Below, piece after piece: positions 1 to 64,000 of a stretch of DNA of 64,000 nucleotides. Position numbers and translations under genes: made by a program. Origin of the DNA: Candidatus Obscuribacterales bacterium (lineage in GTDB: Bacteria; Cyanobacteriota; Vampirovibrionia; Obscuribacterales; Obscuribacteraceae); assembly GCA_965228855.1 (NCBI GenBank), contig CBDDIJ010000003.1, forward strand, positions 2,432,001 to 2,496,000, read 5' to 3'. A model generated the notes under the pieces. The model had not been told where the DNA came from, ran no database searches, and worked only from the letters and a program-made list of their open reading frames with translations. Position 1 is the stretch's first letter; each line of letters opens with the position of its first letter.

Positions 1-1113
1 TTGAACGACGAAGATCGTTCACTCATCTGGCGGATAGTGTTGTTTCTCGTCTACCCCATCCTCAGCTTGATAGAGCTACGCAGCACTATCGTGGCGACAG
101 ATATGATGGGCGGGCACATAGGCGAATGGACATACGGGCTGATGTGGTATGAAGCCGTTCCCGCCGAGCTTCCGCAACAATTGATTATTCCTGCGGTTTT
201 CTGCGGCGAAGTCGCACAGGGAATTCTTGCCCTGTTTCTGATTTCGGCACTTTTCTTTCGCCCACATCCTTTTCTGGCTACATTAATCGGCTATTCCGTC
301 AGTTTTATTTTCGGTCTAAACCTTGTCGTAGAACCGCTTCTGGCACTCACAGGCTTAGCTGGTAACAAGTGGCAAATCGCCCTGACTCAGACAACCTGGG
401 AACAGCAACTGCCACTAATAGTGGTGCACGCAGGTTTGGCCGTGATCTTCTTAATCGCCGTCAGAAACAGCCGGGTACGAATGTGGTTCTCTGATCTCAC
501 TAGACCCGATGCGTCGGACCGCTTAAAAGCTGCCATCACCGACCACTCTTCAAATCCGGCATGCGCGCGCCTTACTTGCCGCCTCGGCTTGATGTACGAC
601 CGCGCCGGTTTAAGACGCCAGGCAAAGCGCCAGCTGAATAGCTTGAAACGCAACTATAGAGAATCTATTTATACGGCGTTTCTAGACGCTCTCATGTCAT
701 ACAAGCGTAGAAACTATGAATTGGCGCGCAAACAATTTCTACACGCCTCAAACTATGCAGAAATAGATGGCGAACTCAAAGCGAGTTTATTAGCGGCAAG
801 TTCATGCGCAGCGTTCGCATCCGGTGACACGCTCGGTGCTTTGAACCTGTCGGAACGCGCCCTTGAATTCGATGATGCCTCGATGGTGGCACGAATGGTC
901 AAGGTCGACGCATTCTTGAAACTCGGCAGAAAAGAGCAAGCCGCCGAAGAAATCCTGGTGGCAATGCACTCCGGCATGCCGCTGGATCTCGAAAACAAAG
1001 TCCCGCTGGACATGGACAAAGCTTTTGAATCGATAGTTCTCATTGAAGAAACTAAACGTGGTCGGCGTTTACTCGAAGCCATCGGAGGGGGCGAGCTGTC
1101 GACGCGAAGCTGA
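1..1113 (+). CDS. Membrane protein with C-terminal TPR-like repeats (probably 5'-truncated by the window edge)
   Basis: Several hydrophobic segments in the first ~155 aa, then TPR-like helices (e.g. ALNLSERALEFDDASMVARMVKVDAFLKLGRKEQA). Confidence 0.65.
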   Translation: MNDEDRSLIWRIVLFLVYPILSLIELRSTIVATDMMGGHIGEWTYGLMWYEAVPAELPQQLIIPAVFCGEVAQGILALFLISALFFRPHPFLATLIGYSVSFIFGLNLVVEPLLALTGLAGNKWQIALTQTTWEQQLPLIVVHAGLAVIFLIAVRNSRVRMWFSDLTRPDASDRLKAAITDHSSNPACARLTCRLGLMYDRAGLRRQAKRQLNSLKRNYRESIYTAFLDALMSYKRRNYELARKQFLHASNYAEIDGELKASLLAASSCAAFASGDTLGALNLSERALEFDDASMVARMVKVDAFLKLGRKEQAAEEILVAMHSGMPLDLENKVPLDMDKAFESIVLIEETKRGRRLLEAIGGGELSTRS

Positions 1114-1358
1114 AGACTCATCAATTAATAACGTCTTTTGCGGAATTAGTAAAAACTAACCTGGAATCGCTGGTGAAAACCAGATATACGACTATCGATA
1201 GAAATCAACAGGAATCCCGAAGTTAGACGGTCAATACGTAGGAACCCCATTTCAGACCAATAAATTTGCCAATTTTGCGCATTTTGCCCATTCTTTGAAA
1301 CGCACTTCTAGACATATAATGCTGGCAGCAAGCGCATAAACAGGTTCAAAGCAGCCAC

Positions 1359-4265
1359 ATGCTCAGCACGATAACCTCCAACTTGAATATCAGAACGCGG
1401 TTATTACTGCTGTGTTTTGGCGTCGCGCTCCCGCTCCTGGCGATCGGAAGCTTTTCGATCTGGAAGCAGTACGGTTCTTTAAAGGATGAAGCGCATCGAG
1501 CCACCTCCTTTCAAGCCGCTATCGCCGCGCGCACGTTGACCCAATGGACCCATTCTCAGATTAGAACGCTCGACGCACTCGCAAATCTGCCCGCCTTGCG
1601 CAAGCTGGATCTGAATGCGTCTAAACCGATTTTCGCCACCGCACTCCAGGCACAACCTGATTGGGAAGAACTCATCCTTGTTAAGCCTGACGGAAATGCG
1701 ATGCTTGCCCTCAGCGCTAAAAACATTGAGAAAAACGTCAACCATCCAGTATGTAATGATCCTGACGCTTTGAGTCAGGTATTGAAGTCGAAGAAAGCTC
1801 TCGTATCTAACTACTGTCATTCGCCCTGGACTGGCAAGCCGGCGTTGCTTGTGATGTCACCTATCATCGAAAAATCCCAGGTGAAGGCGGTATTGGTTGC
1901 AACAATCGAACCACAAGCGGCCTTCAAGATATTCCATGGTTTAACTAAGAACGGCGTCGTCATCACAGTCGTAGATGGCAACCGCAGAGTCGTGACCAGA
2001 ACCTTGCAGAACAATTACTGGCAAGGAAAAGATTTCTCGAGCTCAGTGACCGTAAAAGCAGCTTCCAAGGCTCGTTCCGGCAGTCTCGAAGCTGTCGGTA
2101 TCGCAGACCCGATTGCGCGTGCTTACGCGTTCGATCATGCGGAGAACGATTGGCTACTCATAGTCGGCGTTCCCAAATCAGAAATCTATGGAGCAGCACA
2201 CGATTGGCTTTATACGATGCTCACCATTGCATGCGTGGCGATCGGTATATCAGTTGTGCTCGCATATCTCGTCACATCGCAATTCACCAAAGTAATTCAT
2301 TGTCTGGTTCGCGAAGCACTCTCGATCGGTAAAGGCGATTTCTCTAAGCGAGTGAAGATCGAGACTCGCGACGAGTTTGGTCTGCTTGCCAGAGCCTTCA
2401 ACGAGATGGCAGAGATGCTGCTGTTCGACAAAGAACACAAAGCGATGGTTCAGAAAATTTCAGACTCCATCCGTGAGTCGCTGGACCTAGACGAAATCTT
2501 GAACACAACCGTCCGCGAACTCGGAAAACATCTGGAAGCAAGTCGCTGTTGCCTCGCGCTCTACGATAATCGAGGCACGAAGAACGTTCACGATGACGAA
2601 CTCGTATTCAATTATGTCTGGTGGAACAAGAAGTTGAACGGCAGCCCGCTGCAAAACCATTCCATCTTAATCACGGAAAATAGCGTTCTAAAAAATATCT
2701 TGCGCCAGGGAACGATCATGTCTCTGGATGTTCTCGACGAATCGCAGGCCATGCCGCTTTTCGAAGACGGTCAGACGGTAGCAGACGATTGGAAATCAGT
2801 GCGTTCTTTGATCGCTTGCCCGATCAGCACCAAAGATGGCCCGCTCGGTCTTATTCTGGTTCATCAATGTGATGACCTCCGAGTCTGGTCGGAGTCGGAA
2901 CTCGGGCTCGTACAGGCGATAGCCGGTCAGCTCACCATGGCTATGGAGCACGCGCGCCTGTTTGACAGAACCAAGCGCATGGCCGAGCAAGAAGTGCTCA
3001 TCAACCATATTGTGAAATCAGTGAGAAGCTCACTCGATCTCGACACCATTTTGAACACGGTCACTAGAGAATTGCTCGCAGCACTCGGTGTGGACCGCGT
3101 CCAGATCGCTCAACCGCGGTCGGAGAATCCACTCGTGATCACACACGAGTTCACCGTCGAAGGACTCGAGTCTTGCGTGAGCGCCACGCTCTATCCGGAC
3201 AACTTGGATTTCAATCCCAGAATGTCTTCGCGCATGCAAGGCACCAAGCGTAATACCGTTCTAGGAATCAATCTTGACGGTTTACTCGAGTCTGAAAGTG
3301 AAGATGATGAATCTGCACCTGTAAAACAGAATCAAACCATCGATCAATCAACAACAATTAGAGAAGCACCGATCGCGGTCATTAGTGATGTTGAACGCGA
3401 CAGCCGTTGCATCCCGTTCCAATCATTCGTAGACAAGGTTGGAGCAAAATCTCTGATAGCCGCGCCTCTTCTGCACGAGAGCAGATTGGTTGGACTCCTT
3501 ATCGTTCATCAATGTGCTGGAGCACGCGAGTGGCGACCAATTGATGTTCAGTTGGTTACAGCGATAGCAGACCAGCTCGCAATCGCAATCACGCACGCTC
3601 ATCTGTTCGCCCAGGTTCGCCACCAGGCAATCACCGACGGTCTCACAGGCCTGTTCAATCACGTTTACTTCAAGAACCGTTTGAAAGAAGAACTCAAACT
3701 GGCAGACAGAAAAGGCACGTCTTGCTCGCTTGTGATGATCGACCTCGACAAACTGAAATACATCAACGACAACTTCGGTCACCCGATTGGAGATGCCGCC
3801 ATAAGACAGGTTTCCTCCATTCTGAAAACCATCCTCCGAAGCGGCGACACAGCGGCCCGTTATGGTGGCGAAGAATTCGCAGTCATCCTGCCGGAAACAT
3901 CATTGCTGGAAGCTGCTCTAATTGCAGACCGGCTCTGTACGCAGATTCGCAACGCGCATGTGCCCGGACTCGGTCGCATAACTGCATCGCTTGGTGCGGC
4001 GACTTATCCCAAGCAGGCAATGTCAGCTGAAGAGCTCGTCGACAAAGCGGACCGGGCACTGTACAAATCGAAGCACAGCGGTCGCGATCAGGCGAATATT
4101 TTTGAACCGGAAGAAGGCGAAACAGACTTGCCGAGCCTCGATCACAACGTCGATGGATTCGAGCCCGCCAACACGATGGACATCGTCGTCGAATACATGA
4201 GTACTTCGAGACAACCTTCTGCGCTTCCCAAGCTCGATTTGCCCGGGGAAGATTTGAAGAAATAA
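1359..4265 (+). CDS. Membrane-bound diguanylate cyclase (Cache-like sensor, HAMP, 2x GAF, GGDEF)
   Basis: Two TM helices flanking an extracytoplasmic domain; HAMP (RDEFGLLARAFNEMA); two GAFs (LVHQCDDLRVW, IVHQCAGAREW); TDGLTGLFN, RSGD I-site and YGGEEF active site. Confidence 0.93.
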   Translation: MLSTITSNLNIRTRLLLLCFGVALPLLAIGSFSIWKQYGSLKDEAHRATSFQAAIAARTLTQWTHSQIRTLDALANLPALRKLDLNASKPIFATALQAQPDWEELILVKPDGNAMLALSAKNIEKNVNHPVCNDPDALSQVLKSKKALVSNYCHSPWTGKPALLVMSPIIEKSQVKAVLVATIEPQAAFKIFHGLTKNGVVITVVDGNRRVVTRTLQNNYWQGKDFSSSVTVKAASKARSGSLEAVGIADPIARAYAFDHAENDWLLIVGVPKSEIYGAAHDWLYTMLTIACVAIGISVVLAYLVTSQFTKVIHCLVREALSIGKGDFSKRVKIETRDEFGLLARAFNEMAEMLLFDKEHKAMVQKISDSIRESLDLDEILNTTVRELGKHLEASRCCLALYDNRGTKNVHDDELVFNYVWWNKKLNGSPLQNHSILITENSVLKNILRQGTIMSLDVLDESQAMPLFEDGQTVADDWKSVRSLIACPISTKDGPLGLILVHQCDDLRVWSESELGLVQAIAGQLTMAMEHARLFDRTKRMAEQEVLINHIVKSVRSSLDLDTILNTVTRELLAALGVDRVQIAQPRSENPLVITHEFTVEGLESCVSATLYPDNLDFNPRMSSRMQGTKRNTVLGINLDGLLESESEDDESAPVKQNQTIDQSTTIREAPIAVISDVERDSRCIPFQSFVDKVGAKSLIAAPLLHESRLVGLLIVHQCAGAREWRPIDVQLVTAIADQLAIAITHAHLFAQVRHQAITDGLTGLFNHVYFKNRLKEELKLADRKGTSCSLVMIDLDKLKYINDNFGHPIGDAAIRQVSSILKTILRSGDTAARYGGEEFAVILPETSLLEAALIADRLCTQIRNAHVPGLGRITASLGAATYPKQAMSAEELVDKADRALYKSKHSGRDQANIFEPEEGETDLPSLDHNVDGFEPANTMDIVVEYMSTSRQPSALPKLDLPGEDLKK

Positions 4266-4266
4266 C

Positions 4267-4956
4267 GTGAACAGACTGGTTCTTTTCGACATCGATGAGA
4301 CAATGATCTCCTCCGACGGAGCCGGCAGGCGGGCCATCGGTCGGGCGCTCTGCGACATCTTCGGTATCGATACAAGCAAGATGACATTGCGCATGTCAGG
4401 AAAAACCGATCCGCAAATTTTGTCTGAGATTTTGAAACTAGCAGACAAAATGGAAGAAGACTTCGAGCATTTAAAAGAAGAGATGTTCAGAGTCTACCTG
4501 ACCCTCTTGCAAGAAGAAATCAATAACGCCGGTTATTACATCGTTCATCCTGGCGTGTATGAAATCCTCGATGCGCTGCATGCTCATGAAACAGGCTATC
4601 TCGGATTGCTCACAGGAAACATCGAAGATGGTGCGCGGCTGAAACTAAACCGATTTGATTTAAACAAATACTTCCCACTCGGTGCCTACGGAAGTGATTC
4701 TGCCAATAGAAACGATCTGCCGCAGATTGCGACGGAACGGGCTCGCAAGCATTTCAACGTAGAGTTTAAACCGGAGCAGGTCGTGATCATAGGCGACAGC
4801 ATCTACGATGTTCTCTGCGCCAAAGGGTACGGAGCCAGGAGCATCGCGGTGAACACCGGGGCCACGCCCAAAGCCGACCTGGTAGAACAAAATCCTGACT
4901 TTCTGTTCGACAACCTTTCAGATACGAAAGCCGTTCTCGACGCCATCTTCGCCTGA
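4267..4956 (+). CDS. HAD-family hydrolase (phosphoglycolate phosphatase-like)
   Basis: Motif I LFDIDETM, motif II LLTGN, motif IV IIGDSIYD. Confidence 0.88.
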   Translation: MNRLVLFDIDETMISSDGAGRRAIGRALCDIFGIDTSKMTLRMSGKTDPQILSEILKLADKMEEDFEHLKEEMFRVYLTLLQEEINNAGYYIVHPGVYEILDALHAHETGYLGLLTGNIEDGARLKLNRFDLNKYFPLGAYGSDSANRNDLPQIATERARKHFNVEFKPEQVVIIGDSIYDVLCAKGYGARSIAVNTGATPKADLVEQNPDFLFDNLSDTKAVLDAIFA

Positions 4957-5017
4957 TTTAAACTTGAGCTTTTGTGGATGATAGAGAAGGAAATCTTCCT
5001 TCTTCGAGATTAACCAC

Positions 5018-7615
5018 ATGAAGTATGACGAACTCGTCGAAGCGCTGCCCCTGTGGCTGGACGCCATGTACGGCAATGCGCCGATTGACAAGGACGGGTG
5101 CGAAGAGTTCGTTGAAGCGGTCTATGCGGCGAACAATCTGAATAAACCACTGGTCGTCTGGTGCAAGAGTTTCTTTCAACTCACGGCAATAGTGCTCGGC
5201 TGGACCGCAGATAATGACTTTCTTCCGGTATACGAATGCGCGAAGAACGACGACCTGGATACTAAAAACATCTGGCGCCAGCTTGTCATCGACATAGAAG
5301 ATCAAGGTCTGAAAGAGAAATTTGCCGTACTAGCCGCGTCAAGATCCGGTTCAAGCAGCGCCACTTTCGAACCGGTAGATCTTCAAACTGTCATTGACTC
5401 CTATCTCAAAAGACGTGACGAGGAACTGCGCGACGATTTTGATTTTGATTACACTGATGTGCGCCCCTATTTCGACGAGCTTTTCCCGCGAGCGTCGAGG
5501 AAAGTCAACCTGCATGGTCTTACACATGCTCAAGCTATACGACAAGTGAGAGAAGACCTTCTGGCGACTGAAGAAACAAATTCGGGCGTCGGACTGACGG
5601 CGAGATGGTCTAAACCTGCAGCACCCTCCCAAACAGAAACTGATGCTGGCGATTTCGGCTCGTTCCTGACTCTGGCGGATTCGATAAAGAAGAAAATTCT
5701 TGATTTGAAGAGTGAAACCGATCCGACGATCTACATAGAGACCGAGATACTTCAACTGAGCGACTTACATTTACACGGACCTCAGCTTGCGTTTCTGAAC
5801 TTCATCAGAAGTTCATTAGCTGATCTGCAAAAGTATGGCTCCATCAAAAATGCTAGAAACATTCCATTTGGTTGTCTGCTTTTTCCTCAAGTTGCTCTGG
5901 TTTGCGAGCAGCCTGTCTCCTGGAGCGTTGACGACAAAGGCAGAGCATCTGATATCAATGACGGTGCCATCGCATTTGGGGATGGTTTCAAATATTTTCT
6001 GGTTAACGGCAGGGAAGTTAGTCCCAGTCTCATACGCATGCCACATCCGGTCACCCGCTCAGATCTCGAGAAAGAACCCGATGCGTTCTTCAAGCAGATT
6101 CTTTTCCAAAAGCTCGGTCTTGAGTGCTACTTGAAAGAAGGTGGCGTTCAAGTAGTGAGCCAGAGCGCTAATGGTCGCCTATACCGGGAAGAAGTAGCAG
6201 AGCAGGAACCGCTAGCTGTTTTAGAACTACTAGAAGACGGCATCAGCAGGTTTGTCGAAGTTTCGGCCGAATGCACCACAGTTTCAGATGCGCAAGCTTG
6301 GCTCAGTACGCACCAGACAACAAAAGTTCCAACCGATTCCCGCGATCAGATATTGAACTCCGTGATCGATAGATGGAAGTCTCGCGTACTGTCAACAGCG
6401 CCAGTGAACAGAGAGGACATTACGAGCGGCGTCAATGCCTTATACGAGTTTGCTGGTCTGCCGTCGCCTCGCATCGTCATCTGCCAATCGCCATGGCAAC
6501 TTACAATGATGCCCGCAGTGATAACAAAGTTGCCCGGTCGAAATCTGAAAGACCTTATTGAAATCGAACCAACATTTGAGAATCGATGGACGTCCCTGTA
6601 CAGCCAGATCGAAAAAGAATTCGAAATGCCGCTCAGTAAAATGGATGAGAGCTACTCAGACCACTCAATCGGCAAATTCGCCCCTGTTACACGAGGACTT
6701 CGTCCAACCTTCTTTCGTTTCGAATCCGTAGTAAAATCGGACTTGCCTTACTTACTGCCTGAGAAGATCTACCAGAGTTTGCTTCTCGACCAGCAGAGGT
6801 TCTTCGCATCTATTCTGCAAAACGTTCTGCACACCTATCAATTCGTAACGTTAGCCGATACCAGATTTGGTGACAAGGATTGTTTCGGAGAAATGCTGAG
6901 TAATTTGTCGTTCCGCTGGATGGCCAAAGAATTCTATTCACAACGAATGGAACCTTCCAGAATAGACAATCAGCACGTCAGCAACTTCATTTCAACACCA
7001 TTTGATGAGCAGGTCGTTGCTTATGATTTGTTGGGTAAAATTTCCAACGACCTTACCCCAAGAGATTTTGCCAGTCTTGACCGTTGGCTGCGGATTGTCG
7101 AGGCAGCACCTAACTATATGTTTTTTGAAAGAACATGTTTTGTTTGCGATCGTCCGACGCAACTTCGACTCGATGACAATCTGCGACTCCACAACGAGGA
7201 TGGACCGGCATTCGCATTCGCAGATGGCGCCGCAGGTTTCGCTTACCACGGCGTCGGCGTCCCGGCCAACGTCATTACCCACAAGGATGACATAACGGTA
7301 GAGGCGATAAAAAACGAGCAAAATATAGAACACAGAACGGTCATGATGTCGCTGTATGGTGAAAGCAGATTTCTTCTCGATTCCGGAGCCGATCTGATTG
7401 ATGAGGATGAATGCGGCACTCTTTACAGAGCGCATCTCTCAGATGATGAGCCCCTGGTGATGGTCCGAGTCAAAGATCCAACGCCTTCAAAGCACGGCAC
7501 TATGGGAACTTATTATCTGCGCGTGCCACCACATATGGAGACAGCGAAGCAAGCGGTCGCATGGACATTTGGATTTGAAAGTCCATGTGACTACGCCCCC
7601 GAGATTGAGACGTAG
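5018..7615 (+). CDS. DUF6745-like protein with two tandem homologous units
   Basis: LHNEDGPAFAFADG..FAYHGV and C-terminal YYLRVPP..TAKQAVAWTFG; the N-terminal half is a degenerate copy of the same unit. Confidence 0.7.
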   Translation: MKYDELVEALPLWLDAMYGNAPIDKDGCEEFVEAVYAANNLNKPLVVWCKSFFQLTAIVLGWTADNDFLPVYECAKNDDLDTKNIWRQLVIDIEDQGLKEKFAVLAASRSGSSSATFEPVDLQTVIDSYLKRRDEELRDDFDFDYTDVRPYFDELFPRASRKVNLHGLTHAQAIRQVREDLLATEETNSGVGLTARWSKPAAPSQTETDAGDFGSFLTLADSIKKKILDLKSETDPTIYIETEILQLSDLHLHGPQLAFLNFIRSSLADLQKYGSIKNARNIPFGCLLFPQVALVCEQPVSWSVDDKGRASDINDGAIAFGDGFKYFLVNGREVSPSLIRMPHPVTRSDLEKEPDAFFKQILFQKLGLECYLKEGGVQVVSQSANGRLYREEVAEQEPLAVLELLEDGISRFVEVSAECTTVSDAQAWLSTHQTTKVPTDSRDQILNSVIDRWKSRVLSTAPVNREDITSGVNALYEFAGLPSPRIVICQSPWQLTMMPAVITKLPGRNLKDLIEIEPTFENRWTSLYSQIEKEFEMPLSKMDESYSDHSIGKFAPVTRGLRPTFFRFESVVKSDLPYLLPEKIYQSLLLDQQRFFASILQNVLHTYQFVTLADTRFGDKDCFGEMLSNLSFRWMAKEFYSQRMEPSRIDNQHVSNFISTPFDEQVVAYDLLGKISNDLTPRDFASLDRWLRIVEAAPNYMFFERTCFVCDRPTQLRLDDNLRLHNEDGPAFAFADGAAGFAYHGVGVPANVITHKDDITVEAIKNEQNIEHRTVMMSLYGESRFLLDSGADLIDEDECGTLYRAHLSDDEPLVMVRVKDPTPSKHGTMGTYYLRVPPHMETAKQAVAWTFGFESPCDYAPEIET

Positions 7616-8048
7616 AACGTTTCACGAAGGACCTGGTAGTGCGAGTGAAACCGATAGACGGCAAACCATGGCAGAGACGTTCATATAAACGATCACAGGA
7701 CGATCAAGAGTTTTAAAATCACTAGTAATTCGGATACACATTCAAAACTTGGGAACGCCTGAAATTCCGCGAAGTTTCCAAGGGACACCTCACATCCGTT
7801 TCATCCCCCGAAAGTCCGAATGGTTGGGCATTTAGCTGGGCCGACACGCCTCTTCGCTTGACAATAAAATGAGCGAATGTTCATGGAACATGTTGGGACC
7901 ACCCGCGTCTTTGGGTTTGTGAGTGATGCATCCCGAACATGATCACTGACACGACGAAAGGTTAACGAAAAAGGCAAAGCTGAATCTCCCCCTCCAGCTG
8001 CGCCCCAAGGAAGGATTTCTTCCCGCGTCCGACACGCGAACGTGCCAC

Positions 8049-8097
8049 CTAGAACGCCCTAAGCACTACTAATGGTGCCAGGGGCGTTCTAGTTTTT
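8049..8097 (+). terminator. Rho-independent terminator-like hairpin
   Basis: CTAGAACGCCC (8049-8059) / GGGCGTTCTAG (8082-8092), inner GCAC/GTGC, followed by TTTTT. Confidence 0.7.
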
Positions 8098-8178
8098 GGC
8101 GTGTTATATTGAACTCATCAGCGTTTCCGTAATTCAAGGTGCCTCGTCGAGATGTTGATGGAGAGAATAGAAAAAGCC

Positions 8179-8568
8179 ATGAACCGTAGAAAGACCTTCG
8201 CAATAATGCTCGCGGTATTCGCTTTACTGAGTTCGGGAGCCTATGCAGCAGACAAGAAAAAAGATTCGGAAAAAAAACCATCCAAGGAAATTACGCTGAA
8301 AGAATTTAAGTCATTAAAAGCAGGCTCGCCTGTCTCCGAATTATTTGACCGTTTTGGCCAACCGGAAAAGGACATCGGCAGCGGCATTCACATCTATCAA
8401 TACAGATTGTCAGACGATTCGCTAATTCAAGTCGGCTGTGTCGAAAACATTTTCTATGTGGATCATGTGGTGGGAAACAAACGCGAGCGCCTCTCAGGAA
8501 AAACCGCTGAGCAGGTAGAAAACGAAGGGAAAGACAGAGCCCAAAAACCGGCTGCGAAGAAAGACTAG
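8179..8568 (+). CDS. Small secreted protein (possibly BamE/SmpA-like fold)
   Basis: Signal peptide MNRRKTFAIMLAVFALLSSGAYA; LKAGSPVSELFDRFGQP...IYQY pattern; ATG 8179 preferred over 8152. Confidence 0.6.
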   Translation: MNRRKTFAIMLAVFALLSSGAYAADKKKDSEKKPSKEITLKEFKSLKAGSPVSELFDRFGQPEKDIGSGIHIYQYRLSDDSLIQVGCVENIFYVDHVVGNKRERLSGKTAEQVENEGKDRAQKPAAKKD

Positions 8569-8598
8569 ACATTCAAAAAAGTCTCAGTCAGCAAGCAT

Positions 8599-9699
8599 CT
8601 AAAAGAATTCGACAGAGTAATTCTTGCGAGTCGCAACGGAGCGGTAAAGTCCATCTGGCACGCCATCAGGTTTTTCACTAAAGAAATCAGTCGCGATTTG
8701 AACAATTTCACCTGGAGAAAATTGACGAACTCCATTGTGTACTTTCAACGACTCATGAGATTCGCTCACGCCAAGCGGATCATCAATGAGAAACGGAGGG
8801 ATGTCCTTTCCGATAGCTTCAATGAAAGCACCGGTGTGTAAAACTCGAGTCATGAGTCCGGGCTTCAAAACTATGTTGGGCTGCGGGTCCGTAATACCCA
8901 ACTCAAGAAGCGGTTCCAAACTAGACATTTTGAATTTGACCTTATCGAAATTGAGGTCATCCATGCGCTTGAGCAGTGCGAGACCGTCGAAGAAGGCCTC
9001 ACGAGTGTTCCAAGCCCACTCAAATACTTCTAGTGTGCGATTGACGCGATCTTTGATGTTCCAGAGAATGTAACCGTCGTCATGCTTGAACCCACATACT
9101 AATCGCTCCGGATGGCTCAGCAAGCGCCGCCACTGAAGGTCTCCGCGCTTGATACTGAGATTGCTTTGCTTGATCCAGTTTTCGTGAATCGGTTTCAAAG
9201 GATCATAATGATCGAGATGGTGACGCTTATATCTTGTGGCATCGCCGGTATCCGGCAGCGCGCGCAAATCTATCTCGACATGGTACTGCATATCCGTTAC
9301 TTCATAACCCATGCGCTGGTAAAACGGATAGGAGAACGGCCAGAGCGCAGTCAACGGAACGCGCTTACGATGCGACTCTTGCAAACACGCCTTCAGACAT
9401 CGTCGAATCAAACTCCTGCGCCTGTGCGCGGGATCCGCAGCCACAGCCGACACCCCCGCACAGGGAACAAGCTGCTCGCCCAGCCACATTTGAAAGTTTG
9501 CTATCCCAACGACTGCCACCAGATAATCATCGGTGTAGGCACCCATGGCTGTGTCGAGGAATGAGTCATAAAACGTCGTCCACCGGTCGCGGTCCATAAA
9601 GCCGAAGGACAGGGACCAGATATCAATCGCCCGAGAGAGATCACTGGGCTCCACCGGTTTGACAACATATTCGCCTGTTACTGCTTTTGTAGTGGTCAT
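8599..9699 (-). CDS. Eis-like GNAT acetyltransferase
   Basis: GVSAVAADPAHRRRSL acetyl-CoA motif and ALWPFSYPFYQRMGYE typical of the Eis family; start 9699 chosen for the upstream GAGG. Confidence 0.8.
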   Translation of the reverse strand: MTTTKAVTGEYVVKPVEPSDLSRAIDIWSLSFGFMDRDRWTTFYDSFLDTAMGAYTDDYLVAVVGIANFQMWLGEQLVPCAGVSAVAADPAHRRRSLIRRCLKACLQESHRKRVPLTALWPFSYPFYQRMGYEVTDMQYHVEIDLRALPDTGDATRYKRHHLDHYDPLKPIHENWIKQSNLSIKRGDLQWRRLLSHPERLVCGFKHDDGYILWNIKDRVNRTLEVFEWAWNTREAFFDGLALLKRMDDLNFDKVKFKMSSLEPLLELGITDPQPNIVLKPGLMTRVLHTGAFIEAIGKDIPPFLIDDPLGVSESHESLKVHNGVRQFSPGEIVQIATDFFSEKPDGVPDGLYRSVATRKNYSVEFF

Positions 9700-9877
9700 C
9701 TGAGAACGGTCCTCAGAAACTTCGGTCAGGAAGGGATACACAATATCTAGTCAAGGAGTCCATTTTATACCACTCAATCTATATAATTTATCGATGCAAC
9801 TTTATGAATCAAACAGGAGCTTTCGCTCGGTTTGTCTGCATAACTGGTAAGGGACAGCAAGTCCCAAGGAGTTCCGG

Positions 9878-10459
9878 GTGACTGAGCAAAGACGATTCCG
9901 TGGCAATCAAAGACGAGTCACAGCCTATATAGGGCTGGGTTCAAATGAGGGCGACAGAGTCGGCTACATCCAGCAAGCCGTGCAATTGCTCAAGGACATC
10001 GGCAAAATCAAGGTTCTTGAGTGCTCCAGCCTATACGAGACAGAGCCAATCGGCGACGAGTACACCGATTGGTTCGTGAATGCCGTGCTGGTAGTGGAGA
10101 CGGAACTCACATGCGAAGAATTGCTCGATGTGCTCAAAGACATCGAAAGCCGTCTCGAACAGATGAATAAAGCCAACGAACCGAAAGGTTACCGCCCGGA
10201 AAAACGAAACGGGCGAGTACGATTCATTGACCTCGACATCCTCTTCTTCGGCAACGAGGTGCTCGAAACCTCATACTTACACATTCCGCATCCACGTGTT
10301 CATAGACGAGCATTTGCCCTGGTTCCACTTCTGGAAATAGCACCGGATTTGGTGCACCCCTCTTTAAATAAAACAGTTGCGACTCTCCATGAGGAGCTCC
10401 CAGAGCCGGAACAAGTATTCCTCTACGGTACACGCAGACCGGATGAATGTCATGGATGA
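9878..10459 (+). CDS. folK: 2-amino-4-hydroxy-6-hydroxymethyldihydropteridine diphosphokinase
   Basis: AYIGLGSN, SSLYETEP, FVNAV, RFIDLDIL, IPHPR..RAF.LVPL motifs. Confidence 0.95.
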   Translation: MTEQRRFRGNQRRVTAYIGLGSNEGDRVGYIQQAVQLLKDIGKIKVLECSSLYETEPIGDEYTDWFVNAVLVVETELTCEELLDVLKDIESRLEQMNKANEPKGYRPEKRNGRVRFIDLDILFFGNEVLETSYLHIPHPRVHRRAFALVPLLEIAPDLVHPSLNKTVATLHEELPEPEQVFLYGTRRPDECHG

Positions 10460-10940
10460 CAGCGCCGACGCCCGGGAAGAAGAAGAAAAAGAACTAAACT
10501 CAGCACTGGGCAATCAAAGCTCTTCACTGATGAAACAGATGCCCGGGATGAATTCGGCAGACTTTCCTCAGCTCCGAGTAGGAGTCGACATTTGCTCAGT
10601 ACCAAGAATTATTGAGGCACACAAGCGCTTTGGCGACAGATTTCTTCGACGAGTGCTTACCCCTGGTGAGATCGAGTATTGCAAAAGTGCGGAGCGCCAC
10701 ATGTACGTCCGCATCGCCGGACGGTTCGCAGCCAAAGAAGCGGTCGTAAAAGTACTGGGCACAGGCTGGGTCGGCGTGGGCTGGCAGGAAGTCGAGATCA
10801 AGCGTAAGCCTAGCGGAGAGCCCAGACTGACCTTGTATGGTCGCGCCGTCGCTCGCGCGGACATGCTCGCACTCCGACACTTTGAAGTAAGCATGAGTCA
10901 TGAAAAGGAATTTGCGGTGGCGTTCGTGGTGGCATACTGA
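10452..10940 (+). CDS. acpS: Holo-[acyl-carrier-protein] synthase
   Basis: GVDI, AGRFAAKEAVVKVLGTG, SMSHE motifs; start overlaps the folK stop (start uncertain). Confidence 0.92.
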   Translation: MDDSADAREEEEKELNSALGNQSSSLMKQMPGMNSADFPQLRVGVDICSVPRIIEAHKRFGDRFLRRVLTPGEIEYCKSAERHMYVRIAGRFAAKEAVVKVLGTGWVGVGWQEVEIKRKPSGEPRLTLYGRAVARADMLALRHFEVSMSHEKEFAVAFVVAY

Positions 10941-11238
10941 CCGGACAGAACTTCCGTTAACCGGCCAGTCAATTTGTTTCGTTTAAAACTGCACACTGGA
11001 ACCTAACTGTTCGGTTGCGAAAAGTGAACGAATTGGCGCTTGTGCCAGTCGCAAACTTTCAGATGCTCTTCATTCCGAAAAGCACACTGGTACTGAATTT
11101 AGGGAAGCTAGTCTGTTCGACAAACTCGCCCATTTTGGAAAATAGGCGACCGATAGTTGTTTGGGTTTCACGCAAATATCATCTTGATCATCTATCAATG
11201 GGAATAAGAAAAAAAGAAGCCCTCTGAGATCAACCCCG

Positions 11239-11754
11239 ATGGATGACGTAAAAGAAAACGATAAGTCCAATGTGTCGGTCAGCGATGACACGGCTCCCGT
11301 GTTGTCCGTTTCAGAACCAGCACCAAAACCAGAACCAGTGCCTCCTGCGACACCTGCTGCGGCAGCGACACCTGCGTCGCCCGCACCAGCACCGTCCAAA
11401 GACCAGGAGACCGAGCTGATCGTCGTCAACGCGCTGCTCCTGATCGGTTTGGTCGGAGCCATGCTTTACGTCGGGACAGTCGTATTCGCCGCCGACGCGC
11501 TTCTATTCTTCTTAGGCATCTTCGTCTACTTGATTGTCGCTCCGCCTGGCACTTACGTTCAAGGCAAAAGCAAAATGGTCAGCTTCACAAAGGAAGTGGC
11601 CTGTGCATTTGCTCTGACCTTTGTGCTCTTTTTATTGCTGAAACAGTTTATGCCTGCTGACGCGGACCAGGCAAAATGGTTGACGATAGTTCTGGCGACA
11701 CTGGGCGTAAAGCTTGTGTTCTACCCTTACTACAACTTTAAAGCAGACGATTAG
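11239..11754 (+). CDS. Hypothetical membrane protein (Pro/Ala-rich N-terminus, ~4 TM)
   Basis: PAPKPEPVPPATPAAAATPASPAPAP then four hydrophobic segments. Confidence 0.65.
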   Translation: MDDVKENDKSNVSVSDDTAPVLSVSEPAPKPEPVPPATPAAAATPASPAPAPSKDQETELIVVNALLLIGLVGAMLYVGTVVFAADALLFFLGIFVYLIVAPPGTYVQGKSKMVSFTKEVACAFALTFVLFLLLKQFMPADADQAKWLTIVLATLGVKLVFYPYYNFKADD

Positions 11755-11827
11755 CCGTCACAGACTGTCAATGAACGAAACTAGTGCAGAAGCGCGCTGA
11801 GGCTGAACTAAGCGAGCGCACAGCTCA

Positions 11828-12271
11828 CTAGCCGAATGCAGCACCGCCTGCGGTTCCTCCAATCTCACCTTCGTCGATTGGTCGACCGATAGCCATAGCA
11901 ATCATCAGACACTGGTCGACTCGCTCCATGACCTCTTGCGGGAAGGAGCCAATTTTGCTGACCAGAAGCGTTTTTGGAATAGTAGCGATGACGGTGCAGT
12001 CTATAACGCTATCCAATCGCAAGCCGCCTTGTTTGCCTTCCGGGGTATCCATTTTCACTACGACCTGGGTGGGCTCGCGCGCCGCTCTCGTGATATTGCT
12101 AGTCAGCGGAACGAGCAGAACGTCATCTAGACGGGCGTTGTTGTAGTTATTGGAAATAAGCACAGCAGGACGTCGCTTGGTCTGGGTTTGACCATCGTCT
12201 GTGGTGTATGGAAAGGAGACGAGGACAACGTCCCCCTTACGATACGCTGAAGGTTTAGTTGGAGTATTCAA
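11828..12271 (-). CDS. PemK/MazF-family endoribonuclease toxin
   Basis: KGDVVLVSFPYT, KRRPAVLISN, VPLTS, GLRLDSVI motifs. Confidence 0.9.
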   Translation of the reverse strand: MNTPTKPSAYRKGDVVLVSFPYTTDDGQTQTKRRPAVLISNNYNNARLDDVLLVPLTSNITRAAREPTQVVVKMDTPEGKQGGLRLDSVIDCTVIATIPKTLLVSKIGSFPQEVMERVDQCLMIAMAIGRPIDEGEIGGTAGGAAFG

Positions 12272-12435
12272 GAATCGAACACTACTAAGGTTTGGACCTG
12301 AAGCAGAAAACCTGCATGCTTATTGTACCAATGACCGGTCCAACTTTAAATTACCGTAAAAACGCAACCAACTCTAAAAGGGTCCTCTATCGGAACCCTT
12401 TCATAATATTTATTCTGGCCGACTTATTTAACCGT

Positions 12436-12738
12436 CTAGATGTCTGCGTAAGCAGCATCAGTCATCAGATCTTCCTTGATGAAAGAAGAATTTGCCGAGA
12501 AGTTGACCGCAGTGGCGCGATCCAACTCATAGCTCTCCTTGATGTGGTTAAACGCGTCAAAAATGCAATCTCTGAAGGACATTGCATCCTTGGGCTGTTG
12601 GCCTTTGTTTTCGCCGAAGTTCTCAAAAATGGACATTGATAGAAGGGCCTCGTTCAAATGGCGAAAGTACTGATTCACTGGGAAGTATACCAGGCTATCA
12701 AGAGATATTTCCAGCGTTTTTAATGTTGCCGGGAACAT
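12436..12738 (-). CDS. Hypothetical protein (start uncertain)
   Basis: 100-aa ORF co-oriented with its neighbours and filling the gap; no recognisable motif. Confidence 0.4.
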   Translation of the reverse strand: MFPATLKTLEISLDSLVYFPVNQYFRHLNEALLSMSIFENFGENKGQQPKDAMSFRDCIFDAFNHIKESYELDRATAVNFSANSSFIKEDLMTDAAYADI

Positions 12739-12867
12739 TTAATCTTGGAAACCTATCCTTCCAATTCGGATATACCCATTTCCATTCCGTTTATCCCAAA
12801 CCTGGATGAAGTTTTAATCATATTTCCAGGCATTTTAAACCGCAAACGCCTTGCAGCTGTTTTTAGC

Positions 12868-13293
12868 CTAAAACCGGTCCGGAAACTTTGCTTTGAGGAA
12901 GTCGATCGTTTTTTGCGTGCCCCCGCCTGGAACGATGATTTCGTGAATTCCCTTGCCCAGAAGCATCTGACGATCTTCTTCAGGAATCACCCCACCGCCG
13001 AAAACGACGATATCGCCGGCATCCTTCTGTTTCAGAATTTCGACAACCTTAGGCAAAAGCGTCATATGCGCACCAGACAGAATCGAAAGACCGATGGCGT
13101 CGACGTCTTCTTGAATCGCCGTCTCAACGATCTCGTCCGGCGAGCGGTGCAAACCGGTGTACACAATTTCCATACCAGCATCGCGAAGAGCCCTCGCGAT
13201 CACCTTGGCACCACGGTCATGCCCGTCCAAGCCGGGTTTTCCGATTAAAACTCTAAGTTTCCGCTTCGTCATTACTGTCGCCATCCCTGCCAT
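12868..13293 (-). CDS. Stand-alone cobalamin-binding subunit of methylmalonyl-CoA/acyl-CoA mutase
   Basis: GKPGLDGHDRGAKVIARALRDAGMEIVYTG (DxHxxG), SILSGAH, GGGVIP. Confidence 0.93.
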   Translation of the reverse strand: MAGMATVMTKRKLRVLIGKPGLDGHDRGAKVIARALRDAGMEIVYTGLHRSPDEIVETAIQEDVDAIGLSILSGAHMTLLPKVVEILKQKDAGDIVVFGGGVIPEEDRQMLLGKGIHEIIVPGGGTQKTIDFLKAKFPDRF

Positions 13294-13332
13294 ACATCTA
13301 CCTCGGAGCCGAGACATAGAAAGTATAGAACT

Positions 13333-14034
13333 TTAGCTCTGACGATCCTGGATAGTTGGTTTCATCTTTGCGGAAATTATCTCAGCCACTTCATAAAAAG
13401 GCTTAAGGTCGTATTTGTTCAGGAAGTACATGCCTTTCTTGGTTTTGAGAATGGCAAATTTTAAATACTTGGGCTGGTCGAAAGCCACGATTTGATCCCA
13501 GGTCAACTTCACTCGCCAGAGGAGAGCACCGACTTTGAGCGTTTCGTTGTCGGTCTCAATCTTATTCACTTCCAGAAGTACTGGCAGAAACATGAAGATA
13601 TCGATGAAGCCGACCATCCCAAAGAAAAACAATTCGCGGAATGGATCCATGACACGATGCTGAGGAAAACGCTCGATAAAACTCATGACAACGGCGACAT
13701 TCAACAGAATAAGAAAGAATGCCGCCGGATAACGAACAATATGTTTCCACAAGGGGCGCCTGTAAACATGCGGTATGTTGACGTCCACCGGCACGCGCAT
13801 TTCATCTCGCTTGATTCCAAGTATGCTGCCGACCAGCGACTGCGCGGATGCTGAAGAATTCGATGTTCGCGCTGACGGTTTTGCGGAAGAAACCGAAGCA
13901 GCGCTACCGGCTGTTTGAGAGAGAGTCGCCGCGGCATCGTCTGACGTGCCGGATTCTTCCGAAGCCTCCAGGTTCTGCCCGGCTGGAGACTGCGGCGACT
14001 GCGGACGTTTAAACTTTCGTTTGCTTTTGGACAC
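13333..14034 (-). CDS. Hypothetical membrane protein (2 TM, C-terminal PH-like domain possible)
   Basis: Ser/Ala-rich N-terminus, two hydrophobic helices, KLTWDQI motif. Confidence 0.6.
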   Translation of the reverse strand: MSKSKRKFKRPQSPQSPAGQNLEASEESGTSDDAAATLSQTAGSAASVSSAKPSARTSNSSASAQSLVGSILGIKRDEMRVPVDVNIPHVYRRPLWKHIVRYPAAFFLILLNVAVVMSFIERFPQHRVMDPFRELFFFGMVGFIDIFMFLPVLLEVNKIETDNETLKVGALLWRVKLTWDQIVAFDQPKYLKFAILKTKKGMYFLNKYDLKPFYEVAEIISAKMKPTIQDRQS

Positions 14035-14226
14035 TGCGTTTCTCTCACGATTGCCCGATCGATCTGGCTCTAAGCCTTCTTAAGCCTTAAACCTTATATC
14101 CCGCAAACCTAGGCAATTTATGCGTTTTAAGGATAGAAATCAGAAGTCGAAAAAAGGTACAACATCAAGATTATCAGTGATGGAGCTATTTAGATACGCT
14201 CCTCAACTCCCCCTCCGCTAAATTCG

Positions 14227-15876
14227 GTGAACGTAATGTCAAAGAGCAAGCTGGCTGACTATCTTTTCAATCGCATCAAAGCACAAGGTGTTGATTGTAC
14301 TTTCGGAATTCCCGGCGACTTTGTCCTGCCGCTCTATGCCGCGCAAGAGCGCGCTCAAATGAAAACAGTGGTAATGACGCATGAGCCTTCGGTGGGCTTC
14401 GCCGCCGATGCTTACGCCAGGCTTAAGGGCATGGGTGTCGCACTCGTGACGTACGGCGCCGGCGGATTGAATATGGTCAATCCCATCGGTCTCGCCTACG
14501 CAGAAGAGTCACCGGTTCTCGTGATCTCGGGTTCGCCTGAAACCCGCTATAGAAGCCAGAAACCGCATTTGCATCACTGCGTTAAAACTTTCGATACCCA
14601 ATACAACGTGTTCAGAGAAGTCACAGAATCACAAACGCTTCTCAGCAATCCGACCATTGCGCAAGACGAGATCGACCGCGTTATCGATACAACGAAGAAG
14701 TCGTCACGCCCGGGCTACATCGAGATTCCACGCGACATGGTCAATCAGGAAATTCCTGTGAGCGATGAGATGAAGGCGGCGCCGGACGAACACGCTCCTG
14801 CGCTCAACGAAGTTATAAAAGAAGTAATCGAACGTCTCAGATCCGCGAAGAAACCTGTTGTCCTGGCTGGCGTAGAAGTCCGACGTTTCGGACTGAAAGA
14901 CAAAATCATCAGCCTGGTACAAGCGTTAAACTTGCCGGTAGTGACTTCAATCCTGGGCAAGGCCTCGTTTCCCGAGAGCCATCCAAATTTCATCGGCAAT
15001 TATTTTGGTCAATTCGGCAATCCCAAGTTGAAAGAATATGTCGAGGACTCCGACCTGATTCTCTCACTGGGAACGGTTCTCACCGAGATGGAAACAGCTG
15101 GATACACCGCAAAGCTTCCTCTGGAAAACTTGATCCAAGCCACCGCCAGTGAGGTCAACATCGGATACCATACCTATCCCGGAGTTCCCCTCAACGCCTT
15201 TGTCGACGAGCTCATCGAGAAGCTCGGCAGTAAAGTAAACCCGTCGATGCGTTTCACAGTTCCGGATATTGAACCTGAACTTCTGGCGCCACCAAAAGGC
15301 AAACAGCACCTAACCGTTGCTGCAATCATCGAAGATCTCAACGAGATGCTCAATCAGAATTACTCTGTCGTCTCTGACGTCGGCGACTGCTTGTATGCTG
15401 GTTTGAGTTTAAAAACTGACATCTTCATCGCTCCCGGATACTACTCGAGCATGGGCTTCGGAGTTCCAGCCGGCATTGGTGCCCAGGTCGCCGAACCAAA
15501 GAGACGCTCGGTAATTTTGGTTGGCGATGGCGGTTTCCAAATGACAGGAATGGAAATGAGTACCGCAGCCAAGCTTGGTCTCAATCCGATTATCGTTCTC
15601 TTCAACAATGCAAGTTACGCAATGCTCCGATTCATCGATCAGGATCGCAAGTACTATGACCTGCAACGCTGGGACTACGCCGGTTTAGCCAAGGCTGTCG
15701 GTGGCGACGGAGTTCAAGCCACCACGAGAGATGAGTTTAAACGCGCCCTCGCTGACGCGGTCAATTCCGACAAAATGTTCTTGATCGATGCCGTCATCGA
15801 AAAGGACGATATCTCACCGACGCTAAGACGCCTTACCGACCACTTCGGCGCCAAAGTCAAAGCTGCAATCGGCTAG
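14227..15876 (+). CDS. ipdC: ThDP-dependent alpha-keto acid decarboxylase (indolepyruvate/phenylpyruvate decarboxylase family)
   Basis: FGIPGDFVL, HEPSVGFAADAYAR, LHH, and GDGGFQMTG...NN ThDP motif; substrate not provable from sequence. Confidence 0.8.
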   Translation: MNVMSKSKLADYLFNRIKAQGVDCTFGIPGDFVLPLYAAQERAQMKTVVMTHEPSVGFAADAYARLKGMGVALVTYGAGGLNMVNPIGLAYAEESPVLVISGSPETRYRSQKPHLHHCVKTFDTQYNVFREVTESQTLLSNPTIAQDEIDRVIDTTKKSSRPGYIEIPRDMVNQEIPVSDEMKAAPDEHAPALNEVIKEVIERLRSAKKPVVLAGVEVRRFGLKDKIISLVQALNLPVVTSILGKASFPESHPNFIGNYFGQFGNPKLKEYVEDSDLILSLGTVLTEMETAGYTAKLPLENLIQATASEVNIGYHTYPGVPLNAFVDELIEKLGSKVNPSMRFTVPDIEPELLAPPKGKQHLTVAAIIEDLNEMLNQNYSVVSDVGDCLYAGLSLKTDIFIAPGYYSSMGFGVPAGIGAQVAEPKRRSVILVGDGGFQMTGMEMSTAAKLGLNPIIVLFNNASYAMLRFIDQDRKYYDLQRWDYAGLAKAVGGDGVQATTRDEFKRALADAVNSDKMFLIDAVIEKDDISPTLRRLTDHFGAKVKAAIG

Positions 15877-15938
15877 GGGGCTCAGCACCGCCCGATTTCA
15901 GCAGGGCGCTTCGAACATTGGAAAACCGACAGGTTGAA

Positions 15939-15977
15939 AAGGACCGTGCCTGATACAATGGCGCGGTCCTTGTTTTT
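15939..15977 (+). terminator. Terminator-like hairpin after ipdC
   Basis: AAGGACCGTGCC / GGCGCGGTCCTT followed by GTTTTT. Confidence 0.6.
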
Positions 15978-16009
15978 GGACGAAACAGAACGGATCGGAA
16001 GAGCACGAG

Positions 16010-16789
16010 ATGAGAAAAACAATTCAATCACTGCAATTGCCAATTTCATTAGCGATTCTCCTGAGCATTCAGGCAGCAGAACCCGCCTGCGCTAAGGACG
16101 ACGAATTCGAGGCTGATCCGGACGTTGCCTCCTTTCATCGCACACCCAGGGCGCCTGTCAAAGCCGGCAAGGTGAGCGGCGGTTACCACAGAAGCGTTTA
16201 TGCCGGTCCAACCCATAGTCGAAACAAGACGGCTCCGGACACGACTTACAATATAAACACGGTCAATTACGACGACTACCTCAGGAGCATGGGAAAGAAG
16301 CCCACCAATAGCACGCAGGTGTTTAGCGTGCAGTCAAACAGCAATAATCGAAGCGCCGGGACCGGAGGAGCAGGATCTAATCAGTCCGAACAGGAGCGTC
16401 CATTTGTTTTAACAGCCGTCGACAACGAAACGGTTTCCGCTAAAAAAACAAAGAGCTCGATTCTCTCAAAAGTAACAAGGGCGCCACGAGCCGCTCTCGG
16501 TGTAGCAGTCGGCGTTCCCATTAACATCGCCCGCGATACCACTAAGTATACGAAACAGATGCGCACCAGCATGGTCGACGGTATCGGTGTTGACACGGAG
16601 CATCACGACCTGGTCGGGCATATGTTCGCTGCCGGCACCGCGATTCCATTTGGTGTTGGAACCGGTATCGTACACGGTACCATCAAAGGTTTCAGACAGG
16701 GTGTCGGCAAAGATAAGCCGCTCAACGCGGAGACCAGCACTCCAGGCAAACAATCCGCATCGCTGCCGGAACCAGACCGAACCGAATAG
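16010..16789 (+). CDS. Hypothetical secreted protein with C-terminal glycine-rich hydrophobic helices
   Basis: Signal-like N-terminus; ALGVAVGVPI and PFGVGTGIVHG segments. Confidence 0.6.
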   Translation: MRKTIQSLQLPISLAILLSIQAAEPACAKDDEFEADPDVASFHRTPRAPVKAGKVSGGYHRSVYAGPTHSRNKTAPDTTYNINTVNYDDYLRSMGKKPTNSTQVFSVQSNSNNRSAGTGGAGSNQSEQERPFVLTAVDNETVSAKKTKSSILSKVTRAPRAALGVAVGVPINIARDTTKYTKQMRTSMVDGIGVDTEHHDLVGHMFAAGTAIPFGVGTGIVHGTIKGFRQGVGKDKPLNAETSTPGKQSASLPEPDRTE

Positions 16790-16804
16790 CACTCTGAGGT
16801 TCTG

Positions 16805-17965
16805 ATGAGCACAGACTTTGAATTTGCCGTTGTGGGTGGTGGTGGCATGGGTAGTGCCGCTGCATATTATCTTGCAAGAGAGGGCAAATCCGTCCTGGTG
16901 CTGGAACAGTTCGAAATCGGGCACAACCGCGGTGCCTCGCATGGCGAAAATCGCATAATTCGATACTCATATGAATGGACGGATTACGTCAAACTCGCAA
17001 AAGAAACTTTCAAACTCTGGAAAGAAGTCGAAACCGAATTTGGTTCCAAACTTCTAAAGTGCACGGGCGGTTTGGACATTGGCTATCCTGGAAATCGCGA
17101 CTTCGAATTGTGTATAGACTCACTGCGGCAAGAAGGCATCGAGTTCCAACTGATGAACCAGGAGGAGGCCGCCTCTCGCTTTCCTCAGTTCAATTTCGAA
17201 ACGGGTACTCGGGCACTTTTTCAAAAGGACGCCGGTTATCTTGAACCGGATGTCTGCATTCCTGCCTTCATCTCACTCGCTAAAAAATGTGGTGCGATAG
17301 TTCAAGATAACACCACTCTCGATGGCATCGACATTTCAGATGCCCATGTCGAATTGACGAGCAACGGCAAAAGATGGCGCGCAAAAAACCTGATACTTAC
17401 CCCTGGTCCGTGGGCCGCGCCGCTTGTGAAAAAGCTTACGGGCGTTGACGTTCCTATAGCAGTATCGCTCGAACAGTATGCGTTTTTCAAACCGAAACAC
17501 CGCGAATGGTTCGACGAATCCAAATCGCCTGTTTTCATCGTCTATCCAACTCCCGGCGAATTGGACATCCTATACGGCTTTCCCCAATTTAAAGACTTGG
17601 GCGTCAAGGTTGCAGAACACCACGCCGGATCAGCCACGGAAGCGGCGACGAGAAGTTTCGAACCGGATCCGGATAAACTGAAGCGCGCATTTGCCAGAGC
17701 GCAAAAGCTCATCCCCGATCTCACTGAGGATGTCACCAGGGCGGCTACATGCCTCTACTCCAACACGCCTGACAAGCACTTTATAGTCGATAAGTTACCT
17801 GGACACAACAATGTGGTAATCGGCTGCGGTTTTTCGGGTCATGGCTTTAAATTCATTCCGATTATCGGCAATATCCTAAAAGATCTAGCTCTCCACGGAC
17901 ACACAAAACAGCAGATCCGAATGTTTAAGCTCGAACGCTTCGCTGCAACGCACACAAAGCAATAG
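16805..17965 (+). CDS. solA: N-methyltryptophan oxidase / monomeric sarcosine oxidase family flavoprotein
   Basis: VVGGGGMGSAAAY FAD motif, GASHGENRIIR, CLY (covalent FAD Cys), GFSGHGFKF. Confidence 0.85.
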   Translation: MSTDFEFAVVGGGGMGSAAAYYLAREGKSVLVLEQFEIGHNRGASHGENRIIRYSYEWTDYVKLAKETFKLWKEVETEFGSKLLKCTGGLDIGYPGNRDFELCIDSLRQEGIEFQLMNQEEAASRFPQFNFETGTRALFQKDAGYLEPDVCIPAFISLAKKCGAIVQDNTTLDGIDISDAHVELTSNGKRWRAKNLILTPGPWAAPLVKKLTGVDVPIAVSLEQYAFFKPKHREWFDESKSPVFIVYPTPGELDILYGFPQFKDLGVKVAEHHAGSATEAATRSFEPDPDKLKRAFARAQKLIPDLTEDVTRAATCLYSNTPDKHFIVDKLPGHNNVVIGCGFSGHGFKFIPIIGNILKDLALHGHTKQQIRMFKLERFAATHTKQ

Positions 17966-18007
17966 GTAACTGTAAAATAGTTTGATAGTCGCCGATGAGT
18001 CACAAGT

Positions 18008-19255
18008 ATGGCAAACATTCGAGACAGTCAAGGGTTAGGTCCCACAGACACACAGCAGCGACGTGGTCCTGCGGTGTTTATTTCGTTTCAAGATGAAGCC
18101 GAACAGTTTGCCCCGGTCCTATCTCAAATATCTGCTACGGAACCTTCATCAGGGCAACAAATCGAAGGTTACAAGATAATCGACAAAGTCGGCGAAGGTG
18201 CGATGGCAGTTGTTTACCGAGCCATGCAACTGTCTACCAACCGAATAGTCGCAATCAAAACTCTTCGCTACTCGGAAACTGATCTGTCGGAGCGATTCGC
18301 CAGAGAAGTTTCTATCCATAATCAGTTGAAACACAAGAACATTGTGGAAGCAATCGAATGCATTCAGTCCAAAGGTAGAGCTTACTTCGTGATGGAGCTG
18401 CTCAAGGGCGTCAACCTGGAAGATCAGCTCCAGAAGCAGGGGCGCTGCCGCAGCCCGGCTTTGTTCGCTCACATACTGGGACAAATTTGTGACGCCCTGG
18501 AATGCGCCCACAATCTAGGTATCATCCATCGCGACCTGAAGCCGGAAAATATCATTCTGCTCGAAGGCGGGAAAAATGAGATTAAGGTACTCGACTTCGG
18601 CGTGGCAAAAATTCAGGAAGACTTGCAGCGACTCACGAAAACAGGAGTGGTGCTCGGCTCTCCAGCCTACATGAGCCCGGAGCAATGCATGGGACTGAAG
18701 CTCGACCCTCGCTCGGATCTTTATTCACTTGGAGTTGTCGCGTATGAGCTTCTCACTGGAAGTCTTCCATACGAGGCCAGCAATCCTGTCGAGATGATGG
18801 AAATTCACTGCGATCCTGATATAGCACCGAAGCCGCTAACTATGTTCAGACCAGACCTTCCAGCAGTTGAGAAGCTACAGGCGGTCTTCGATCATGTCCT
18901 TCAAACGGAAACAGAAGATCGAACGGCCGACGTTCACGAGTTCAAAAAAGAGCTGCACGATTGGTGGGATGCCGCCTCAAATGGCACTTCCCAGCTACCG
19001 AATCCATTCAAGCCGTCGGAACTCCCTCGAGAGAAAGTCGCTGAGAAAAGCAAAAGTATAGTAAACACAGTCGAAGCAAAAGCGCTTGCCGAACTGACAG
19101 GACGGCGAACCAGCGCAGACGAAATAGTCGAAGCCACGCCAAAGATTCCTCAGAAGATGCAAATGCCTCTCCTGATAGGTATTGTCGTAATTGTTCTGGT
19201 CGCCTTGATCGCGTTTCTCGCGACATTCTTGTTGTCGGCGCTCAACGGTCGATGA
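18008..19255 (+). CDS. Hanks-type Ser/Thr protein kinase with C-terminal TM anchor
   Basis: VGEGAMAVVY, VAIK, HRDLKPEN, DFG, YMSPEQ, SDLYSLG; hydrophobic C-terminus. Confidence 0.93.
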   Translation: MANIRDSQGLGPTDTQQRRGPAVFISFQDEAEQFAPVLSQISATEPSSGQQIEGYKIIDKVGEGAMAVVYRAMQLSTNRIVAIKTLRYSETDLSERFAREVSIHNQLKHKNIVEAIECIQSKGRAYFVMELLKGVNLEDQLQKQGRCRSPALFAHILGQICDALECAHNLGIIHRDLKPENIILLEGGKNEIKVLDFGVAKIQEDLQRLTKTGVVLGSPAYMSPEQCMGLKLDPRSDLYSLGVVAYELLTGSLPYEASNPVEMMEIHCDPDIAPKPLTMFRPDLPAVEKLQAVFDHVLQTETEDRTADVHEFKKELHDWWDAASNGTSQLPNPFKPSELPREKVAEKSKSIVNTVEAKALAELTGRRTSADEIVEATPKIPQKMQMPLLIGIVVIVLVALIAFLATFLLSALNGR

Positions 19256-19361
19256 GAATATTTGTTTACGGTTTCATCAGAACGACTTGCAATTTCGATT
19301 TGTTTTGATACTATTGGCAAATATCGAATTCCATGCGGCAGTGACGCCGCGCAAATGAGAA

Positions 19362-19442
19362 ATGATGACTACAAACACAGCAAACGCGCAAAATTGGTGG
19401 ACCTGGTGCAACCTGGTTGACGAGCCGCGTTGGCGCTGGTGA
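19362..19442 (+). CDS. trpL: trp operon leader peptide MMTTNTANAQNWWTWCNLVDEPRWRW
   Basis: 26-codon ORF not in the ORF track, with five TGG codons, directly upstream of a terminator and trpE. Confidence 0.9.
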   Translation: MMTTNTANAQNWWTWCNLVDEPRWRW

Positions 19443-19467
19443 GGCTTAAGTAGTCCACGAAGCATTT

Positions 19468-19510
19468 AAACCGCAGGCTTGTCGCACATGACGCCTGCGG
19501 TTTTTCTTTC
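19468..19510 (+). terminator. Attenuator terminator of the trp operon
   Basis: AAACCGCAGGC...GCCTGCGGTTT stem (inner GTC/GAC) followed by a T-rich tract, between trpL and trpE. Confidence 0.88.
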
Positions 19511-19608
19511 GAGCATTGTCTGAGTCAGCCGATCAGACTAATTTTACGCGCGCCACCATATGCGCCACCACCGTTTTTCACACCTGTTTTTATCGCCAGG
19601 AATACATC

Positions 19609-21150
19609 ATGACTAATTCAAAACACTGTCACTCAGTCTCCATAGCCCAGCCGAACATTCGCGTGCGCAACATACTCGCGCTTCTCGGTCGGGATGCCCA
19701 ACCGTTTATAGTCTTTCAAAAACGCGACCGCTCGCTACGCAATTCGTTGTACACAATTGTCGCCCTCGACCCATCTGTGACGGTTTCCATCAAAGGTCGC
19801 AACGCCAGTCTGAAGTTCTCAGACGGAACATATGAAAACAGACGCATTGACGAATGCCCGTTTGAATTTCTTCGGAGCATTCAAACAAAGTATGCCAACG
19901 AATTCAATGCGTCGCATCTTCTGCGCGAAATTGACAAATCCATAGAATTCGCGGCTGGCATGATCGGCTACTTCGGTTTCGGTCTCATTCACACAATCGA
20001 AGATGTGAAACGCCAGACATCCGACCCGCTCGACGTTCCCGACTCAGTCGCCATTGTTCCTCAAACCATCATCTGTATTAACCATCAAGCAGGGACGGTA
20101 AACGTGCTTTCGCAGGAAAGCATACAGCGAGCGGAAGAACTTGCCGTGCGCCTGGTATTCGCAGATTCATTCGAGCTAGCAAATGAAATATGCGCAACGC
20201 AAACATCTTCGAGAGAAGACAAAGTCAGGTTCGAGTCAGTCATTCGAAAAGAACAGTTTATTGAAAACGTAAACGCCGCGAAGCAATTCATAGAAGAAGG
20301 ACAATGTTTTCAGATTGTTCTCTCGCAACGATTCGTGGCGAAAGCAGATGTTAGCGCTACCGACATCTTCGCCAATTTACTCGAAACCGCTCCATCGACG
20401 TATAACTATCTCCTGAGCTTTCCGGAATTTCAGTACCTGGGCGCATCACCGGAAACAATGGTCAACGTCAAAGGAAACCGCATCCAGCTCTGCGCTCTCG
20501 CCGGCACGCGCCCGAGAGGAAAGACTCAGGCTCAGGATAAGCACAACGAATGTGAATTGAAGCGCAACGAGAAAGAACTCGCCGAGCACCGAATGCTTGT
20601 GGATCTTGGAAGAAACGATCTCGGCAAGGTCTGCCGTGCGGGCTCGATTCAAGTGGGCCCTATTGCTCAAGTTTTGAAATATTCAAACGTAATGCATTTG
20701 GGAACCGAAATATCGGGGCAACTCGAAGATGGCAAAGATTCATTTTCAGCATTGAAAGCATGCTTTCCCCGTGGAACCGTATCCGGTGCACCAAAAGTTC
20801 GAGCGATGGAACTGCTTGCGGAGCTGGAAACAGAACAACGCGGCATATACTCAGGCGCCGTCGGCTTCTTCGATGTGCGTGGCAACATGGATACAGCCAT
20901 CGCAATTCGCTCTGCACTGATTAAAAATGGTGAAGTCTCTGTCAACGCCGGAGCCGGAATTGTATACGATTCGCTGCCTGAGCATGAGTACGCGGAAACG
21001 GTAAACAAGGCGCGCGCCATTATTCAAGTTATTGAAAACACAGCGGCAAATGGTTGCGTTTCGCCAGGTCGCACCTCGACAGACGAAGCCAGCTCAGACG
21101 ATTCCCAACCAGAATTCACCGCCAACGCGACAAAAGTAGGTGCATACTAA
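19609..21150 (+). CDS. trpE: Anthranilate synthase component I (divergent N-terminus)
   Basis: FQIVLSQR, ASPE, LAGTRPRG, EHRMLVDLGRND, GTVSGAPKVRAM, AGAGIV; ATG 19609 after CAGGA. Confidence 0.92.
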   Translation: MTNSKHCHSVSIAQPNIRVRNILALLGRDAQPFIVFQKRDRSLRNSLYTIVALDPSVTVSIKGRNASLKFSDGTYENRRIDECPFEFLRSIQTKYANEFNASHLLREIDKSIEFAAGMIGYFGFGLIHTIEDVKRQTSDPLDVPDSVAIVPQTIICINHQAGTVNVLSQESIQRAEELAVRLVFADSFELANEICATQTSSREDKVRFESVIRKEQFIENVNAAKQFIEEGQCFQIVLSQRFVAKADVSATDIFANLLETAPSTYNYLLSFPEFQYLGASPETMVNVKGNRIQLCALAGTRPRGKTQAQDKHNECELKRNEKELAEHRMLVDLGRNDLGKVCRAGSIQVGPIAQVLKYSNVMHLGTEISGQLEDGKDSFSALKACFPRGTVSGAPKVRAMELLAELETEQRGIYSGAVGFFDVRGNMDTAIAIRSALIKNGEVSVNAGAGIVYDSLPEHEYAETVNKARAIIQVIENTAANGCVSPGRTSTDEASSDDSQPEFTANATKVGAY

Positions 21151-21755
21151 TGACTATTCTACTGATAGATAACTACGACTCATTCTCCTTCAACCTCGTC
21201 CAGGCACTTAAGTCAGTTTCAAATCATGAAATTGACGTGCGGCGCAACGATCGAATCAGCCTGGACGAAATCGTCGAGATGAAGCCAGCAGCAGTAGTGA
21301 TTTCACCGGGTCCCGGCCACCCGGCGAACCCGCGAGATTTCGGAATAAACACCGAGCTGATCAGAAACTATCGGCTACTCGGTTGCCCAATCCTTGGAGT
21401 CTGCCTGGGTCATCAAGGCATCGTTCATTCCCTGGGCGGCGCTATTGTCAAGGCTCAAAACATCATGCACGGAAAGACCAGCCAGGTCGAGACCTACGGA
21501 GATTCCGCCTTGTTTGCCGGATGCAGTTCGCAATTCACAGCAATGCGGTATCACTCGCTTATAGCTATGGATGAAAGCCTTCCCAGTTGCTTGAGAGTAA
21601 CTGCCCGCGACACCATGACAAAGACGATCATGGCAATCGAGCATACCTCCGCCCCGCTCTTCGGTGTTCAGTTTCACCCAGAATCCATCGGCACTCCGGA
21701 GGGCGAACAGATTTTGAAAAACTTTGTTGCCCTCGCAAGCCACAGATCACACTGA
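21150..21755 (+). CDS. trpG: Anthranilate synthase component II (glutamine amidotransferase)
   Basis: IDNYDSFSFNL, SPGPG, GVCLGHQ, RYHSL, QFHPES; TAATG overlap with trpE. Confidence 0.95.
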   Translation: MTILLIDNYDSFSFNLVQALKSVSNHEIDVRRNDRISLDEIVEMKPAAVVISPGPGHPANPRDFGINTELIRNYRLLGCPILGVCLGHQGIVHSLGGAIVKAQNIMHGKTSQVETYGDSALFAGCSSQFTAMRYHSLIAMDESLPSCLRVTARDTMTKTIMAIEHTSAPLFGVQFHPESIGTPEGEQILKNFVALASHRSH

Positions 21756-21765
21756 GGTTTGAATA

Positions 21766-22743
21766 ATGCAAACTTTAACTGCACCCAAATCAAATATTGA
21801 GAAACAACTGTTTAATCTGCTGGAAATTCCGGTCGATCAGCTCACGCTTCCAATCCTCAAAGATGCTGTTCAATACATGCGTTCCAAGCTCTCTGATTCC
21901 GTCATAAACGCGACTGCAAAACTCGGAATTGGAGCCATCGACCTCGCCGGCACCGGGGGAAGTGGCATGCCAAAGTTCAATACGTCCACTACCGTCGCAT
22001 TTGTTCTTGCAGCTTACGGGGTGAAGGTAGTCAAATTCGGCAATCGTTCCATTACAGGGAACAGCGGTAGCGTGGACTTTCTAGCCGCCATCGGTTTTGA
22101 ACCGGACTCAAATCTCGACAATCTCGCGAAGAAGTTACGAGACACAGATTTGATCTTCCTGAACGCCGCAACTTGTTACCCTCAGATCGGACTAATCACT
22201 GAGCAAAGAAAGCAACTCGGTCGCCCCAGCATATTCAACTTCATTGGACCGGTCTTGAATCCGGCATCTCCAGAGTTTCGACTTCTAGGAGTCAGCAACA
22301 ATCGCATCCGCGCACTGCTGAACCAGTTTTTAGCCGAGGAAAAGACGGTTCAACGCGCAATCACAATGACGAGTGCAAACGGGCTGGACGAATTTGACGC
22401 CAGAGGTCAAAACCACGTCTCAATTGTCGACTCCTCGAAGATTACAGAGATTGAAACCAGCAACCTATCGAATCAATTCGCTCATGTATCGCCAGGCTCT
22501 CTCACGACTACACACGAAGAGCGATCCACAACAGTTAAACAAAACGCGAGAAGTTTCAACGACATCATCTCCGGATCAGATACAACTTCCGATGCCTATG
22601 CGTGCGTTGTTGTGAACGCTGGTGCCGCATTCCTGGCAGCGAAAACCGTCAACTCACTTGATGCCGGCTGCAGACTTGCTCAACAACTCATCGCAGATCG
22701 CTCGGTACAAAAGAAGTACGAGCAAATCAGGGGGGCACGATGA
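21766..22743 (+). CDS. trpD: Anthranilate phosphoribosyltransferase (divergent)
   Basis: DLAGTGGSG..FNTST, KFGNRS...SGS, R..LG.PSIFN..GP.LNP, GLDE. Confidence 0.88.
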   Translation: MQTLTAPKSNIEKQLFNLLEIPVDQLTLPILKDAVQYMRSKLSDSVINATAKLGIGAIDLAGTGGSGMPKFNTSTTVAFVLAAYGVKVVKFGNRSITGNSGSVDFLAAIGFEPDSNLDNLAKKLRDTDLIFLNAATCYPQIGLITEQRKQLGRPSIFNFIGPVLNPASPEFRLLGVSNNRIRALLNQFLAEEKTVQRAITMTSANGLDEFDARGQNHVSIVDSSKITEIETSNLSNQFAHVSPGSLTTTHEERSTTVKQNARSFNDIISGSDTTSDAYACVVVNAGAAFLAAKTVNSLDAGCRLAQQLIADRSVQKKYEQIRGAR

Positions 22744-24146
22744 TGACAATCTTAGACACAATTGTACAGACGAAACGGCAAGCGTTCTCCGCCAGCCCAA
22801 CACAACCACAGACCCGTCCCGCAGTTTCCTTTCAAACGAAATCGTCGACGGAGAATGCGTTTCTATCAGCTCTATCTTCCAACTCAAAAAACATAATTGG
22901 TGAGATCAAACCGTGCTCACCATCTGCAGGTCAGTTGCTCAAAGACGGTCAACTAGACTCAATCCTGGAAGTTTATAGACGGCAGTGCGCTGCGATCTCC
23001 GTCCTCACAGACGAGAAGTTCTTCGGCGGCAGTTTCGAACTCCTCTCTTATGTGAAACAAAAAACCGGACTTCCAGTCCTCTGTAAAGATTTCATTGTTA
23101 GTGACAAACAGATTGCTCTGGCAAAACAACATGGAGCAGACGCCGTTCTCCTCATCGCAAAGGTCCTCTCCGAATCCGAACTAATCAGCCTCTTTGAAGA
23201 AACCAGACGTCAAAAACTCATTGCAGTTGTCGAGGTCAACAACGAATCGGACGTTGCCAAAGTAAACTCGATTGAAGCGGAAATCGTTCTAATCAACAAT
23301 CGCAACCTTGACACAATGCAAATTGATTTGGAAACAACCGCGCGACTAGCACCCATGTTAAAACGGGACGTAATAGTCATCTCCGCCAGTGGAGTTAAAA
23401 CGAGAAACGACATTCGAAAACTCTCTAAAACTACTCGCAACTTTTTGATTGGAACATCGTTGATGCAATCGGAAAGTTTAGAAAATCAATTGACGGAATT
23501 TAAACGCGATACCAAGGTAAAAATCTGCGGAATTACGAATACTGAAGATGCACTGACGGCAGTCGCATCCGGCGCCGACTTTATCGGTCTGATATTTGCA
23601 CAGGCGTCAAAACGCAGAGTCGAACTAGACGTGGCCCGACAGATTCGCACGGCGATCGGCAACAAAGCAAAGGTCGTGGGCGTTTTTCAAAACCAAGATA
23701 TCGAGTTCGTAAGCAGAGTCGCCGGAGAGCTAGAGCTGGACTACATCCAGCTACACGGCGAAGAGGACCGCAAGTACATTGAAGACTGCAATAGACCTGT
23801 AATCAAAACGCTTTCATACAATGCAGAGGTTGAAACGTTAGGAACGCTTGCAGAAATCTCGAACTTATCCTACGTGCTCTTCGATGCTCCGAAGGAGAGC
23901 GTTAAAGAAGAGGACATCTCGGTTGAGAAGAACCTGTTTCGCTTCGCTAACAGACTGCGTTCCATCAAAGAATCGTCGATACCATCGTTCTTTATCGCGG
24001 GGAAACTGACACCGGACAACGTCGCATTCTCAATTGAGACGTTGAAACCATTTGCGGTGGACGTTGCATCTGGAGTGGAAAGCGCCACCGGAGTGAAATC
24101 TAAAGAGCTCGTAAGGACATTCTGCGTAAACTCATCAACAACATAG
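22740..24146 (+). CDS. trpCF: Bifunctional indole-3-glycerol-phosphate synthase / phosphoribosylanthranilate isomerase
   Basis: [33 protein letters not shown], then [22 protein letters not shown] in one ORF. Confidence 0.93.
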
Positions 24147-24175
24147 TAAATACAATCGACACCACAGGTAGTGAT

Positions 24176-25366
24176 ATGCAACTGGCAACTAAATTTGGAA
24201 CTTACGGCGGCACCTTTGTGCCGGAAACGCTAATGCCTGCGCTGGAACAGCTAGAAGACTCATTTCTCAAGTTCAGCGCGGACATCAAATGTATGGAGGA
24301 GTTGAGCAATTACCTGAAGCACTATGCTGGTCGCCCAACGCCTTTGTACTATGCTCAAAACTTATCACGCCAATGGGGCGCAGATGTCTACCTCAAGCGA
24401 GAAGATTTGCTGCATGGAGGCGCGCATAAAACCAACAATGCGATCGGTCAGGCGCTTCTGGCCAAGTTTATGGGCAAGGAAAGATTGATTGCGGAAACGG
24501 GAGCAGGTCAGCATGGTGTTGCATGCGCAATGGCAGGCGCAATGCTTGGTATGCCCGTCGAGGTCTACATGGGTGCCGTCGACGTAGAACGTCAACACCA
24601 AAATGTTCAACGAATGGAACTTATGGGTGCACGCGTTCATAAAGTCGACATTGGCGGTCGCACATTGAAGGATGCCATCAACGCCGCGCTCCGCGACTGG
24701 GTTTCAAATCTGGATAGCACGCACTATGTGCTGGGCACTGCAGCCGGTCCGCACCCATTTCCAACGCTCGTGAAGTTTTTCCAGAGCATAATCGGGAAGG
24801 AAGCTAGCGAGCAGTTTAAACAAATGACTGGAGGACAGCCGGATGCAGTCATTGCTTGCGTGGGCGGCGGATCGAATGCGATTGGAATTTTCTCCGCATT
24901 CATAGAATCACCGGACGTCGCACTCATCGGAGTAGAACCCGGCGGGCGCGGCATCGAAACTTTGGAACATGGAGCAGTACTCCAACTCGGTCAAGACGGT
25001 TGCCTTCACGGAATGATCAGTAAAGTGCTGCAGGACGAAAGCGGTCAAATCAAAGATACTCACAGCATAGCCGCGGGGCTCGACTATCCGTCCGTTGGTC
25101 CGGAGCACGCCCATCTACAGATGTCGGGGAGAGCCCTCTACGGCGTCGCGACAGACGACGAAGCTATTCAAGCGTTCCAAGAGGTTTCAAGACTGGAGGG
25201 AATTATTCCGGCGCTTGAGAGTTCGCACGCCCTGGCATACGCCCGCAAACATGCGCAGGGCACTCTCCATGGAAAGCGCTTACTTATAAACGTTTCAGGA
25301 CGCGGCGACAAAGATTTAGCGAGGATTTTGGAATATGTCGAACAGAATAGAAAAGACTTTCAATAA
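24176..25366 (+). CDS. trpB: Tryptophan synthase beta subunit
   Basis: [51 protein letters not shown]. Confidence 0.98.
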
Positions 25367-26162
25367 ACTGAAAGCGACGCAGTCGAAAGCGTTTATACCA
25401 TATACGGTGCTCGGGTATCCGAACCGCCAAGCCAGCTTGGAGGCTGTTGAAACGTTAATCAAAAACGGCGCAACCGCACTGGAACTCGGTTTGCCATTCA
25501 GTGACCCAATGGCGGATGGGCCATTGATTGAAAACGCTTCAAAGCAAGTAGTCGAATCCGGTTTCACCACAGGCGATGCCATTGGTTTAATCCAAGAAAT
25601 TAGAACGCGGCACGAATCCATTCCGATAATCGTGATGACCTACTTCAACCTGGCTATGGCAAGAGGTCTGGACCAGTTTATGCAAGCACTGCGCAATGCT
25701 GGTGTAGACGGCATTACCTTTGTGGACCTGCCTCCGGAAGAGGGAGAGGAAGCGTTCGGTTTAGCAAAGAAAAACGGACTCGCTCCTGTCATGCTGGTCT
25801 CGCCGCTGACATCCGAAGAGCGTTTCCACGAAATTCTGAAGCATGCCGAAGGTTATCTCTACCTGGTTTCCAGGGCCGGCATAACCGGACTGGCTGAAAC
25901 TTACGACGCGAAGCTCGAGACTATCATCAATCGACTTCGTCAGAAGTCTGATCTTCCTGTCGTGATTGGTTTTGGAATATCGAAGCCGGCGCATGTTCGC
26001 CAGATGCTCAGGCTCGGAGCGGACGGAGTGGTTGTCGGCTCGAAAATAGTCGAATTGATTGGCAAGGGAAGTGCTACCGAGCTGGCAAACGCGATGGTCG
26101 ATTTAAGTTCCGCATCTAAGCGGAACCACGATGGCAACGTTCTCGACCTGGTTGCGCGCTGA
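25335..26162 (+). CDS. trpA: Tryptophan synthase alpha subunit
   Basis: [44 protein letters not shown]. Confidence 0.97.
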
Positions 26163-26172
26163 GTCTCCGCAG

Positions 26173-26859
26173 CTATTGCAAAAATGTTAGTTCGAACTTC
26201 GAGGGCTTGCCGAATTGAAGCGGTTTCGGCTTCGATTTTGCACGAGGAGCTTCTTCGACCGAAAATGAAACAACATTCGGATGAGCCTTCTTCAGAGCTT
26301 CCAGTTTCCTCAGCAACTGCTTGCCACTCATTGCAAGCCAGTGGTCTCCAGGAGCCTTCGACGCCTGCCAGTCAGAACCTCTCAGCAATTTTTTACGCAC
26401 TAATTGTGCATCACGCCCATCCGCTACGCTGAGCAGGACCAACCTACCAGGCGTGGTATCAACTTGCATCATATTCTTCGATACGCTCTCTATCGCCATC
26501 TGGGAATCGGCGTTCATCACGTTATGCTCCTGGCTTCTTGACGGAAAAATCGCCAGACTCTCATCATGCTCGGTGATGTAGAACAAGTAGGCATAACACT
26601 TTCTCCTTGCAGTAAGTGTAACCGTGAACCGATCGCCGTACTCATACTTGTCCGGAGCCTTGTTCCAGAGCGCCTCTAGCATTGGCTTGTTATTAGCAAC
26701 CTGACTATATGCGTGAGATTGCGCCTCAATCGGACCGTGGACCGCCAGTTCCTCTCGGCAATCAAGCAAGTTGGACCAGGAAGGCGCCGCAAATGCGCAA
26801 AGAAGCAGCGCCAGGCCTAAACTCCGAGCGCAGAATCTGTGGATTGGTTTAATTGTCAT
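26173..26859 (-). CDS. Secreted DUF4384-like protein
   Basis: Signal peptide; YEYGDRFTVTLTARRKCYAYLFYI...IFP pattern resembles DUF4384. Confidence 0.6.
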   Translation of the reverse strand: MTIKPIHRFCARSLGLALLLCAFAAPSWSNLLDCREELAVHGPIEAQSHAYSQVANNKPMLEALWNKAPDKYEYGDRFTVTLTARRKCYAYLFYITEHDESLAIFPSRSQEHNVMNADSQMAIESVSKNMMQVDTTPGRLVLLSVADGRDAQLVRKKLLRGSDWQASKAPGDHWLAMSGKQLLRKLEALKKAHPNVVSFSVEEAPRAKSKPKPLQFGKPSKFELTFLQ

Positions 26860-26947
26860 CAGTTAAGTCAGCCGTAGACGGTAAGGTCGAGTGAACCTAC
26901 CGGCGGATTTCTAAAATTAGGAGGAAGGATTCAAAACTTTTGAGGAG

Positions 26948-28183
26948 GTGAACAAACTCTATACAAATGGCCCGCGTGAGATCAGAATGAAATTAATCAG
27001 CGAAATCATGTCGATGTCTCAGCGCAATCTGACCACCGCGATTTTGCACATTGCATTTTCGACCGATCCATTAATCGAAACGGATGTCGAGAAAGCAGTC
27101 CTCGGCTTGTACAAACTGCTCGGCAAGCCGATGCCCCGGATCATCTACTGTGATTCGCCCTGGCAAATGTCGATGATTCCAATTTTGAACAACTATTTCG
27201 ACCAAAACGCAATCGCGCCATCGCCGCAAAAACAAAACGAACTGAGATTGCTGCGAGAATACATCAAAAACAATTTTGCAAACAACGACAACGATTTCTA
27301 TAAGTTGCCCGTCGAGAGACTTTTCGCGGCTTCAGAGCAATGCAAGCAAGAATCACCTGGCGCCATGCAAGTAGAGCAATTTCATCGACGTGTATTTGAT
27401 AGATTAGACTCACTGATTATGAGTTCGGACCTTGTGGCGAAACTGCCGGAAGTTGCAGAAAAACTTTCCGCGCGAATCGATCATGACCTCCAGAATATAC
27501 TTATGCAAGCGCTAGGAAGGACCATCGTTCCAATGCAACAAGTCGGTCAATACTTCGCGCTGCGAGATCAAAATTCCAGCGACCGCACGATTCGGAACAT
27601 GACAGTTCGCGTTTCTCCATCACCAATGGGTGAGTTTTTCGACTCGATCTATGAACCGTACTACTACTCTACCCGTGAAGAACAGCTGCCTGTAGACAGC
27701 CCGTCGAAGTTGCTGATTAATCCATCCCCATACAAGGTCGAGCATTTCAATTTACTGACCAAGAATTCGAAGTTAGATCTGTTCGCTAAGTTTTTCGCCG
27801 GAGCGACACTACTGACGGTATCACGAGAACAATCGGAAACTCTGCAGCTCTTGCTGGATCTAATTAATGCGGCGCATGACTACGCGCCATTTGACAACAT
27901 CTGTCTTGTTTCAAGAAAGCCCAAAACGGTCAGCATCAACGCATCGCATGCACTTCACAATGAAACCGGTCCAGCGCTGGAGTACGAAGATGGATACGCT
28001 GTATTCGCGGTTGACGGCATCGTAATACCGCCCTGGATAGTCGAGCATCCCGAGCGCATTTCGGTAGATCGAATAACCAGAGAAGAGAATACTGAGATAC
28101 GTCGTATTCAACTGAAGAAATTCGGAGAGGAGCGTTACATTGAAGAGTGCGCTTCCATACGCAAAGAAGATTCTCAGTTGTGA
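26948..28183 (+). CDS. DUF6745-like protein, single unit lacking the C-terminal AVAWTFG segment
   Basis: PRIIYCDSPWQ and LHNETGPALEYEDGYAVFAVDG match the units of 5018..7615. Confidence 0.7.
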   Translation: MNKLYTNGPREIRMKLISEIMSMSQRNLTTAILHIAFSTDPLIETDVEKAVLGLYKLLGKPMPRIIYCDSPWQMSMIPILNNYFDQNAIAPSPQKQNELRLLREYIKNNFANNDNDFYKLPVERLFAASEQCKQESPGAMQVEQFHRRVFDRLDSLIMSSDLVAKLPEVAEKLSARIDHDLQNILMQALGRTIVPMQQVGQYFALRDQNSSDRTIRNMTVRVSPSPMGEFFDSIYEPYYYSTREEQLPVDSPSKLLINPSPYKVEHFNLLTKNSKLDLFAKFFAGATLLTVSREQSETLQLLLDLINAAHDYAPFDNICLVSRKPKTVSINASHALHNETGPALEYEDGYAVFAVDGIVIPPWIVEHPERISVDRITREENTEIRRIQLKKFGEERYIEECASIRKEDSQL

Positions 28184-28791
28184 GCGGCGCCAATGCGCTG
28201 CAAACTCTTCAACAATCTGTATTTCAAGTTGTAGAACGCCTTCAATCTCTCGAAATCGTCGACAGCACCTTTGACTCGCATGATCGCGCTTCTGTTTGAG
28301 GCACCACGCAAGGCTTTAGCCGCCGGAGCTTTCTCGGAATTCTCGACGTGAGCCCATAGCTGAGTCGTGGGTTCGTCAAGGATCAAGCGACGGAGCGCAG
28401 CATCGGAGAACAAGTCCTTAACACGCTGTTCATCATTACCTTTTATGATGAAGGATTTGTCGAATTCTTCATGACCTATGATGATGTCCTGCACGCCGAG
28501 CATCTTGCTGAAACCGTCAGTCCACTTCTCGGGATGAATCGCAAATTTGAAATCATCGGCGGGGGTGTAGCATGTCTCAATCGTGGTGTATTCGTTTCCG
28601 GCTTGCTTGCTGGGATGCATCGTGTACACGAGAGACCAATCACTTTCGGCGACCGGCACTACGATACTCATTTCAGTGTGGCTGGAATCCGGATCCGGGT
28701 CATCCACTGACGCTTTATACTCGTCAGCGAACTCCATCCAAACATATTTCCAACCGTACATTCTGCTGTGCATTTTCGTCACGGCGTGCAC
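28174..28791 (-). CDS. Hypothetical protein (DUF3137-like)
   Basis: GVQDIIIGHEEFDKSFIIKGNDEQRVKDLF pattern; family call tentative. Confidence 0.5.
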   Translation of the reverse strand: MHAVTKMHSRMYGWKYVWMEFADEYKASVDDPDPDSSHTEMSIVVPVAESDWSLVYTMHPSKQAGNEYTTIETCYTPADDFKFAIHPEKWTDGFSKMLGVQDIIIGHEEFDKSFIIKGNDEQRVKDLFSDAALRRLILDEPTTQLWAHVENSEKAPAAKALRGASNRSAIMRVKGAVDDFERLKAFYNLKYRLLKSLQRIGAAHN

Positions 28792-28961
28792 TCCTTAGGT
28801 CTCGGCCTGAAAAACTATTCGATAAGTTATATCAAATATGCGCGTGAACAATAAGGTCTGGGAGCCTTTTGTGTATAACTTCAAACCTTTTCAAAAACTA
28901 AGTTTCGGCTTGTGACCGCCGCCTCAGGACAGCCGAACGGCAAATGTGACAAGATCATCGT

Positions 28962-30338
28962 GTGGAAACCACTGAGACAAAGAAAGACCCGCGCACCGAG
29001 CTAATCACCGGCAACCTGTGGCGCGCGATCTGGGTTATGTCCTGGCCGCTTTTGATCACAACTGTCGCCACAAGTCTCGTCGGTTTCACAGACCTCTACG
29101 TGGCGGGGCTGCTCGGCTCAGCTTCGCAAGCCTCCGTGGGTTTGTCCGAGCATATTATTTTCATGTTCCAACTGTTCCTGATGGCTACAGGCACGGGCAC
29201 GACTGCAATAGTCGCGCGACACTGGGGGGCTGGAAATAGAACGAGGGCAACGCGTTTCGCTGCTCAATCACTCCTTCTGTCAGTAACTCTTGGTCTGAGC
29301 TTAGCTATAGCCGCGTTGCTGACCGCTCACTTCGCGCTCGGTGTTTTCTCTCGGTCACCCGAGGTAAACGCACTGGGCACTATGTATTTGAGCATCTATG
29401 GGTTCGCGATGATTCCGATGAGCATAGTTTACATTGCCAACGCTTCGTTCAACGCCATAGGCGATTCCAAAACAACGCTCGCAATCGTTCTCCTCATGAC
29501 CGTTTTCCAAATCTCCGGGGATCTGCTCACCGTGCAGCATAACTGGCCCGTGCCGGGACTCGGAATTCGAGGCATTGCCTATTCATCGCTAATAGGTGCC
29601 ACCATAGCTAGTGCCTTTGCAATTTATCGCCTTAACACGTCCCCTCTAAAAAATGCTTTGAGACAAATGCTTCCGGCATCAAAAATGATGATCGGCAGAG
29701 TCGTCAAAATCGGTATTCCGTCAGCCTTTCAACGTATGGCCTGGTCTCTGTCCGTATTCGGTTTGTTCTTTATACTCTCCTCCTGTAAGAACCCGACTGA
29801 GGGTCAGGCAGCCTGGGCAATTGGAATGCGCGTGGAAGGGCTCACGTTCATGCCGATTATGGCACTGTCGATGGCGGTCGCCTCGATAATAGGACAGAAT
29901 CTGGGCGCGAGAGAACTGGACCGGGCCATCAGCGCCGGTTGGAGGGTTACATGGATTGGCGTCGCCATGCTGTCCGTAATGGGGATTCTCCTTTACGTTC
30001 TGGCCGTTCCAATTTCCTCTTTGATGTCACCGCACGAACCAGTTACGCGAGAATTCGTCGTCAGTTATCTTCAGATCAACGCTACCGCTCAACCGTTCCT
30101 GGCTCTCGCAATGATTTTGAGCGGCGCCCTGCAAGGCGCTGGTGACACGAAAGCGCCAATGTGGATAACGTTTATCTGCAATTGGATTATTCGTTTGCCG
30201 GTGGCTTATGTGATGGCGCTGACATTTAACATGGAAACCGCCGGTTGCTGGTGGTCAATGTCAATCTCGTGCGTGGTAATGGGTTTACTCTCCGCCTGGC
30301 GCTTCAAAAGCCTTGCCTGGACTAAGGCTCACGTTTGA
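28962..30338 (+). CDS. MATE-family efflux transporter
   Basis: About 12 TM; TAIVARHWGAG, AIGDSKT, GQNLGA, GAGDTKAP repeats. Confidence 0.93.
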   Translation: METTETKKDPRTELITGNLWRAIWVMSWPLLITTVATSLVGFTDLYVAGLLGSASQASVGLSEHIIFMFQLFLMATGTGTTAIVARHWGAGNRTRATRFAAQSLLLSVTLGLSLAIAALLTAHFALGVFSRSPEVNALGTMYLSIYGFAMIPMSIVYIANASFNAIGDSKTTLAIVLLMTVFQISGDLLTVQHNWPVPGLGIRGIAYSSLIGATIASAFAIYRLNTSPLKNALRQMLPASKMMIGRVVKIGIPSAFQRMAWSLSVFGLFFILSSCKNPTEGQAAWAIGMRVEGLTFMPIMALSMAVASIIGQNLGARELDRAISAGWRVTWIGVAMLSVMGILLYVLAVPISSLMSPHEPVTREFVVSYLQINATAQPFLALAMILSGALQGAGDTKAPMWITFICNWIIRLPVAYVMALTFNMETAGCWWSMSISCVVMGLLSAWRFKSLAWTKAHV

Positions 30339-31613
30339 AACCGTTTCAATCTTAGCGAGCATCATAGCCAGCACGAACCAGTGCATAAGGCGAACATGAC
30401 CGGTGCCGAAATTATATTCGAAGAGACCTGCCACCGTAAGCGATACTATGCCGCCAAGGCAACCAAGTCCAATGGCGCGATGGAGCAAATCCTCCTGATC
30501 CGGTGAACGCTTGCTACGCCATGTTTTAAACGAAAACCATAACATCGAAAGCTCCAAATACAGGAACGCCAGCAAACCCACAATTCCCATAGTCGCAAGA
30601 ATGTGCAAGAAATTATTGTGTGCATGGACCAGGTAAGTAGACTCACCGGGAACGATCGCTTCCGGAATATCTAACTTAGGGAAATTGCGTACACCGACGC
30701 CGAAAACAGGATGTTCACGCCACACTTCCCATGCTTTTTGCCAAACAACAAAACGCGCTTGTACTCCAACGTCACCTTGAATGTTTGTTAGCATCGGAAC
30801 AATCCGCGTTTGAACAACCGGAACAGTGAACCATGAAATCAGTCCAACCGGGATCATGGAAAGCAGCACCAGACCAAACATTCGTAGAGAGACCAGGCAG
30901 GCAATCACAAGCACACCAGCAAGTATTCCGAGCCACGCGCTTCGCTCGCTGGCGAAATAGACACCAGCCAGATTGCAGGCGGTAAGAACGGAAAATGCAA
31001 AGCGGTTTCCGATCACCTGTTTAAAACCTCCACTGAGAAGCAGAGCCAGAGCCAGACAAGCAGTAACCTCCATCTGACCTGCGTAGGCCATCGGATTTCC
31101 CATGAAGCCGGACGCTTGAAGATACTGAAACTTTTCAAACGGATGAAAATGAAACAACTGTTGAATCGTTCCCCAGACACCCGCAACGGCACCGCACGAA
31201 AGCAGCACTGCGACAACCTTTTCTCGCAAGTGATCGGAACGGTTGAAAGCGGTATATGCAATAAAATAAAGCAGAAACGCACGCAGCGTGACGACAGAAG
31301 CCCAACCTTCTTTGAGCCCACCGTTAATCGTTCCTGTTACCATCACGACTATAGTGAATACCAAAAGAGGGATGGATAGCGGTGCCTGCCGAACAGCGCT
31401 GACAGAGGGACAGCTTAAAAACGCCTGCCGATTCGAGTGTTCCGAACCAGCTCCAGAAATTTCCAAACCAATACGCGCGACAAAAACAACCATGCCGGCA
31501 ATCAAAACTATCCAGGAATAAGTTATTGGAAGGTAGACGGCGACCGCGTAGACAAGGATAACCCACTGCTCTAACTTCGATGTAATCTCGTAGAGTTTAT
31601 GGATGTTGTTCAA
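30285..31613 (-). CDS. O-antigen ligase family membrane protein
   Basis: SERSAWLG, R..VW..A......HPVFGVG, HAHNNFLHILATMGIVG; TTG 31613 preferred because the longer ORF overlaps trpS. Confidence 0.85.
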   Translation of the reverse strand: MNNIHKLYEITSKLEQWVILVYAVAVYLPITYSWIVLIAGMVVFVARIGLEISGAGSEHSNRQAFLSCPSVSAVRQAPLSIPLLVFTIVVMVTGTINGGLKEGWASVVTLRAFLLYFIAYTAFNRSDHLREKVVAVLLSCGAVAGVWGTIQQLFHFHPFEKFQYLQASGFMGNPMAYAGQMEVTACLALALLLSGGFKQVIGNRFAFSVLTACNLAGVYFASERSAWLGILAGVLVIACLVSLRMFGLVLLSMIPVGLISWFTVPVVQTRIVPMLTNIQGDVGVQARFVVWQKAWEVWREHPVFGVGVRNFPKLDIPEAIVPGESTYLVHAHNNFLHILATMGIVGLLAFLYLELSMLWFSFKTWRSKRSPDQEDLLHRAIGLGCLGGIVSLTVAGLFEYNFGTGHVRLMHWFVLAMMLAKIETVSNVSLSPGKAFEAPGGE

Positions 31614-31635
31614 AACCTGGCCACTCAGCGAACGA

Positions 31636-32676
31636 CTAGTCGTTCTTCCAGTTGTGTAAGCCCATGATATCGCGGACTTCGGCAAGGGTCTTCTTAGCCG
31701 TTTCTCTAGCTTTCTTGTTTCCGTATTCGAGAATTTGCTCGACCTTCTTAGGGTCGCTTGCGAACTTCTCGCGACGCTCACGAAGAGGTCTCAAATAATC
31801 GTTCATTTTGCCGGCAAGCCGTTTCTTACAATCAACGCAGCCAATCTGCGCCGACTCGCACTCAGTGCGAACTTGCTCGGTTATATCGGAGCCGAAAATC
31901 TGATACATGGGCCACGGCACTTCGCACTGATCGACATGACCCGGATCGGATTTGGCGATGCGAGTTCTATCCGTGATCATTTTCATGACCTGCTTAGTGG
32001 TATCAGCATCGGTATCAGCGAGGTTGATGGCATTGTTCGCAGACTTACCCATTTTGGAACCGTCTATGCCCTTGAGCAAAGGCGTGGAGGTAAACTCCGG
32101 TCGGCATTCCGGGAAGAAATCGACGCCGTACAGGTGATTGAACTTGCGAGCCAAACCACGCGCAAATTCAAGGTGCGATTCCTGGTCTTTACCGACTGGA
32201 ACCAACTCGCCTTTGAACGTCAGAATATCGGCGCTCATCAAAACGGGATAACCAAGGAGCCCGTAAGTAGCCTTTTCACGTGCTTCTTCCTCATCGGCAG
32301 CCAGCATGCGCACCATATCTTTGAGAGTAGGTTCGCGCTCAACCCAATTTTGCTGAGTAATCATCGAGAGCAACAAATGCAACTCTGCGATCTCTGGAAT
32401 ACCGGACTGAACATAAATGGTCGAGACTTCCGGATCAATGCCGGCAGCAAGCCAATCAAGGGCAATCTCGTGTATGTTGGCTTTGATCTGGCTCGTATCT
32501 TGATACTTGGTGGTAAGCGCATGCCAATCAACGATCGAAAAATAGGACTCGTATTCGGTTTGAAAACGAACCCAGTTGATTAACACGCCGAAGTAATGTC
32601 CGAGATGCAGCCGACCAGTCGGGCGCATTCCGGACATGATTCTTTTGGTCTTAGTTTTTGAAAGTGTCGCCGACAA
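31636..32676 (-). CDS. trpS: Tryptophan--tRNA ligase
   Basis: SGMRPTGRLHLGHY (HIGH-like), YPVLMSADIL, VPVGKDQ, KMGKS. Confidence 0.97.
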   Translation of the reverse strand: MSATLSKTKTKRIMSGMRPTGRLHLGHYFGVLINWVRFQTEYESYFSIVDWHALTTKYQDTSQIKANIHEIALDWLAAGIDPEVSTIYVQSGIPEIAELHLLLSMITQQNWVEREPTLKDMVRMLAADEEEAREKATYGLLGYPVLMSADILTFKGELVPVGKDQESHLEFARGLARKFNHLYGVDFFPECRPEFTSTPLLKGIDGSKMGKSANNAINLADTDADTTKQVMKMITDRTRIAKSDPGHVDQCEVPWPMYQIFGSDITEQVRTECESAQIGCVDCKKRLAGKMNDYLRPLRERREKFASDPKKVEQILEYGNKKARETAKKTLAEVRDIMGLHNWKND

Positions 32677-32682
32677 AAGTGA

Positions 32683-32811
32683 TTAGCCTTCCTGCGAACG
32701 GCCTTTTTTCTCCTGGCTCTTAGCAATCGCTTCGCGCACTTTGTCTTTTTTGCGATTTTCTTTTGCTTTTCTGCGAGCCTTTTTCTGTCTTGCGTTGTAT
32801 TGAGCGGTCAT
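32683..32811 (-). CDS. Small Lys/Arg-rich protein (42 aa)
   Basis: MTAQYNARQKKARRKAKENRKKDKVREAIAKSQEKKGRSQEG with TAAGGAG Shine-Dalgarno upstream; ends 6 nt before trpS. Confidence 0.7.
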   Translation of the reverse strand: MTAQYNARQKKARRKAKENRKKDKVREAIAKSQEKKGRSQEG

Positions 32812-32995
32812 TCGAAATAAACTCCTTACAGTACTCTTCGAAGATAAGCCGGCGCGCCCGGCACACGGAGCCGTTATACGGCATTCGCCCGTGCAGTGAT
32901 TCAGGACGGATTCTCTCGCGCCCAATCACAGCAATGAATATACCATGTCCAGCGCTTTGCAGCTTTAGCAGCCTTTGAAAAGCGTAATTTAGCCG

Positions 32996-35182
32996 TTACC
33001 TGGCTCTGAATCTTTCCCGCTCTTTGTTAACCCTCTCCATATCTATGGGAAGCATGTAACCGGCGGCAACAAGCAATTTGTCAAGCGAGATTCCCTGGCG
33101 GTTTGAGATGGCAACCATGTCACGGAGCTGATCGCCCGTAATCCTGCGCCGTTGCAGCAAATACTGTTCCAGCTCGAGTCGCCCCAGCAACAAATCGACG
33201 GTTAAGCTCATGACAGGGTCGGTATGCTCGATATAACCACGATCCAGACAGTATCTGTAACTTGCCAACACCGCCGATTCCGATCTATTAGAATCAGTCA
33301 ATACGAGTAACAGAGTTTTACCTCGCTCCGCATCGAGGAGAACTTGCTTTAGTAACTCATCGAGCTGAGAGTTCGTCAACGCAATTGAGCCGATGTTTGT
33401 AATTTGGAATGTGCTGACCAACAATCGTTCAATATCGATGCTGACTAGCGGCAGAGGGTCCGTGCGCCTCTCGTCGAATTGTTTCACCGGTATTTCCGGT
33501 GCCACTACATGCAATACCTCTTCGAATTCCGAAATATCAGCCTGAAAGTCAGCCAGAGCCTTCGCAGCAACTTCATCTAAATGATCGGCGAGAGGTTCGT
33601 TCAGAGTATCGTTCGGGTTCGTTTCCACCGCCGGCAAGTCTTGCGTCTGATGCGGTTTCTTGTCGCCGTTCTTGTTTTCCTTCTCAGAAGATCCTGAAGA
33701 GGAAGCCTTCTTTAATTGCTTCTTGAAGTTGTCAGCCACATCAGCGTCTTCGGCCGCTATAGTTTCACTGAGATTTGCTTCCTTTCTGTTCTTCGGTGAC
33801 TCATCATCATTGGGAGCTATCGGATCTCGAAGCAGGTCTATTATTTTTCTCTTCGGAACAGCATTTTGCGCTGCGACACCGGTGTCAGTTTTCAAAACCG
33901 GCTCAGCATCAGCTTTTGCAGCGACACCAACTTTCTGCCGCTCGTCGGCACTTTCCACCGCGATAGCTGGATCAATCGCTTTCAGTGGACCGGTTGTTTT
34001 TAAAGTGTCAAGGGAAACCGCTGGCTCTGCCTCTGTTTTAGCTGCACTTTTCGCCGCCGGTTTCTCAACGTCTTTGTAAGACTTCTCCCCGTCCTTCGGC
34101 GTCGATTTGTCGCCATCACGTCTTGCGACGGAGACGTTGTGCCAACCTGCAGTCTTCTCCGCTTTGGAAGAGATCTTATCATCGCCTTTGGCAGAAGCCT
34201 TTTCGCCGTCTTTGCCGGAACTATTCTTCTCACCTTCTGCGGTCTCGACATCCCTGGAAACAGCCTTATTGTCTTCCTGTCCGCCTTTCGGAGCGGTCTT
34301 CTCACCATCTTTTCCTGAAGGTTTGCCGGAATCCCTGGCGGAATTCTTGTCGCTGTCTTTGACTACTTTCGAAGAATCTTTAGCAACCGGTTTATCAGAA
34401 GCAGGTTCTGCCGATTGAGACGATTTTGTATTATCGCTTGCAGCCGGATTCAAAGCTCGCAATCCGGAAGCCGTGTCATCAGCGCCACGCGGTCTGGCGC
34501 GTGCACCACCGATATCAGTTGCATGAAACTCGACAGTGACGCCTTTGGCTGCGGGTTCGGCATGTTTGGCGAGTTCCTTACTTGCCAGCTTCACGAGATC
34601 GGTATCAACCGGTTCACTGAACGCAGTAGGTCGAACGACTTCGACTGAACGCGTTATCAGAAGCCGGTAAAGAACTCCGATAGTTTTCTTCAGGTCAAAC
34701 TGAAACTCGCGCATCGCTTGACGCATAGTTCGTCCGTCAGTGATCCAGCCCAGAATTGCATAGTCTTCCTTCTCGAGCGGCTGCACGTGCAGAGCCTCTT
34801 GCCACTCGGCAGTTCCAAATGTTCGAGATGGAACCACTTCCGTATTCAGACCGACATTGCTCTCGCGAAGAAATGCGCATTGATCGGAAAAACATCCCGG
34901 TTCGGACAGATTCAGGTTTATATTGCTCCGAATCGTGCTCTTGAAATGCGACGGCAGTTTTTCCACCACAAACTCGCCGTCTGTCCAGTTTAGAAATTCG
35001 CAGAGCGCATCCAGACCTTCAAGCAGTCCAAAAGTAGCGACCAGAAGATGACCCTCACAAACAAAGACATCGCCATGCTGACCGCCTTTGTTAATGCGCA
35101 GTCTGTAATTTTTCGTCGATTCGGCAGCAAGCAATTGCAATAGACCTGGCAGACTTATGTCTTCTAGGTTGCCTTCAATCAT
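32996..35182 (-). CDS. DUF4388 (PATAN-like) protein with charged low-complexity linker and degenerate MshEN-like C-terminus
   Basis: MIEGNLEDISLPGLLQLL...GDVFVCEGHLLVA...GLDALCEFLNWTDGEF; KDGEK repeats; LEQYLLQRRRITGDQL...GISLDKLLVAAGYM. Confidence 0.75.
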   Translation of the reverse strand: MIEGNLEDISLPGLLQLLAAESTKNYRLRINKGGQHGDVFVCEGHLLVATFGLLEGLDALCEFLNWTDGEFVVEKLPSHFKSTIRSNINLNLSEPGCFSDQCAFLRESNVGLNTEVVPSRTFGTAEWQEALHVQPLEKEDYAILGWITDGRTMRQAMREFQFDLKKTIGVLYRLLITRSVEVVRPTAFSEPVDTDLVKLASKELAKHAEPAAKGVTVEFHATDIGGARARPRGADDTASGLRALNPAASDNTKSSQSAEPASDKPVAKDSSKVVKDSDKNSARDSGKPSGKDGEKTAPKGGQEDNKAVSRDVETAEGEKNSSGKDGEKASAKGDDKISSKAEKTAGWHNVSVARRDGDKSTPKDGEKSYKDVEKPAAKSAAKTEAEPAVSLDTLKTTGPLKAIDPAIAVESADERQKVGVAAKADAEPVLKTDTGVAAQNAVPKRKIIDLLRDPIAPNDDESPKNRKEANLSETIAAEDADVADNFKKQLKKASSSGSSEKENKNGDKKPHQTQDLPAVETNPNDTLNEPLADHLDEVAAKALADFQADISEFEEVLHVVAPEIPVKQFDERRTDPLPLVSIDIERLLVSTFQITNIGSIALTNSQLDELLKQVLLDAERGKTLLLVLTDSNRSESAVLASYRYCLDRGYIEHTDPVMSLTVDLLLGRLELEQYLLQRRRITGDQLRDMVAISNRQGISLDKLLVAAGYMLPIDMERVNKERERFRAR

Positions 35183-35440
35183 TTGTAGTTATACCTTCTC
35201 GCTTTCGGCTCTGTTAGCGGTTTTTCAGAGGGTCTTTTTGCAAATAAAATCAATAAGTGGTGGGAAAAAGATCTCTCTAAAAAGGGTCAGCCCGAAAATA
35301 ACAACCCATTCACGGTTGGCACGATGTTAATTTACAAAAGTTAATTAACACGCGAAGTGCTAGGGCTTGTGAGGAATTGGGTAGATACACACAAGAGAGA
35401 CCCATTACCACATCAATTGTATAGGGAGCTAGTACGAGTT

Positions 35441-36400
35441 GTGAGCACTCGAGTCACCGACGAAATGACCGATGAATGGTCCGAAACAGACTTTGACCCA
35501 ACCGATGACGACGAGTTCGGCGACGAGGAAGGTACTGCCACAACGGCAGGTAAGAAGAAGCAAGACGGATTCACCGAAGACTCCGTGAGACTGTATCTGC
35601 GCGAAATTGGCCGCGTGCGCATGATCAAGCCGGACGAGGAAATCGAGTTGGCGCGCCGCATAGCCAAGGGCGATGGCGAAGCGAAGAAGAAACTGATTCA
35701 GGCGAATTTGCGCCTGGTCATATCGATCGCAAAGAAATACGTCAACCGCGGTCTTCCGTTCCAGGACTTGATTCAGGAAGGAAATCTCGGTTTGATCCGT
35801 GCAGCTGAGAAATTCGATCACACAAAAGGTTTTAAGTTCAGCACCTACGCCACCTGGTGGATAAGACAGGCCATCAGCCGTGGTTTGGCTGATAAATCGC
35901 GTACCATCCGTGTGCCTGTGCACATGGTTGAATCAATCAATAAATTAAAGAAAACCAGCGCAAGATTATCACAAGAGCTTGGTCGCAAGCCGAACGAAGA
36001 CGAACTGTCAAACGCGATGGAACTGTCTGTCGGCAAGATACAAGAGATTCTCGCAGCCGATCGTGAGCCGGTCTCCATGGAGATGCCGCTAAACCGAGAT
36101 GAAGAAACCTATCTCGGTGACTTGATCGAAGACAATGAATCCGCCCGGCCGGATTCGAGCACGGAAGAGGAGCTTTTGCGCCAGGACATTGGACGAATGC
36201 TCAGCCAACTCACGCCGCGCGAACGAGATATCATGCATCTGCGCTACGGTCTGGAAGATGGACGGCAGAGAACGCTTGAAGAAGTCGGCAGGCTCTTCAA
36301 CATCACACGCGAGCGAGTCAGACAGATTGAACACAAAGCTTTCCGGAAACTGAGACAGCCATCCTGGAGCAATAAACTGGTCGGATATTTGGACGACTAG
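35441..36400 (+). CDS. RpoD/SigA-family sigma-70 factor lacking a clear region 1.1
   Basis: [64 protein letters not shown]; start uncertain. Confidence 0.93.
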
Positions 36401-36431
36401 TCCAGCTCAACATCTGTGCATTCCACTTTCG

Positions 36432-36466
36432 AACCGCGATCGTCAAAGGCGACGATCGCGGTTTTT
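36432..36466 (+). terminator. Rho-independent terminator after the sigma gene
   Basis: AACCGCGATCGTC / GACGATCGCGGTT followed by TTT. Confidence 0.85.
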
Positions 36467-36634
36467 GCTCAGCTTGAAAAGCATTAGATAAATGGCCTTT
36501 ATTAGAACCTCCTCAAGTTGATAACTTATAAGGGACTTCAGGTCGATCGGTTGCGCTAACCATCTCGGCTCCCCGCAGATGTTCGCGCCAACTCAACCCG
36601 ACTGTGGCACCAGGCAGCTCAGGAAACCCAGCTC

Positions 36635-38020
36635 ATGACGCCAGCAACAGAGACAGAAACAACGAACTTGCTGGAACTCACCGCACTGGCGGATAGCGGG
36701 CAGCGTCAAAAATTGCGTCTGGTTCTAAATGACCTGCATCCGGCCGATCTTGCAGTCATGCTCGCTGACATGGATTTCGAGCATCGCCTGTCATGTTTTC
36801 GCCTGCTTGACTTAGACCACGCTTCGGAAGTGCTCGCCGAGCTGGACCTGGACGTGCAAGCCAATTTGCTGAAAGCGCTCGGCGACATTCGCGTTGTTCC
36901 AATCATCAGTCGCATGTCTCCTAATGACGCGGTCGACCTGCTCGGCGAGCTGCCGGCGGAAGAAGCCTCCGCGATTATCAGCCAGATTGCAGACACCGAT
37001 GCCAAAGAAGATCTAGAAGAACTTTTGAAGTTCGACCAGGACACGGCCGGCGGTATAATGTCGACCGACTATCTATCCGTCTTCGAAAGAATGACAGTTG
37101 GTGAGGCTCTTCTAAACCTGCGAGAAATGTACGCAGACCTGGAAGAGAATATTTATGACGTCTACGTCGTTGACGAGACGGACAAGCTCGTCGGGCATAT
37201 TGCCGTAAAGGACTTGCTGACAGCCGATCCGGCCCTGGTTATTTCATCCTTGATGGACGACACTGTCGTATCGGTTACAACCACGACGGACCAGGAAGAA
37301 GCTGCAGAAAAACTGGGACACTACGATCTATTGTCGCTGCCCGTTGTCGATGAAAACGGCACCCTGCGCGGGATTATCATGGCCGATGATGTCATCGATG
37401 TTCTCAAAGAAGAAGCGACCGAAGACATCTATCAATCGTCTGGTATTGCCAATCCCGGTGGCGATTCTCAAGACATGCTCGGCAGTCACGTTGGCAAGGC
37501 GTTCGGAGCGCGACTGCCCTGGCTCATCGCCACACTCTTAATCGAGTCCGGCGCAGCGACCGTGATCACTCATTACGACAGCGTCATCCGAGACACCGTC
37601 GCGGCAGCCTCCTTCATGCCGCTGCTGTCAGGTGTTACCGGGAGTGTTGCCACTCAGAGCACCTGCATTATCATTCGCGGAACCAAAGAGAAATCCAGTC
37701 TCAACGCAAAGATGATCGCGCGAAATTTGTTTCACGAGATGAAGGTGGGACTGCTCCTAGCCTTGCTCTGCGGGACGTTCACATACTTCTTAAGTCTGAT
37801 TATTCACCAATCACATCATCAACTTGGTATCATCGTTGCGCTCTCGCTGGTGTTGACGATGACAGTAGGTGTCACCATCGGCACTTTGATTCCGATGGTC
37901 TTTCAAAAGATTGGTATAGACCCGGCCCATGCCAGTGGACCTTTTATCACAAGCGTTCTCGACGTATCCACGATGACGATTTATCTAACTATAGTGCACT
38001 TCTTTCGCGCCATGCTTTAG
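36635..38020 (+). CDS. mgtE: Magnesium transporter MgtE
   Basis: LHPADLA, TAGGIMST, CBS pair, DDVIDVL.EEATEDI, RLPWL, IDPA.ASGPFITS.LD. Confidence 0.95.
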   Translation: MTPATETETTNLLELTALADSGQRQKLRLVLNDLHPADLAVMLADMDFEHRLSCFRLLDLDHASEVLAELDLDVQANLLKALGDIRVVPIISRMSPNDAVDLLGELPAEEASAIISQIADTDAKEDLEELLKFDQDTAGGIMSTDYLSVFERMTVGEALLNLREMYADLEENIYDVYVVDETDKLVGHIAVKDLLTADPALVISSLMDDTVVSVTTTTDQEEAAEKLGHYDLLSLPVVDENGTLRGIIMADDVIDVLKEEATEDIYQSSGIANPGGDSQDMLGSHVGKAFGARLPWLIATLLIESGAATVITHYDSVIRDTVAAASFMPLLSGVTGSVATQSTCIIIRGTKEKSSLNAKMIARNLFHEMKVGLLLALLCGTFTYFLSLIIHQSHHQLGIIVALSLVLTMTVGVTIGTLIPMVFQKIGIDPAHASGPFITSVLDVSTMTIYLTIVHFFRAML

Positions 38021-38071
38021 CGTGGCAAAGCCTCTTTGAGACTGGATTTCAATCCGATTAGGAGAATGGTA

Positions 38072-39619
38072 ATGACGACAACAGGACTCAGCCCGAGCGA
38101 CAGATTGACGGAAAAACGCCAGGTCTTAAGCGAGGCGGAGAATAAAAGTCAGAAGAAACAGAGCGGACGTGGAGCGCTGACCGCCAGACAGCGCATAGAG
38201 AAGTTAGTTGATCCGGACAGCTTTATCGAGATCGACAAATACGCGATGCACAATTGCAGCGACTTTGGCATGAACGAAAAACGCATGCTTGGCGACGGCG
38301 TCATAACCGGACAAGCGACGATTGAAGGTCGTCCCGTCTATCTCTTCAGCCATGATGTCACATTCGTCGGCGGCGCACTCGGAGAGGTTTTCGCGCGCAA
38401 GGTTTGCAAAATCATGGATCTCGCTTACCAAGCCGGATGTCCAGTAATCGGTTTAAACGAGAGTGGTGGCGCGCGCATTCAGGAGGGAGTGAAGAGTCTC
38501 GCTGGTTACGCAGACATTTTCTACCGCAACGTGAAGAGTTCCGGCGTGGTTCCGCAAATTTCAGTGATTTACGGCGCATGCGCTGGTGGTGCTGTTTACA
38601 GTCCGGCCGTTACTGACTTCACCATCATGGTGAAAGACAAGAGTTACATGTTTATCACCGGACCGGAGATTGTTAAAACGGTGACCGGAGAAGACGTGAC
38701 ACAAGAGGAACTTGGTGGAGCCGTCGCGCATAATACCAAATCCGGTGTCGCGCAATTACTCGCGGAAGACGAGGACGACTCGTTCGAACTCACTCGTCAA
38801 TTGCTTTCATACTTGCCATCTAACAACCTTGAGTCAGCACCATTCGTAGAAGTGGGAGACGATGCGATTCCTGCTGATGCTCATCTATTGGATTCGTTGA
38901 TTCCAAATGAGAGCACCAAGCCCTACGACATGCATGACGTTATCTCCAAAATCTTCGACTACGGAGAATTTTTCGAAATCGCACCACTTTACGCGACTAA
39001 CATCATCACCGGCTTCGCCAGACTGGGCGGGCATGTCGTCGGAATTGTCGGCAATCAACCGAATCGTCTTGCCGGTTGTCTCGATATAAACGCTTCGGTG
39101 AAAGCGGCTCGCTTTGTGCGTTTCATCGATGCATTCAACATTCCGGTCATCACTTTCGTGGACGTGCCGGGTTATCTGCCGGGTACATCACAAGAATTCA
39201 ACGGCATCATTAGACATGGAGCCAAACTGCTTTATGCCTATTGCGAAGCGACGGTTCCAAAGCTGACCGTCATCACTCGTAAAGCATACGGTGGGGCCTT
39301 CGACGTACTCGGATCTAAAAACGTCGGCGGCGACTATAACTTTTCCTGGCCGACAGGCGAGATTGCGGTCATAGGTGCAGAAGGTGCGGTCAACTTGCTT
39401 TATCGAAAGGAACTCAAGCAAGATCCGACCATCCACAGCAAACTCGTGGGTGAATATCGCGAGCGGTTCGCCAATCCTTATATTGCTGCAGAGGCCGGCT
39501 ACATTGATGACGTGATTGCACCGTCGGAGACGCGCAGGCATTTGCTGGCCGCACTCAATTTTCAGAAGAACAAACGGGTCGAGCGTCCAAAGCGCAAGCA
39601 TGGAAACATTCCGCTTTAA
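38072..39619 (+). CDS. pccB: Acyl-CoA (propionyl-CoA-type) carboxylase carboxyltransferase subunit
   Basis: [70 protein letters not shown] before ATG 38072. Confidence 0.9.
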
Positions 39620-39712
39620 ACAGCCTGCGCCCTGGTTTTCAAGCCCATAACCGAGTGGCGACTTGGTGTTGAAAGCATTAGATCACAAAAACCATTCTGC
39701 AAAACAAGCAAT

Positions 39713-40534
39713 CTATTTCTTAGACAATTCCGGATGCACGAGCGTAACTGGAAAGAGATCCGCTTCCGGATAAATCAGGCGCAAGTTTGTTGAAGCTGAA
39801 TCTTCGCTGTCACCATTGCGTTCCGACAAACTGGAGTTGGAAGCAAGAGGCGCATATTGACCCGATTCTACGCCCACCCCGCCATAATCCATCGCTGCAA
39901 GATTCAGCGATATTCCTGATTGAGGCAAGCGCGAATCGAAGCGATTGACCGGATCGTTAGCTCCGACTTTCTGTTGGATTTTCTGAATTACCGCAGCCGG
40001 AGCCGGACTCGGAACGCAGATTATTGCGCCGGTCAATGTTCCTTTTTTTGTTTGCAGTTTATTGACCTTGGTTATAAACGAACTGAGATATCGCGACGCA
40101 CGCTTGTCGAAATCCTTGCGCTTTTGCGGTTTCACCAGACGCGCAATCACCAGCGGACTGTTTTGACTGTTGTAAAACACGATGTCAAAAACCGGAATTC
40201 TGATTGGTACAAGAAAGCCCTGACGAACAACTTCTACTTTGCAGGACGTCAATCGAGAAATCGATTCCCACAATTCTCTCTGGCGATTGTAAAGACCAGT
40301 TCTGTGAGCCATCTCGAAGTAGCCGGAGAGTACATAATTGACAAGAGAGACGACATCTCGGGCCGGCTTTTTCCCATCAAATTCCAGAACAATATTTTCA
40401 CCGGCACGCTTCACGTCATACGGTGTTACAGAGCGTGGATTGGCGACAACAGAGAAGAGTCCGAAGGCATCGGTCTCCAGACATTTGATTTGAATATGGC
40501 GTGAAGAAAGCCGACTCATTTTATTTCCTGACAC
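39713..40534 (-). CDS. Hypothetical protein
   Basis: 273-aa ORF filling the gap, no recognised motif. Confidence 0.55.
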   Translation of the reverse strand: MSGNKMSRLSSRHIQIKCLETDAFGLFSVVANPRSVTPYDVKRAGENIVLEFDGKKPARDVVSLVNYVLSGYFEMAHRTGLYNRQRELWESISRLTSCKVEVVRQGFLVPIRIPVFDIVFYNSQNSPLVIARLVKPQKRKDFDKRASRYLSSFITKVNKLQTKKGTLTGAIICVPSPAPAAVIQKIQQKVGANDPVNRFDSRLPQSGISLNLAAMDYGGVGVESGQYAPLASNSSLSERNGDSEDSASTNLRLIYPEADLFPVTLVHPELSKK

Positions 40535-40891
40535 AAGTATATTGAAGTGATCAATCGTGGTACATCTATGTTAACGACTTGAAATCGGCACCACATCAAT
40601 GAAAGGAGGACCAATCAAGTTATCCGACACATGCTGACCCACGGTCAGCTGATAATACTGTAAACTGGAAATAGGCGTGTAGGCGGCAGGCTCTTGCTTT
40701 CGATGGGGGAAAGCAATTGCTGGTGAGGGATGATAGCGCGGCTCCTTAAACGTATTAAAATCGATAAGACGCGATACTTCTCAAGCGCGCCCATTCGGGC
40801 CTACTTTTCCACGAGTCTTGAGTTCCAAACAGCCATAGGAAACTAGTAGCACAACGCGATGACACTTATACCTTCTCGAACCAGTTTCAAC

Positions 40892-41431
40892 ATGTCCGCT
40901 GCCTCGGTTCTTACCGAGATAAAGAAGGGAGGCAACGAAAAGCGGAACGAATTCGTTTGGGTAAACCAGGAACGAGTTTACGCGATTGCGCTGATAGCCA
41001 CTGGTAGTCCTCAAGACGCACAAGAGATAACAATCGCGACTTTTAGAAACGCATTCGCCACCTTGAAAACGGCGTTGCCAAAGAAAGAGAGTGACATGAC
41101 CATTTGGGATTGGTTGTCACAGTTTGTCGTTGAAGCTTGCGAAGAATACCATGCGCGTCATTCTGACCCCCCGCAAGAACGCGACATTGATCCGTCCGCC
41201 GATGGGTCGGCGAACATGGATTGGGAAACCACTGTACTTTTAGGTGTCCAGAGAATAAGAAGATGTCTCGGCTCACTGCCTGAAGACCAGCAAAGGGTTT
41301 TCTATTTAAGGCATCACTTAGACCTCAACTACGATCAGATTTCGAGAGTCTTGAATCAGTCCAAGGAAATGACGATGGCTTCGCTTTTCCGGGCTAGAGT
41401 TCAAATCGTAAAGTGCCTGGGTCGAGGATAA
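40892..41431 (+). CDS. ECF-type sigma-70 factor (divergent)
   Basis: Region 2-like VYAIALIATGSPQDAQEI..WL; region 4 LPEDQQRVFYLRHHLDLNYDQISRVLN...LFRAR; start 40859 or 40892. Confidence 0.85.
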   Translation: MSAASVLTEIKKGGNEKRNEFVWVNQERVYAIALIATGSPQDAQEITIATFRNAFATLKTALPKKESDMTIWDWLSQFVVEACEEYHARHSDPPQERDIDPSADGSANMDWETTVLLGVQRIRRCLGSLPEDQQRVFYLRHHLDLNYDQISRVLNQSKEMTMASLFRARVQIVKCLGRG

Positions 41432-41473
41432 GTTGAATGCCCCCCATGATGATTTTGCAGGTAAGAATTTGAG

Positions 41474-44400
41474 ATGAGCTGTCACGAGTATAGATATCTA
41501 ATCCAACACAGGTTCGACGAGGACCTTGACGCCGACGAAGTTGAGTCGGTAGATGATCACATCGATCAGTGTGAGTCATGCCAGAAGTTTGAGCATCAAC
41601 TAGATCAGATGATCCAGGGCGCTGAGGAAATGCCCCTACCGGAGGAGCTGACTCCGCCCAATCCGGAAGCTCTTGCCAAAATGGTCCAGGACAAATTGCC
41701 GCAACAGAAGTCTTCGGTGTTCTCGATGTTCACCGAAATGTTCAGCGGCGGAAACAAGCAAGCCTCGCGGGGCAACAAAGCTTCCAAAGACAAAACCGAG
41801 TTTCCGAAACGTGGAAAGTCGGTCGCCAACAAGCGCGAATCTAGATCGGCAGAGGATAACGAAAGCGAAGAAGCAATGTCCGGCAGGCTGAAGTCACTCG
41901 CTCGCGAGCCTGACGAAAGTCGCGATTTGCAGTCCACCACCAGAGGTCTTGGTGAGAAATTCGGATTCGCAAACGCTCCCACAAGCGAGGCGAACGCCGC
42001 ACCGCTGACACTGGCAGAATCTATTCGCAGGAAAATCTCCGAATCGCAGAAATTGTCTGTCGAAGACGAAGGAGACATGACATCGGACGACCGCCTCACG
42101 GCTCCGACTCCGCCCCCAGGAATTGCGCAAACAAACGCGCCTCCGCCTGGTATCGCACAGACCGGAGGTGATCAGTGGAATGCTCCGATGAAGATATCGG
42201 GTCAGGCTCAGCCGGACGCCGGCTGGACTCCCGGTGGAGCACAACCTAATTCATGGACACCGAATCAAAATCAATCGCCGCCTTCAAGTCATCCGGGCAG
42301 CGCTATTGGACTTGCTGCGCCCGGTTCGGAGAGTGGATGGAACGAAGATAAGCGCCCTCCTCGCGGGACCAATGCCGGCGACGAGAACGCAGGCTGGGGA
42401 CCTCCCCCGGCAGGTGGTGCATGGGAAGATCCATCGGGCGGCGGTGGCGCTCAGCCACCAGCCGGACAGGAAGGCTGGGGCGCAGGAGCTTCATCGAGCT
42501 GGGCAACCTCGCCATCGCCAACGCAGCCAGGAGCCGATCAATTTGGAAGCGGCGGCTGGAATGTCCCATCAGCAAAAGAGAATCAAACTAGCGGTGCTGC
42601 TCCGGCCCCCGCGGCACCAGCTCCAGGCTGGGGTGGCGGCGGCGCTGGATCTGCGGACGGATGGGGAGGCGGCGGAAATGCTGCAGCTCCGGCCGGCGCT
42701 GGCGCAGTCAACTCCTGGGGAGCACCTCCATCCGGAGCTGCTCAAGGTCAGCAAGGCGGCTGGTCTGATGGCGGCGGCGGCAGTGCTGGTGGAGCATCGT
42801 GGGATGCAGGCAAATCAGACACGGCATCGGGCTCCTGGGCACCGACTAACACGCCACCTGCTGCAGCCGGCGATTCTTGGTCAGCAGGAGGCGGTAACGA
42901 CAGCTGGGGGGCACCCAACAACCAACAAGGCGGCGGAGCTGCTGACAGTTGGGGAGGAGCTCCCGGCGCCGAGCAACAATCGAATTCATGGGGTAATGGA
43001 GCCGCAGCGCAGGCTCCAGCACCAGCGCCGACTCCGGCGCCAGCACCGGCGCCAGCCAATGACGCAGGCTGGGGACAGCCAGCCGGTGGCGGCGATCAGG
43101 GCGGCTGGGGTTCAGGCAGTGGTCAATCCTGGGGCGGAGCTCCGGCGGCCCAAGCTCCAGCACCTCAAGCACCAGCACAACCAGCGGACCAGGGTGGCTG
43201 GGGAGCACCGGCGGCAGCCACACCAGCATCGAATCCCGGCGGAGGCTGGGGCGGTGCGCAGGGAGGAGGCGGAGAAGGTGGTTGGGGCTCAACCCCGTCT
43301 GCAGCTCCACCAGCGTCTGCAGCTCCGGGCGCGACAGCATCCGGCGATTGGACGGCTACTTCCGGTGGTGAGACTACCGGAGGATGGGGAGGCGCGGCAG
43401 CACCTGCGCCGGCAAAACAACCTGAGGGCGGAGCACCCGGTTGGGGCGCAAGCGCCAGCCAGGGAGGCTGGGACACGCAACCATGGGACGATAAGTCAGA
43501 AGCTAAACAACGTGGCAACTGGTCCATAGAAGCAGAACAGATGGAGACGGGGACCTGGAGCAGCTACAGTGGCGCTCAGGCAGCCACGGGCGGTAACGCA
43601 CTGGGCGCAAAGCCGCCCGCGCAGGCCGGACAAATGTCCAGCGAAATGTCTCAAGATCGCTGGGACACTCCGATTCAAGAACGCGGAGCACCAGCTGCTC
43701 CAGCGGCAGCCCAAGCAGCCGGCGAAAGTCATTGGGATGTGCCGATTCAAGAAAAGTTGAAAGGAAAGACGGATCCAGGCGCGGCACCACCGGCGGCACC
43801 AGCTGCACCGGGATGGGGAGCTCCCGCAGCAGCACCGGCAGCACCGGCAGCAGCTCAAGGAGCGGGCGAAAGCCATTGGGACCTTCCAATCCAGGAGAAG
43901 TTGAAACAACAGCAAGCCGGCGGAGCGGCACCATACGAAAACACGCCGCCCCAACCGTTCGGACAACCACCTGCCCCAGCGGATTCGTTCGGCGGTTCGA
44001 CAGGAGCACCGCCATCATTTGGAGCGCCTCCCGGTGCACCGGCCGCGCCACCAGCATTTGGTGCTGCGCCAGGGGCACCGTCAGCAACTCCGGCATTCGG
44101 AGCGGCCCCCGGCGCACCAGCTGCGCCACCAGCATTCGGTGGAGCACCTTCGGATAACGCCTTTGGCGCGCCGCCGGCATTCGGCGCTGCACCCGGCGCT
44201 CCAGCATCACCACCGGCATTCGGTCAGCCGCCAGCAGACACGACACCTCCGGCGTTCGGTGCACCACCGGCGCCATCTTTCGGTGGAGCACCAGCGCCTG
44301 CAGCACCGGCTCCAGCCGCTCCAGCTCCAGCAGCCGCATCCGGCGGCGCAGGATTGTTCTCGAAACCTCTAGACGACAGTGCCATGGATCAAATTTTCGA

Positions 44401-46081
44401 TGGTCTCGGCATTAAGGAAAGCGGCGTCCAACCAGTTCAATCTGCGCCCGCAGCGGCTCCACAACAAGCGACCCTGCAACAGGCGCCTAATGTGCCACCA
44501 CCGGCACAGGCTCCGGCACCAGGTGGATGGGGAACACCTCCAGCACCGGCAGCTCCAGCTGCAGGAGGATGGGGAGCGCCTCCGGCACCAGCAGGAGTTC
44601 CGGACACAATGTCGTTTGCACCGGAAGTTCAGGCTCAAGCTGAAGCCCCCAGACTCACAGCTATTCCTCCGAAGGCTCCAACAACCGAAACGCAAGCACC
44701 ACTTCCAGCTCCGGCACCACCGGCGATGCCAGGAATGCCGGCACCTTCGGCCGCACCACAGGTCGCCCCCGTCCAATCTAAGAAAGCGGGCGGCGGAATG
44801 TTCTCGCTGGACGACGATGCAGTCGATCAAATCTTCGCGAAAATCGGTGTCGAAGAATCTTCGATTCCGGTCAACCAGGGCGCAGCAGCTCCGGCAATGC
44901 CAGCCGCAGCAGCGCAAATGCCGGCAGCAGCGGCCGCAACGCCGGCGCCACCGGCGATGCAATCAATGCCTGCCCCTCCAGCCATGACACCGCCGGCACT
45001 GGGTCAGCCTCCGGCTCCGAGCGGCATGGCGCCACCACCAGCGATGCCGAATTCAGGTGCGCCACCAGCTTTTGGCATGGCACCACCGGCAGGCATGACA
45101 CCGCCCGGCGGAATGGCTCCTCCAGCAGGTTTTGGAGCTCCTCCAGGAGGTATGCCGGCGGCACCGATGCCACCACAAATGCCAGCAGCACCAGCGGCGG
45201 CACCACAGCAAAACAAATCCGGACTGTTCCAGGTCGATGATAAAGACATGGACAGCTTATTCGACAAAGTTCTTCTCAATCCTGGCTCCGAAGGCGCTAC
45301 AGCCGCTGTCAGCGCCCCTGCGCCGCAAGCCCCTGTGGGCGCCGCTCCGCCTCCTGGATTTGGCGCACCGCCGGCTCCGCAAGCAGGCAACGGTCAGTAC
45401 CCTCAGCAAGGAGCGATGCCGGCAATGCCTCCAGCGATGCCGGGGATGCCACCCGCCATGCCCGGCATGGGAATGCCCGGAATGGCCCCTGCCCCAGCTC
45501 CTGCTCCGGCGCCGGAACCGCCGGCAGCAGCAGTGGCTCACGTGCCACAATCAAATTTGCCACCACCAAAAATTGAAGGTATCGGTAAACTTGACGCAAG
45601 CGCTGATGTTGCGGAGACAGGCTCCGGAAGAATTGCGGCAATCGGCAAATTCTTGCTGGACCAGAAAGATCTGGAGAAGCTCAGCAAGATCACTGCCGCC
45701 GATCAGCAAGATATAAAAATGCGCATCCTCACGCTCGAAGCATCTGAGGATCTGCAAACTCTCTTGAGCGAAATCGGCGGACAAGAGAAGGTCATTGGTT
45801 CAGTTATCGTCGGACACGACGGTCTCTTGATTGCCAACACGATGCCGGAAGAAGTGGATGCTGAGTCAATCGGCGTATGGGCTCTGGGTGTCTATATGAA
45901 CACTGAGCACGTGACAAAGAAAATGGGTCACGAGCGCGTGCACCAGGTCGTCTCACGAACACCTCGGGGTTACGTGGTTATCGCGGACTTCGGTGGCGGC
46001 TTGCTCGTCACGATTACCGAAGGAACCGACACTGACACCTTGATTCCACTGATGCGCAAGATCACCGATCTGGTTTCCTAG
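41474..46081 (+). CDS. 1535-aa zinc anti-sigma (zf-HC2) / giant low-complexity region / Roadblock-LC7 (MglB-like) fusion protein
   Basis: N-terminal C...HIDQCESC (HxxxCxxC); long G/P/A-rich region with WG and FG motifs; C-terminal VIGSVIVGHDGLLIANT...TPRGYVVI Roadblock pattern; no TM segment. Confidence 0.85.
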   Translation: MSCHEYRYLIQHRFDEDLDADEVESVDDHIDQCESCQKFEHQLDQMIQGAEEMPLPEELTPPNPEALAKMVQDKLPQQKSSVFSMFTEMFSGGNKQASRGNKASKDKTEFPKRGKSVANKRESRSAEDNESEEAMSGRLKSLAREPDESRDLQSTTRGLGEKFGFANAPTSEANAAPLTLAESIRRKISESQKLSVEDEGDMTSDDRLTAPTPPPGIAQTNAPPPGIAQTGGDQWNAPMKISGQAQPDAGWTPGGAQPNSWTPNQNQSPPSSHPGSAIGLAAPGSESGWNEDKRPPRGTNAGDENAGWGPPPAGGAWEDPSGGGGAQPPAGQEGWGAGASSSWATSPSPTQPGADQFGSGGWNVPSAKENQTSGAAPAPAAPAPGWGGGGAGSADGWGGGGNAAAPAGAGAVNSWGAPPSGAAQGQQGGWSDGGGGSAGGASWDAGKSDTASGSWAPTNTPPAAAGDSWSAGGGNDSWGAPNNQQGGGAADSWGGAPGAEQQSNSWGNGAAAQAPAPAPTPAPAPAPANDAGWGQPAGGGDQGGWGSGSGQSWGGAPAAQAPAPQAPAQPADQGGWGAPAAATPASNPGGGWGGAQGGGGEGGWGSTPSAAPPASAAPGATASGDWTATSGGETTGGWGGAAAPAPAKQPEGGAPGWGASASQGGWDTQPWDDKSEAKQRGNWSIEAEQMETGTWSSYSGAQAATGGNALGAKPPAQAGQMSSEMSQDRWDTPIQERGAPAAPAAAQAAGESHWDVPIQEKLKGKTDPGAAPPAAPAAPGWGAPAAAPAAPAAAQGAGESHWDLPIQEKLKQQQAGGAAPYENTPPQPFGQPPAPADSFGGSTGAPPSFGAPPGAPAAPPAFGAAPGAPSATPAFGAAPGAPAAPPAFGGAPSDNAFGAPPAFGAAPGAPASPPAFGQPPADTTPPAFGAPPAPSFGGAPAPAAPAPAAPAPAAASGGAGLFSKPLDDSAMDQIFDGLGIKESGVQPVQSAPAAAPQQATLQQAPNVPPPAQAPAPGGWGTPPAPAAPAAGGWGAPPAPAGVPDTMSFAPEVQAQAEAPRLTAIPPKAPTTETQAPLPAPAPPAMPGMPAPSAAPQVAPVQSKKAGGGMFSLDDDAVDQIFAKIGVEESSIPVNQGAAAPAMPAAAAQMPAAAAATPAPPAMQSMPAPPAMTPPALGQPPAPSGMAPPPAMPNSGAPPAFGMAPPAGMTPPGGMAPPAGFGAPPGGMPAAPMPPQMPAAPAAAPQQNKSGLFQVDDKDMDSLFDKVLLNPGSEGATAAVSAPAPQAPVGAAPPPGFGAPPAPQAGNGQYPQQGAMPAMPPAMPGMPPAMPGMGMPGMAPAPAPAPAPEPPAAAVAHVPQSNLPPPKIEGIGKLDASADVAETGSGRIAAIGKFLLDQKDLEKLSKITAADQQDIKMRILTLEASEDLQTLLSEIGGQEKVIGSVIVGHDGLLIANTMPEEVDAESIGVWALGVYMNTEHVTKKMGHERVHQVVSRTPRGYVVIADFGGGLLVTITEGTDTDTLIPLMRKITDLVS

Positions 46082-46118
46082 CAAGCCAATAGATTCAATC
46101 GAAATTTGAACAACTTGA

Positions 46119-46146
46119 AAAGGTTCATCAGTCTGATGAACCTTTC
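46119..46146. terminator. Probable bidirectional terminator between convergent genes
   Basis: AAAGGTTCATCA / TGATGAACCTTT inverted repeat. Confidence 0.75.
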
Positions 46147-46188
46147 TTGCATTTCAATACCTGGTGATACCAAATTGAGCGCAACTTC

Positions 46189-48123
46189 TCAGGTCTGAAC
46201 AGCGTCATCATCGTCGTCGATATCCCAGTCTGCGGGAATAGTGAACCAGAAACGGCTTCCGATTTCACAATCGCAATCGACGCCTATCGAACCTTTATGC
46301 TGCTCGACTATCGCTTTGCAGATAGCCAGACCCAGCCCTGTCCCGCCTTTGTGTCCACTCTCGTCCTTCACCTGTTGAAAGCGTTCAAAAATAATGTCAC
46401 GATAGAGCGGAGGGATACCGGGTCCCTGGTCCACGACTGAAAGCTCTAAAATGTTCTCGCCGCCAGACTTTGCGCTGCTGCGTTCCTGGCTTGTAATTGT
46501 GATCTCTCCTCCCTCAGGAGTAAATTTCAAGGCATTCGAGAGGAAGTTAACCAGTACTTGCACGATCCTATCCTGATCGAAGTAATAGGTATTTTCAGGC
46601 ATCTCAGCAATTTCGATCTTAATTTTCTTCTTGTCTGCAAGGTCATTAACAGCATCGACAGCCCGTTTTACAGTCTCGCCGACATCGCAGTCATCCGGTG
46701 TCAGGCTAATCGTTCCCGACTCAATCTTTTCCAGATCCAGCAAATCATTTATAAGCGTGATCAGCCGTTCAATATTTGCAGAGGCGCGAACAGAACCGTC
46801 TCGAGCCTCATTCGAGAGGTCACCAAAGACACCCATTTCGAGGAGTTCTAAAAAGCCCTGCACCGAATTTAGTGGCGTCCTTAATTCATGACTCACCATC
46901 GCAACGAAGGCTTGACGCATTCGCAGAATTTCCAGTTTTTCCGTGATGTCCAAAAGGGTGATAAGAAATCGCTTTTCACCCTTTATATCAAAGGGAGTAA
47001 TTGAAAGATCAACATCTACTTGTGTGTTAGAACTTGTGGTCGCACGGACTTCCATAGACTTATCTTTTAATTCGTTGTAGAGGTGAGGCATACCTCCTCC
47101 CTCTTCGCCTCTCCGAAGATCCACTGTCGGCAATAGTTTCGAGAAGTGCATTCCTCTAAGATCCGAAGTGCTGTAGCCGAACATAGATGAAACTCGGGGG
47201 TTGGCAAATAAAATCGTCCCACCTCGATCGGTAGAGAGGACGCCAGTCGGCATGCTGTTTATGACCTGGCGGATTCTCGCCTCTGCGTCTTTAGCGTCGT
47301 TCAAAGCAAGCTGCTCCTTACGAGCAGCCTCGGTTAGTTCAAAAGCCATGTCATGAAATACGCGGTCAAGCTGAGCGATTTCATCGTTTCCTGCGAGTCG
47401 AGGACGAAGCGCCTCCCTGGCTTGCAGACGCCTGGTGTTATCGACAAGAACGGCAAGCCTTGTAATAATACTGCGCGTAAAAAATGAAGCGATAGCGATC
47501 GCTATCACCACATTCAATACCAACCCCCAGGTCAAAAGTTTTTTAGTCTCTTCGCGCCACTTCCGTTGCAGAGCAGGCGATTTTTCTTCTATTCGTCGTT
47601 CGGCCCGCAACAGGTCCTGGAAATCGGGTATGAGCTGGCGGTTTAGCTGTTGAAACTCGCCTTTGCTCTTCATTATGTCGGCTAATTCTAAAAGCGATCC
47701 GTTGCCATCAATAACATCTCGTGCGCGGTCCGCAACACTGAAGGCAATGTTGAACTTACTTCGAATCCTGTGGACGAGCTCCAGCTGATATGGCTCTGTT
47801 TTAAGAGACTTCTCCAGGACATCGAGACTTCGCTTCATCTCCTTGACGGACGCATCATACTTGCGCTCGTGGTATCGATCTTTAGTTGCTACGTAATCCC
47901 GAATGGCATAGACGGCAACATAGTTTAATTCGATCAATCGATTAGTGGCGCCAATGATTTTGCGAAAGTGCTCCTGACTGCGAGCCTCCACTTCCGCTGC
48001 ATGCAGCAGGTTCAACAGACTGCCGACAAAGACGAATTCAATCGCGAGCAGGGCGATAACAAGTAACAAGCCTTGATGGCTCAGCTTAAGGCTAAATGCT
48101 GGCTTTTGTTCGTTATCGGACAT
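46189..48123 (-). CDS. Sensor histidine kinase (periplasmic helical sensor, HAMP, PAS, HisKA, HATPase)
   Basis: Two TMs; NDEIAQL; PAS; VSHELRTPL; NFLSNALKF, DQGPGI, GGTGLGL. Confidence 0.95.
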   Translation of the reverse strand: MSDNEQKPAFSLKLSHQGLLLVIALLAIEFVFVGSLLNLLHAAEVEARSQEHFRKIIGATNRLIELNYVAVYAIRDYVATKDRYHERKYDASVKEMKRSLDVLEKSLKTEPYQLELVHRIRSKFNIAFSVADRARDVIDGNGSLLELADIMKSKGEFQQLNRQLIPDFQDLLRAERRIEEKSPALQRKWREETKKLLTWGLVLNVVIAIAIASFFTRSIITRLAVLVDNTRRLQAREALRPRLAGNDEIAQLDRVFHDMAFELTEAARKEQLALNDAKDAEARIRQVINSMPTGVLSTDRGGTILFANPRVSSMFGYSTSDLRGMHFSKLLPTVDLRRGEEGGGMPHLYNELKDKSMEVRATTSSNTQVDVDLSITPFDIKGEKRFLITLLDITEKLEILRMRQAFVAMVSHELRTPLNSVQGFLELLEMGVFGDLSNEARDGSVRASANIERLITLINDLLDLEKIESGTISLTPDDCDVGETVKRAVDAVNDLADKKKIKIEIAEMPENTYYFDQDRIVQVLVNFLSNALKFTPEGGEITITSQERSSAKSGGENILELSVVDQGPGIPPLYRDIIFERFQQVKDESGHKGGTGLGLAICKAIVEQHKGSIGVDCDCEIGSRFWFTIPADWDIDDDDDAVQT

Positions 48124-48229
48124 CGCTTGTGCTCTGCGATTCGAAACGACATGGACTTAAATTGTTTGAATTGTGATTCGAACGAGTGATATCAGGTCAG
48201 TGTCAATCTCGATCAAAACCAGCAATCGC

Positions 48230-48913
48230 TCACGAATTCTTGGTCTCAGTCTCTAACATATATCCCACTCCGTGCACCGTCCTAATCAAAGTGCCCTCGG
48301 GATCAATCTTCTTACGCAGACGCTTCATCGTGGTTCGAAGAGCCTGGGATGCAGAGCTTGAGGTGTTCGGCCAGATCCGATTCAGCAAAGCCTCCGCGCT
48401 GAACACCTGATTAGGATGTCGCATAAAGAATTCGAGCAACTGAAATTCACGGTTGACCAGCTGGATAACCTCGCCGCCTTTGGTGACTTGAAACTTAGAG
48501 GTGTCGAGCGTCACGCCGGCGACAGAGATAGTGTTGTTTCCAGCAATCGGCGGTGGACGACGCAGCAAGGCCCTTATCCGTGCTCCAAGCTCCTTCATGT
48601 GAAATGGCTTTGTCACGTAATCATCGGCTCCGGCGTCGAGCCCCTTCTCTTTTTCCTCCACCGAATTTTGCCCGGTAAGAATCAACACAGGTGTCCTGCT
48701 GCCGGATTCACGCAAACCCTTGAGCACATCAATGCCGCTCAGATCAGGCAGACCCAGGTCGAGCACGATAACGTCGTAATCGTAGGTTTTCACCCGCGAC
48801 AAGCCTTCACGTCCATTGAACACATTTTCGACTTCGTAGTGCTCAAAGAGCAAATAACTCCTCACGACCTGCGCGAGGTCTTCGTTGTCTTCGACTACGA
48901 GGATTTTTGTCAT
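48230..48913 (-). CDS. OmpR-family response regulator
   Basis: KILVVED, LDLGLPD, GADDYVTKPF, winged-helix IRTVHGVGY. Confidence 0.95.
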   Translation of the reverse strand: MTKILVVEDNEDLAQVVRSYLLFEHYEVENVFNGREGLSRVKTYDYDVIVLDLGLPDLSGIDVLKGLRESGSRTPVLILTGQNSVEEKEKGLDAGADDYVTKPFHMKELGARIRALLRRPPPIAGNNTISVAGVTLDTSKFQVTKGGEVIQLVNREFQLLEFFMRHPNQVFSAEALLNRIWPNTSSSASQALRTTMKRLRKKIDPEGTLIRTVHGVGYMLETETKNS

Positions 48914-48999
48914 CGGACTCTCACTACCAGTGATACCATTCGAAGGGTTCGATCGTCTGCTGAATTGCGATTCTGAATCCAGCTTCCATGCCACCAGAT

Positions 49000-49467
49000 T
49001 TAATGGCAGTAGTTTACACCATTCTTTTCGAAGTATTTCTGGTGATACTCCTCCGCCTTGTAGAAAGGCTGTGCCGGAGTGATTTGCGTCACGATCGGTT
49101 TAGAAAACGTATTTGATTTATCAAGACGTTCCTTGATCTCAGTCGCAACTTTCTTCTGCTCGTCGTTGTGATAAAAAATCGCAGAGCGATATTGGTCGCC
49201 GATGTCCGGTCCCTGACGATTCAACTGCGTCGGGTCGTGCATGTCGAAGAACTTCTCGACTAACGCGGAAAAGGAAACCACCGCTGGATCGTAGTGGACC
49301 TCCACGACTTCGGCATGACCGGTCGCTTTGCTGCAAACGTCACGGTAGGTAGGGTTTTCAGTATGTCCACCCTCATATCCGCAGAAGGCCTCTTTTACGC
49401 CGGCAATTTTTCGGAATTCGTGCTCCACACCCCAAAAGCAACCGGCGCCAAACGTTGCAACGTCCAT
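49000..49467 (-). CDS. msrA: Peptide methionine sulfoxide reductase A
   Basis: [36 protein letters not shown]. Confidence 0.96.
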
Positions 49468-49633
49468 ATTTACAGTCCTCCCACACGACTCTGTTGAGTC
49501 TAATAGATTTTACCCGACTGGCGGGACACATTCACGCACCGACTTGAGACGAAGGGCAGCGCCAATGCACTGCCCCTCGAAATCATCTGTTTAAACCGAG
49601 TCTGCATTGCAGAATCGCGTCAGCCTTACGCGC

Positions 49634-51562
49634 TTAAGATTGAACTTCAGCGTCGATGATGTCGTCGGCATCAGAGGCGGAACGAGAACCAGCGCTATTG
49701 CCGTTTGAAGCAGAAGGTCCGGCGCCGTTTCCAGCAGCAGCACCTGCTCCGACCGGTTGTCTCGACTGGATGTCTTGTTGAATCAGGACTTCCAATCCAC
49801 GCAGCTCGTTCATCAAGTTTTTGATCTCGTCTGCTTTCGGCTCCGGTGCGGCAGTCTTTTTGCGGATATCGGCAATCAGCGTTTCAGCTTTGGATTTGTT
49901 TCCATCACTGACGGCGTCGCCTGCTTCCTTGAGAGCTCGCTCCATGCCGTAGCACATCGAATCGGCTTCGTTTCTGAGTTCGATGTTCTCTTTGCGGACT
50001 TTGTCCTCTTCAGAATGGCTCTCGGCTTCACGAACGAGGCGATCGACATCATCTTTCGACAAGTTAGTCGAAGCGGTGATCGTGATCTTCTGTTCTTTAC
50101 CGGTGTTTTGATCTTTAGCAGAAACCGATACGATGCCGTTTGCGTCGATATCGAATGAAACTTCGATACGAGGCATACCTCTTTGTGCAGCCGCGATTCC
50201 GTCGAGACGGAAGTTGCCGAGCATTTTGTTATCGCGTGCCAGGGGTCTTTCACCTTGGAAAACGTAAACATCAACGCCAGGCTGATTATCTTCAGCCGTC
50301 GAGAAGATCTCGGATTTGTGGCACGGGATGGTTGTGTTTCGCTCCACCAGCTTGGTGAAGACACCACCCATGGTTTCAATACCGAGCGAGAGCGGGGTGA
50401 CGTCGAGCAGCACCACTTCTTTTACTTCACCAGCGAGAACGCCGGCCTGTACAGCAGCACCAATCGCGACGACCTCGTCCGGGTTCACGCTCTGGTTCGG
50501 TTCCTTACCGCCTGTGAGACTCTTAACGAGCTCTTTCACTGCCGGAATACGAGTCGAACCACCAACGAGAACGACCTCGTCGATTTGCTCATAGGTCAAT
50601 TCAGCATCTTTCATGGCTTGCTCTACCGGCTTGCGGCAGCGCTCGACCAGGTCATGCGTTAGTTCGTTGAACTGAGCTCTGGAAAGGCGCATATCGAGGT
50701 GTTTCGGACCAGTTTCATTAGCCGTGACAAATGGCAACGAAATTGTGGTCTCAGCAACCGACGAAAGTTCGATTTTTGCTTTTTCAGCCGCTTCGGTCAA
50801 ACGTTGCAAGGCTTGCGGGTCCTTGCGCAGGTCAATGCCGTCAGACTTTTTGAATTCATCGGCAATCCATTCGACAACTGCGTGGTCGAAGTCATCACCA
50901 CCCAGGTGGGTGTCGCCGGAAGTCGACTTAACTTCGAAAACCCCCTCGCCGACTTCGAGAATCGATACGTCGAATGTACCGCCACCAAGGTCGAATACGA
51001 GAATTGTTTCGTCGGCTTTCTTATCGAGCCCGTATGCAAGCGCTGCGGCTGTCGGTTCGTTGATGATCCGAAGTACATCCAGACCAGCAATCGCCCCGGC
51101 GTTTTTCGTCGCCTGTCTCTGTGAGTCGTTGAAGTAAGCCGGCACGGTGATGACAGCTGACTCGACCTTCTCACCCAGATACTTTTCGGCGTCTTCTTTG
51201 AGCTTGCGAAGAACCATTGCGGAGATTTCTTCCGGCGCATAGTCCTTGCCGCCGATGCTTACTTTGCAACTTTCGTCCGGTCCTTTAACGACACGATACG
51301 AGACTTTCGATCTTTCCGATTCGACTTCATCGTAACGGCGACCGATGAAACGCTTAATCGAATAAACCGTTTGTTGTGGGTTGACGACGGCCTGTCTTCT
51401 TGCCAATTGTCCAACCAGGCGCTCTCCGTTCTTGGAGAATGCGACCACGGACGGTGTGGTTCTTCCACCTTCAGCGTTGGCGATGACGGTCGGCTGTCCA
51501 CCTTCCATGACGGCGACTACCGAGTTTGTAGTACCCAAGTCAATTCCTACGGATTTTCCCAT
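49634..51562 (-). CDS. dnaK: Molecular chaperone DnaK
   Basis: [41 protein letters not shown]. Confidence 0.98.
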
Positions 51563-51858
51563 GTATATTCGCCCCCTGTGCGATTCCTTACTAATTCCGG
51601 CTTCTGAAAAAAGCGGCAGCTATCTAGGCGCCAGCTTTGTCAGGAAGTCGGTGTTTTGAAGCGACTTAATATTCCTGCGAGTCAAAAATTGACGCACCTA
51701 ACTCTCAATGTATAAAACGCTCAAACGCATACCCCAAAACTCTATCTTTCCTTAATCATCTATTGCGCTAAAGTCGGGTTTGGCTAATACTTTCAGTTCC
51801 CACTGAAAACAACCCTTCAGCGGCGCCATAGCCTGATTATGCAAGGAAACCTTTATCG

Positions 51859-53259
51859 ATGCCCAAGTTGAAGTCAAAACAGTATACGAGTATGTCGAAC
51901 GCCTCTATGCTGGTCTGTTTGGCTCTTCAGCTGTTTCAACCAGCACTGGCTCAATATTCTTTACCTCAAGATCAGATGTCAATTCCGCCCGTTCAAGACG
52001 GAGGTCTCCCGATCACGAATCCGTCTCAGAATGGATTGGTACCGGGTGCAGTTCCACAATCGCAGAACGGTGCCGCGCCGGGTGCGGTTCCTCAAACCCA
52101 GGACGGCGCCCCTCCAATTACTCTTCCGCCTCTCGATCCTGCTCCGGTTCCGATTCCCGATGCCGATTCGCAGCCCCAGGGAGCACAGATACCTAGCAAC
52201 GGCGCGCCCAACGTTCCCCTCTATGTCGGGCCGGACCTGACAGAGCGACTCATGTTGCGCAAAGGCATGCAGATTGTTTTTCCGATCAAGAATGGTTTAG
52301 ACACGAGATGGCAACTGATTGGAAACTACAACTTCGTTGCCGATATCGAATATAACGACCAACGCGGCTATAGATTCGACTGGAGAATGACTTCGCCTGC
52401 CAACGTACAGGGTCTACGTGCGGTCGAGCCGGAAGACATAAAAGATGCTTACAAGGTAAGCCTGTTCTATCCCGCGAATGAATCGCAGTCGCTGATTGGC
52501 TTTACGAGCATTGTCCGTGTTTCAGATTTTCTGTACCACAAACTTAAATCCGGACAGGTAGCTCAATTCGCTACCGATGGACCGGACAGTCCCGTAGTGA
52601 TGAAACGCGAGACACGCTCGGTCGCGCATGAAATTAGAGCAGAAGGAATCGATAAAGTCACTGTCGAGATCGACGGAGTGCACGTCCCCGTGCGAGCAAT
52701 CAAGGCGCGCACAGATGCCGGTTGGACATACTGGATATTGGACAATCCTCGCTTCCCGATTATGCTTGCTGGTACCGGTCCTTTCCAATGGGCGGATCTA
52801 AAATTTAGCAACACAGGAATTCTTCCAAAGGCAAACAAGAAATCACCTGGTGGCGCCGGCGGTGACCTCAACAAAGCTAAGCGCGAAGCTGACAATGTGA
52901 TCAAGCAGCTTAAATCCAAGGGACAAGCGACCTCTTATCTGATTTTGTTCGACTTTGATTCGGACAAATTGCGACCCCTGTCTCAGCAGATTCTGAATGA
53001 GTTATCCAAATATCTGCTGGAAAATCCTACTCTCAGATTGACAGTTGAAGGTCATACTTGCACGATAGGCGGCAAGGATTACAACTTAAAACTGTCTACG
53101 CGAAGAGCTAACAGTGTGAAGGATTACCTTGAACATTGCGGAGTGGCCGAGCATAAGCTAAAACCAATCGGTTACGGTTTCTCCAAACCGATTGCGACCA
53201 ACAAGACCGGTGCTGGTCGCGCGAAAAACAGACGCGTGGTGTTTACCGAAATCAAATAA
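51859..53259 (+). CDS. Secreted protein with Pro/Gln-rich linker and C-terminal OmpA-like peptidoglycan-binding domain
   Basis: Signal peptide; ILFDFDSDKL, VEGHT, NLKLSTRRANSV, GYG..KP, NRRV. Confidence 0.88.
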   Translation: MPKLKSKQYTSMSNASMLVCLALQLFQPALAQYSLPQDQMSIPPVQDGGLPITNPSQNGLVPGAVPQSQNGAAPGAVPQTQDGAPPITLPPLDPAPVPIPDADSQPQGAQIPSNGAPNVPLYVGPDLTERLMLRKGMQIVFPIKNGLDTRWQLIGNYNFVADIEYNDQRGYRFDWRMTSPANVQGLRAVEPEDIKDAYKVSLFYPANESQSLIGFTSIVRVSDFLYHKLKSGQVAQFATDGPDSPVVMKRETRSVAHEIRAEGIDKVTVEIDGVHVPVRAIKARTDAGWTYWILDNPRFPIMLAGTGPFQWADLKFSNTGILPKANKKSPGGAGGDLNKAKREADNVIKQLKSKGQATSYLILFDFDSDKLRPLSQQILNELSKYLLENPTLRLTVEGHTCTIGGKDYNLKLSTRRANSVKDYLEHCGVAEHKLKPIGYGFSKPIATNKTGAGRAKNRRVVFTEIK

Positions 53260-53456
53260 GCGGGTTCCTTGATCGCTGGAAAACGCCATCGCTGAAGTGA
53301 CATCGTCGAAACGGTCACCGTTTTTATTCACTTGCTTTCATGAATTCAGGGATGCGGAATTAATCTTTCGCATTCGTAGTTTCACCACTGACTTTACTTC
53401 TAAACAGATATCTAATAGAAGCCTGCAAAGCATTCCCGCTCAACCGTTTCTATCGA

Positions 53457-55325
53457 ATGTCACATACCAGCGACCTGCTCAACAGTAAGAAGGGCGAAAC
53501 CGCCATTCCCGCCGAAACCTTCGGTGCTAGTCTGACGGGCACGCACGAGGAGCGACAGGCGCTCTCACAATCTGTGATGTCGGAGATGAAACTCAACTCT
53601 CAGAAGGCCAGGAATGAAGAAACCCTGGTTACAAAAGTCGGTCGTGAATTAGATGTGATTGTCGGTGGTACAGTGTCAGGCACACTGGATCACGGCAAGA
53701 GCGCTCTGACCGATCCGGAAACGCTTGTGAAACTGGGAACCTCGGCGGTAATCGCTACTGGTCTGACTCTGGCTCAGGGCAAGAGAGGAGTACTGAAACT
53801 CTCGGCGCAGGTCGCCGGTCTGGCTATGGCCGGAGCATACGCGACCGATGTTTACGGTAAGGGCGAAGAGACCTGGGGCGTCATGAAGGACACATGGAAC
53901 ACTCCTGAAAACGCCACAAAAAATCGAGAACACATAAAGAATACGCTGGGGCCCTTCGTAGTGGATTTCGGCATTTATGGCGCGGGTGGTGCCCTCGGTA
54001 TCGGCGCTGGAAAGTATGGAGCCAACAAACTTTTCGGAGAGAACAAACTCGGCATCAGTCTCGCAGAGACAACGCCCGGCGTTCGACGCATGAATGCAAC
54101 AGTTGAACCAGGGACACTTACAGGCGAGAAAGTCGTTCCTCCTTTTAAACTCCAAAAAGAAAACGGTAACGCCACTGGTTCACGCTCCGCAGCCGAAGTA
54201 GCCAAACCCCAGCTAGTAGAAATTCCCGTAGTAGAGGGTCATACTCCCACAACCAAACCGTTTCCGGCAGACGCCCCTCTCGCCAAGCTCTACCAGAATG
54301 CGAAACAGGAAGTTGGAAAGATAGAAGTAATTTCTGTTGCCGGCAACGATATTTCGGCCCGCACCGCCAACGCCACCAGTCTTGGTGAAGGCAAACTTGT
54401 GACAAACTTCCACGTGGTTGAAAACGCTACCGATATCTATATCATGGATGCCGCCGGCAAATCGCACAAGGCTCACACAGTGGCGTACGATCAAACGGCG
54501 GATCTGGCAATCGTTCAACTATCCAGCAAAGAATCGTGGGGCGCTTTCAAAGCCGCAAATGTGAAGAATACTTCGAAGGTAAGCTCAGATGAGGGTGTGG
54601 TTGTTGCGGTTGGCCACTATGAAGGTTCGAACTCTCTTCATGCCTCGCCTGGTATCATTCCGCCCGAGTGGAGACAATCAGCGTTAGACTTCCGATTCAT
54701 GGGCTGCATTCGAGAGGGTAATTGTGGCGGTCCAGTCTACAACATGAAAGGAGAAGTACTCGGCATCGTGAAAGCCGGTCTGGACGGCACAAACGGAACA
54801 TCTGCCTATGCTTCTCCAACATGGCACTTCGACAGAATTCTAAAGAGTGGAACCAAGGTTGAAGCACCGCCTGTGGTGCCCTTCAAACAGCCTGCAACCA
54901 GGGAATTCAATGTTGAAAACATTCAGGCCGCAAAAGATAACATCGGCAGAATGTTCGGCAGCGCGCTCGAAGGTCCTCTACCAGCAGATTTCTTCCACTC
55001 GACTATCAAGCGGGTGCCAATTCACGTGGAAGGGAGTGCGCCGAAAGATTTGATCTTAAAAACTCAAATTACTCCAGCAACGAAGGAAGTTGTGATTGAG
55101 CCAATTGCATTTGGTGGCAAATCGCTCACAGCCGACACGCACTGGCCTGGAACCGAAATCCCGATGCTATCATCGCGCCTCAACTTACAATTCGACTCCA
55201 GACTTGCCGGCGCCCGCATGCGATCGGTAAACGATCCGCTCGGAGTTCTAAATCTCGGCTTTGCATTCCGCTCTGAAACGAGTTACCTGGCAGGACTAAA
55301 GCCAGTCTCTAAACCGGGTGGATGA
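53457..55325 (+). CDS. Trypsin-like (HtrA-type fold) peptidase-domain protein with Cys at the nucleophile position
   Basis: LVTNFHVV (H319), ADLAIVQL (D349), EGNCGGPVYNMKGEVLGI (C423); Gly-rich hydrophobic N-terminal half. Confidence 0.8.
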   Translation: MSHTSDLLNSKKGETAIPAETFGASLTGTHEERQALSQSVMSEMKLNSQKARNEETLVTKVGRELDVIVGGTVSGTLDHGKSALTDPETLVKLGTSAVIATGLTLAQGKRGVLKLSAQVAGLAMAGAYATDVYGKGEETWGVMKDTWNTPENATKNREHIKNTLGPFVVDFGIYGAGGALGIGAGKYGANKLFGENKLGISLAETTPGVRRMNATVEPGTLTGEKVVPPFKLQKENGNATGSRSAAEVAKPQLVEIPVVEGHTPTTKPFPADAPLAKLYQNAKQEVGKIEVISVAGNDISARTANATSLGEGKLVTNFHVVENATDIYIMDAAGKSHKAHTVAYDQTADLAIVQLSSKESWGAFKAANVKNTSKVSSDEGVVVAVGHYEGSNSLHASPGIIPPEWRQSALDFRFMGCIREGNCGGPVYNMKGEVLGIVKAGLDGTNGTSAYASPTWHFDRILKSGTKVEAPPVVPFKQPATREFNVENIQAAKDNIGRMFGSALEGPLPADFFHSTIKRVPIHVEGSAPKDLILKTQITPATKEVVIEPIAFGGKSLTADTHWPGTEIPMLSSRLNLQFDSRLAGARMRSVNDPLGVLNLGFAFRSETSYLAGLKPVSKPGG

Positions 55326-55452
55326 TGAAGTAGTGCTTGAGATTCGGTAGTTGAGACTCCTGATCTACGTCCTGAACTGCTTCTGTAAGTGCAGTGCAGT
55401 TGGGCACGTGGAAGAGACTACGAAGAGTGGGATCGGCAGAATGAGCGAACTT

Positions 55453-55929
55453 CTAAGCGCCCGAAAGCGGCGGAGGTCCTATCTCTCCTGGGGCTCCACC
55501 AACACCCTTAGTCATGCAGCACCATGCGTGCAATTCCTTCAAAGTCATTTTGCTATGAACGAGAAATTGCTCCAACACGAGCATGTCGGTACGCGAAATT
55601 TTCGTTTCACCGTCCTCTTCGTCTTGGGACAGATTGATGATCGTATCGAAATACTTCACGACGAGCCGCAACACTTCGTACTCTTCGCGACTGAAGGCTG
55701 ATGGATTCATCAGAGCGACCATTATTTCTTCGCGGCTGATACCATCACCATTCGGATCGAGTCTTTGAAAGTTCCTCTCGAGCAACTGCATGATGGTCTG
55801 TCCATCAAGCTGAGTATCATCTTCTTCAGCCAGCGGTGCCGCGAGTTCCTCCTGCTTGGTGCCGGTGAGGAGCCAGCGAATGTCCGCAAGTGCTTGTTGT
55901 GCTGCTTCTTCTCGTTTGTTTGATGACAT
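55453..55929 (-). CDS. EF-hand-like protein
   Basis: FQRLDPNGDGISREEI and a second degenerate loop DEEDGETKISRTD. Confidence 0.55.
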   Translation of the reverse strand: MSSNKREEAAQQALADIRWLLTGTKQEELAAPLAEEDDTQLDGQTIMQLLERNFQRLDPNGDGISREEIMVALMNPSAFSREEYEVLRLVVKYFDTIINLSQDEEDGETKISRTDMLVLEQFLVHSKMTLKELHAWCCMTKGVGGAPGEIGPPPLSGA

Positions 55930-56017
55930 ATCGAGCGCCGCAAATCTCCGCTAATCAGGATAATAACAGTCGCTTGTTACCAACTCAAGATCACCATATA
56001 TTTATGCCCAGATAACT

Positions 56018-56866
56018 CTACAGCCACACAGGCAGGCATCGCTGAAACTCAGAATTGATTAAATCTTCGTAGGTCATGCAGATAAAAAGCTCACGTTTTT
56101 CTCCGGGTAGCAGGCGCTGTAAGCCTCCTAGACGCCAAAGCACTACCATCTGTTCAGCCGCATCTACCAGGTGTTTGTAATGAGAATCAGCCCTTCTTGC
56201 CAGGTCGTACGAAATTCCGTTTGCGTGGAAAGCGGCAACTATCAGCGCCTCCCGAGCCTTCATGGATTCAACACCCAAAACCTGCTGGCAGTCGGCCATT
56301 CGCAGGTCAATTTTGTCTTTCCAACCTTGCAGCCAGGCTTCAACAGCGTCGCGCTCATCTGGCTCTATGTTAGCTGCCGCCGAATGTAAGAGCTCAGGAG
56401 GCACATACTCAAGTCGCTCGGGTTTTAGTTCATACGCCGAGTGCGGGTCAGCAAGCGCCTCCACAATCTCAGCCTCTAAATCTTCAGTTCTAAAAACCAG
56501 GCGATACCAACCCTGATCTTTCGCTTTGAAAGAGCGATAATCCCGACTTATAAACAACATCAACACACCGTGACGCGGGCAATTCTTCAATCCGCCCATG
56601 ATTCCGCCCATTTGCTCAAAATTGATTTGAGCCCAAAACTGCATCGCGTTTCGGTTCTTATCCAGCGGCCAATCGCCAGGATCACTGATCAGTGGCGCTC
56701 CACCGCACCGGCTGTCGGTGGCTGTGGTGGTGTCGGATTCGATTGCGTACTCCAGAGCCATTGTAGTGACTTCATTGAGCGCGAATGCCTCGAGGAGACG
56801 GTTGCGAGTGGTTTCGCTGAATTGGTTTAACTCATCCCTGTTTATCATGTTGATATGGTAGCGCAA
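56018..56866 (-). CDS. YwqG/DUF1963-like protein
   Basis: SRCGGAP...WP....MQFWAQIN...P..GVLMLFI. Confidence 0.7.
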   Translation of the reverse strand: MRYHINMINRDELNQFSETTRNRLLEAFALNEVTTMALEYAIESDTTTATDSRCGGAPLISDPGDWPLDKNRNAMQFWAQINFEQMGGIMGGLKNCPRHGVLMLFISRDYRSFKAKDQGWYRLVFRTEDLEAEIVEALADPHSAYELKPERLEYVPPELLHSAAANIEPDERDAVEAWLQGWKDKIDLRMADCQQVLGVESMKAREALIVAAFHANGISYDLARRADSHYKHLVDAAEQMVVLWRLGGLQRLLPGEKRELFICMTYEDLINSEFQRCLPVWL

Positions 56867-56919
56867 GCGTCGATCGACTACACTAAATTCAACATATTTT
56901 CGATTGCAAAACCAGGAGC

Positions 56920-57504
56920 TTGATTATGTATTCCGGGCGATTGGCATTAAGACTGGCACTGGGGCTATTGCTCGTTTCAGGAATCAATTGGGCAACTCGC
57001 TCAGAGGCGCAAGCTGCCGACGATAGGGTGAAACCGAAGGTCGAAATTCTAACCGTAACCAGCAAATCCATCAAAGAAGGGCAATCGGTTCCGAAGATTC
57101 ACACAGCTGACGGCAAGGACACTTCACCGGATTTATCCTGGACAAAGGCGCCCGCAACAGCACAGAGCGTCGCAGTCACATGCGAAGACCCGGATGCCCC
57201 GGGCGGTACCTGGTTTCACTGGATAGTGTTTAACTTGCCGGCGGCAACAAGCAACTTACCGGAAAACTTGCCAAAGAAGGAAACGCTTACAAACGGGGGC
57301 TCGCAGGGCAAGAACGATTTTGGAAAGCTTGGCTACAACGGTCCCTCACCGCCAAAGGGCGAGGAGCACCACTATAACTTCAAAGTTTTCGCGCTTGATA
57401 GAAAACTGGAACTCCCGCAAGCGGCAAACAAAAAGCAGTTCTACGAAGCGCTATCGGGTCACGTTGTAGGGCGCGGGAAGCTCACCGGGCTATACAAACG
57501 CTAG
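56920..57504 (+). CDS. YbhB/YbcL family (PEBP/RKIP-like) protein with signal peptide
   Basis: SPDLSW, DPDAPGGTWFHWIVFN, GYNGPSPP...HHYNF.VFALD. Confidence 0.92.
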   Translation: MIMYSGRLALRLALGLLLVSGINWATRSEAQAADDRVKPKVEILTVTSKSIKEGQSVPKIHTADGKDTSPDLSWTKAPATAQSVAVTCEDPDAPGGTWFHWIVFNLPAATSNLPENLPKKETLTNGGSQGKNDFGKLGYNGPSPPKGEEHHYNFKVFALDRKLELPQAANKKQFYEALSGHVVGRGKLTGLYKR

Positions 57505-57608
57505 CTACCCCATTAATAAAATGTTGCGGACAACGCCAGAGTTGGAAAACGGCGCTATACAAAGAATAGGACCGAGTAGAAATCGGTTTCGATCGGAGGG
57601 ATCACCAA

Positions 57609-58511
57609 GTGTGGACAATTGCTAAACGAGTAGGATTATTTTTGCTGCTCAACTTCCTTGTAGTCATGTCGATGTCAATCGTCATGCGCATCTTCGGAAT
57701 TGGTTATTACATCGAAGAGTACGGATTAAACTACACCAGCCTGGCGGTGTTTGCACTCGGCTACGGTATGGTCGGCTCGCTGATATCACTGGCGATGTCG
57801 AAGCAAATGGCTAAGTGGAGCTACAGAGTTCAAGTCATTGACCCGAACACATCCGATTATCAGCTTCGCGCGCTAGTCCAAATCGTTCATTCATTGAGTA
57901 AGCGAGTCGGCATTCAAAAGATGCCCGAGGTTGGAATCTATCAGTCAGATGACATCAATGCTTTCGCTACCGGAATGACGAAGAACAGCTCTCTGGTGGC
58001 TGTATCGACTGGCTTGCTGAATCACATGGATTCGGACGAAGTCGAGGCTGTTCTCGGTCACGAAATCAGTCACGTGGCCAACGGAGACATGGTGACAATG
58101 GCTCTGCTGCAGGGTGTAGTCAACGCGTTTTGTATTTTTCTCGCTCGTGCAATCGCATATGCCATCACGATGGGACGAGGAAATGACAATAACAACGGAA
58201 GTTCTTGGGCATACTGGTTGGTGAGCATGCTGCTTCAGACCGTATTCATGATATTCGGCTCGATACTGGTTGCCGCATTCTCTCGATATCGTGAGTATCG
58301 AGCAGATCACGGCGCGGCGAAATTAGCCGGCACAGAAAAAATGGTTCATGCACTCGAGAAGTTGCGCGCTCAGTTCGACAGGATTCAGCCTGTTACTGGT
58401 AATGCCAGTGCTTTGATGATTACGAACAAGCCTACCAACCTGATAGAGAACCTGTTTTCCACACACCCTCCACTAGAAAAACGAATCGAAAGATTGCGCT
58501 CGTCAAAATAG
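57609..58511 (+). CDS. htpX: Membrane zinc metalloprotease HtpX
   Basis: NAFATG, HEISHVANGDMVT (HExxH), SRYREYRAD, FSTHPPLEKRI. Confidence 0.95.
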   Translation: MWTIAKRVGLFLLLNFLVVMSMSIVMRIFGIGYYIEEYGLNYTSLAVFALGYGMVGSLISLAMSKQMAKWSYRVQVIDPNTSDYQLRALVQIVHSLSKRVGIQKMPEVGIYQSDDINAFATGMTKNSSLVAVSTGLLNHMDSDEVEAVLGHEISHVANGDMVTMALLQGVVNAFCIFLARAIAYAITMGRGNDNNNGSSWAYWLVSMLLQTVFMIFGSILVAAFSRYREYRADHGAAKLAGTEKMVHALEKLRAQFDRIQPVTGNASALMITNKPTNLIENLFSTHPPLEKRIERLRSSK

Positions 58512-58629
58512 AGCCACCACGGGTAATGCGCGAAATTGAACCGAGCGATAAAGCAGGTCGTGCCCGGCGCGACGCCGCAGAAGTTGGAAACAATGCACGG
58601 TAGATACCACTACCGAAGCCGAGCCGAGA

Positions 58630-58662
58630 ATGGGGGCTGTGCAAACAGTCCCCATCTCTTTT
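58630..58662 (+). terminator. Terminator after htpX
   Basis: ATGGGGGCTGT-GCAA-ACAGTCCCCAT stem with GNRA loop, then CTCTTTT. Confidence 0.7.
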
Positions 58663-58728
58663 CTGTGCTATCATCGAGCGACGTGAACCGACCGGGTCCA
58701 CGATTGAGAACTCGCGGAATCAGCTTCC

Positions 58729-59286
58729 ATGGCGGAAAAGCCTAAACATATTGCTCCAGCTATCATAGGCGCGCTTATCGCAGGCGTTATTGCAATGCCT
58801 ATCTCCAACTATTTCTTGAAGCGCCAACCAATCAAAGTAACAGGCGGAGTGCCAGAGTTCAAAGCGGTTTCACAAATATTGCAGAACAAATGCGCTGATT
58901 GCCACAGCCCCGGCATGCTTGTGGAGCCGATCTACGGAAATTTTCCTTTCGCCAAACAGCTGATTGCTGAAGACGTTGTAGCCGCACAGAAAGAAATCGT
59001 ATTCAGCCGGGAAAATTTGAGTGGTGAAAAGCCGTTTACCAGACAGCAGGCTGCTAAAATTCTCAACGTCGTGGAAAATAATGAGATGCCAATCGCTCCA
59101 TACAGATTGCTGCACTGGAACGCGATCTTGACGGAAGAGGATACGAATTCTGTAATACACTGGCTTGAAGCCCAGTTTCAGACCGGCGAAAAATCCCGGC
59201 AGCCGCAACAATCGGCAGACCAGATGCCGGGCGGAATTCAGGGATTCGATCCAAACAACACGCCAGGTCACAATCATTCTCACTAA
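58729..59286 (+). CDS. Haem-binding c-type cytochrome domain protein (Haem_bd-like)
   Basis: N-terminal TM; CADCHS; EMP..PY.LLHWNA.L typical of this domain. Confidence 0.8.
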   Translation: MAEKPKHIAPAIIGALIAGVIAMPISNYFLKRQPIKVTGGVPEFKAVSQILQNKCADCHSPGMLVEPIYGNFPFAKQLIAEDVVAAQKEIVFSRENLSGEKPFTRQQAAKILNVVENNEMPIAPYRLLHWNAILTEEDTNSVIHWLEAQFQTGEKSRQPQQSADQMPGGIQGFDPNNTPGHNHSH

Positions 59287-59289
59287 CCG

Positions 59290-59853
59290 ATGGGGGGTCC
59301 GATGCTCAAAAACTTTGACCGAGTGATACCACTCTTCTGCGCACTGCTCGTGCTCTCAGAAAGTGCTCTGGCTGCAGAGAACTGGGCGGATAAATCAACA
59401 TCGGTTTCGATCAAGGAATATTTCGAGTTGGTACTAGCTTCCAAGTTTCGGAATTTAAATCCGACGGAACCGGCAGAGGTTCACTTCGTGGCGGACTCAT
59501 CTCCAGAGAAGGCACTTTTGATTGTCGTCCGCTCAGTCGTGACACCAGACTTGGACCTGACAGATGATTCAAGCGAGAAGAAAGAGATAGTTTCGGAATT
59601 TAGAAACAATGTTTCGAAGCAATCGGATTCGTTTATCGCCTCATGCAAAAAACTATTCGGAGACCAATCGGTTGCAACTCGCTGGCCGAACGCCACAGTA
59701 GAGAAGAATGTAGCAATTCGGTTCGTCCGTTCTGATAATGCGAAGCAAACAGTTGCATTAATGGTCAACGGAAAAACGATATTCGAGCCGTCTCAAATAG
59801 CAGCTGAGTCGAAAGAGCTGATGAATCGGGCAGGCGATTACTGGTCGCAGTAG
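59290..59853 (+). CDS. Hypothetical secreted protein
   Basis: Signal-peptide-like N-terminus ending SALA. Confidence 0.6.
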   Translation: MGGPMLKNFDRVIPLFCALLVLSESALAAENWADKSTSVSIKEYFELVLASKFRNLNPTEPAEVHFVADSSPEKALLIVVRSVVTPDLDLTDDSSEKKEIVSEFRNNVSKQSDSFIASCKKLFGDQSVATRWPNATVEKNVAIRFVRSDNAKQTVALMVNGKTIFEPSQIAAESKELMNRAGDYWSQ

Positions 59854-59885
59854 AATAATACAGACATTTATTCAGGGAAGGCGCT

Positions 59886-61706
59886 GTGAAAAACGAACGA
59901 TTTTCAAAACTCGCTCTTTTGATTCCGGCAGTTCTCTTGTTCGCGAGCGGTCAGTACCAGCAGGCCGACGGCAAGCTGGAAAAGGCATTGCTTGCGCAAG
60001 GCGAAGACAGCGATCAGAGTTCGGGAACTATTACGCCGGAAAAAATTCGAGCGGTCGTAGAGATTTATTTACGCCAGAAGTGGCAACCGGCAGGTGGTGC
60101 AGAAGGTGCTACGGCGACCATTCGATTCGTGATCGATAAATCGGGTCAGGTCTTTGGCGATCCATCCGTAAAAACCAGCGGTGGTGGCGCGGAATTTGAT
60201 AATGCCGCAGTCAACGCAATTAAGAGCGTTGGGCCGCTACCGGCGTTGCCGCCGTACCTGGGAGACAGTATCGCCTTCATCGCCAAGTTTCATGCAGGGA
60301 AAGGGGCATGGATGGAACTGAACGTCGATGAGAACGGTTCTCCATCCGGAGCAGGCATGTCTTCGACTTCCGCAAACAGAACCGCGCCGGCCAGTGCATC
60401 GGCGACGGCGGTTTCACTTGATGCAAGTTCTGCAAGCCTGGATGGTTCAACCGGCAGCACTGCAGCTGGTGGCACCGGACAGTCCGGCTGGACGCAGCCA
60501 TCCGGTTCCGCAACAGGTCAATCGGGATGGACACAACCATCCGGTTCCGCAAGCGGACAATCGGGATGGACACAACCATCCGGTTCCGCAACAAGTCAAT
60601 CGGGATGGACACAACCGTCCGGTTCCGCAAGCGGACAATCCGTATGGACTCAACCATCATCCGAACCTGCCAATAACATGCCTGCAGGGAATCAACGCGT
60701 CAGTTCAAAGAAGGAAAGTTCGACGCCAAGCCAACCTTCGCAAGTGTCGACTATTTCTGGCATGCAGAATCCTTCTGAGGAAATGAGCCAACAGGTAATA
60801 TTGCTGAACAATAAAGCCGTGGTCGCAATCGCTGACAACAACTACGAGTTGGCTATCAAGCACTTAGAAGACGCCCTGAAAATAGACAGCAGATATCAGC
60901 AAGCACGAGCGAACCTGGCTATTGCATACAACAACTATGGGTTGCAATTGAAGGACCGACCTGATGAAGCAATCAAAGTTTTCCATAAAGCGCTCGCCCT
61001 GGATCCCGCCAACGAAAAAACCAAAACGAATCTGGACACCATCATTCAGTACATGGGAAAAAATCCGAGAGTGTTCAAAGACCGCCTCGATCTGGGCAAC
61101 AAAGCAATCGCTCAGGGCGATAAGCTTGGTGCTCGTATCGAATGGGAAGCTGCACTATCAATCAAACCAGATCCGATAGTGCAGCAAAAGCTCTCGGCAT
61201 TGATGAGCGGCACATCACCCAACGGCACACCCGACGATCCCCGAAGACACCACGGAATACAACAGGGGCATAGTACTACTGCTGGTGCCCCGCAAAACAA
61301 TGTAAGTGCAACCGGCATGCAAACAAAACAACCGAACAAAGCCGCGCCCGGTAAAGCTGGCGCTCCGGCACGTCCAGCGGCCGTCCCCGGATCGATGCTG
61401 AGCGGCGGAAGACCGGCAGCTGGCGCTATCAAAGTCGTCCCAGGTTTCGGAAGCGGTCCGACAGCCAAAGTACCGCAGTCGGGGCTGGGTGATGATACCA
61501 TAGGCGGTGCCCCTGTAGGACCGGTTTCAAACCAGCTCGATTCAATGTACCGAAATCTGAAAAACCTGGAAGTAAAAACGTTCGGCAAACCATTCGATTC
61601 CGAAGATATACTTTCGAGACTCTCACGCCTGGAAAAGAAACTACTGGGCAAAACCCAAGCAGGAAAGCCAATGAGAAGGCTTGATGCGCTTCTGCTACTG
61701 CAGTGA
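59886..61706 (+). CDS. Secreted TonB-C-terminal / TPR domain protein
   Basis: W.P...ATIRFVIDKSGQV...SGGGAEFDNAAVNAI..VGPLPALP; TPRs (NLAIAYNNYG, ALALDP); C-terminal LEVKTFG...RLSRLEKKLLG. Confidence 0.8.
   Translation: MKNERFSKLALLIPAVLLFASGQYQQADGKLEKALLAQGEDSDQSSGTITPEKIRAVVEIYLRQKWQPAGGAEGATATIRFVIDKSGQVFGDPSVKTSGGGAEFDNAAVNAIKSVGPLPALPPYLGDSIAFIAKFHAGKGAWMELNVDENGSPSGAGMSSTSANRTAPASASATAVSLDASSASLDGSTGSTAAGGTGQSGWTQPSGSATGQSGWTQPSGSASGQSGWTQPSGSATSQSGWTQPSGSASGQSVWTQPSSEPANNMPAGNQRVSSKKESSTPSQPSQVSTISGMQNPSEEMSQQVILLNNKAVVAIADNNYELAIKHLEDALKIDSRYQQARANLAIAYNNYGLQLKDRPDEAIKVFHKALALDPANEKTKTNLDTIIQYMGKNPRVFKDRLDLGNKAIAQGDKLGARIEWEAALSIKPDPIVQQKLSALMSGTSPNGTPDDPRRHHGIQQGHSTTAGAPQNNVSATGMQTKQPNKAAPGKAGAPARPAAVPGSMLSGGRPAAGAIKVVPGFGSGPTAKVPQSGLGDDTIGGAPVGPVSNQLDSMYRNLKNLEVKTFGKPFDSEDILSRLSRLEKKLLGKTQAGKPMRRLDALLLLQ
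60477..60662 (+). repeat. 39-bp in-frame tandem repeat, ~5 copies (GQSGWTQPSGSA[T/S])
   Basis: Near-identical CAATCGGGATGGACACAACCATCCGGTTCCGCA cores. Confidence 0.9.
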
Positions 61707-61710
61707 TCTT

Positions 61711-61879
61711 GTTTCCAAAACTCGCCACGCCCACATGACGAACATCACGCTTGGGGGTCACGTTATAGGCCCCGTCAATCCCAGAGCGACGGATCTAGCG
61801 AATTCCGTCGCTGTCTCATTGACGGACCTCCGTGTCGGCATCTCTTTACAACCGCAGGTAGTGGCATTGATTAGCAACG
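61711..61879 (-). ncRNA. Candidate structured non-coding RNA (rod with central bubble, 6S-like architecture)
   Basis: Nested inverted repeats GCCAC/GTGGC, CACG/CGTG, CCGTCAAT/ATTGACGG, AGCGACGGA/TCCGTCGCT; G-U pairs favour the minus strand. Confidence 0.4.
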
Positions 61880-61991
61880 CTTAATCTGCGTCGCGGGAAC
61901 ATGACTTTTTACGCATCGTCATTTTCTTCAGACCGACGATGAATGAATTTCCACAGCATTCATTCCGATAAGCACTTCTCGCCCAACTCCC

Positions 61992-62029
61992 CAAAAGCAC
62001 GGACTAGGTAAAGGTAGTCCGTGCTTTTG
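61992..62029. terminator. Perfect 15-bp hairpin, possible bidirectional terminator
   Basis: CAAAAGCACGGACTA / TAGTCCGTGCTTTTG with 8-nt loop. Confidence 0.75.
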
Positions 62030-62136
62030 ATTTGCTGAGCGAAATTGTTGCCTTCAATACCAATTGGAAATATCGCCTCATAATTTTCGCTGCAACTTGG
62101 TACTAAAGAAATGTGAGTCTTCCGAGGTTGCTCGTC

Positions 62137-62775
62137 ATGGACAAGAAGAACGCGATTACCGCTCTGGTCGTTTTGAGCCTTTGCGCCGGCTATGCCGATT
62201 CGGCTAATGCGCAAGGTCTCTTGGGTTTGTTCAGGGCAGCCGCAAGTCTCGGCAAAACAGCCGGAGCTGCCGGCAAGGTCGCAGGAGCGGCAGGCAAGGG
62301 AGCCATGGCGGCAGGCACTGCAGCGAAGGCTGGCTCGGCAGCAGGTGGCGTCGGGAAAGCAGCAGCGGTCGGCGTAGGCGCCGCAGCTGCGCATGACGCG
62401 GCTATCGGCGGACGGGCGGCAGCAGCGGCGGCTGGGGTTTCAGCTGCTGAAGCTGCGGACGGAGCCTCTTTGGCAGGAAGAGCCGCGGCACACGCGGCGG
62501 GAGACGCAAGCGTCACCACTGGAGTGAATGCCACTGGCAAGGGCGCGAAAGGGGTTTCCAATCAGGCTAAAGGCGTATCAAACGCGGAGGGAATTCGCAG
62601 AGGCGGTAAAGCCAAAGGCTTAACAGCTCAACCGAAGACCAAGACAGCGCCGAGCAAAGCCAAGATTGCAAAAGAAACGGCGGATTTGGCGAGCAATGCG
62701 GCATCGTTCGCAGGCAATGACGACCAGGACAGTGCCGCAGCGAAACCGGCGCCTCGCCAAACTCGAAGCAAATGA
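62137..62775 (+). CDS. Secreted Ala/Gly-rich low-complexity protein
   Basis: Signal peptide MDKKNAITALVVLSLCAGYADSANA; GAGG SD; AAG/AGK repeats. Confidence 0.7.
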   Translation: MDKKNAITALVVLSLCAGYADSANAQGLLGLFRAAASLGKTAGAAGKVAGAAGKGAMAAGTAAKAGSAAGGVGKAAAVGVGAAAAHDAAIGGRAAAAAAGVSAAEAADGASLAGRAAAHAAGDASVTTGVNATGKGAKGVSNQAKGVSNAEGIRRGGKAKGLTAQPKTKTAPSKAKIAKETADLASNAASFAGNDDQDSAAAKPAPRQTRSK

Positions 62776-62785
62776 TAGCCTCAGT

Positions 62786-63622
62786 CTAGTTTCCCCAGTA
62801 CTTTTGACCGTCTGACATGCTCGAGCTGCCACTGCGGAAGCGATCGGCAGCAGCATAGTCGCCATAGCGTTCGGCGTTCTGCGCCTGACGCTCCCAACTC
62901 GGCACCGCCGAAGAACTTGACTCACCGCCGCTGCTGCTACTTTCCGAAGGAGTGTAAAACGAATTGCCTGATGAGAAATCAACCCATTGAACCGGTCGCT
63001 TGGCCCATTCTTTTTCGGCTGCACGTAACTTCTTCAAATCCTCATCAAACCAGGCGCGTTGCTGGTCGTAAGCCGGCTTTATGTGCGCCATCAATACGCG
63101 GGCTTTGTTTTTAACTTCAGGAGAACCGGAAGGCATATTCGAACATCGGCGCAACAAGCCAGTCGCTTTGATGTAGTTGCGCTGGTTCGCAACCATAACA
63201 GCGTCGAGATAAATCCAGGTCGGGTTTTCTGGCTCAAGCACCTGCATCGTCTTGTACATCCGTTGCATTTCTCCAGTCAAGGAACGAACGGCCATTTTTC
63301 CGGATGGAGCAGCAATCTCCTTGTCGAGCAATTGCTTCTGCAGCGCAAGAGCGCGACGAGCCACGTTGCTCAACGGCTCCCCGCCAAGCGTCAAGCTGCG
63401 TCGGAAAGCTTCATCAGGAGAGGCTTGCAGTGCGTATCCTACTGCATTGAAATAAGCATTGCGCGCGCCTTCGAGAAGACCATCCGCCTCTGCCTTGCGT
63501 GCGCGGACATACTCCGACTCCGCCTCGTTCAGCGAAGAACGATTCGTGACAGGAGACGCCGCAAAACAGCTGCCGATAAGGAGCAGCGACGAAATGGCGC
63601 TAGTGAACAACGCGGTTTTCAT
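62786..63622 (-). CDS. Hypothetical secreted helical (TPR-like) protein
   Basis: Signal peptide; LEPENPTWIYLDA; Ser-rich tail. Confidence 0.65.
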   Translation of the reverse strand: MKTALFTSAISSLLLIGSCFAASPVTNRSSLNEAESEYVRARKAEADGLLEGARNAYFNAVGYALQASPDEAFRRSLTLGGEPLSNVARRALALQKQLLDKEIAAPSGKMAVRSLTGEMQRMYKTMQVLEPENPTWIYLDAVMVANQRNYIKATGLLRRCSNMPSGSPEVKNKARVLMAHIKPAYDQQRAWFDEDLKKLRAAEKEWAKRPVQWVDFSSGNSFYTPSESSSSGGESSSSAVPSWERQAQNAERYGDYAAADRFRSGSSSMSDGQKYWGN

Positions 63623-63694
63623 TTAGACTCCGCTCGTGATGGATTCATGATACATTGTCAGAGGCACTCACGAAAGTACCTGATAGGGTGAAAA

Positions 63695-64000
63695 ATGAGG
63701 ACGCTGGTCGCGCTCGCAGTGACACTTTTCATTTCGACTACGGCCGCTTGGGCTGCGGTCGAAGGTCAGATTGCCGGAAGTTGGAAGGCGGCCGACGGCA
63801 CCATTTTGCAAATTAAAACCGACGGCAGCTACAGCAAACTTTCGGGCAGCCGGGTAGTAGAGACTGGCACCATAACCGCTTTGGACGGTAAATGGAATTT
63901 ACGTTCGAGTTCCGGCAAACCAGACAGCGGAACCTTTTCGATTATTGGCGGCACATTGACCTTGCGCAGCAGTGTTGTAGGGACAACATCTTGGTCTCGG
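63695..64000 (+). CDS. Secreted beta-rich protein, runs off the window end (not in ORF track)
   Basis: MRTLVALAVTLFISTTAAWAAVEGQIAGSWKAADGTILQIKTDGSY..., open to position 64000. Confidence 0.7.
   Translation, partial: MRTLVALAVTLFISTTAAWAAVEGQIAGSWKAADGTILQIKTDGSYSKLSGSRVVETGTITALDGKWNLRSSSGKPDSGTFSIIGGTLTLRSSVVGTTSWSR

Follow-up and report, generated by a model that had tools for sequence, protein, structure and literature searches.

A conserved Obscuribacterales protein with a Trp-rich linker as a candidate MglB-type scaffold for an orphan MglA

The sigma-scaffold locus and its folded ends

The window, a stretch of 64,000 nucleotides from a Candidatus Obscuribacterales contig (assembly GCA_965228855.1, CBDDIJ010000003.1), was contiguous and free of differences in two short-read assemblies, which are possibly its source. 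A look for expression data listed no RNA dataset holding the sequence, and one sequencing run tagged as RNA was probably DNA. Within the window, a single ORF encodes P0001 (here, the scaffold), in which an N-terminal zf-HC2 head is followed by a low-complexity linker of ∼1,170 aa and a C-terminal Roadblock tail (Table 1). The linker is likely disordered, as its Trp zone is 1% I/L/V and 68% G/A/P/S in composition. Orthologues (n = 41) were all from the uncultured order Obscuribacterales and ranged from 744 to 1,773 aa; the scaffold was present in 33 of 36 genomes of the family, and the order of motifs along it was fixed among orthologues. A search of literature outside subscription journals found no paper on the protein, and a search of the ESM Atlas with aa 230 to 830 gave no usable match.

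Table 1. Positions in the window of the genes, domains and motifs discussed
Feature	Residues	Coordinates	Strand	Remarks
Gene of divergent orientation, syntenic with the sigma-scaffold pair		39713..40534	-	In 39/41 loci
Divergent ECF-fold sigma-like protein, 190 aa		40859..41431	+	Pfam Sigma70_r4_2 only; directly upstream of scaffold
Scaffold P0001, 1,535 aa		41474..46081	+	Single ORF call; orthologue comparison
Anti-sigma-like head, zf-HC2/ZAS type, C3, H30-x3-C34-x2-C37	1-92	41474..41749	+	Pfam zf-HC2
SxGEKF and TLAESIRRKISE motifs	155-192	41936..42049	+	Front anchor of Trp zone
Trp sticker zone	235-672	42176..43489	+	[G/D/S]-[G/S/A]-W-G repeating at intervals of about 13-14 aa; G/A/P/S spacers
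WSxEAEQMETGTW, single copy	683-698	43520..43567	+	Rear anchor of Trp zone
WDxPIQE[RK], three copies	729-737, 753-761, 801-809	43658..43900	+	1-7 copies in 37/41 orthologues
FG block, 11 FG	827-939	43952..44290	+	Lineage-specific; WG units often in its place
MglB Ct-helix-like motif 1	960-980	44351..44413	+	Motif pattern
Met/Pro-rich spacers flanking helix motifs 2 and 3	1085-1337	44726..45484	+	Met content not conserved
MglB Ct-helix-like motif 2	1107-1126	44792..44851	+	Motif pattern
MglB Ct-helix-like motif 3	1250-1269	45221..45280	+	Predicted dock: MglA alpha5 and beta2-beta3 loop
Pre-Roadblock element, highly conserved	1365-1420	45566..45733	+	Low confidence in monomer model
Roadblock/LC7 (MglB-fold) domain		45734..46081	+	Pfam Robl_LC7 (PF03259), 33.8 bits, over cut-off

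The sigma-like gene adjoined the scaffold gene in all 41 orthologue loci, and both family genomes without it (G015, 77% complete; G023, 98%) also had no orthologue-level scaffold match. Its AF2 model (pLDDT 84.5) matched the folds of AlgU (Z 11.3, rmsd 2.4, 87 residues aligned) and SigW (Z 11.2, rmsd 6.2, 151 aligned). A Pfam region-2 match was found neither in this protein nor in the 120 homologues listed. The net charge of region 2.3-2.4 was -1 to -5 in 41/41 proteins compared to 0 to +1 in four other ECF proteins of the same genome, and this acidic region and an altered region 4.2 helix set the protein apart from the ECF partners of known anti-sigma factors. A promoter scan upstream of the gene remained at chance level. 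For the divergently transcribed neighbour, Pfam gave no match and all ESM Atlas matches were below 0.9.

The N-terminal piece of the scaffold scored 24.7 bits against Pfam zf-HC2 (cut-off, 22.2), and NCBIfam antisigmaE matched the head at an E value of 4.7e-6, under that model's own cut-off. The head, with its Cys and HxxxCxxC and its gene directly behind that of an ECF-fold sigma, resembles ZAS/zf-HC2 anti-sigma factors of the RsrA-SigR and RsiW-SigW type, and the sigma-like protein is likely the partner of this domain. Unlike such factors, the scaffold lacks a sensor, whether transmembrane or periplasmic, and carries a GTPase-regulator fold at its far end; furthermore, HxxxCxxC was intact in 30/41 orthologues, with the zinc ligands lost in the other 11, which fall in two separate clades.

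The Roadblock tail was under strong constraint (pN/pS 0.01). Wide fold searches with VIA-align, which for the tail covered model residues 52 to 171, matched an Asgard roadblock (9jue; Z 16.4, rmsd 1.3, 110 residues aligned) and Myxococcus xanthus MglB (6hjm; Z 14.5, rmsd 1.8, 116 aligned). By sequence, the tail did not match MglB, and the nearest relatives in both sequence and fold were Asgard roadblocks. The pre-Roadblock element likely acquires its fold upon dimerisation or when bound to a partner. A homologous stretch and three similar helix motifs were present in a Roadblock paralogue that is anchored in the membrane by N-terminal hydrophobic helices, of which P0001 has none.

Aromatic and methionine blocks of the linker

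A first-pass annotation of the DNA had described three segregated blocks rich in Trp, FG and Met/Pro, and all three were found within the one ORF. Positions 42170 to 43890 encode 36 Trp (∼35 by the earlier hand count) and one Phe, with 17 WG and 17 GW and a mean Trp-to-Trp spacing of 16 aa. Five of these Trp (aa 683, 695, 730, 754 and 802) belong to conserved linear motifs and lie outside the generic array. Positions 43950 to 44290 encode no Trp and 11 Phe, every one followed by Gly, of which eight fit the strict P[AS]FG form of the PAFG/PSFG-type motifs reported. Two extra GGWG units follow at aa 1019 and 1033. Positions 44700 to 45500, described as rich in MP, AMP and GM, encode 25 Met with 15 MP and 11 GM; a pair of conserved acidic helices splits this block, and another such helix sits between it and the FG block. 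Segregation exceeded that of all 10,000 shuffles, with 27 runs of W, F or M labels compared to 60.9 ± 4.4 (minimum, 43), and the coefficient of variation of Trp spacing was 0.42 compared to 0.93 ± 0.14 in shuffles (p = 1e-4). The scaffold, with 19 WG, ranked top among the 6,528 called ORFs of the genome (runner-up, 10). The DNA repeats were degenerate, as the annotation had held: TRF arrays were 68 to 100% matched, the 100% array being a 24-bp 9-mer array, and copies of motif codons varied synonymously. That annotation had overlooked the domains at either end of the protein, the sigma gene coupled to it and the MglA-pointing motifs between the blocks.

Conservation of the blocks was scored in 35 of the 41 orthologues; two short proteins with 4 and 6 Trp in the zone (L031 and L034; family range, 4 to 46) were among the six left out. 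Trp outnumbered Phe in the Trp zone of 35/35 scored orthologues, at Trp densities of 3.6 to 7.7%, and the Trp count rose with zone length (r = 0.81). Only 1 of 667 Trp was changed between orthologues compared to 1,499 of 12,499 other residues (12%), despite 98 indels. The pN/pS ratio of the Trp zone was 0.24, and that over both sticker zones ranged from 0.19 to 0.24; these results support the earlier proposal of protein-level selection on the Trp pattern. Gly followed 62% of Trp, and G, D or S preceded them. Spacing was more regular than in shuffles in 23/35 orthologues and not in the other 12. The FG block fared differently: at least seven FG were present in 9/35 orthologues, while a second WG zone occupied this position in 13/35 and neither was found there in 13/35. 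Both F and W were strongly kept in this second zone, and F stands in place of W in some clades. At least 20 Met were present in 12/35 orthologues, and 49 of 501 Met were changed, in line with the background of 9.6%. On these comparisons, only the Trp zone is conserved among the three blocks and the three-chemistry design, present in this protein, is not a trait of the family. The FG and Met blocks would then represent lineage-specific spacer chemistry between conserved motifs, a view that shares the moderate confidence we place in our explanation as a whole.

The motifs bordering the Trp zone were also widely conserved. TLAESI was present in 41/41 orthologues, SxGEKF in 37/41 and the WSxEAEQMETGTW pattern in 35/41 (pN/pS 0.04). 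WDTPIQER occurred once in an unrelated 1,337-aa protein of the genome, which was taken as chance. Similarity between PopZ and the TLAESI helix was considered and rejected: a PDB search gave just a designed repeat protein (E 4.2), and a literature search found nothing.

Acidic helices and the MglA of the same genome

The pattern [VIL]-D-D-x-x-[MIV]-D-x-[IL]-F was found in 41/41 orthologues, 26 of which carried three copies of its strict form. In 80 homologous proteins of at least 400 aa, 105 motifs were counted compared to 0.38 expected. Acidic amphipathic helices of this short length are widespread, and the pattern also turned up once in each of 11 further proteins encoded by the genome compared to 0 to 4 sites in shuffles. 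All 86 distinct copies were similar at five or more of the seven residues of the MglB Ct-helix (I148, D150-152, D154, L156 and F157; PMC6785124), and the equivalents of D151 and D152, the two middle acidic positions, were weakly kept. Searched against the PDB at E ≤ 10, a profile built on the motif gave two chance-level matches and missed MglB.

MglA of this genome (192 aa; contig C2, positions 1561963 to 1562541) matched that of M. xanthus at an E value of 2e-79 and retains the catalytic and pocket residues K181, K185, L64, R53 and Q82, with I67 replaced by V; the K181/K185 pocket was invariant in 21/21 aligned MglA sequences. MglA was present in 36/36 genomes of the family and in 3/3 other genomes of the order. 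Its gene had no Roadblock neighbour within 6 kb. Scaffold and mglA are both orphans in this genome; orphan MglBs are a class already described (PMC6785124).

A predicted complex of motif 3 with MglA scored 0.70 compared to 0.01 for the best of three controls. The prediction used custom alignments and a ligand and so lies outside the calibration, in which 116 of 157 solved pairs and 2 of 215 mismatched ones attained the score mark. Contacts agreed to at least 82%, and the pLDDT of the partner was no lower than 62. MglA residues 62 to 70 and 177 to 192 formed the interface, where K181 touched the Phe that corresponds to F157 of MglB, matching the crystal structure. The structure of MglA-MglB with the Ct-helix is solved (PDB 6IZW), so the score may reflect memorisation of a like complex. 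The three acidic helices are predicted to bind the allosteric pocket of MglA.

Like M. xanthus MglB (6IZW, 6HJM), the GAP/GEF of MglA, the scaffold has a Roadblock fold and an acidic helix whose residues keep the register of the MglB helix and which is predicted to enter the same pocket; its genome also encodes a closely related MglA in which the pocket residues are kept. MglB is a small protein whose single helix follows the Roadblock, and the extensions surveyed were C-terminal (PMC6785124). In contrast, the 1,535-aa scaffold ends at its Roadblock without a D/E-rich C-terminal helix and carries three helices 150 to 460 aa before it. An anti-sigma-like head, the Trp zone and the conserved pre-Roadblock element set the scaffold further apart; it has 14% identity and is not encoded beside mglA.

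A candidate polarity hub and its alternatives

We consider it somewhat more likely than not that this conserved Obscuribacterales protein serves the orphan MglA as a multivalent scaffold of the MglB type, clustered through its Trp and tethering the divergent ECF-fold sigma by its head. The three helices would occupy the allosteric pocket of MglA; relocated ahead of the Roadblock and triplicated, they may retain several copies of MglA at once or stimulate the exchange of its nucleotide. The Roadblock tail would dimerise and stimulate GTP hydrolysis as in MglB. The W-G stickers, with which F-G is interchangeable, would bind one another to form a dense focus, probably at a pole, at which the head would hold the sigma. 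Evenly spaced aromatics under selection within low-complexity spacers are what a sticker-and-spacer scaffold contains, and the first-pass reading of a multivalent scaffold is one that we share. The conserved Trp and the three helices predicted to grip MglA suggest a polarity hub that is likely tied to a sigma-like protein and not to Argonaute. Self-condensation is not assured, because the Trp zone is only 7% aromatic, carries a net negative charge and has two Arg. Nor is type IV pilus function a sure output, as PilM was not found over the cut-off in the scaffold-bearing genomes G011, G017 and G038.

The paucity of aromatics and the negative charge would also suit a different use of the Trp units, in which each serves as a ligand of a folded partner whose pockets accept Trp, with MglA binding unchanged and no self-condensation. 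DPW-type adaptor motifs serve in this manner in eukaryotes. The strong local context of the units and the near-invariance of each Trp are consistent with pocket binding; the spread from 4 to 46 copies in proportion to length and the replacement of W by F in the second zone of some clades speak against it. No partner domain was found; GYF_2 and Zn_ribbon_4, considered as proline- or helix-binding partners, gave no match in the genome in a search that was weak for GYF_2, whose control matched nowhere. We regard this explanation as rather improbable. It is unlikely that the acidic helices instead bind the head or Roadblock dimer of the scaffold itself, or else a partner that coordinates zinc, in an autoinhibited or wrapped protein. 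The Ct-helix of M. xanthus MglB also binds the zinc ribbon of GltJ (PMC11135422), both motif-bearing paralogues have a Roadblock and the predicted complex may reflect memory. The register of the helices, however, matches that of the MglA-binding helix, and the invariant K181/K185 pocket coincides with the predicted interface, MglA being the one partner modelled. Trp prefers membrane interfaces, and the variable length of the linker, its many indels and the membrane anchor of the paralogue would agree with a long tether whose Trp lie on a membrane surface and whose blocks tune just length and solubility; the negative charge and few basic residues of the zone disfavour anionic membranes and both F and W are strongly kept in the second zone, so that we hold this to be very unlikely.

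Two further explanations are scarcely credible. GW182/TNRC6 and FG-nucleoporins likewise carry W-G and F-G units at intervals within low-complexity sequence rich in G, S and P, and the 17 WG and 17 GW, at least 10 residues apart, resemble the AGO-binding sites of TNRC6 (PMC9262622). However, Piwi was absent from this genome and found in 2 of 61 genomes (one over the cut-off), compared to a scaffold in 33 of the 36 family genomes; neither Ago-hook nor FG-nucleoporin Pfam families matched the scaffold at E ≤ 0.1, the zone is acidic and the FG array is not conserved. An Argonaute hook or RNA-granule scaffold, the link that the first-pass annotation had raised as speculation, is thus largely refuted by distribution, and the likeness is compositional and convergent. 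Neutral expansion by slippage has equally little probability overall. Frequent indels, lineage-specific FG and Met blocks and a weak array under part of the FG block (period 39 bp, 68% matches) would fit such a process, and slippage may have given rise to the Met block; for Trp and Phe, it is refuted on the sequence comparisons by low pN/pS in both zones and near fixation of both residues, and the fixed order of motifs also speaks against it.

PopZ, PodJ, PomY and RomR are bacterial disordered polar hubs. The proposed MglB-type scaffold resembles them in its long low-complexity region, short helical client motifs and likely clustering; it differs in its aromatic W-G array and its own Roadblock, and no sequence relationship was shown. 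MglA/MglB is the best-studied small-GTPase polarity switch of bacteria, with regulators known mainly from Myxococcus and Thermus. The scaffold suggests another design in Obscuribacterales, in which the allosteric helix of MglB is a portable, repeated docking motif in a giant low-complexity protein and is fused to an anti-sigma-like head. Peptides of 20 residues and the 192-aa GTPase could show cheaply if the helix is active when separated from its Roadblock, and the 41 orthologues, with their differing numbers of W and F stickers, form a natural series for sticker-spacer rules in bacteria. In its fullest form, which we find doubtful, one polypeptide would form a Trp condensate at the pole, load several MglA on triplicated exchange helices, drive the GTP cycle through its own Roadblock and hold or release the sigma accordingly. 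If true, a polarity switch of the Ras-like kind would be coupled directly to a sigma factor, or to a sigma fold turned into an adaptor that does not bind DNA, in non-photosynthetic relatives of cyanobacteria.

Composition of the linker and selection on its aromatic residues

The ORF termed the scaffold, which contains the whole finding, encodes 1,535 residues. Within its low-complexity linker, the counts in the first-pass annotation were upheld: 36 Trp were present in the first block, 11 Phe, each followed by Gly, in the second and 25 Met in the third. Segregation of these residues was marked, with 27 runs of W, F and M labels versus 60.9 ± 4.4 in 10,000 shuffles and a Trp-spacing CV of 0.42 versus 0.93 in shuffles. 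The scaffold had the highest WG count (19; next, 10) among the 6,528 called ORFs of the genome. The DNA repeats under the blocks were short and mostly degenerate, as had been described, and codons differed between repeated units. Two short-read assemblies, possibly the source of the stretch, carried it in one piece without change. The Trp zone was composed of 68% G/A/P/S and 1% I/L/V, which suggested that it is disordered; five of the counted Trp belonged to conserved inter-block motifs.

Coordinates of the features (window positions unless a contig, locus or residue is named)
Feature	Location	Strand
Scaffold ORF	41474-46081	+
Trp block	42170-43890	
FG block	43950-44290	
Met block	44700-45500	
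Acidic helices 1 to 3	aa 960-980, 1107-1126, 1250-1269	
Sigma-like gene	40859-41431	+
273-aa gene	39713-40534	-
DUF4388 gene	32996-35182	-
Extra Roadblock genes	L058:3213-4010; L059:2993-3400; L066:2663-3538	
Broken scaffold genes (G016 and G008)	L065:4476-8633; L070:5216-8283	
Orphan mglA (L137)	C2:1561963-1562541	
Second Roadblock protein (L139)	C5:463825-466794	
Short paralogue (L140)	C3:560300-561178	
Other Trp-patterned proteins	C3:1360069-1362297; C3:2034469-2035707; C5:163268-164611	

The fetched loci provided 76 full-length orthologous ORFs (62 distinct, 41 at <80% mutual identity). Anchors were used to zone 35 of these 41; the six that were skipped included two short orthologues poor in Trp, L031 with 4 and L034 with 6. 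In the Trp zone, Trp outnumbered Phe in 35/35 orthologues at a content of 3.6 to 7.7%, Trp number rose with zone length (r = 0.81), the residue after Trp was Gly in 62%, and spacing was more regular than in shuffles in 23/35. The second zone, which holds the FG and Met blocks, was variable, with at least 7 FG in 9/35, at least 7 WG in 13/35 and neither in 13/35, and with ≥20 Met in 12/35 and ≤8 in 12/35. FG-rich forms fell into two separate clades. Conservation of aromatic patterning, on which the first-pass annotation had staked its proposal, was therefore observed for Trp but not for a three-block design, as FG and Met varied.

The pN/pS values (17 of 19 chosen close pairs) were 0.24 for the Trp zone, 0.19 for the second zone and 0.01 for the tail. 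Residue changes were counted in 14 pairs using an identity-only alignment. Only 1 of 667 Trp had changed in the Trp zone versus 1,499 of 12,499 other residues, and 98 indels were present. Changes in the second zone affected 9 of 579 Phe, 3 of 339 Trp and, at the background rate, 49 of 501 Met. The rarity of Trp and Phe changes indicated that the aromatic stickers are selected, and the background rate for Met indicated that this block is spacer chemistry. Trp and Phe are interchangeable in the second zone.

Eukaryotic W-G repeats had led to a speculative Argonaute link, TNRC6 Trp pairs being described in PMC9262622 as inserting into PIWI-domain pockets. This link was not sustained: Piwi was detected in 2/61 genomes (1 over the cut-off) and not in the genome studied here, whereas almost every genome of the family has the scaffold; moreover, the Trp zone is acidic, with 2 Arg. 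The likeness to GW182/TNRC6 units is convergent. Trp patterning recurred in three other low-complexity proteins of the genome. The first, P/Q rich and 742 aa long, has many spaced Trp; the second, of 412 aa, combines GQSGW repeats with a Met/Gly tail; the third is rich in Q, R and W.

Conserved motifs and the MglA pocket

Alignment of the orthologues demonstrated that conserved motifs in a fixed order separate the blocks. The TLAESIRRKISE motif and an acidic helix, [VIL]-D-D-x-x-[MIV]-D-x-[IL]-F, were present in 41/41, WDxPIQE[RK] in 37/41 (1 to 7 copies) and, by pattern, WSxEAEQMETGTW in 35/41. Strict matches to the helix numbered three in 26, two in 8 and one in 7 orthologues. Of the 150 homologues listed, 80 were ≥400 aa long, and these contained 105 occurrences where 0.38 would be expected; the pattern occurred once in 11 other proteins of the genome. 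A 56-aa pre-Roadblock element was highly conserved yet had low confidence in the monomer model.

PMC6785124 places MglB residues 147 to 157, the C-terminal helix, in an MglA pocket of α5 and the β2-β3 loop, naming I148, D150-152, D154, L156 and F157, with K181-F157 and K185-D154 contacts and with L64 and I67 nearby. All 86 distinct motif copies were similar at ≥5 of these 7 helix positions. The genome has two MglA genes, and the product of the main one (E = 2e-79 with Myxococcus xanthus MglA) retains R53, Q82, L64, K181 and K185, with V for I67. It was present in 36/36 family genomes, 3/3 others of the order and 2/21 from other families, and its gene had no Roadblock neighbor within 6 kb. This orphan MglA was 93 to 100% identical across the family (best full-length matches), and its gene is usually downstream of what we take to be an Hsp33-like gene; some genomes had up to six MglA-like matches.

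Complex prediction for MglA and motif 3 gave a score of 0.70 (best of 3 controls, 0.01), which measures likeness rather than binding because a like complex has been solved (6IZW); the mark for this score was reached by 116/157 solved and 2/215 mismatched pairs. Contact agreement was ≥82% and partner pLDDT ≥62. The motif was predicted to sit on MglA residues 62 to 70 and 177 to 192, K181 touching the Phe equivalent to MglB F157. Several observations count against the MglA link: a profile search of the PDB with the motif did not retrieve MglB, the tail did not match MglB by sequence, the pattern is present in the 11 other proteins mentioned above, and the MglB helix also binds the zinc ribbon of GltJ (PMC11135422). 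Binding of the acidic helices to MglA is nevertheless likely. The MglB helix holds MglB on MglA-GDP, favoring exchange (PMC13408092; bioRxiv 10.1101/2023.03.05.531159), and an N-terminal MglB strand pairs with MglA (bioRxiv 10.1101/2023.03.05.531159). By analogy, the pre-Roadblock element could possibly pair with MglA in the role of this strand.

Folded ends, the sigma-like protein and paralogues

A zf-HC2 head (aa 3 to 37) exceeded the Pfam cut-off when the N-terminal piece was scanned, and Pfam placed a Roadblock/LC7 tail at aa 1428 to 1513. The tail model aligned over 110 residues with Asgard roadblocks (Z, 16.4; rmsd, 1.3) and over 116 with M. xanthus MglB (Z, 14.5; rmsd, 1.8). Named relatives were mostly from Obscuribacterales/Melainabacteria assemblies. 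Orthologue-level tail matches (≥49% identity) were found in 33/36 family genomes (one a fragment), 2/3 others of the order and 0/21 from other families of the class; a 190-aa ECF sigma-fold protein, encoded on the same strand directly upstream of the scaffold in 41/41 orthologues, was found in 34/36, 3/3 and 0/21, respectively. Both were absent from G015 (77% complete) and G023 (98%).

The zinc motif of the head was intact in 30/41 orthologues and lost in two separate clades that kept the helices, which fits a binding fold in which zinc is optional. Pfam detected no region 2 in the sigma-like protein or its 120 listed homologues. Region 2.3-2.4 was acidic in 41/41 (net charge, -1 to -5). The four further ECFs that were retrieved from this genome had a net charge of 0 to +1 there and T/S-V-[KMR]-S in the region 4.2 helix, where the sigma-like protein has E-x-x-M-A-x-L-x-R. 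Both surfaces have a role in promoter reading. The protein may recognize an unusual promoter, or it may be a pseudo-sigma, and there is a good chance that the head binds it.

A 273-aa gene, divergent from the sigma-like gene, was syntenic in 39/41 loci; its Atlas match to a PD-(D/E)XK cluster was weak (0.87, under the reliable range). One or two extra Roadblock genes lay directly 3' of the scaffold in three genomes, their products being possible heterodimer partners. The scaffold gene was broken into separate frames in two genomes, through assembly error or real frameshift. A second Roadblock protein (L139), encoded downstream of pheT, had a hydrophobic N terminus, an acidic low-complexity linker, three helices like that of MglB and the pre-Roadblock element; its relatives (L044-L050) had two Roadblocks in some genomes, and a further two families of the class had related forms. 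Shorter head-linker-Roadblock paralogues (L140, P0178, P0182, P0184, P0206, P0219, P0232, P0233 and P0246) were without acidic helices, had few Trp and form a reduced subfamily.

Proposed mechanism and output

Literature searches on MglB/roadblock with anti-sigma, Melainabacteria MglA or ECF, orphan disordered MglB and Obscuribacterales pili and motility yielded no account of the scaffold. Its parts are already known; these searches gave no precedent for their arrangement, in which an MglB helix is triplicated ahead of a Roadblock within a Trp-sticker linker that is joined to an anti-sigma-like head.

The data establish the domain architecture, the order of the motifs, selection on the aromatic residues, coupling to the sigma-like gene and an MglA with an intact pocket; docking of the motif on MglA is predicted. 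We propose that the tail would dimerize and act on MglA as MglB does, and that the dimer would hold or reload several MglA molecules through six helices, three from each chain. The W-G array would cluster chains into a hub, and the head would tether the sigma-like protein. As a whole, this multivalent, MglB-type MglA scaffold is slightly favored; self-condensation of the Trp zone is somewhat less than an even prospect. PilM was above the cut-off in 35/61 genomes, including that studied here, but a check of three genomes that carry the scaffold (G011, G017 and G038) did not detect it. DUF4388 had 21 matches in the genome, one beside the second mglA. One DUF4388 protein, encoded ~5.7 kb upstream of the sigma-like gene, has a long middle region that is charged and of low complexity. 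The output of the scaffold is probably motility or polarity.
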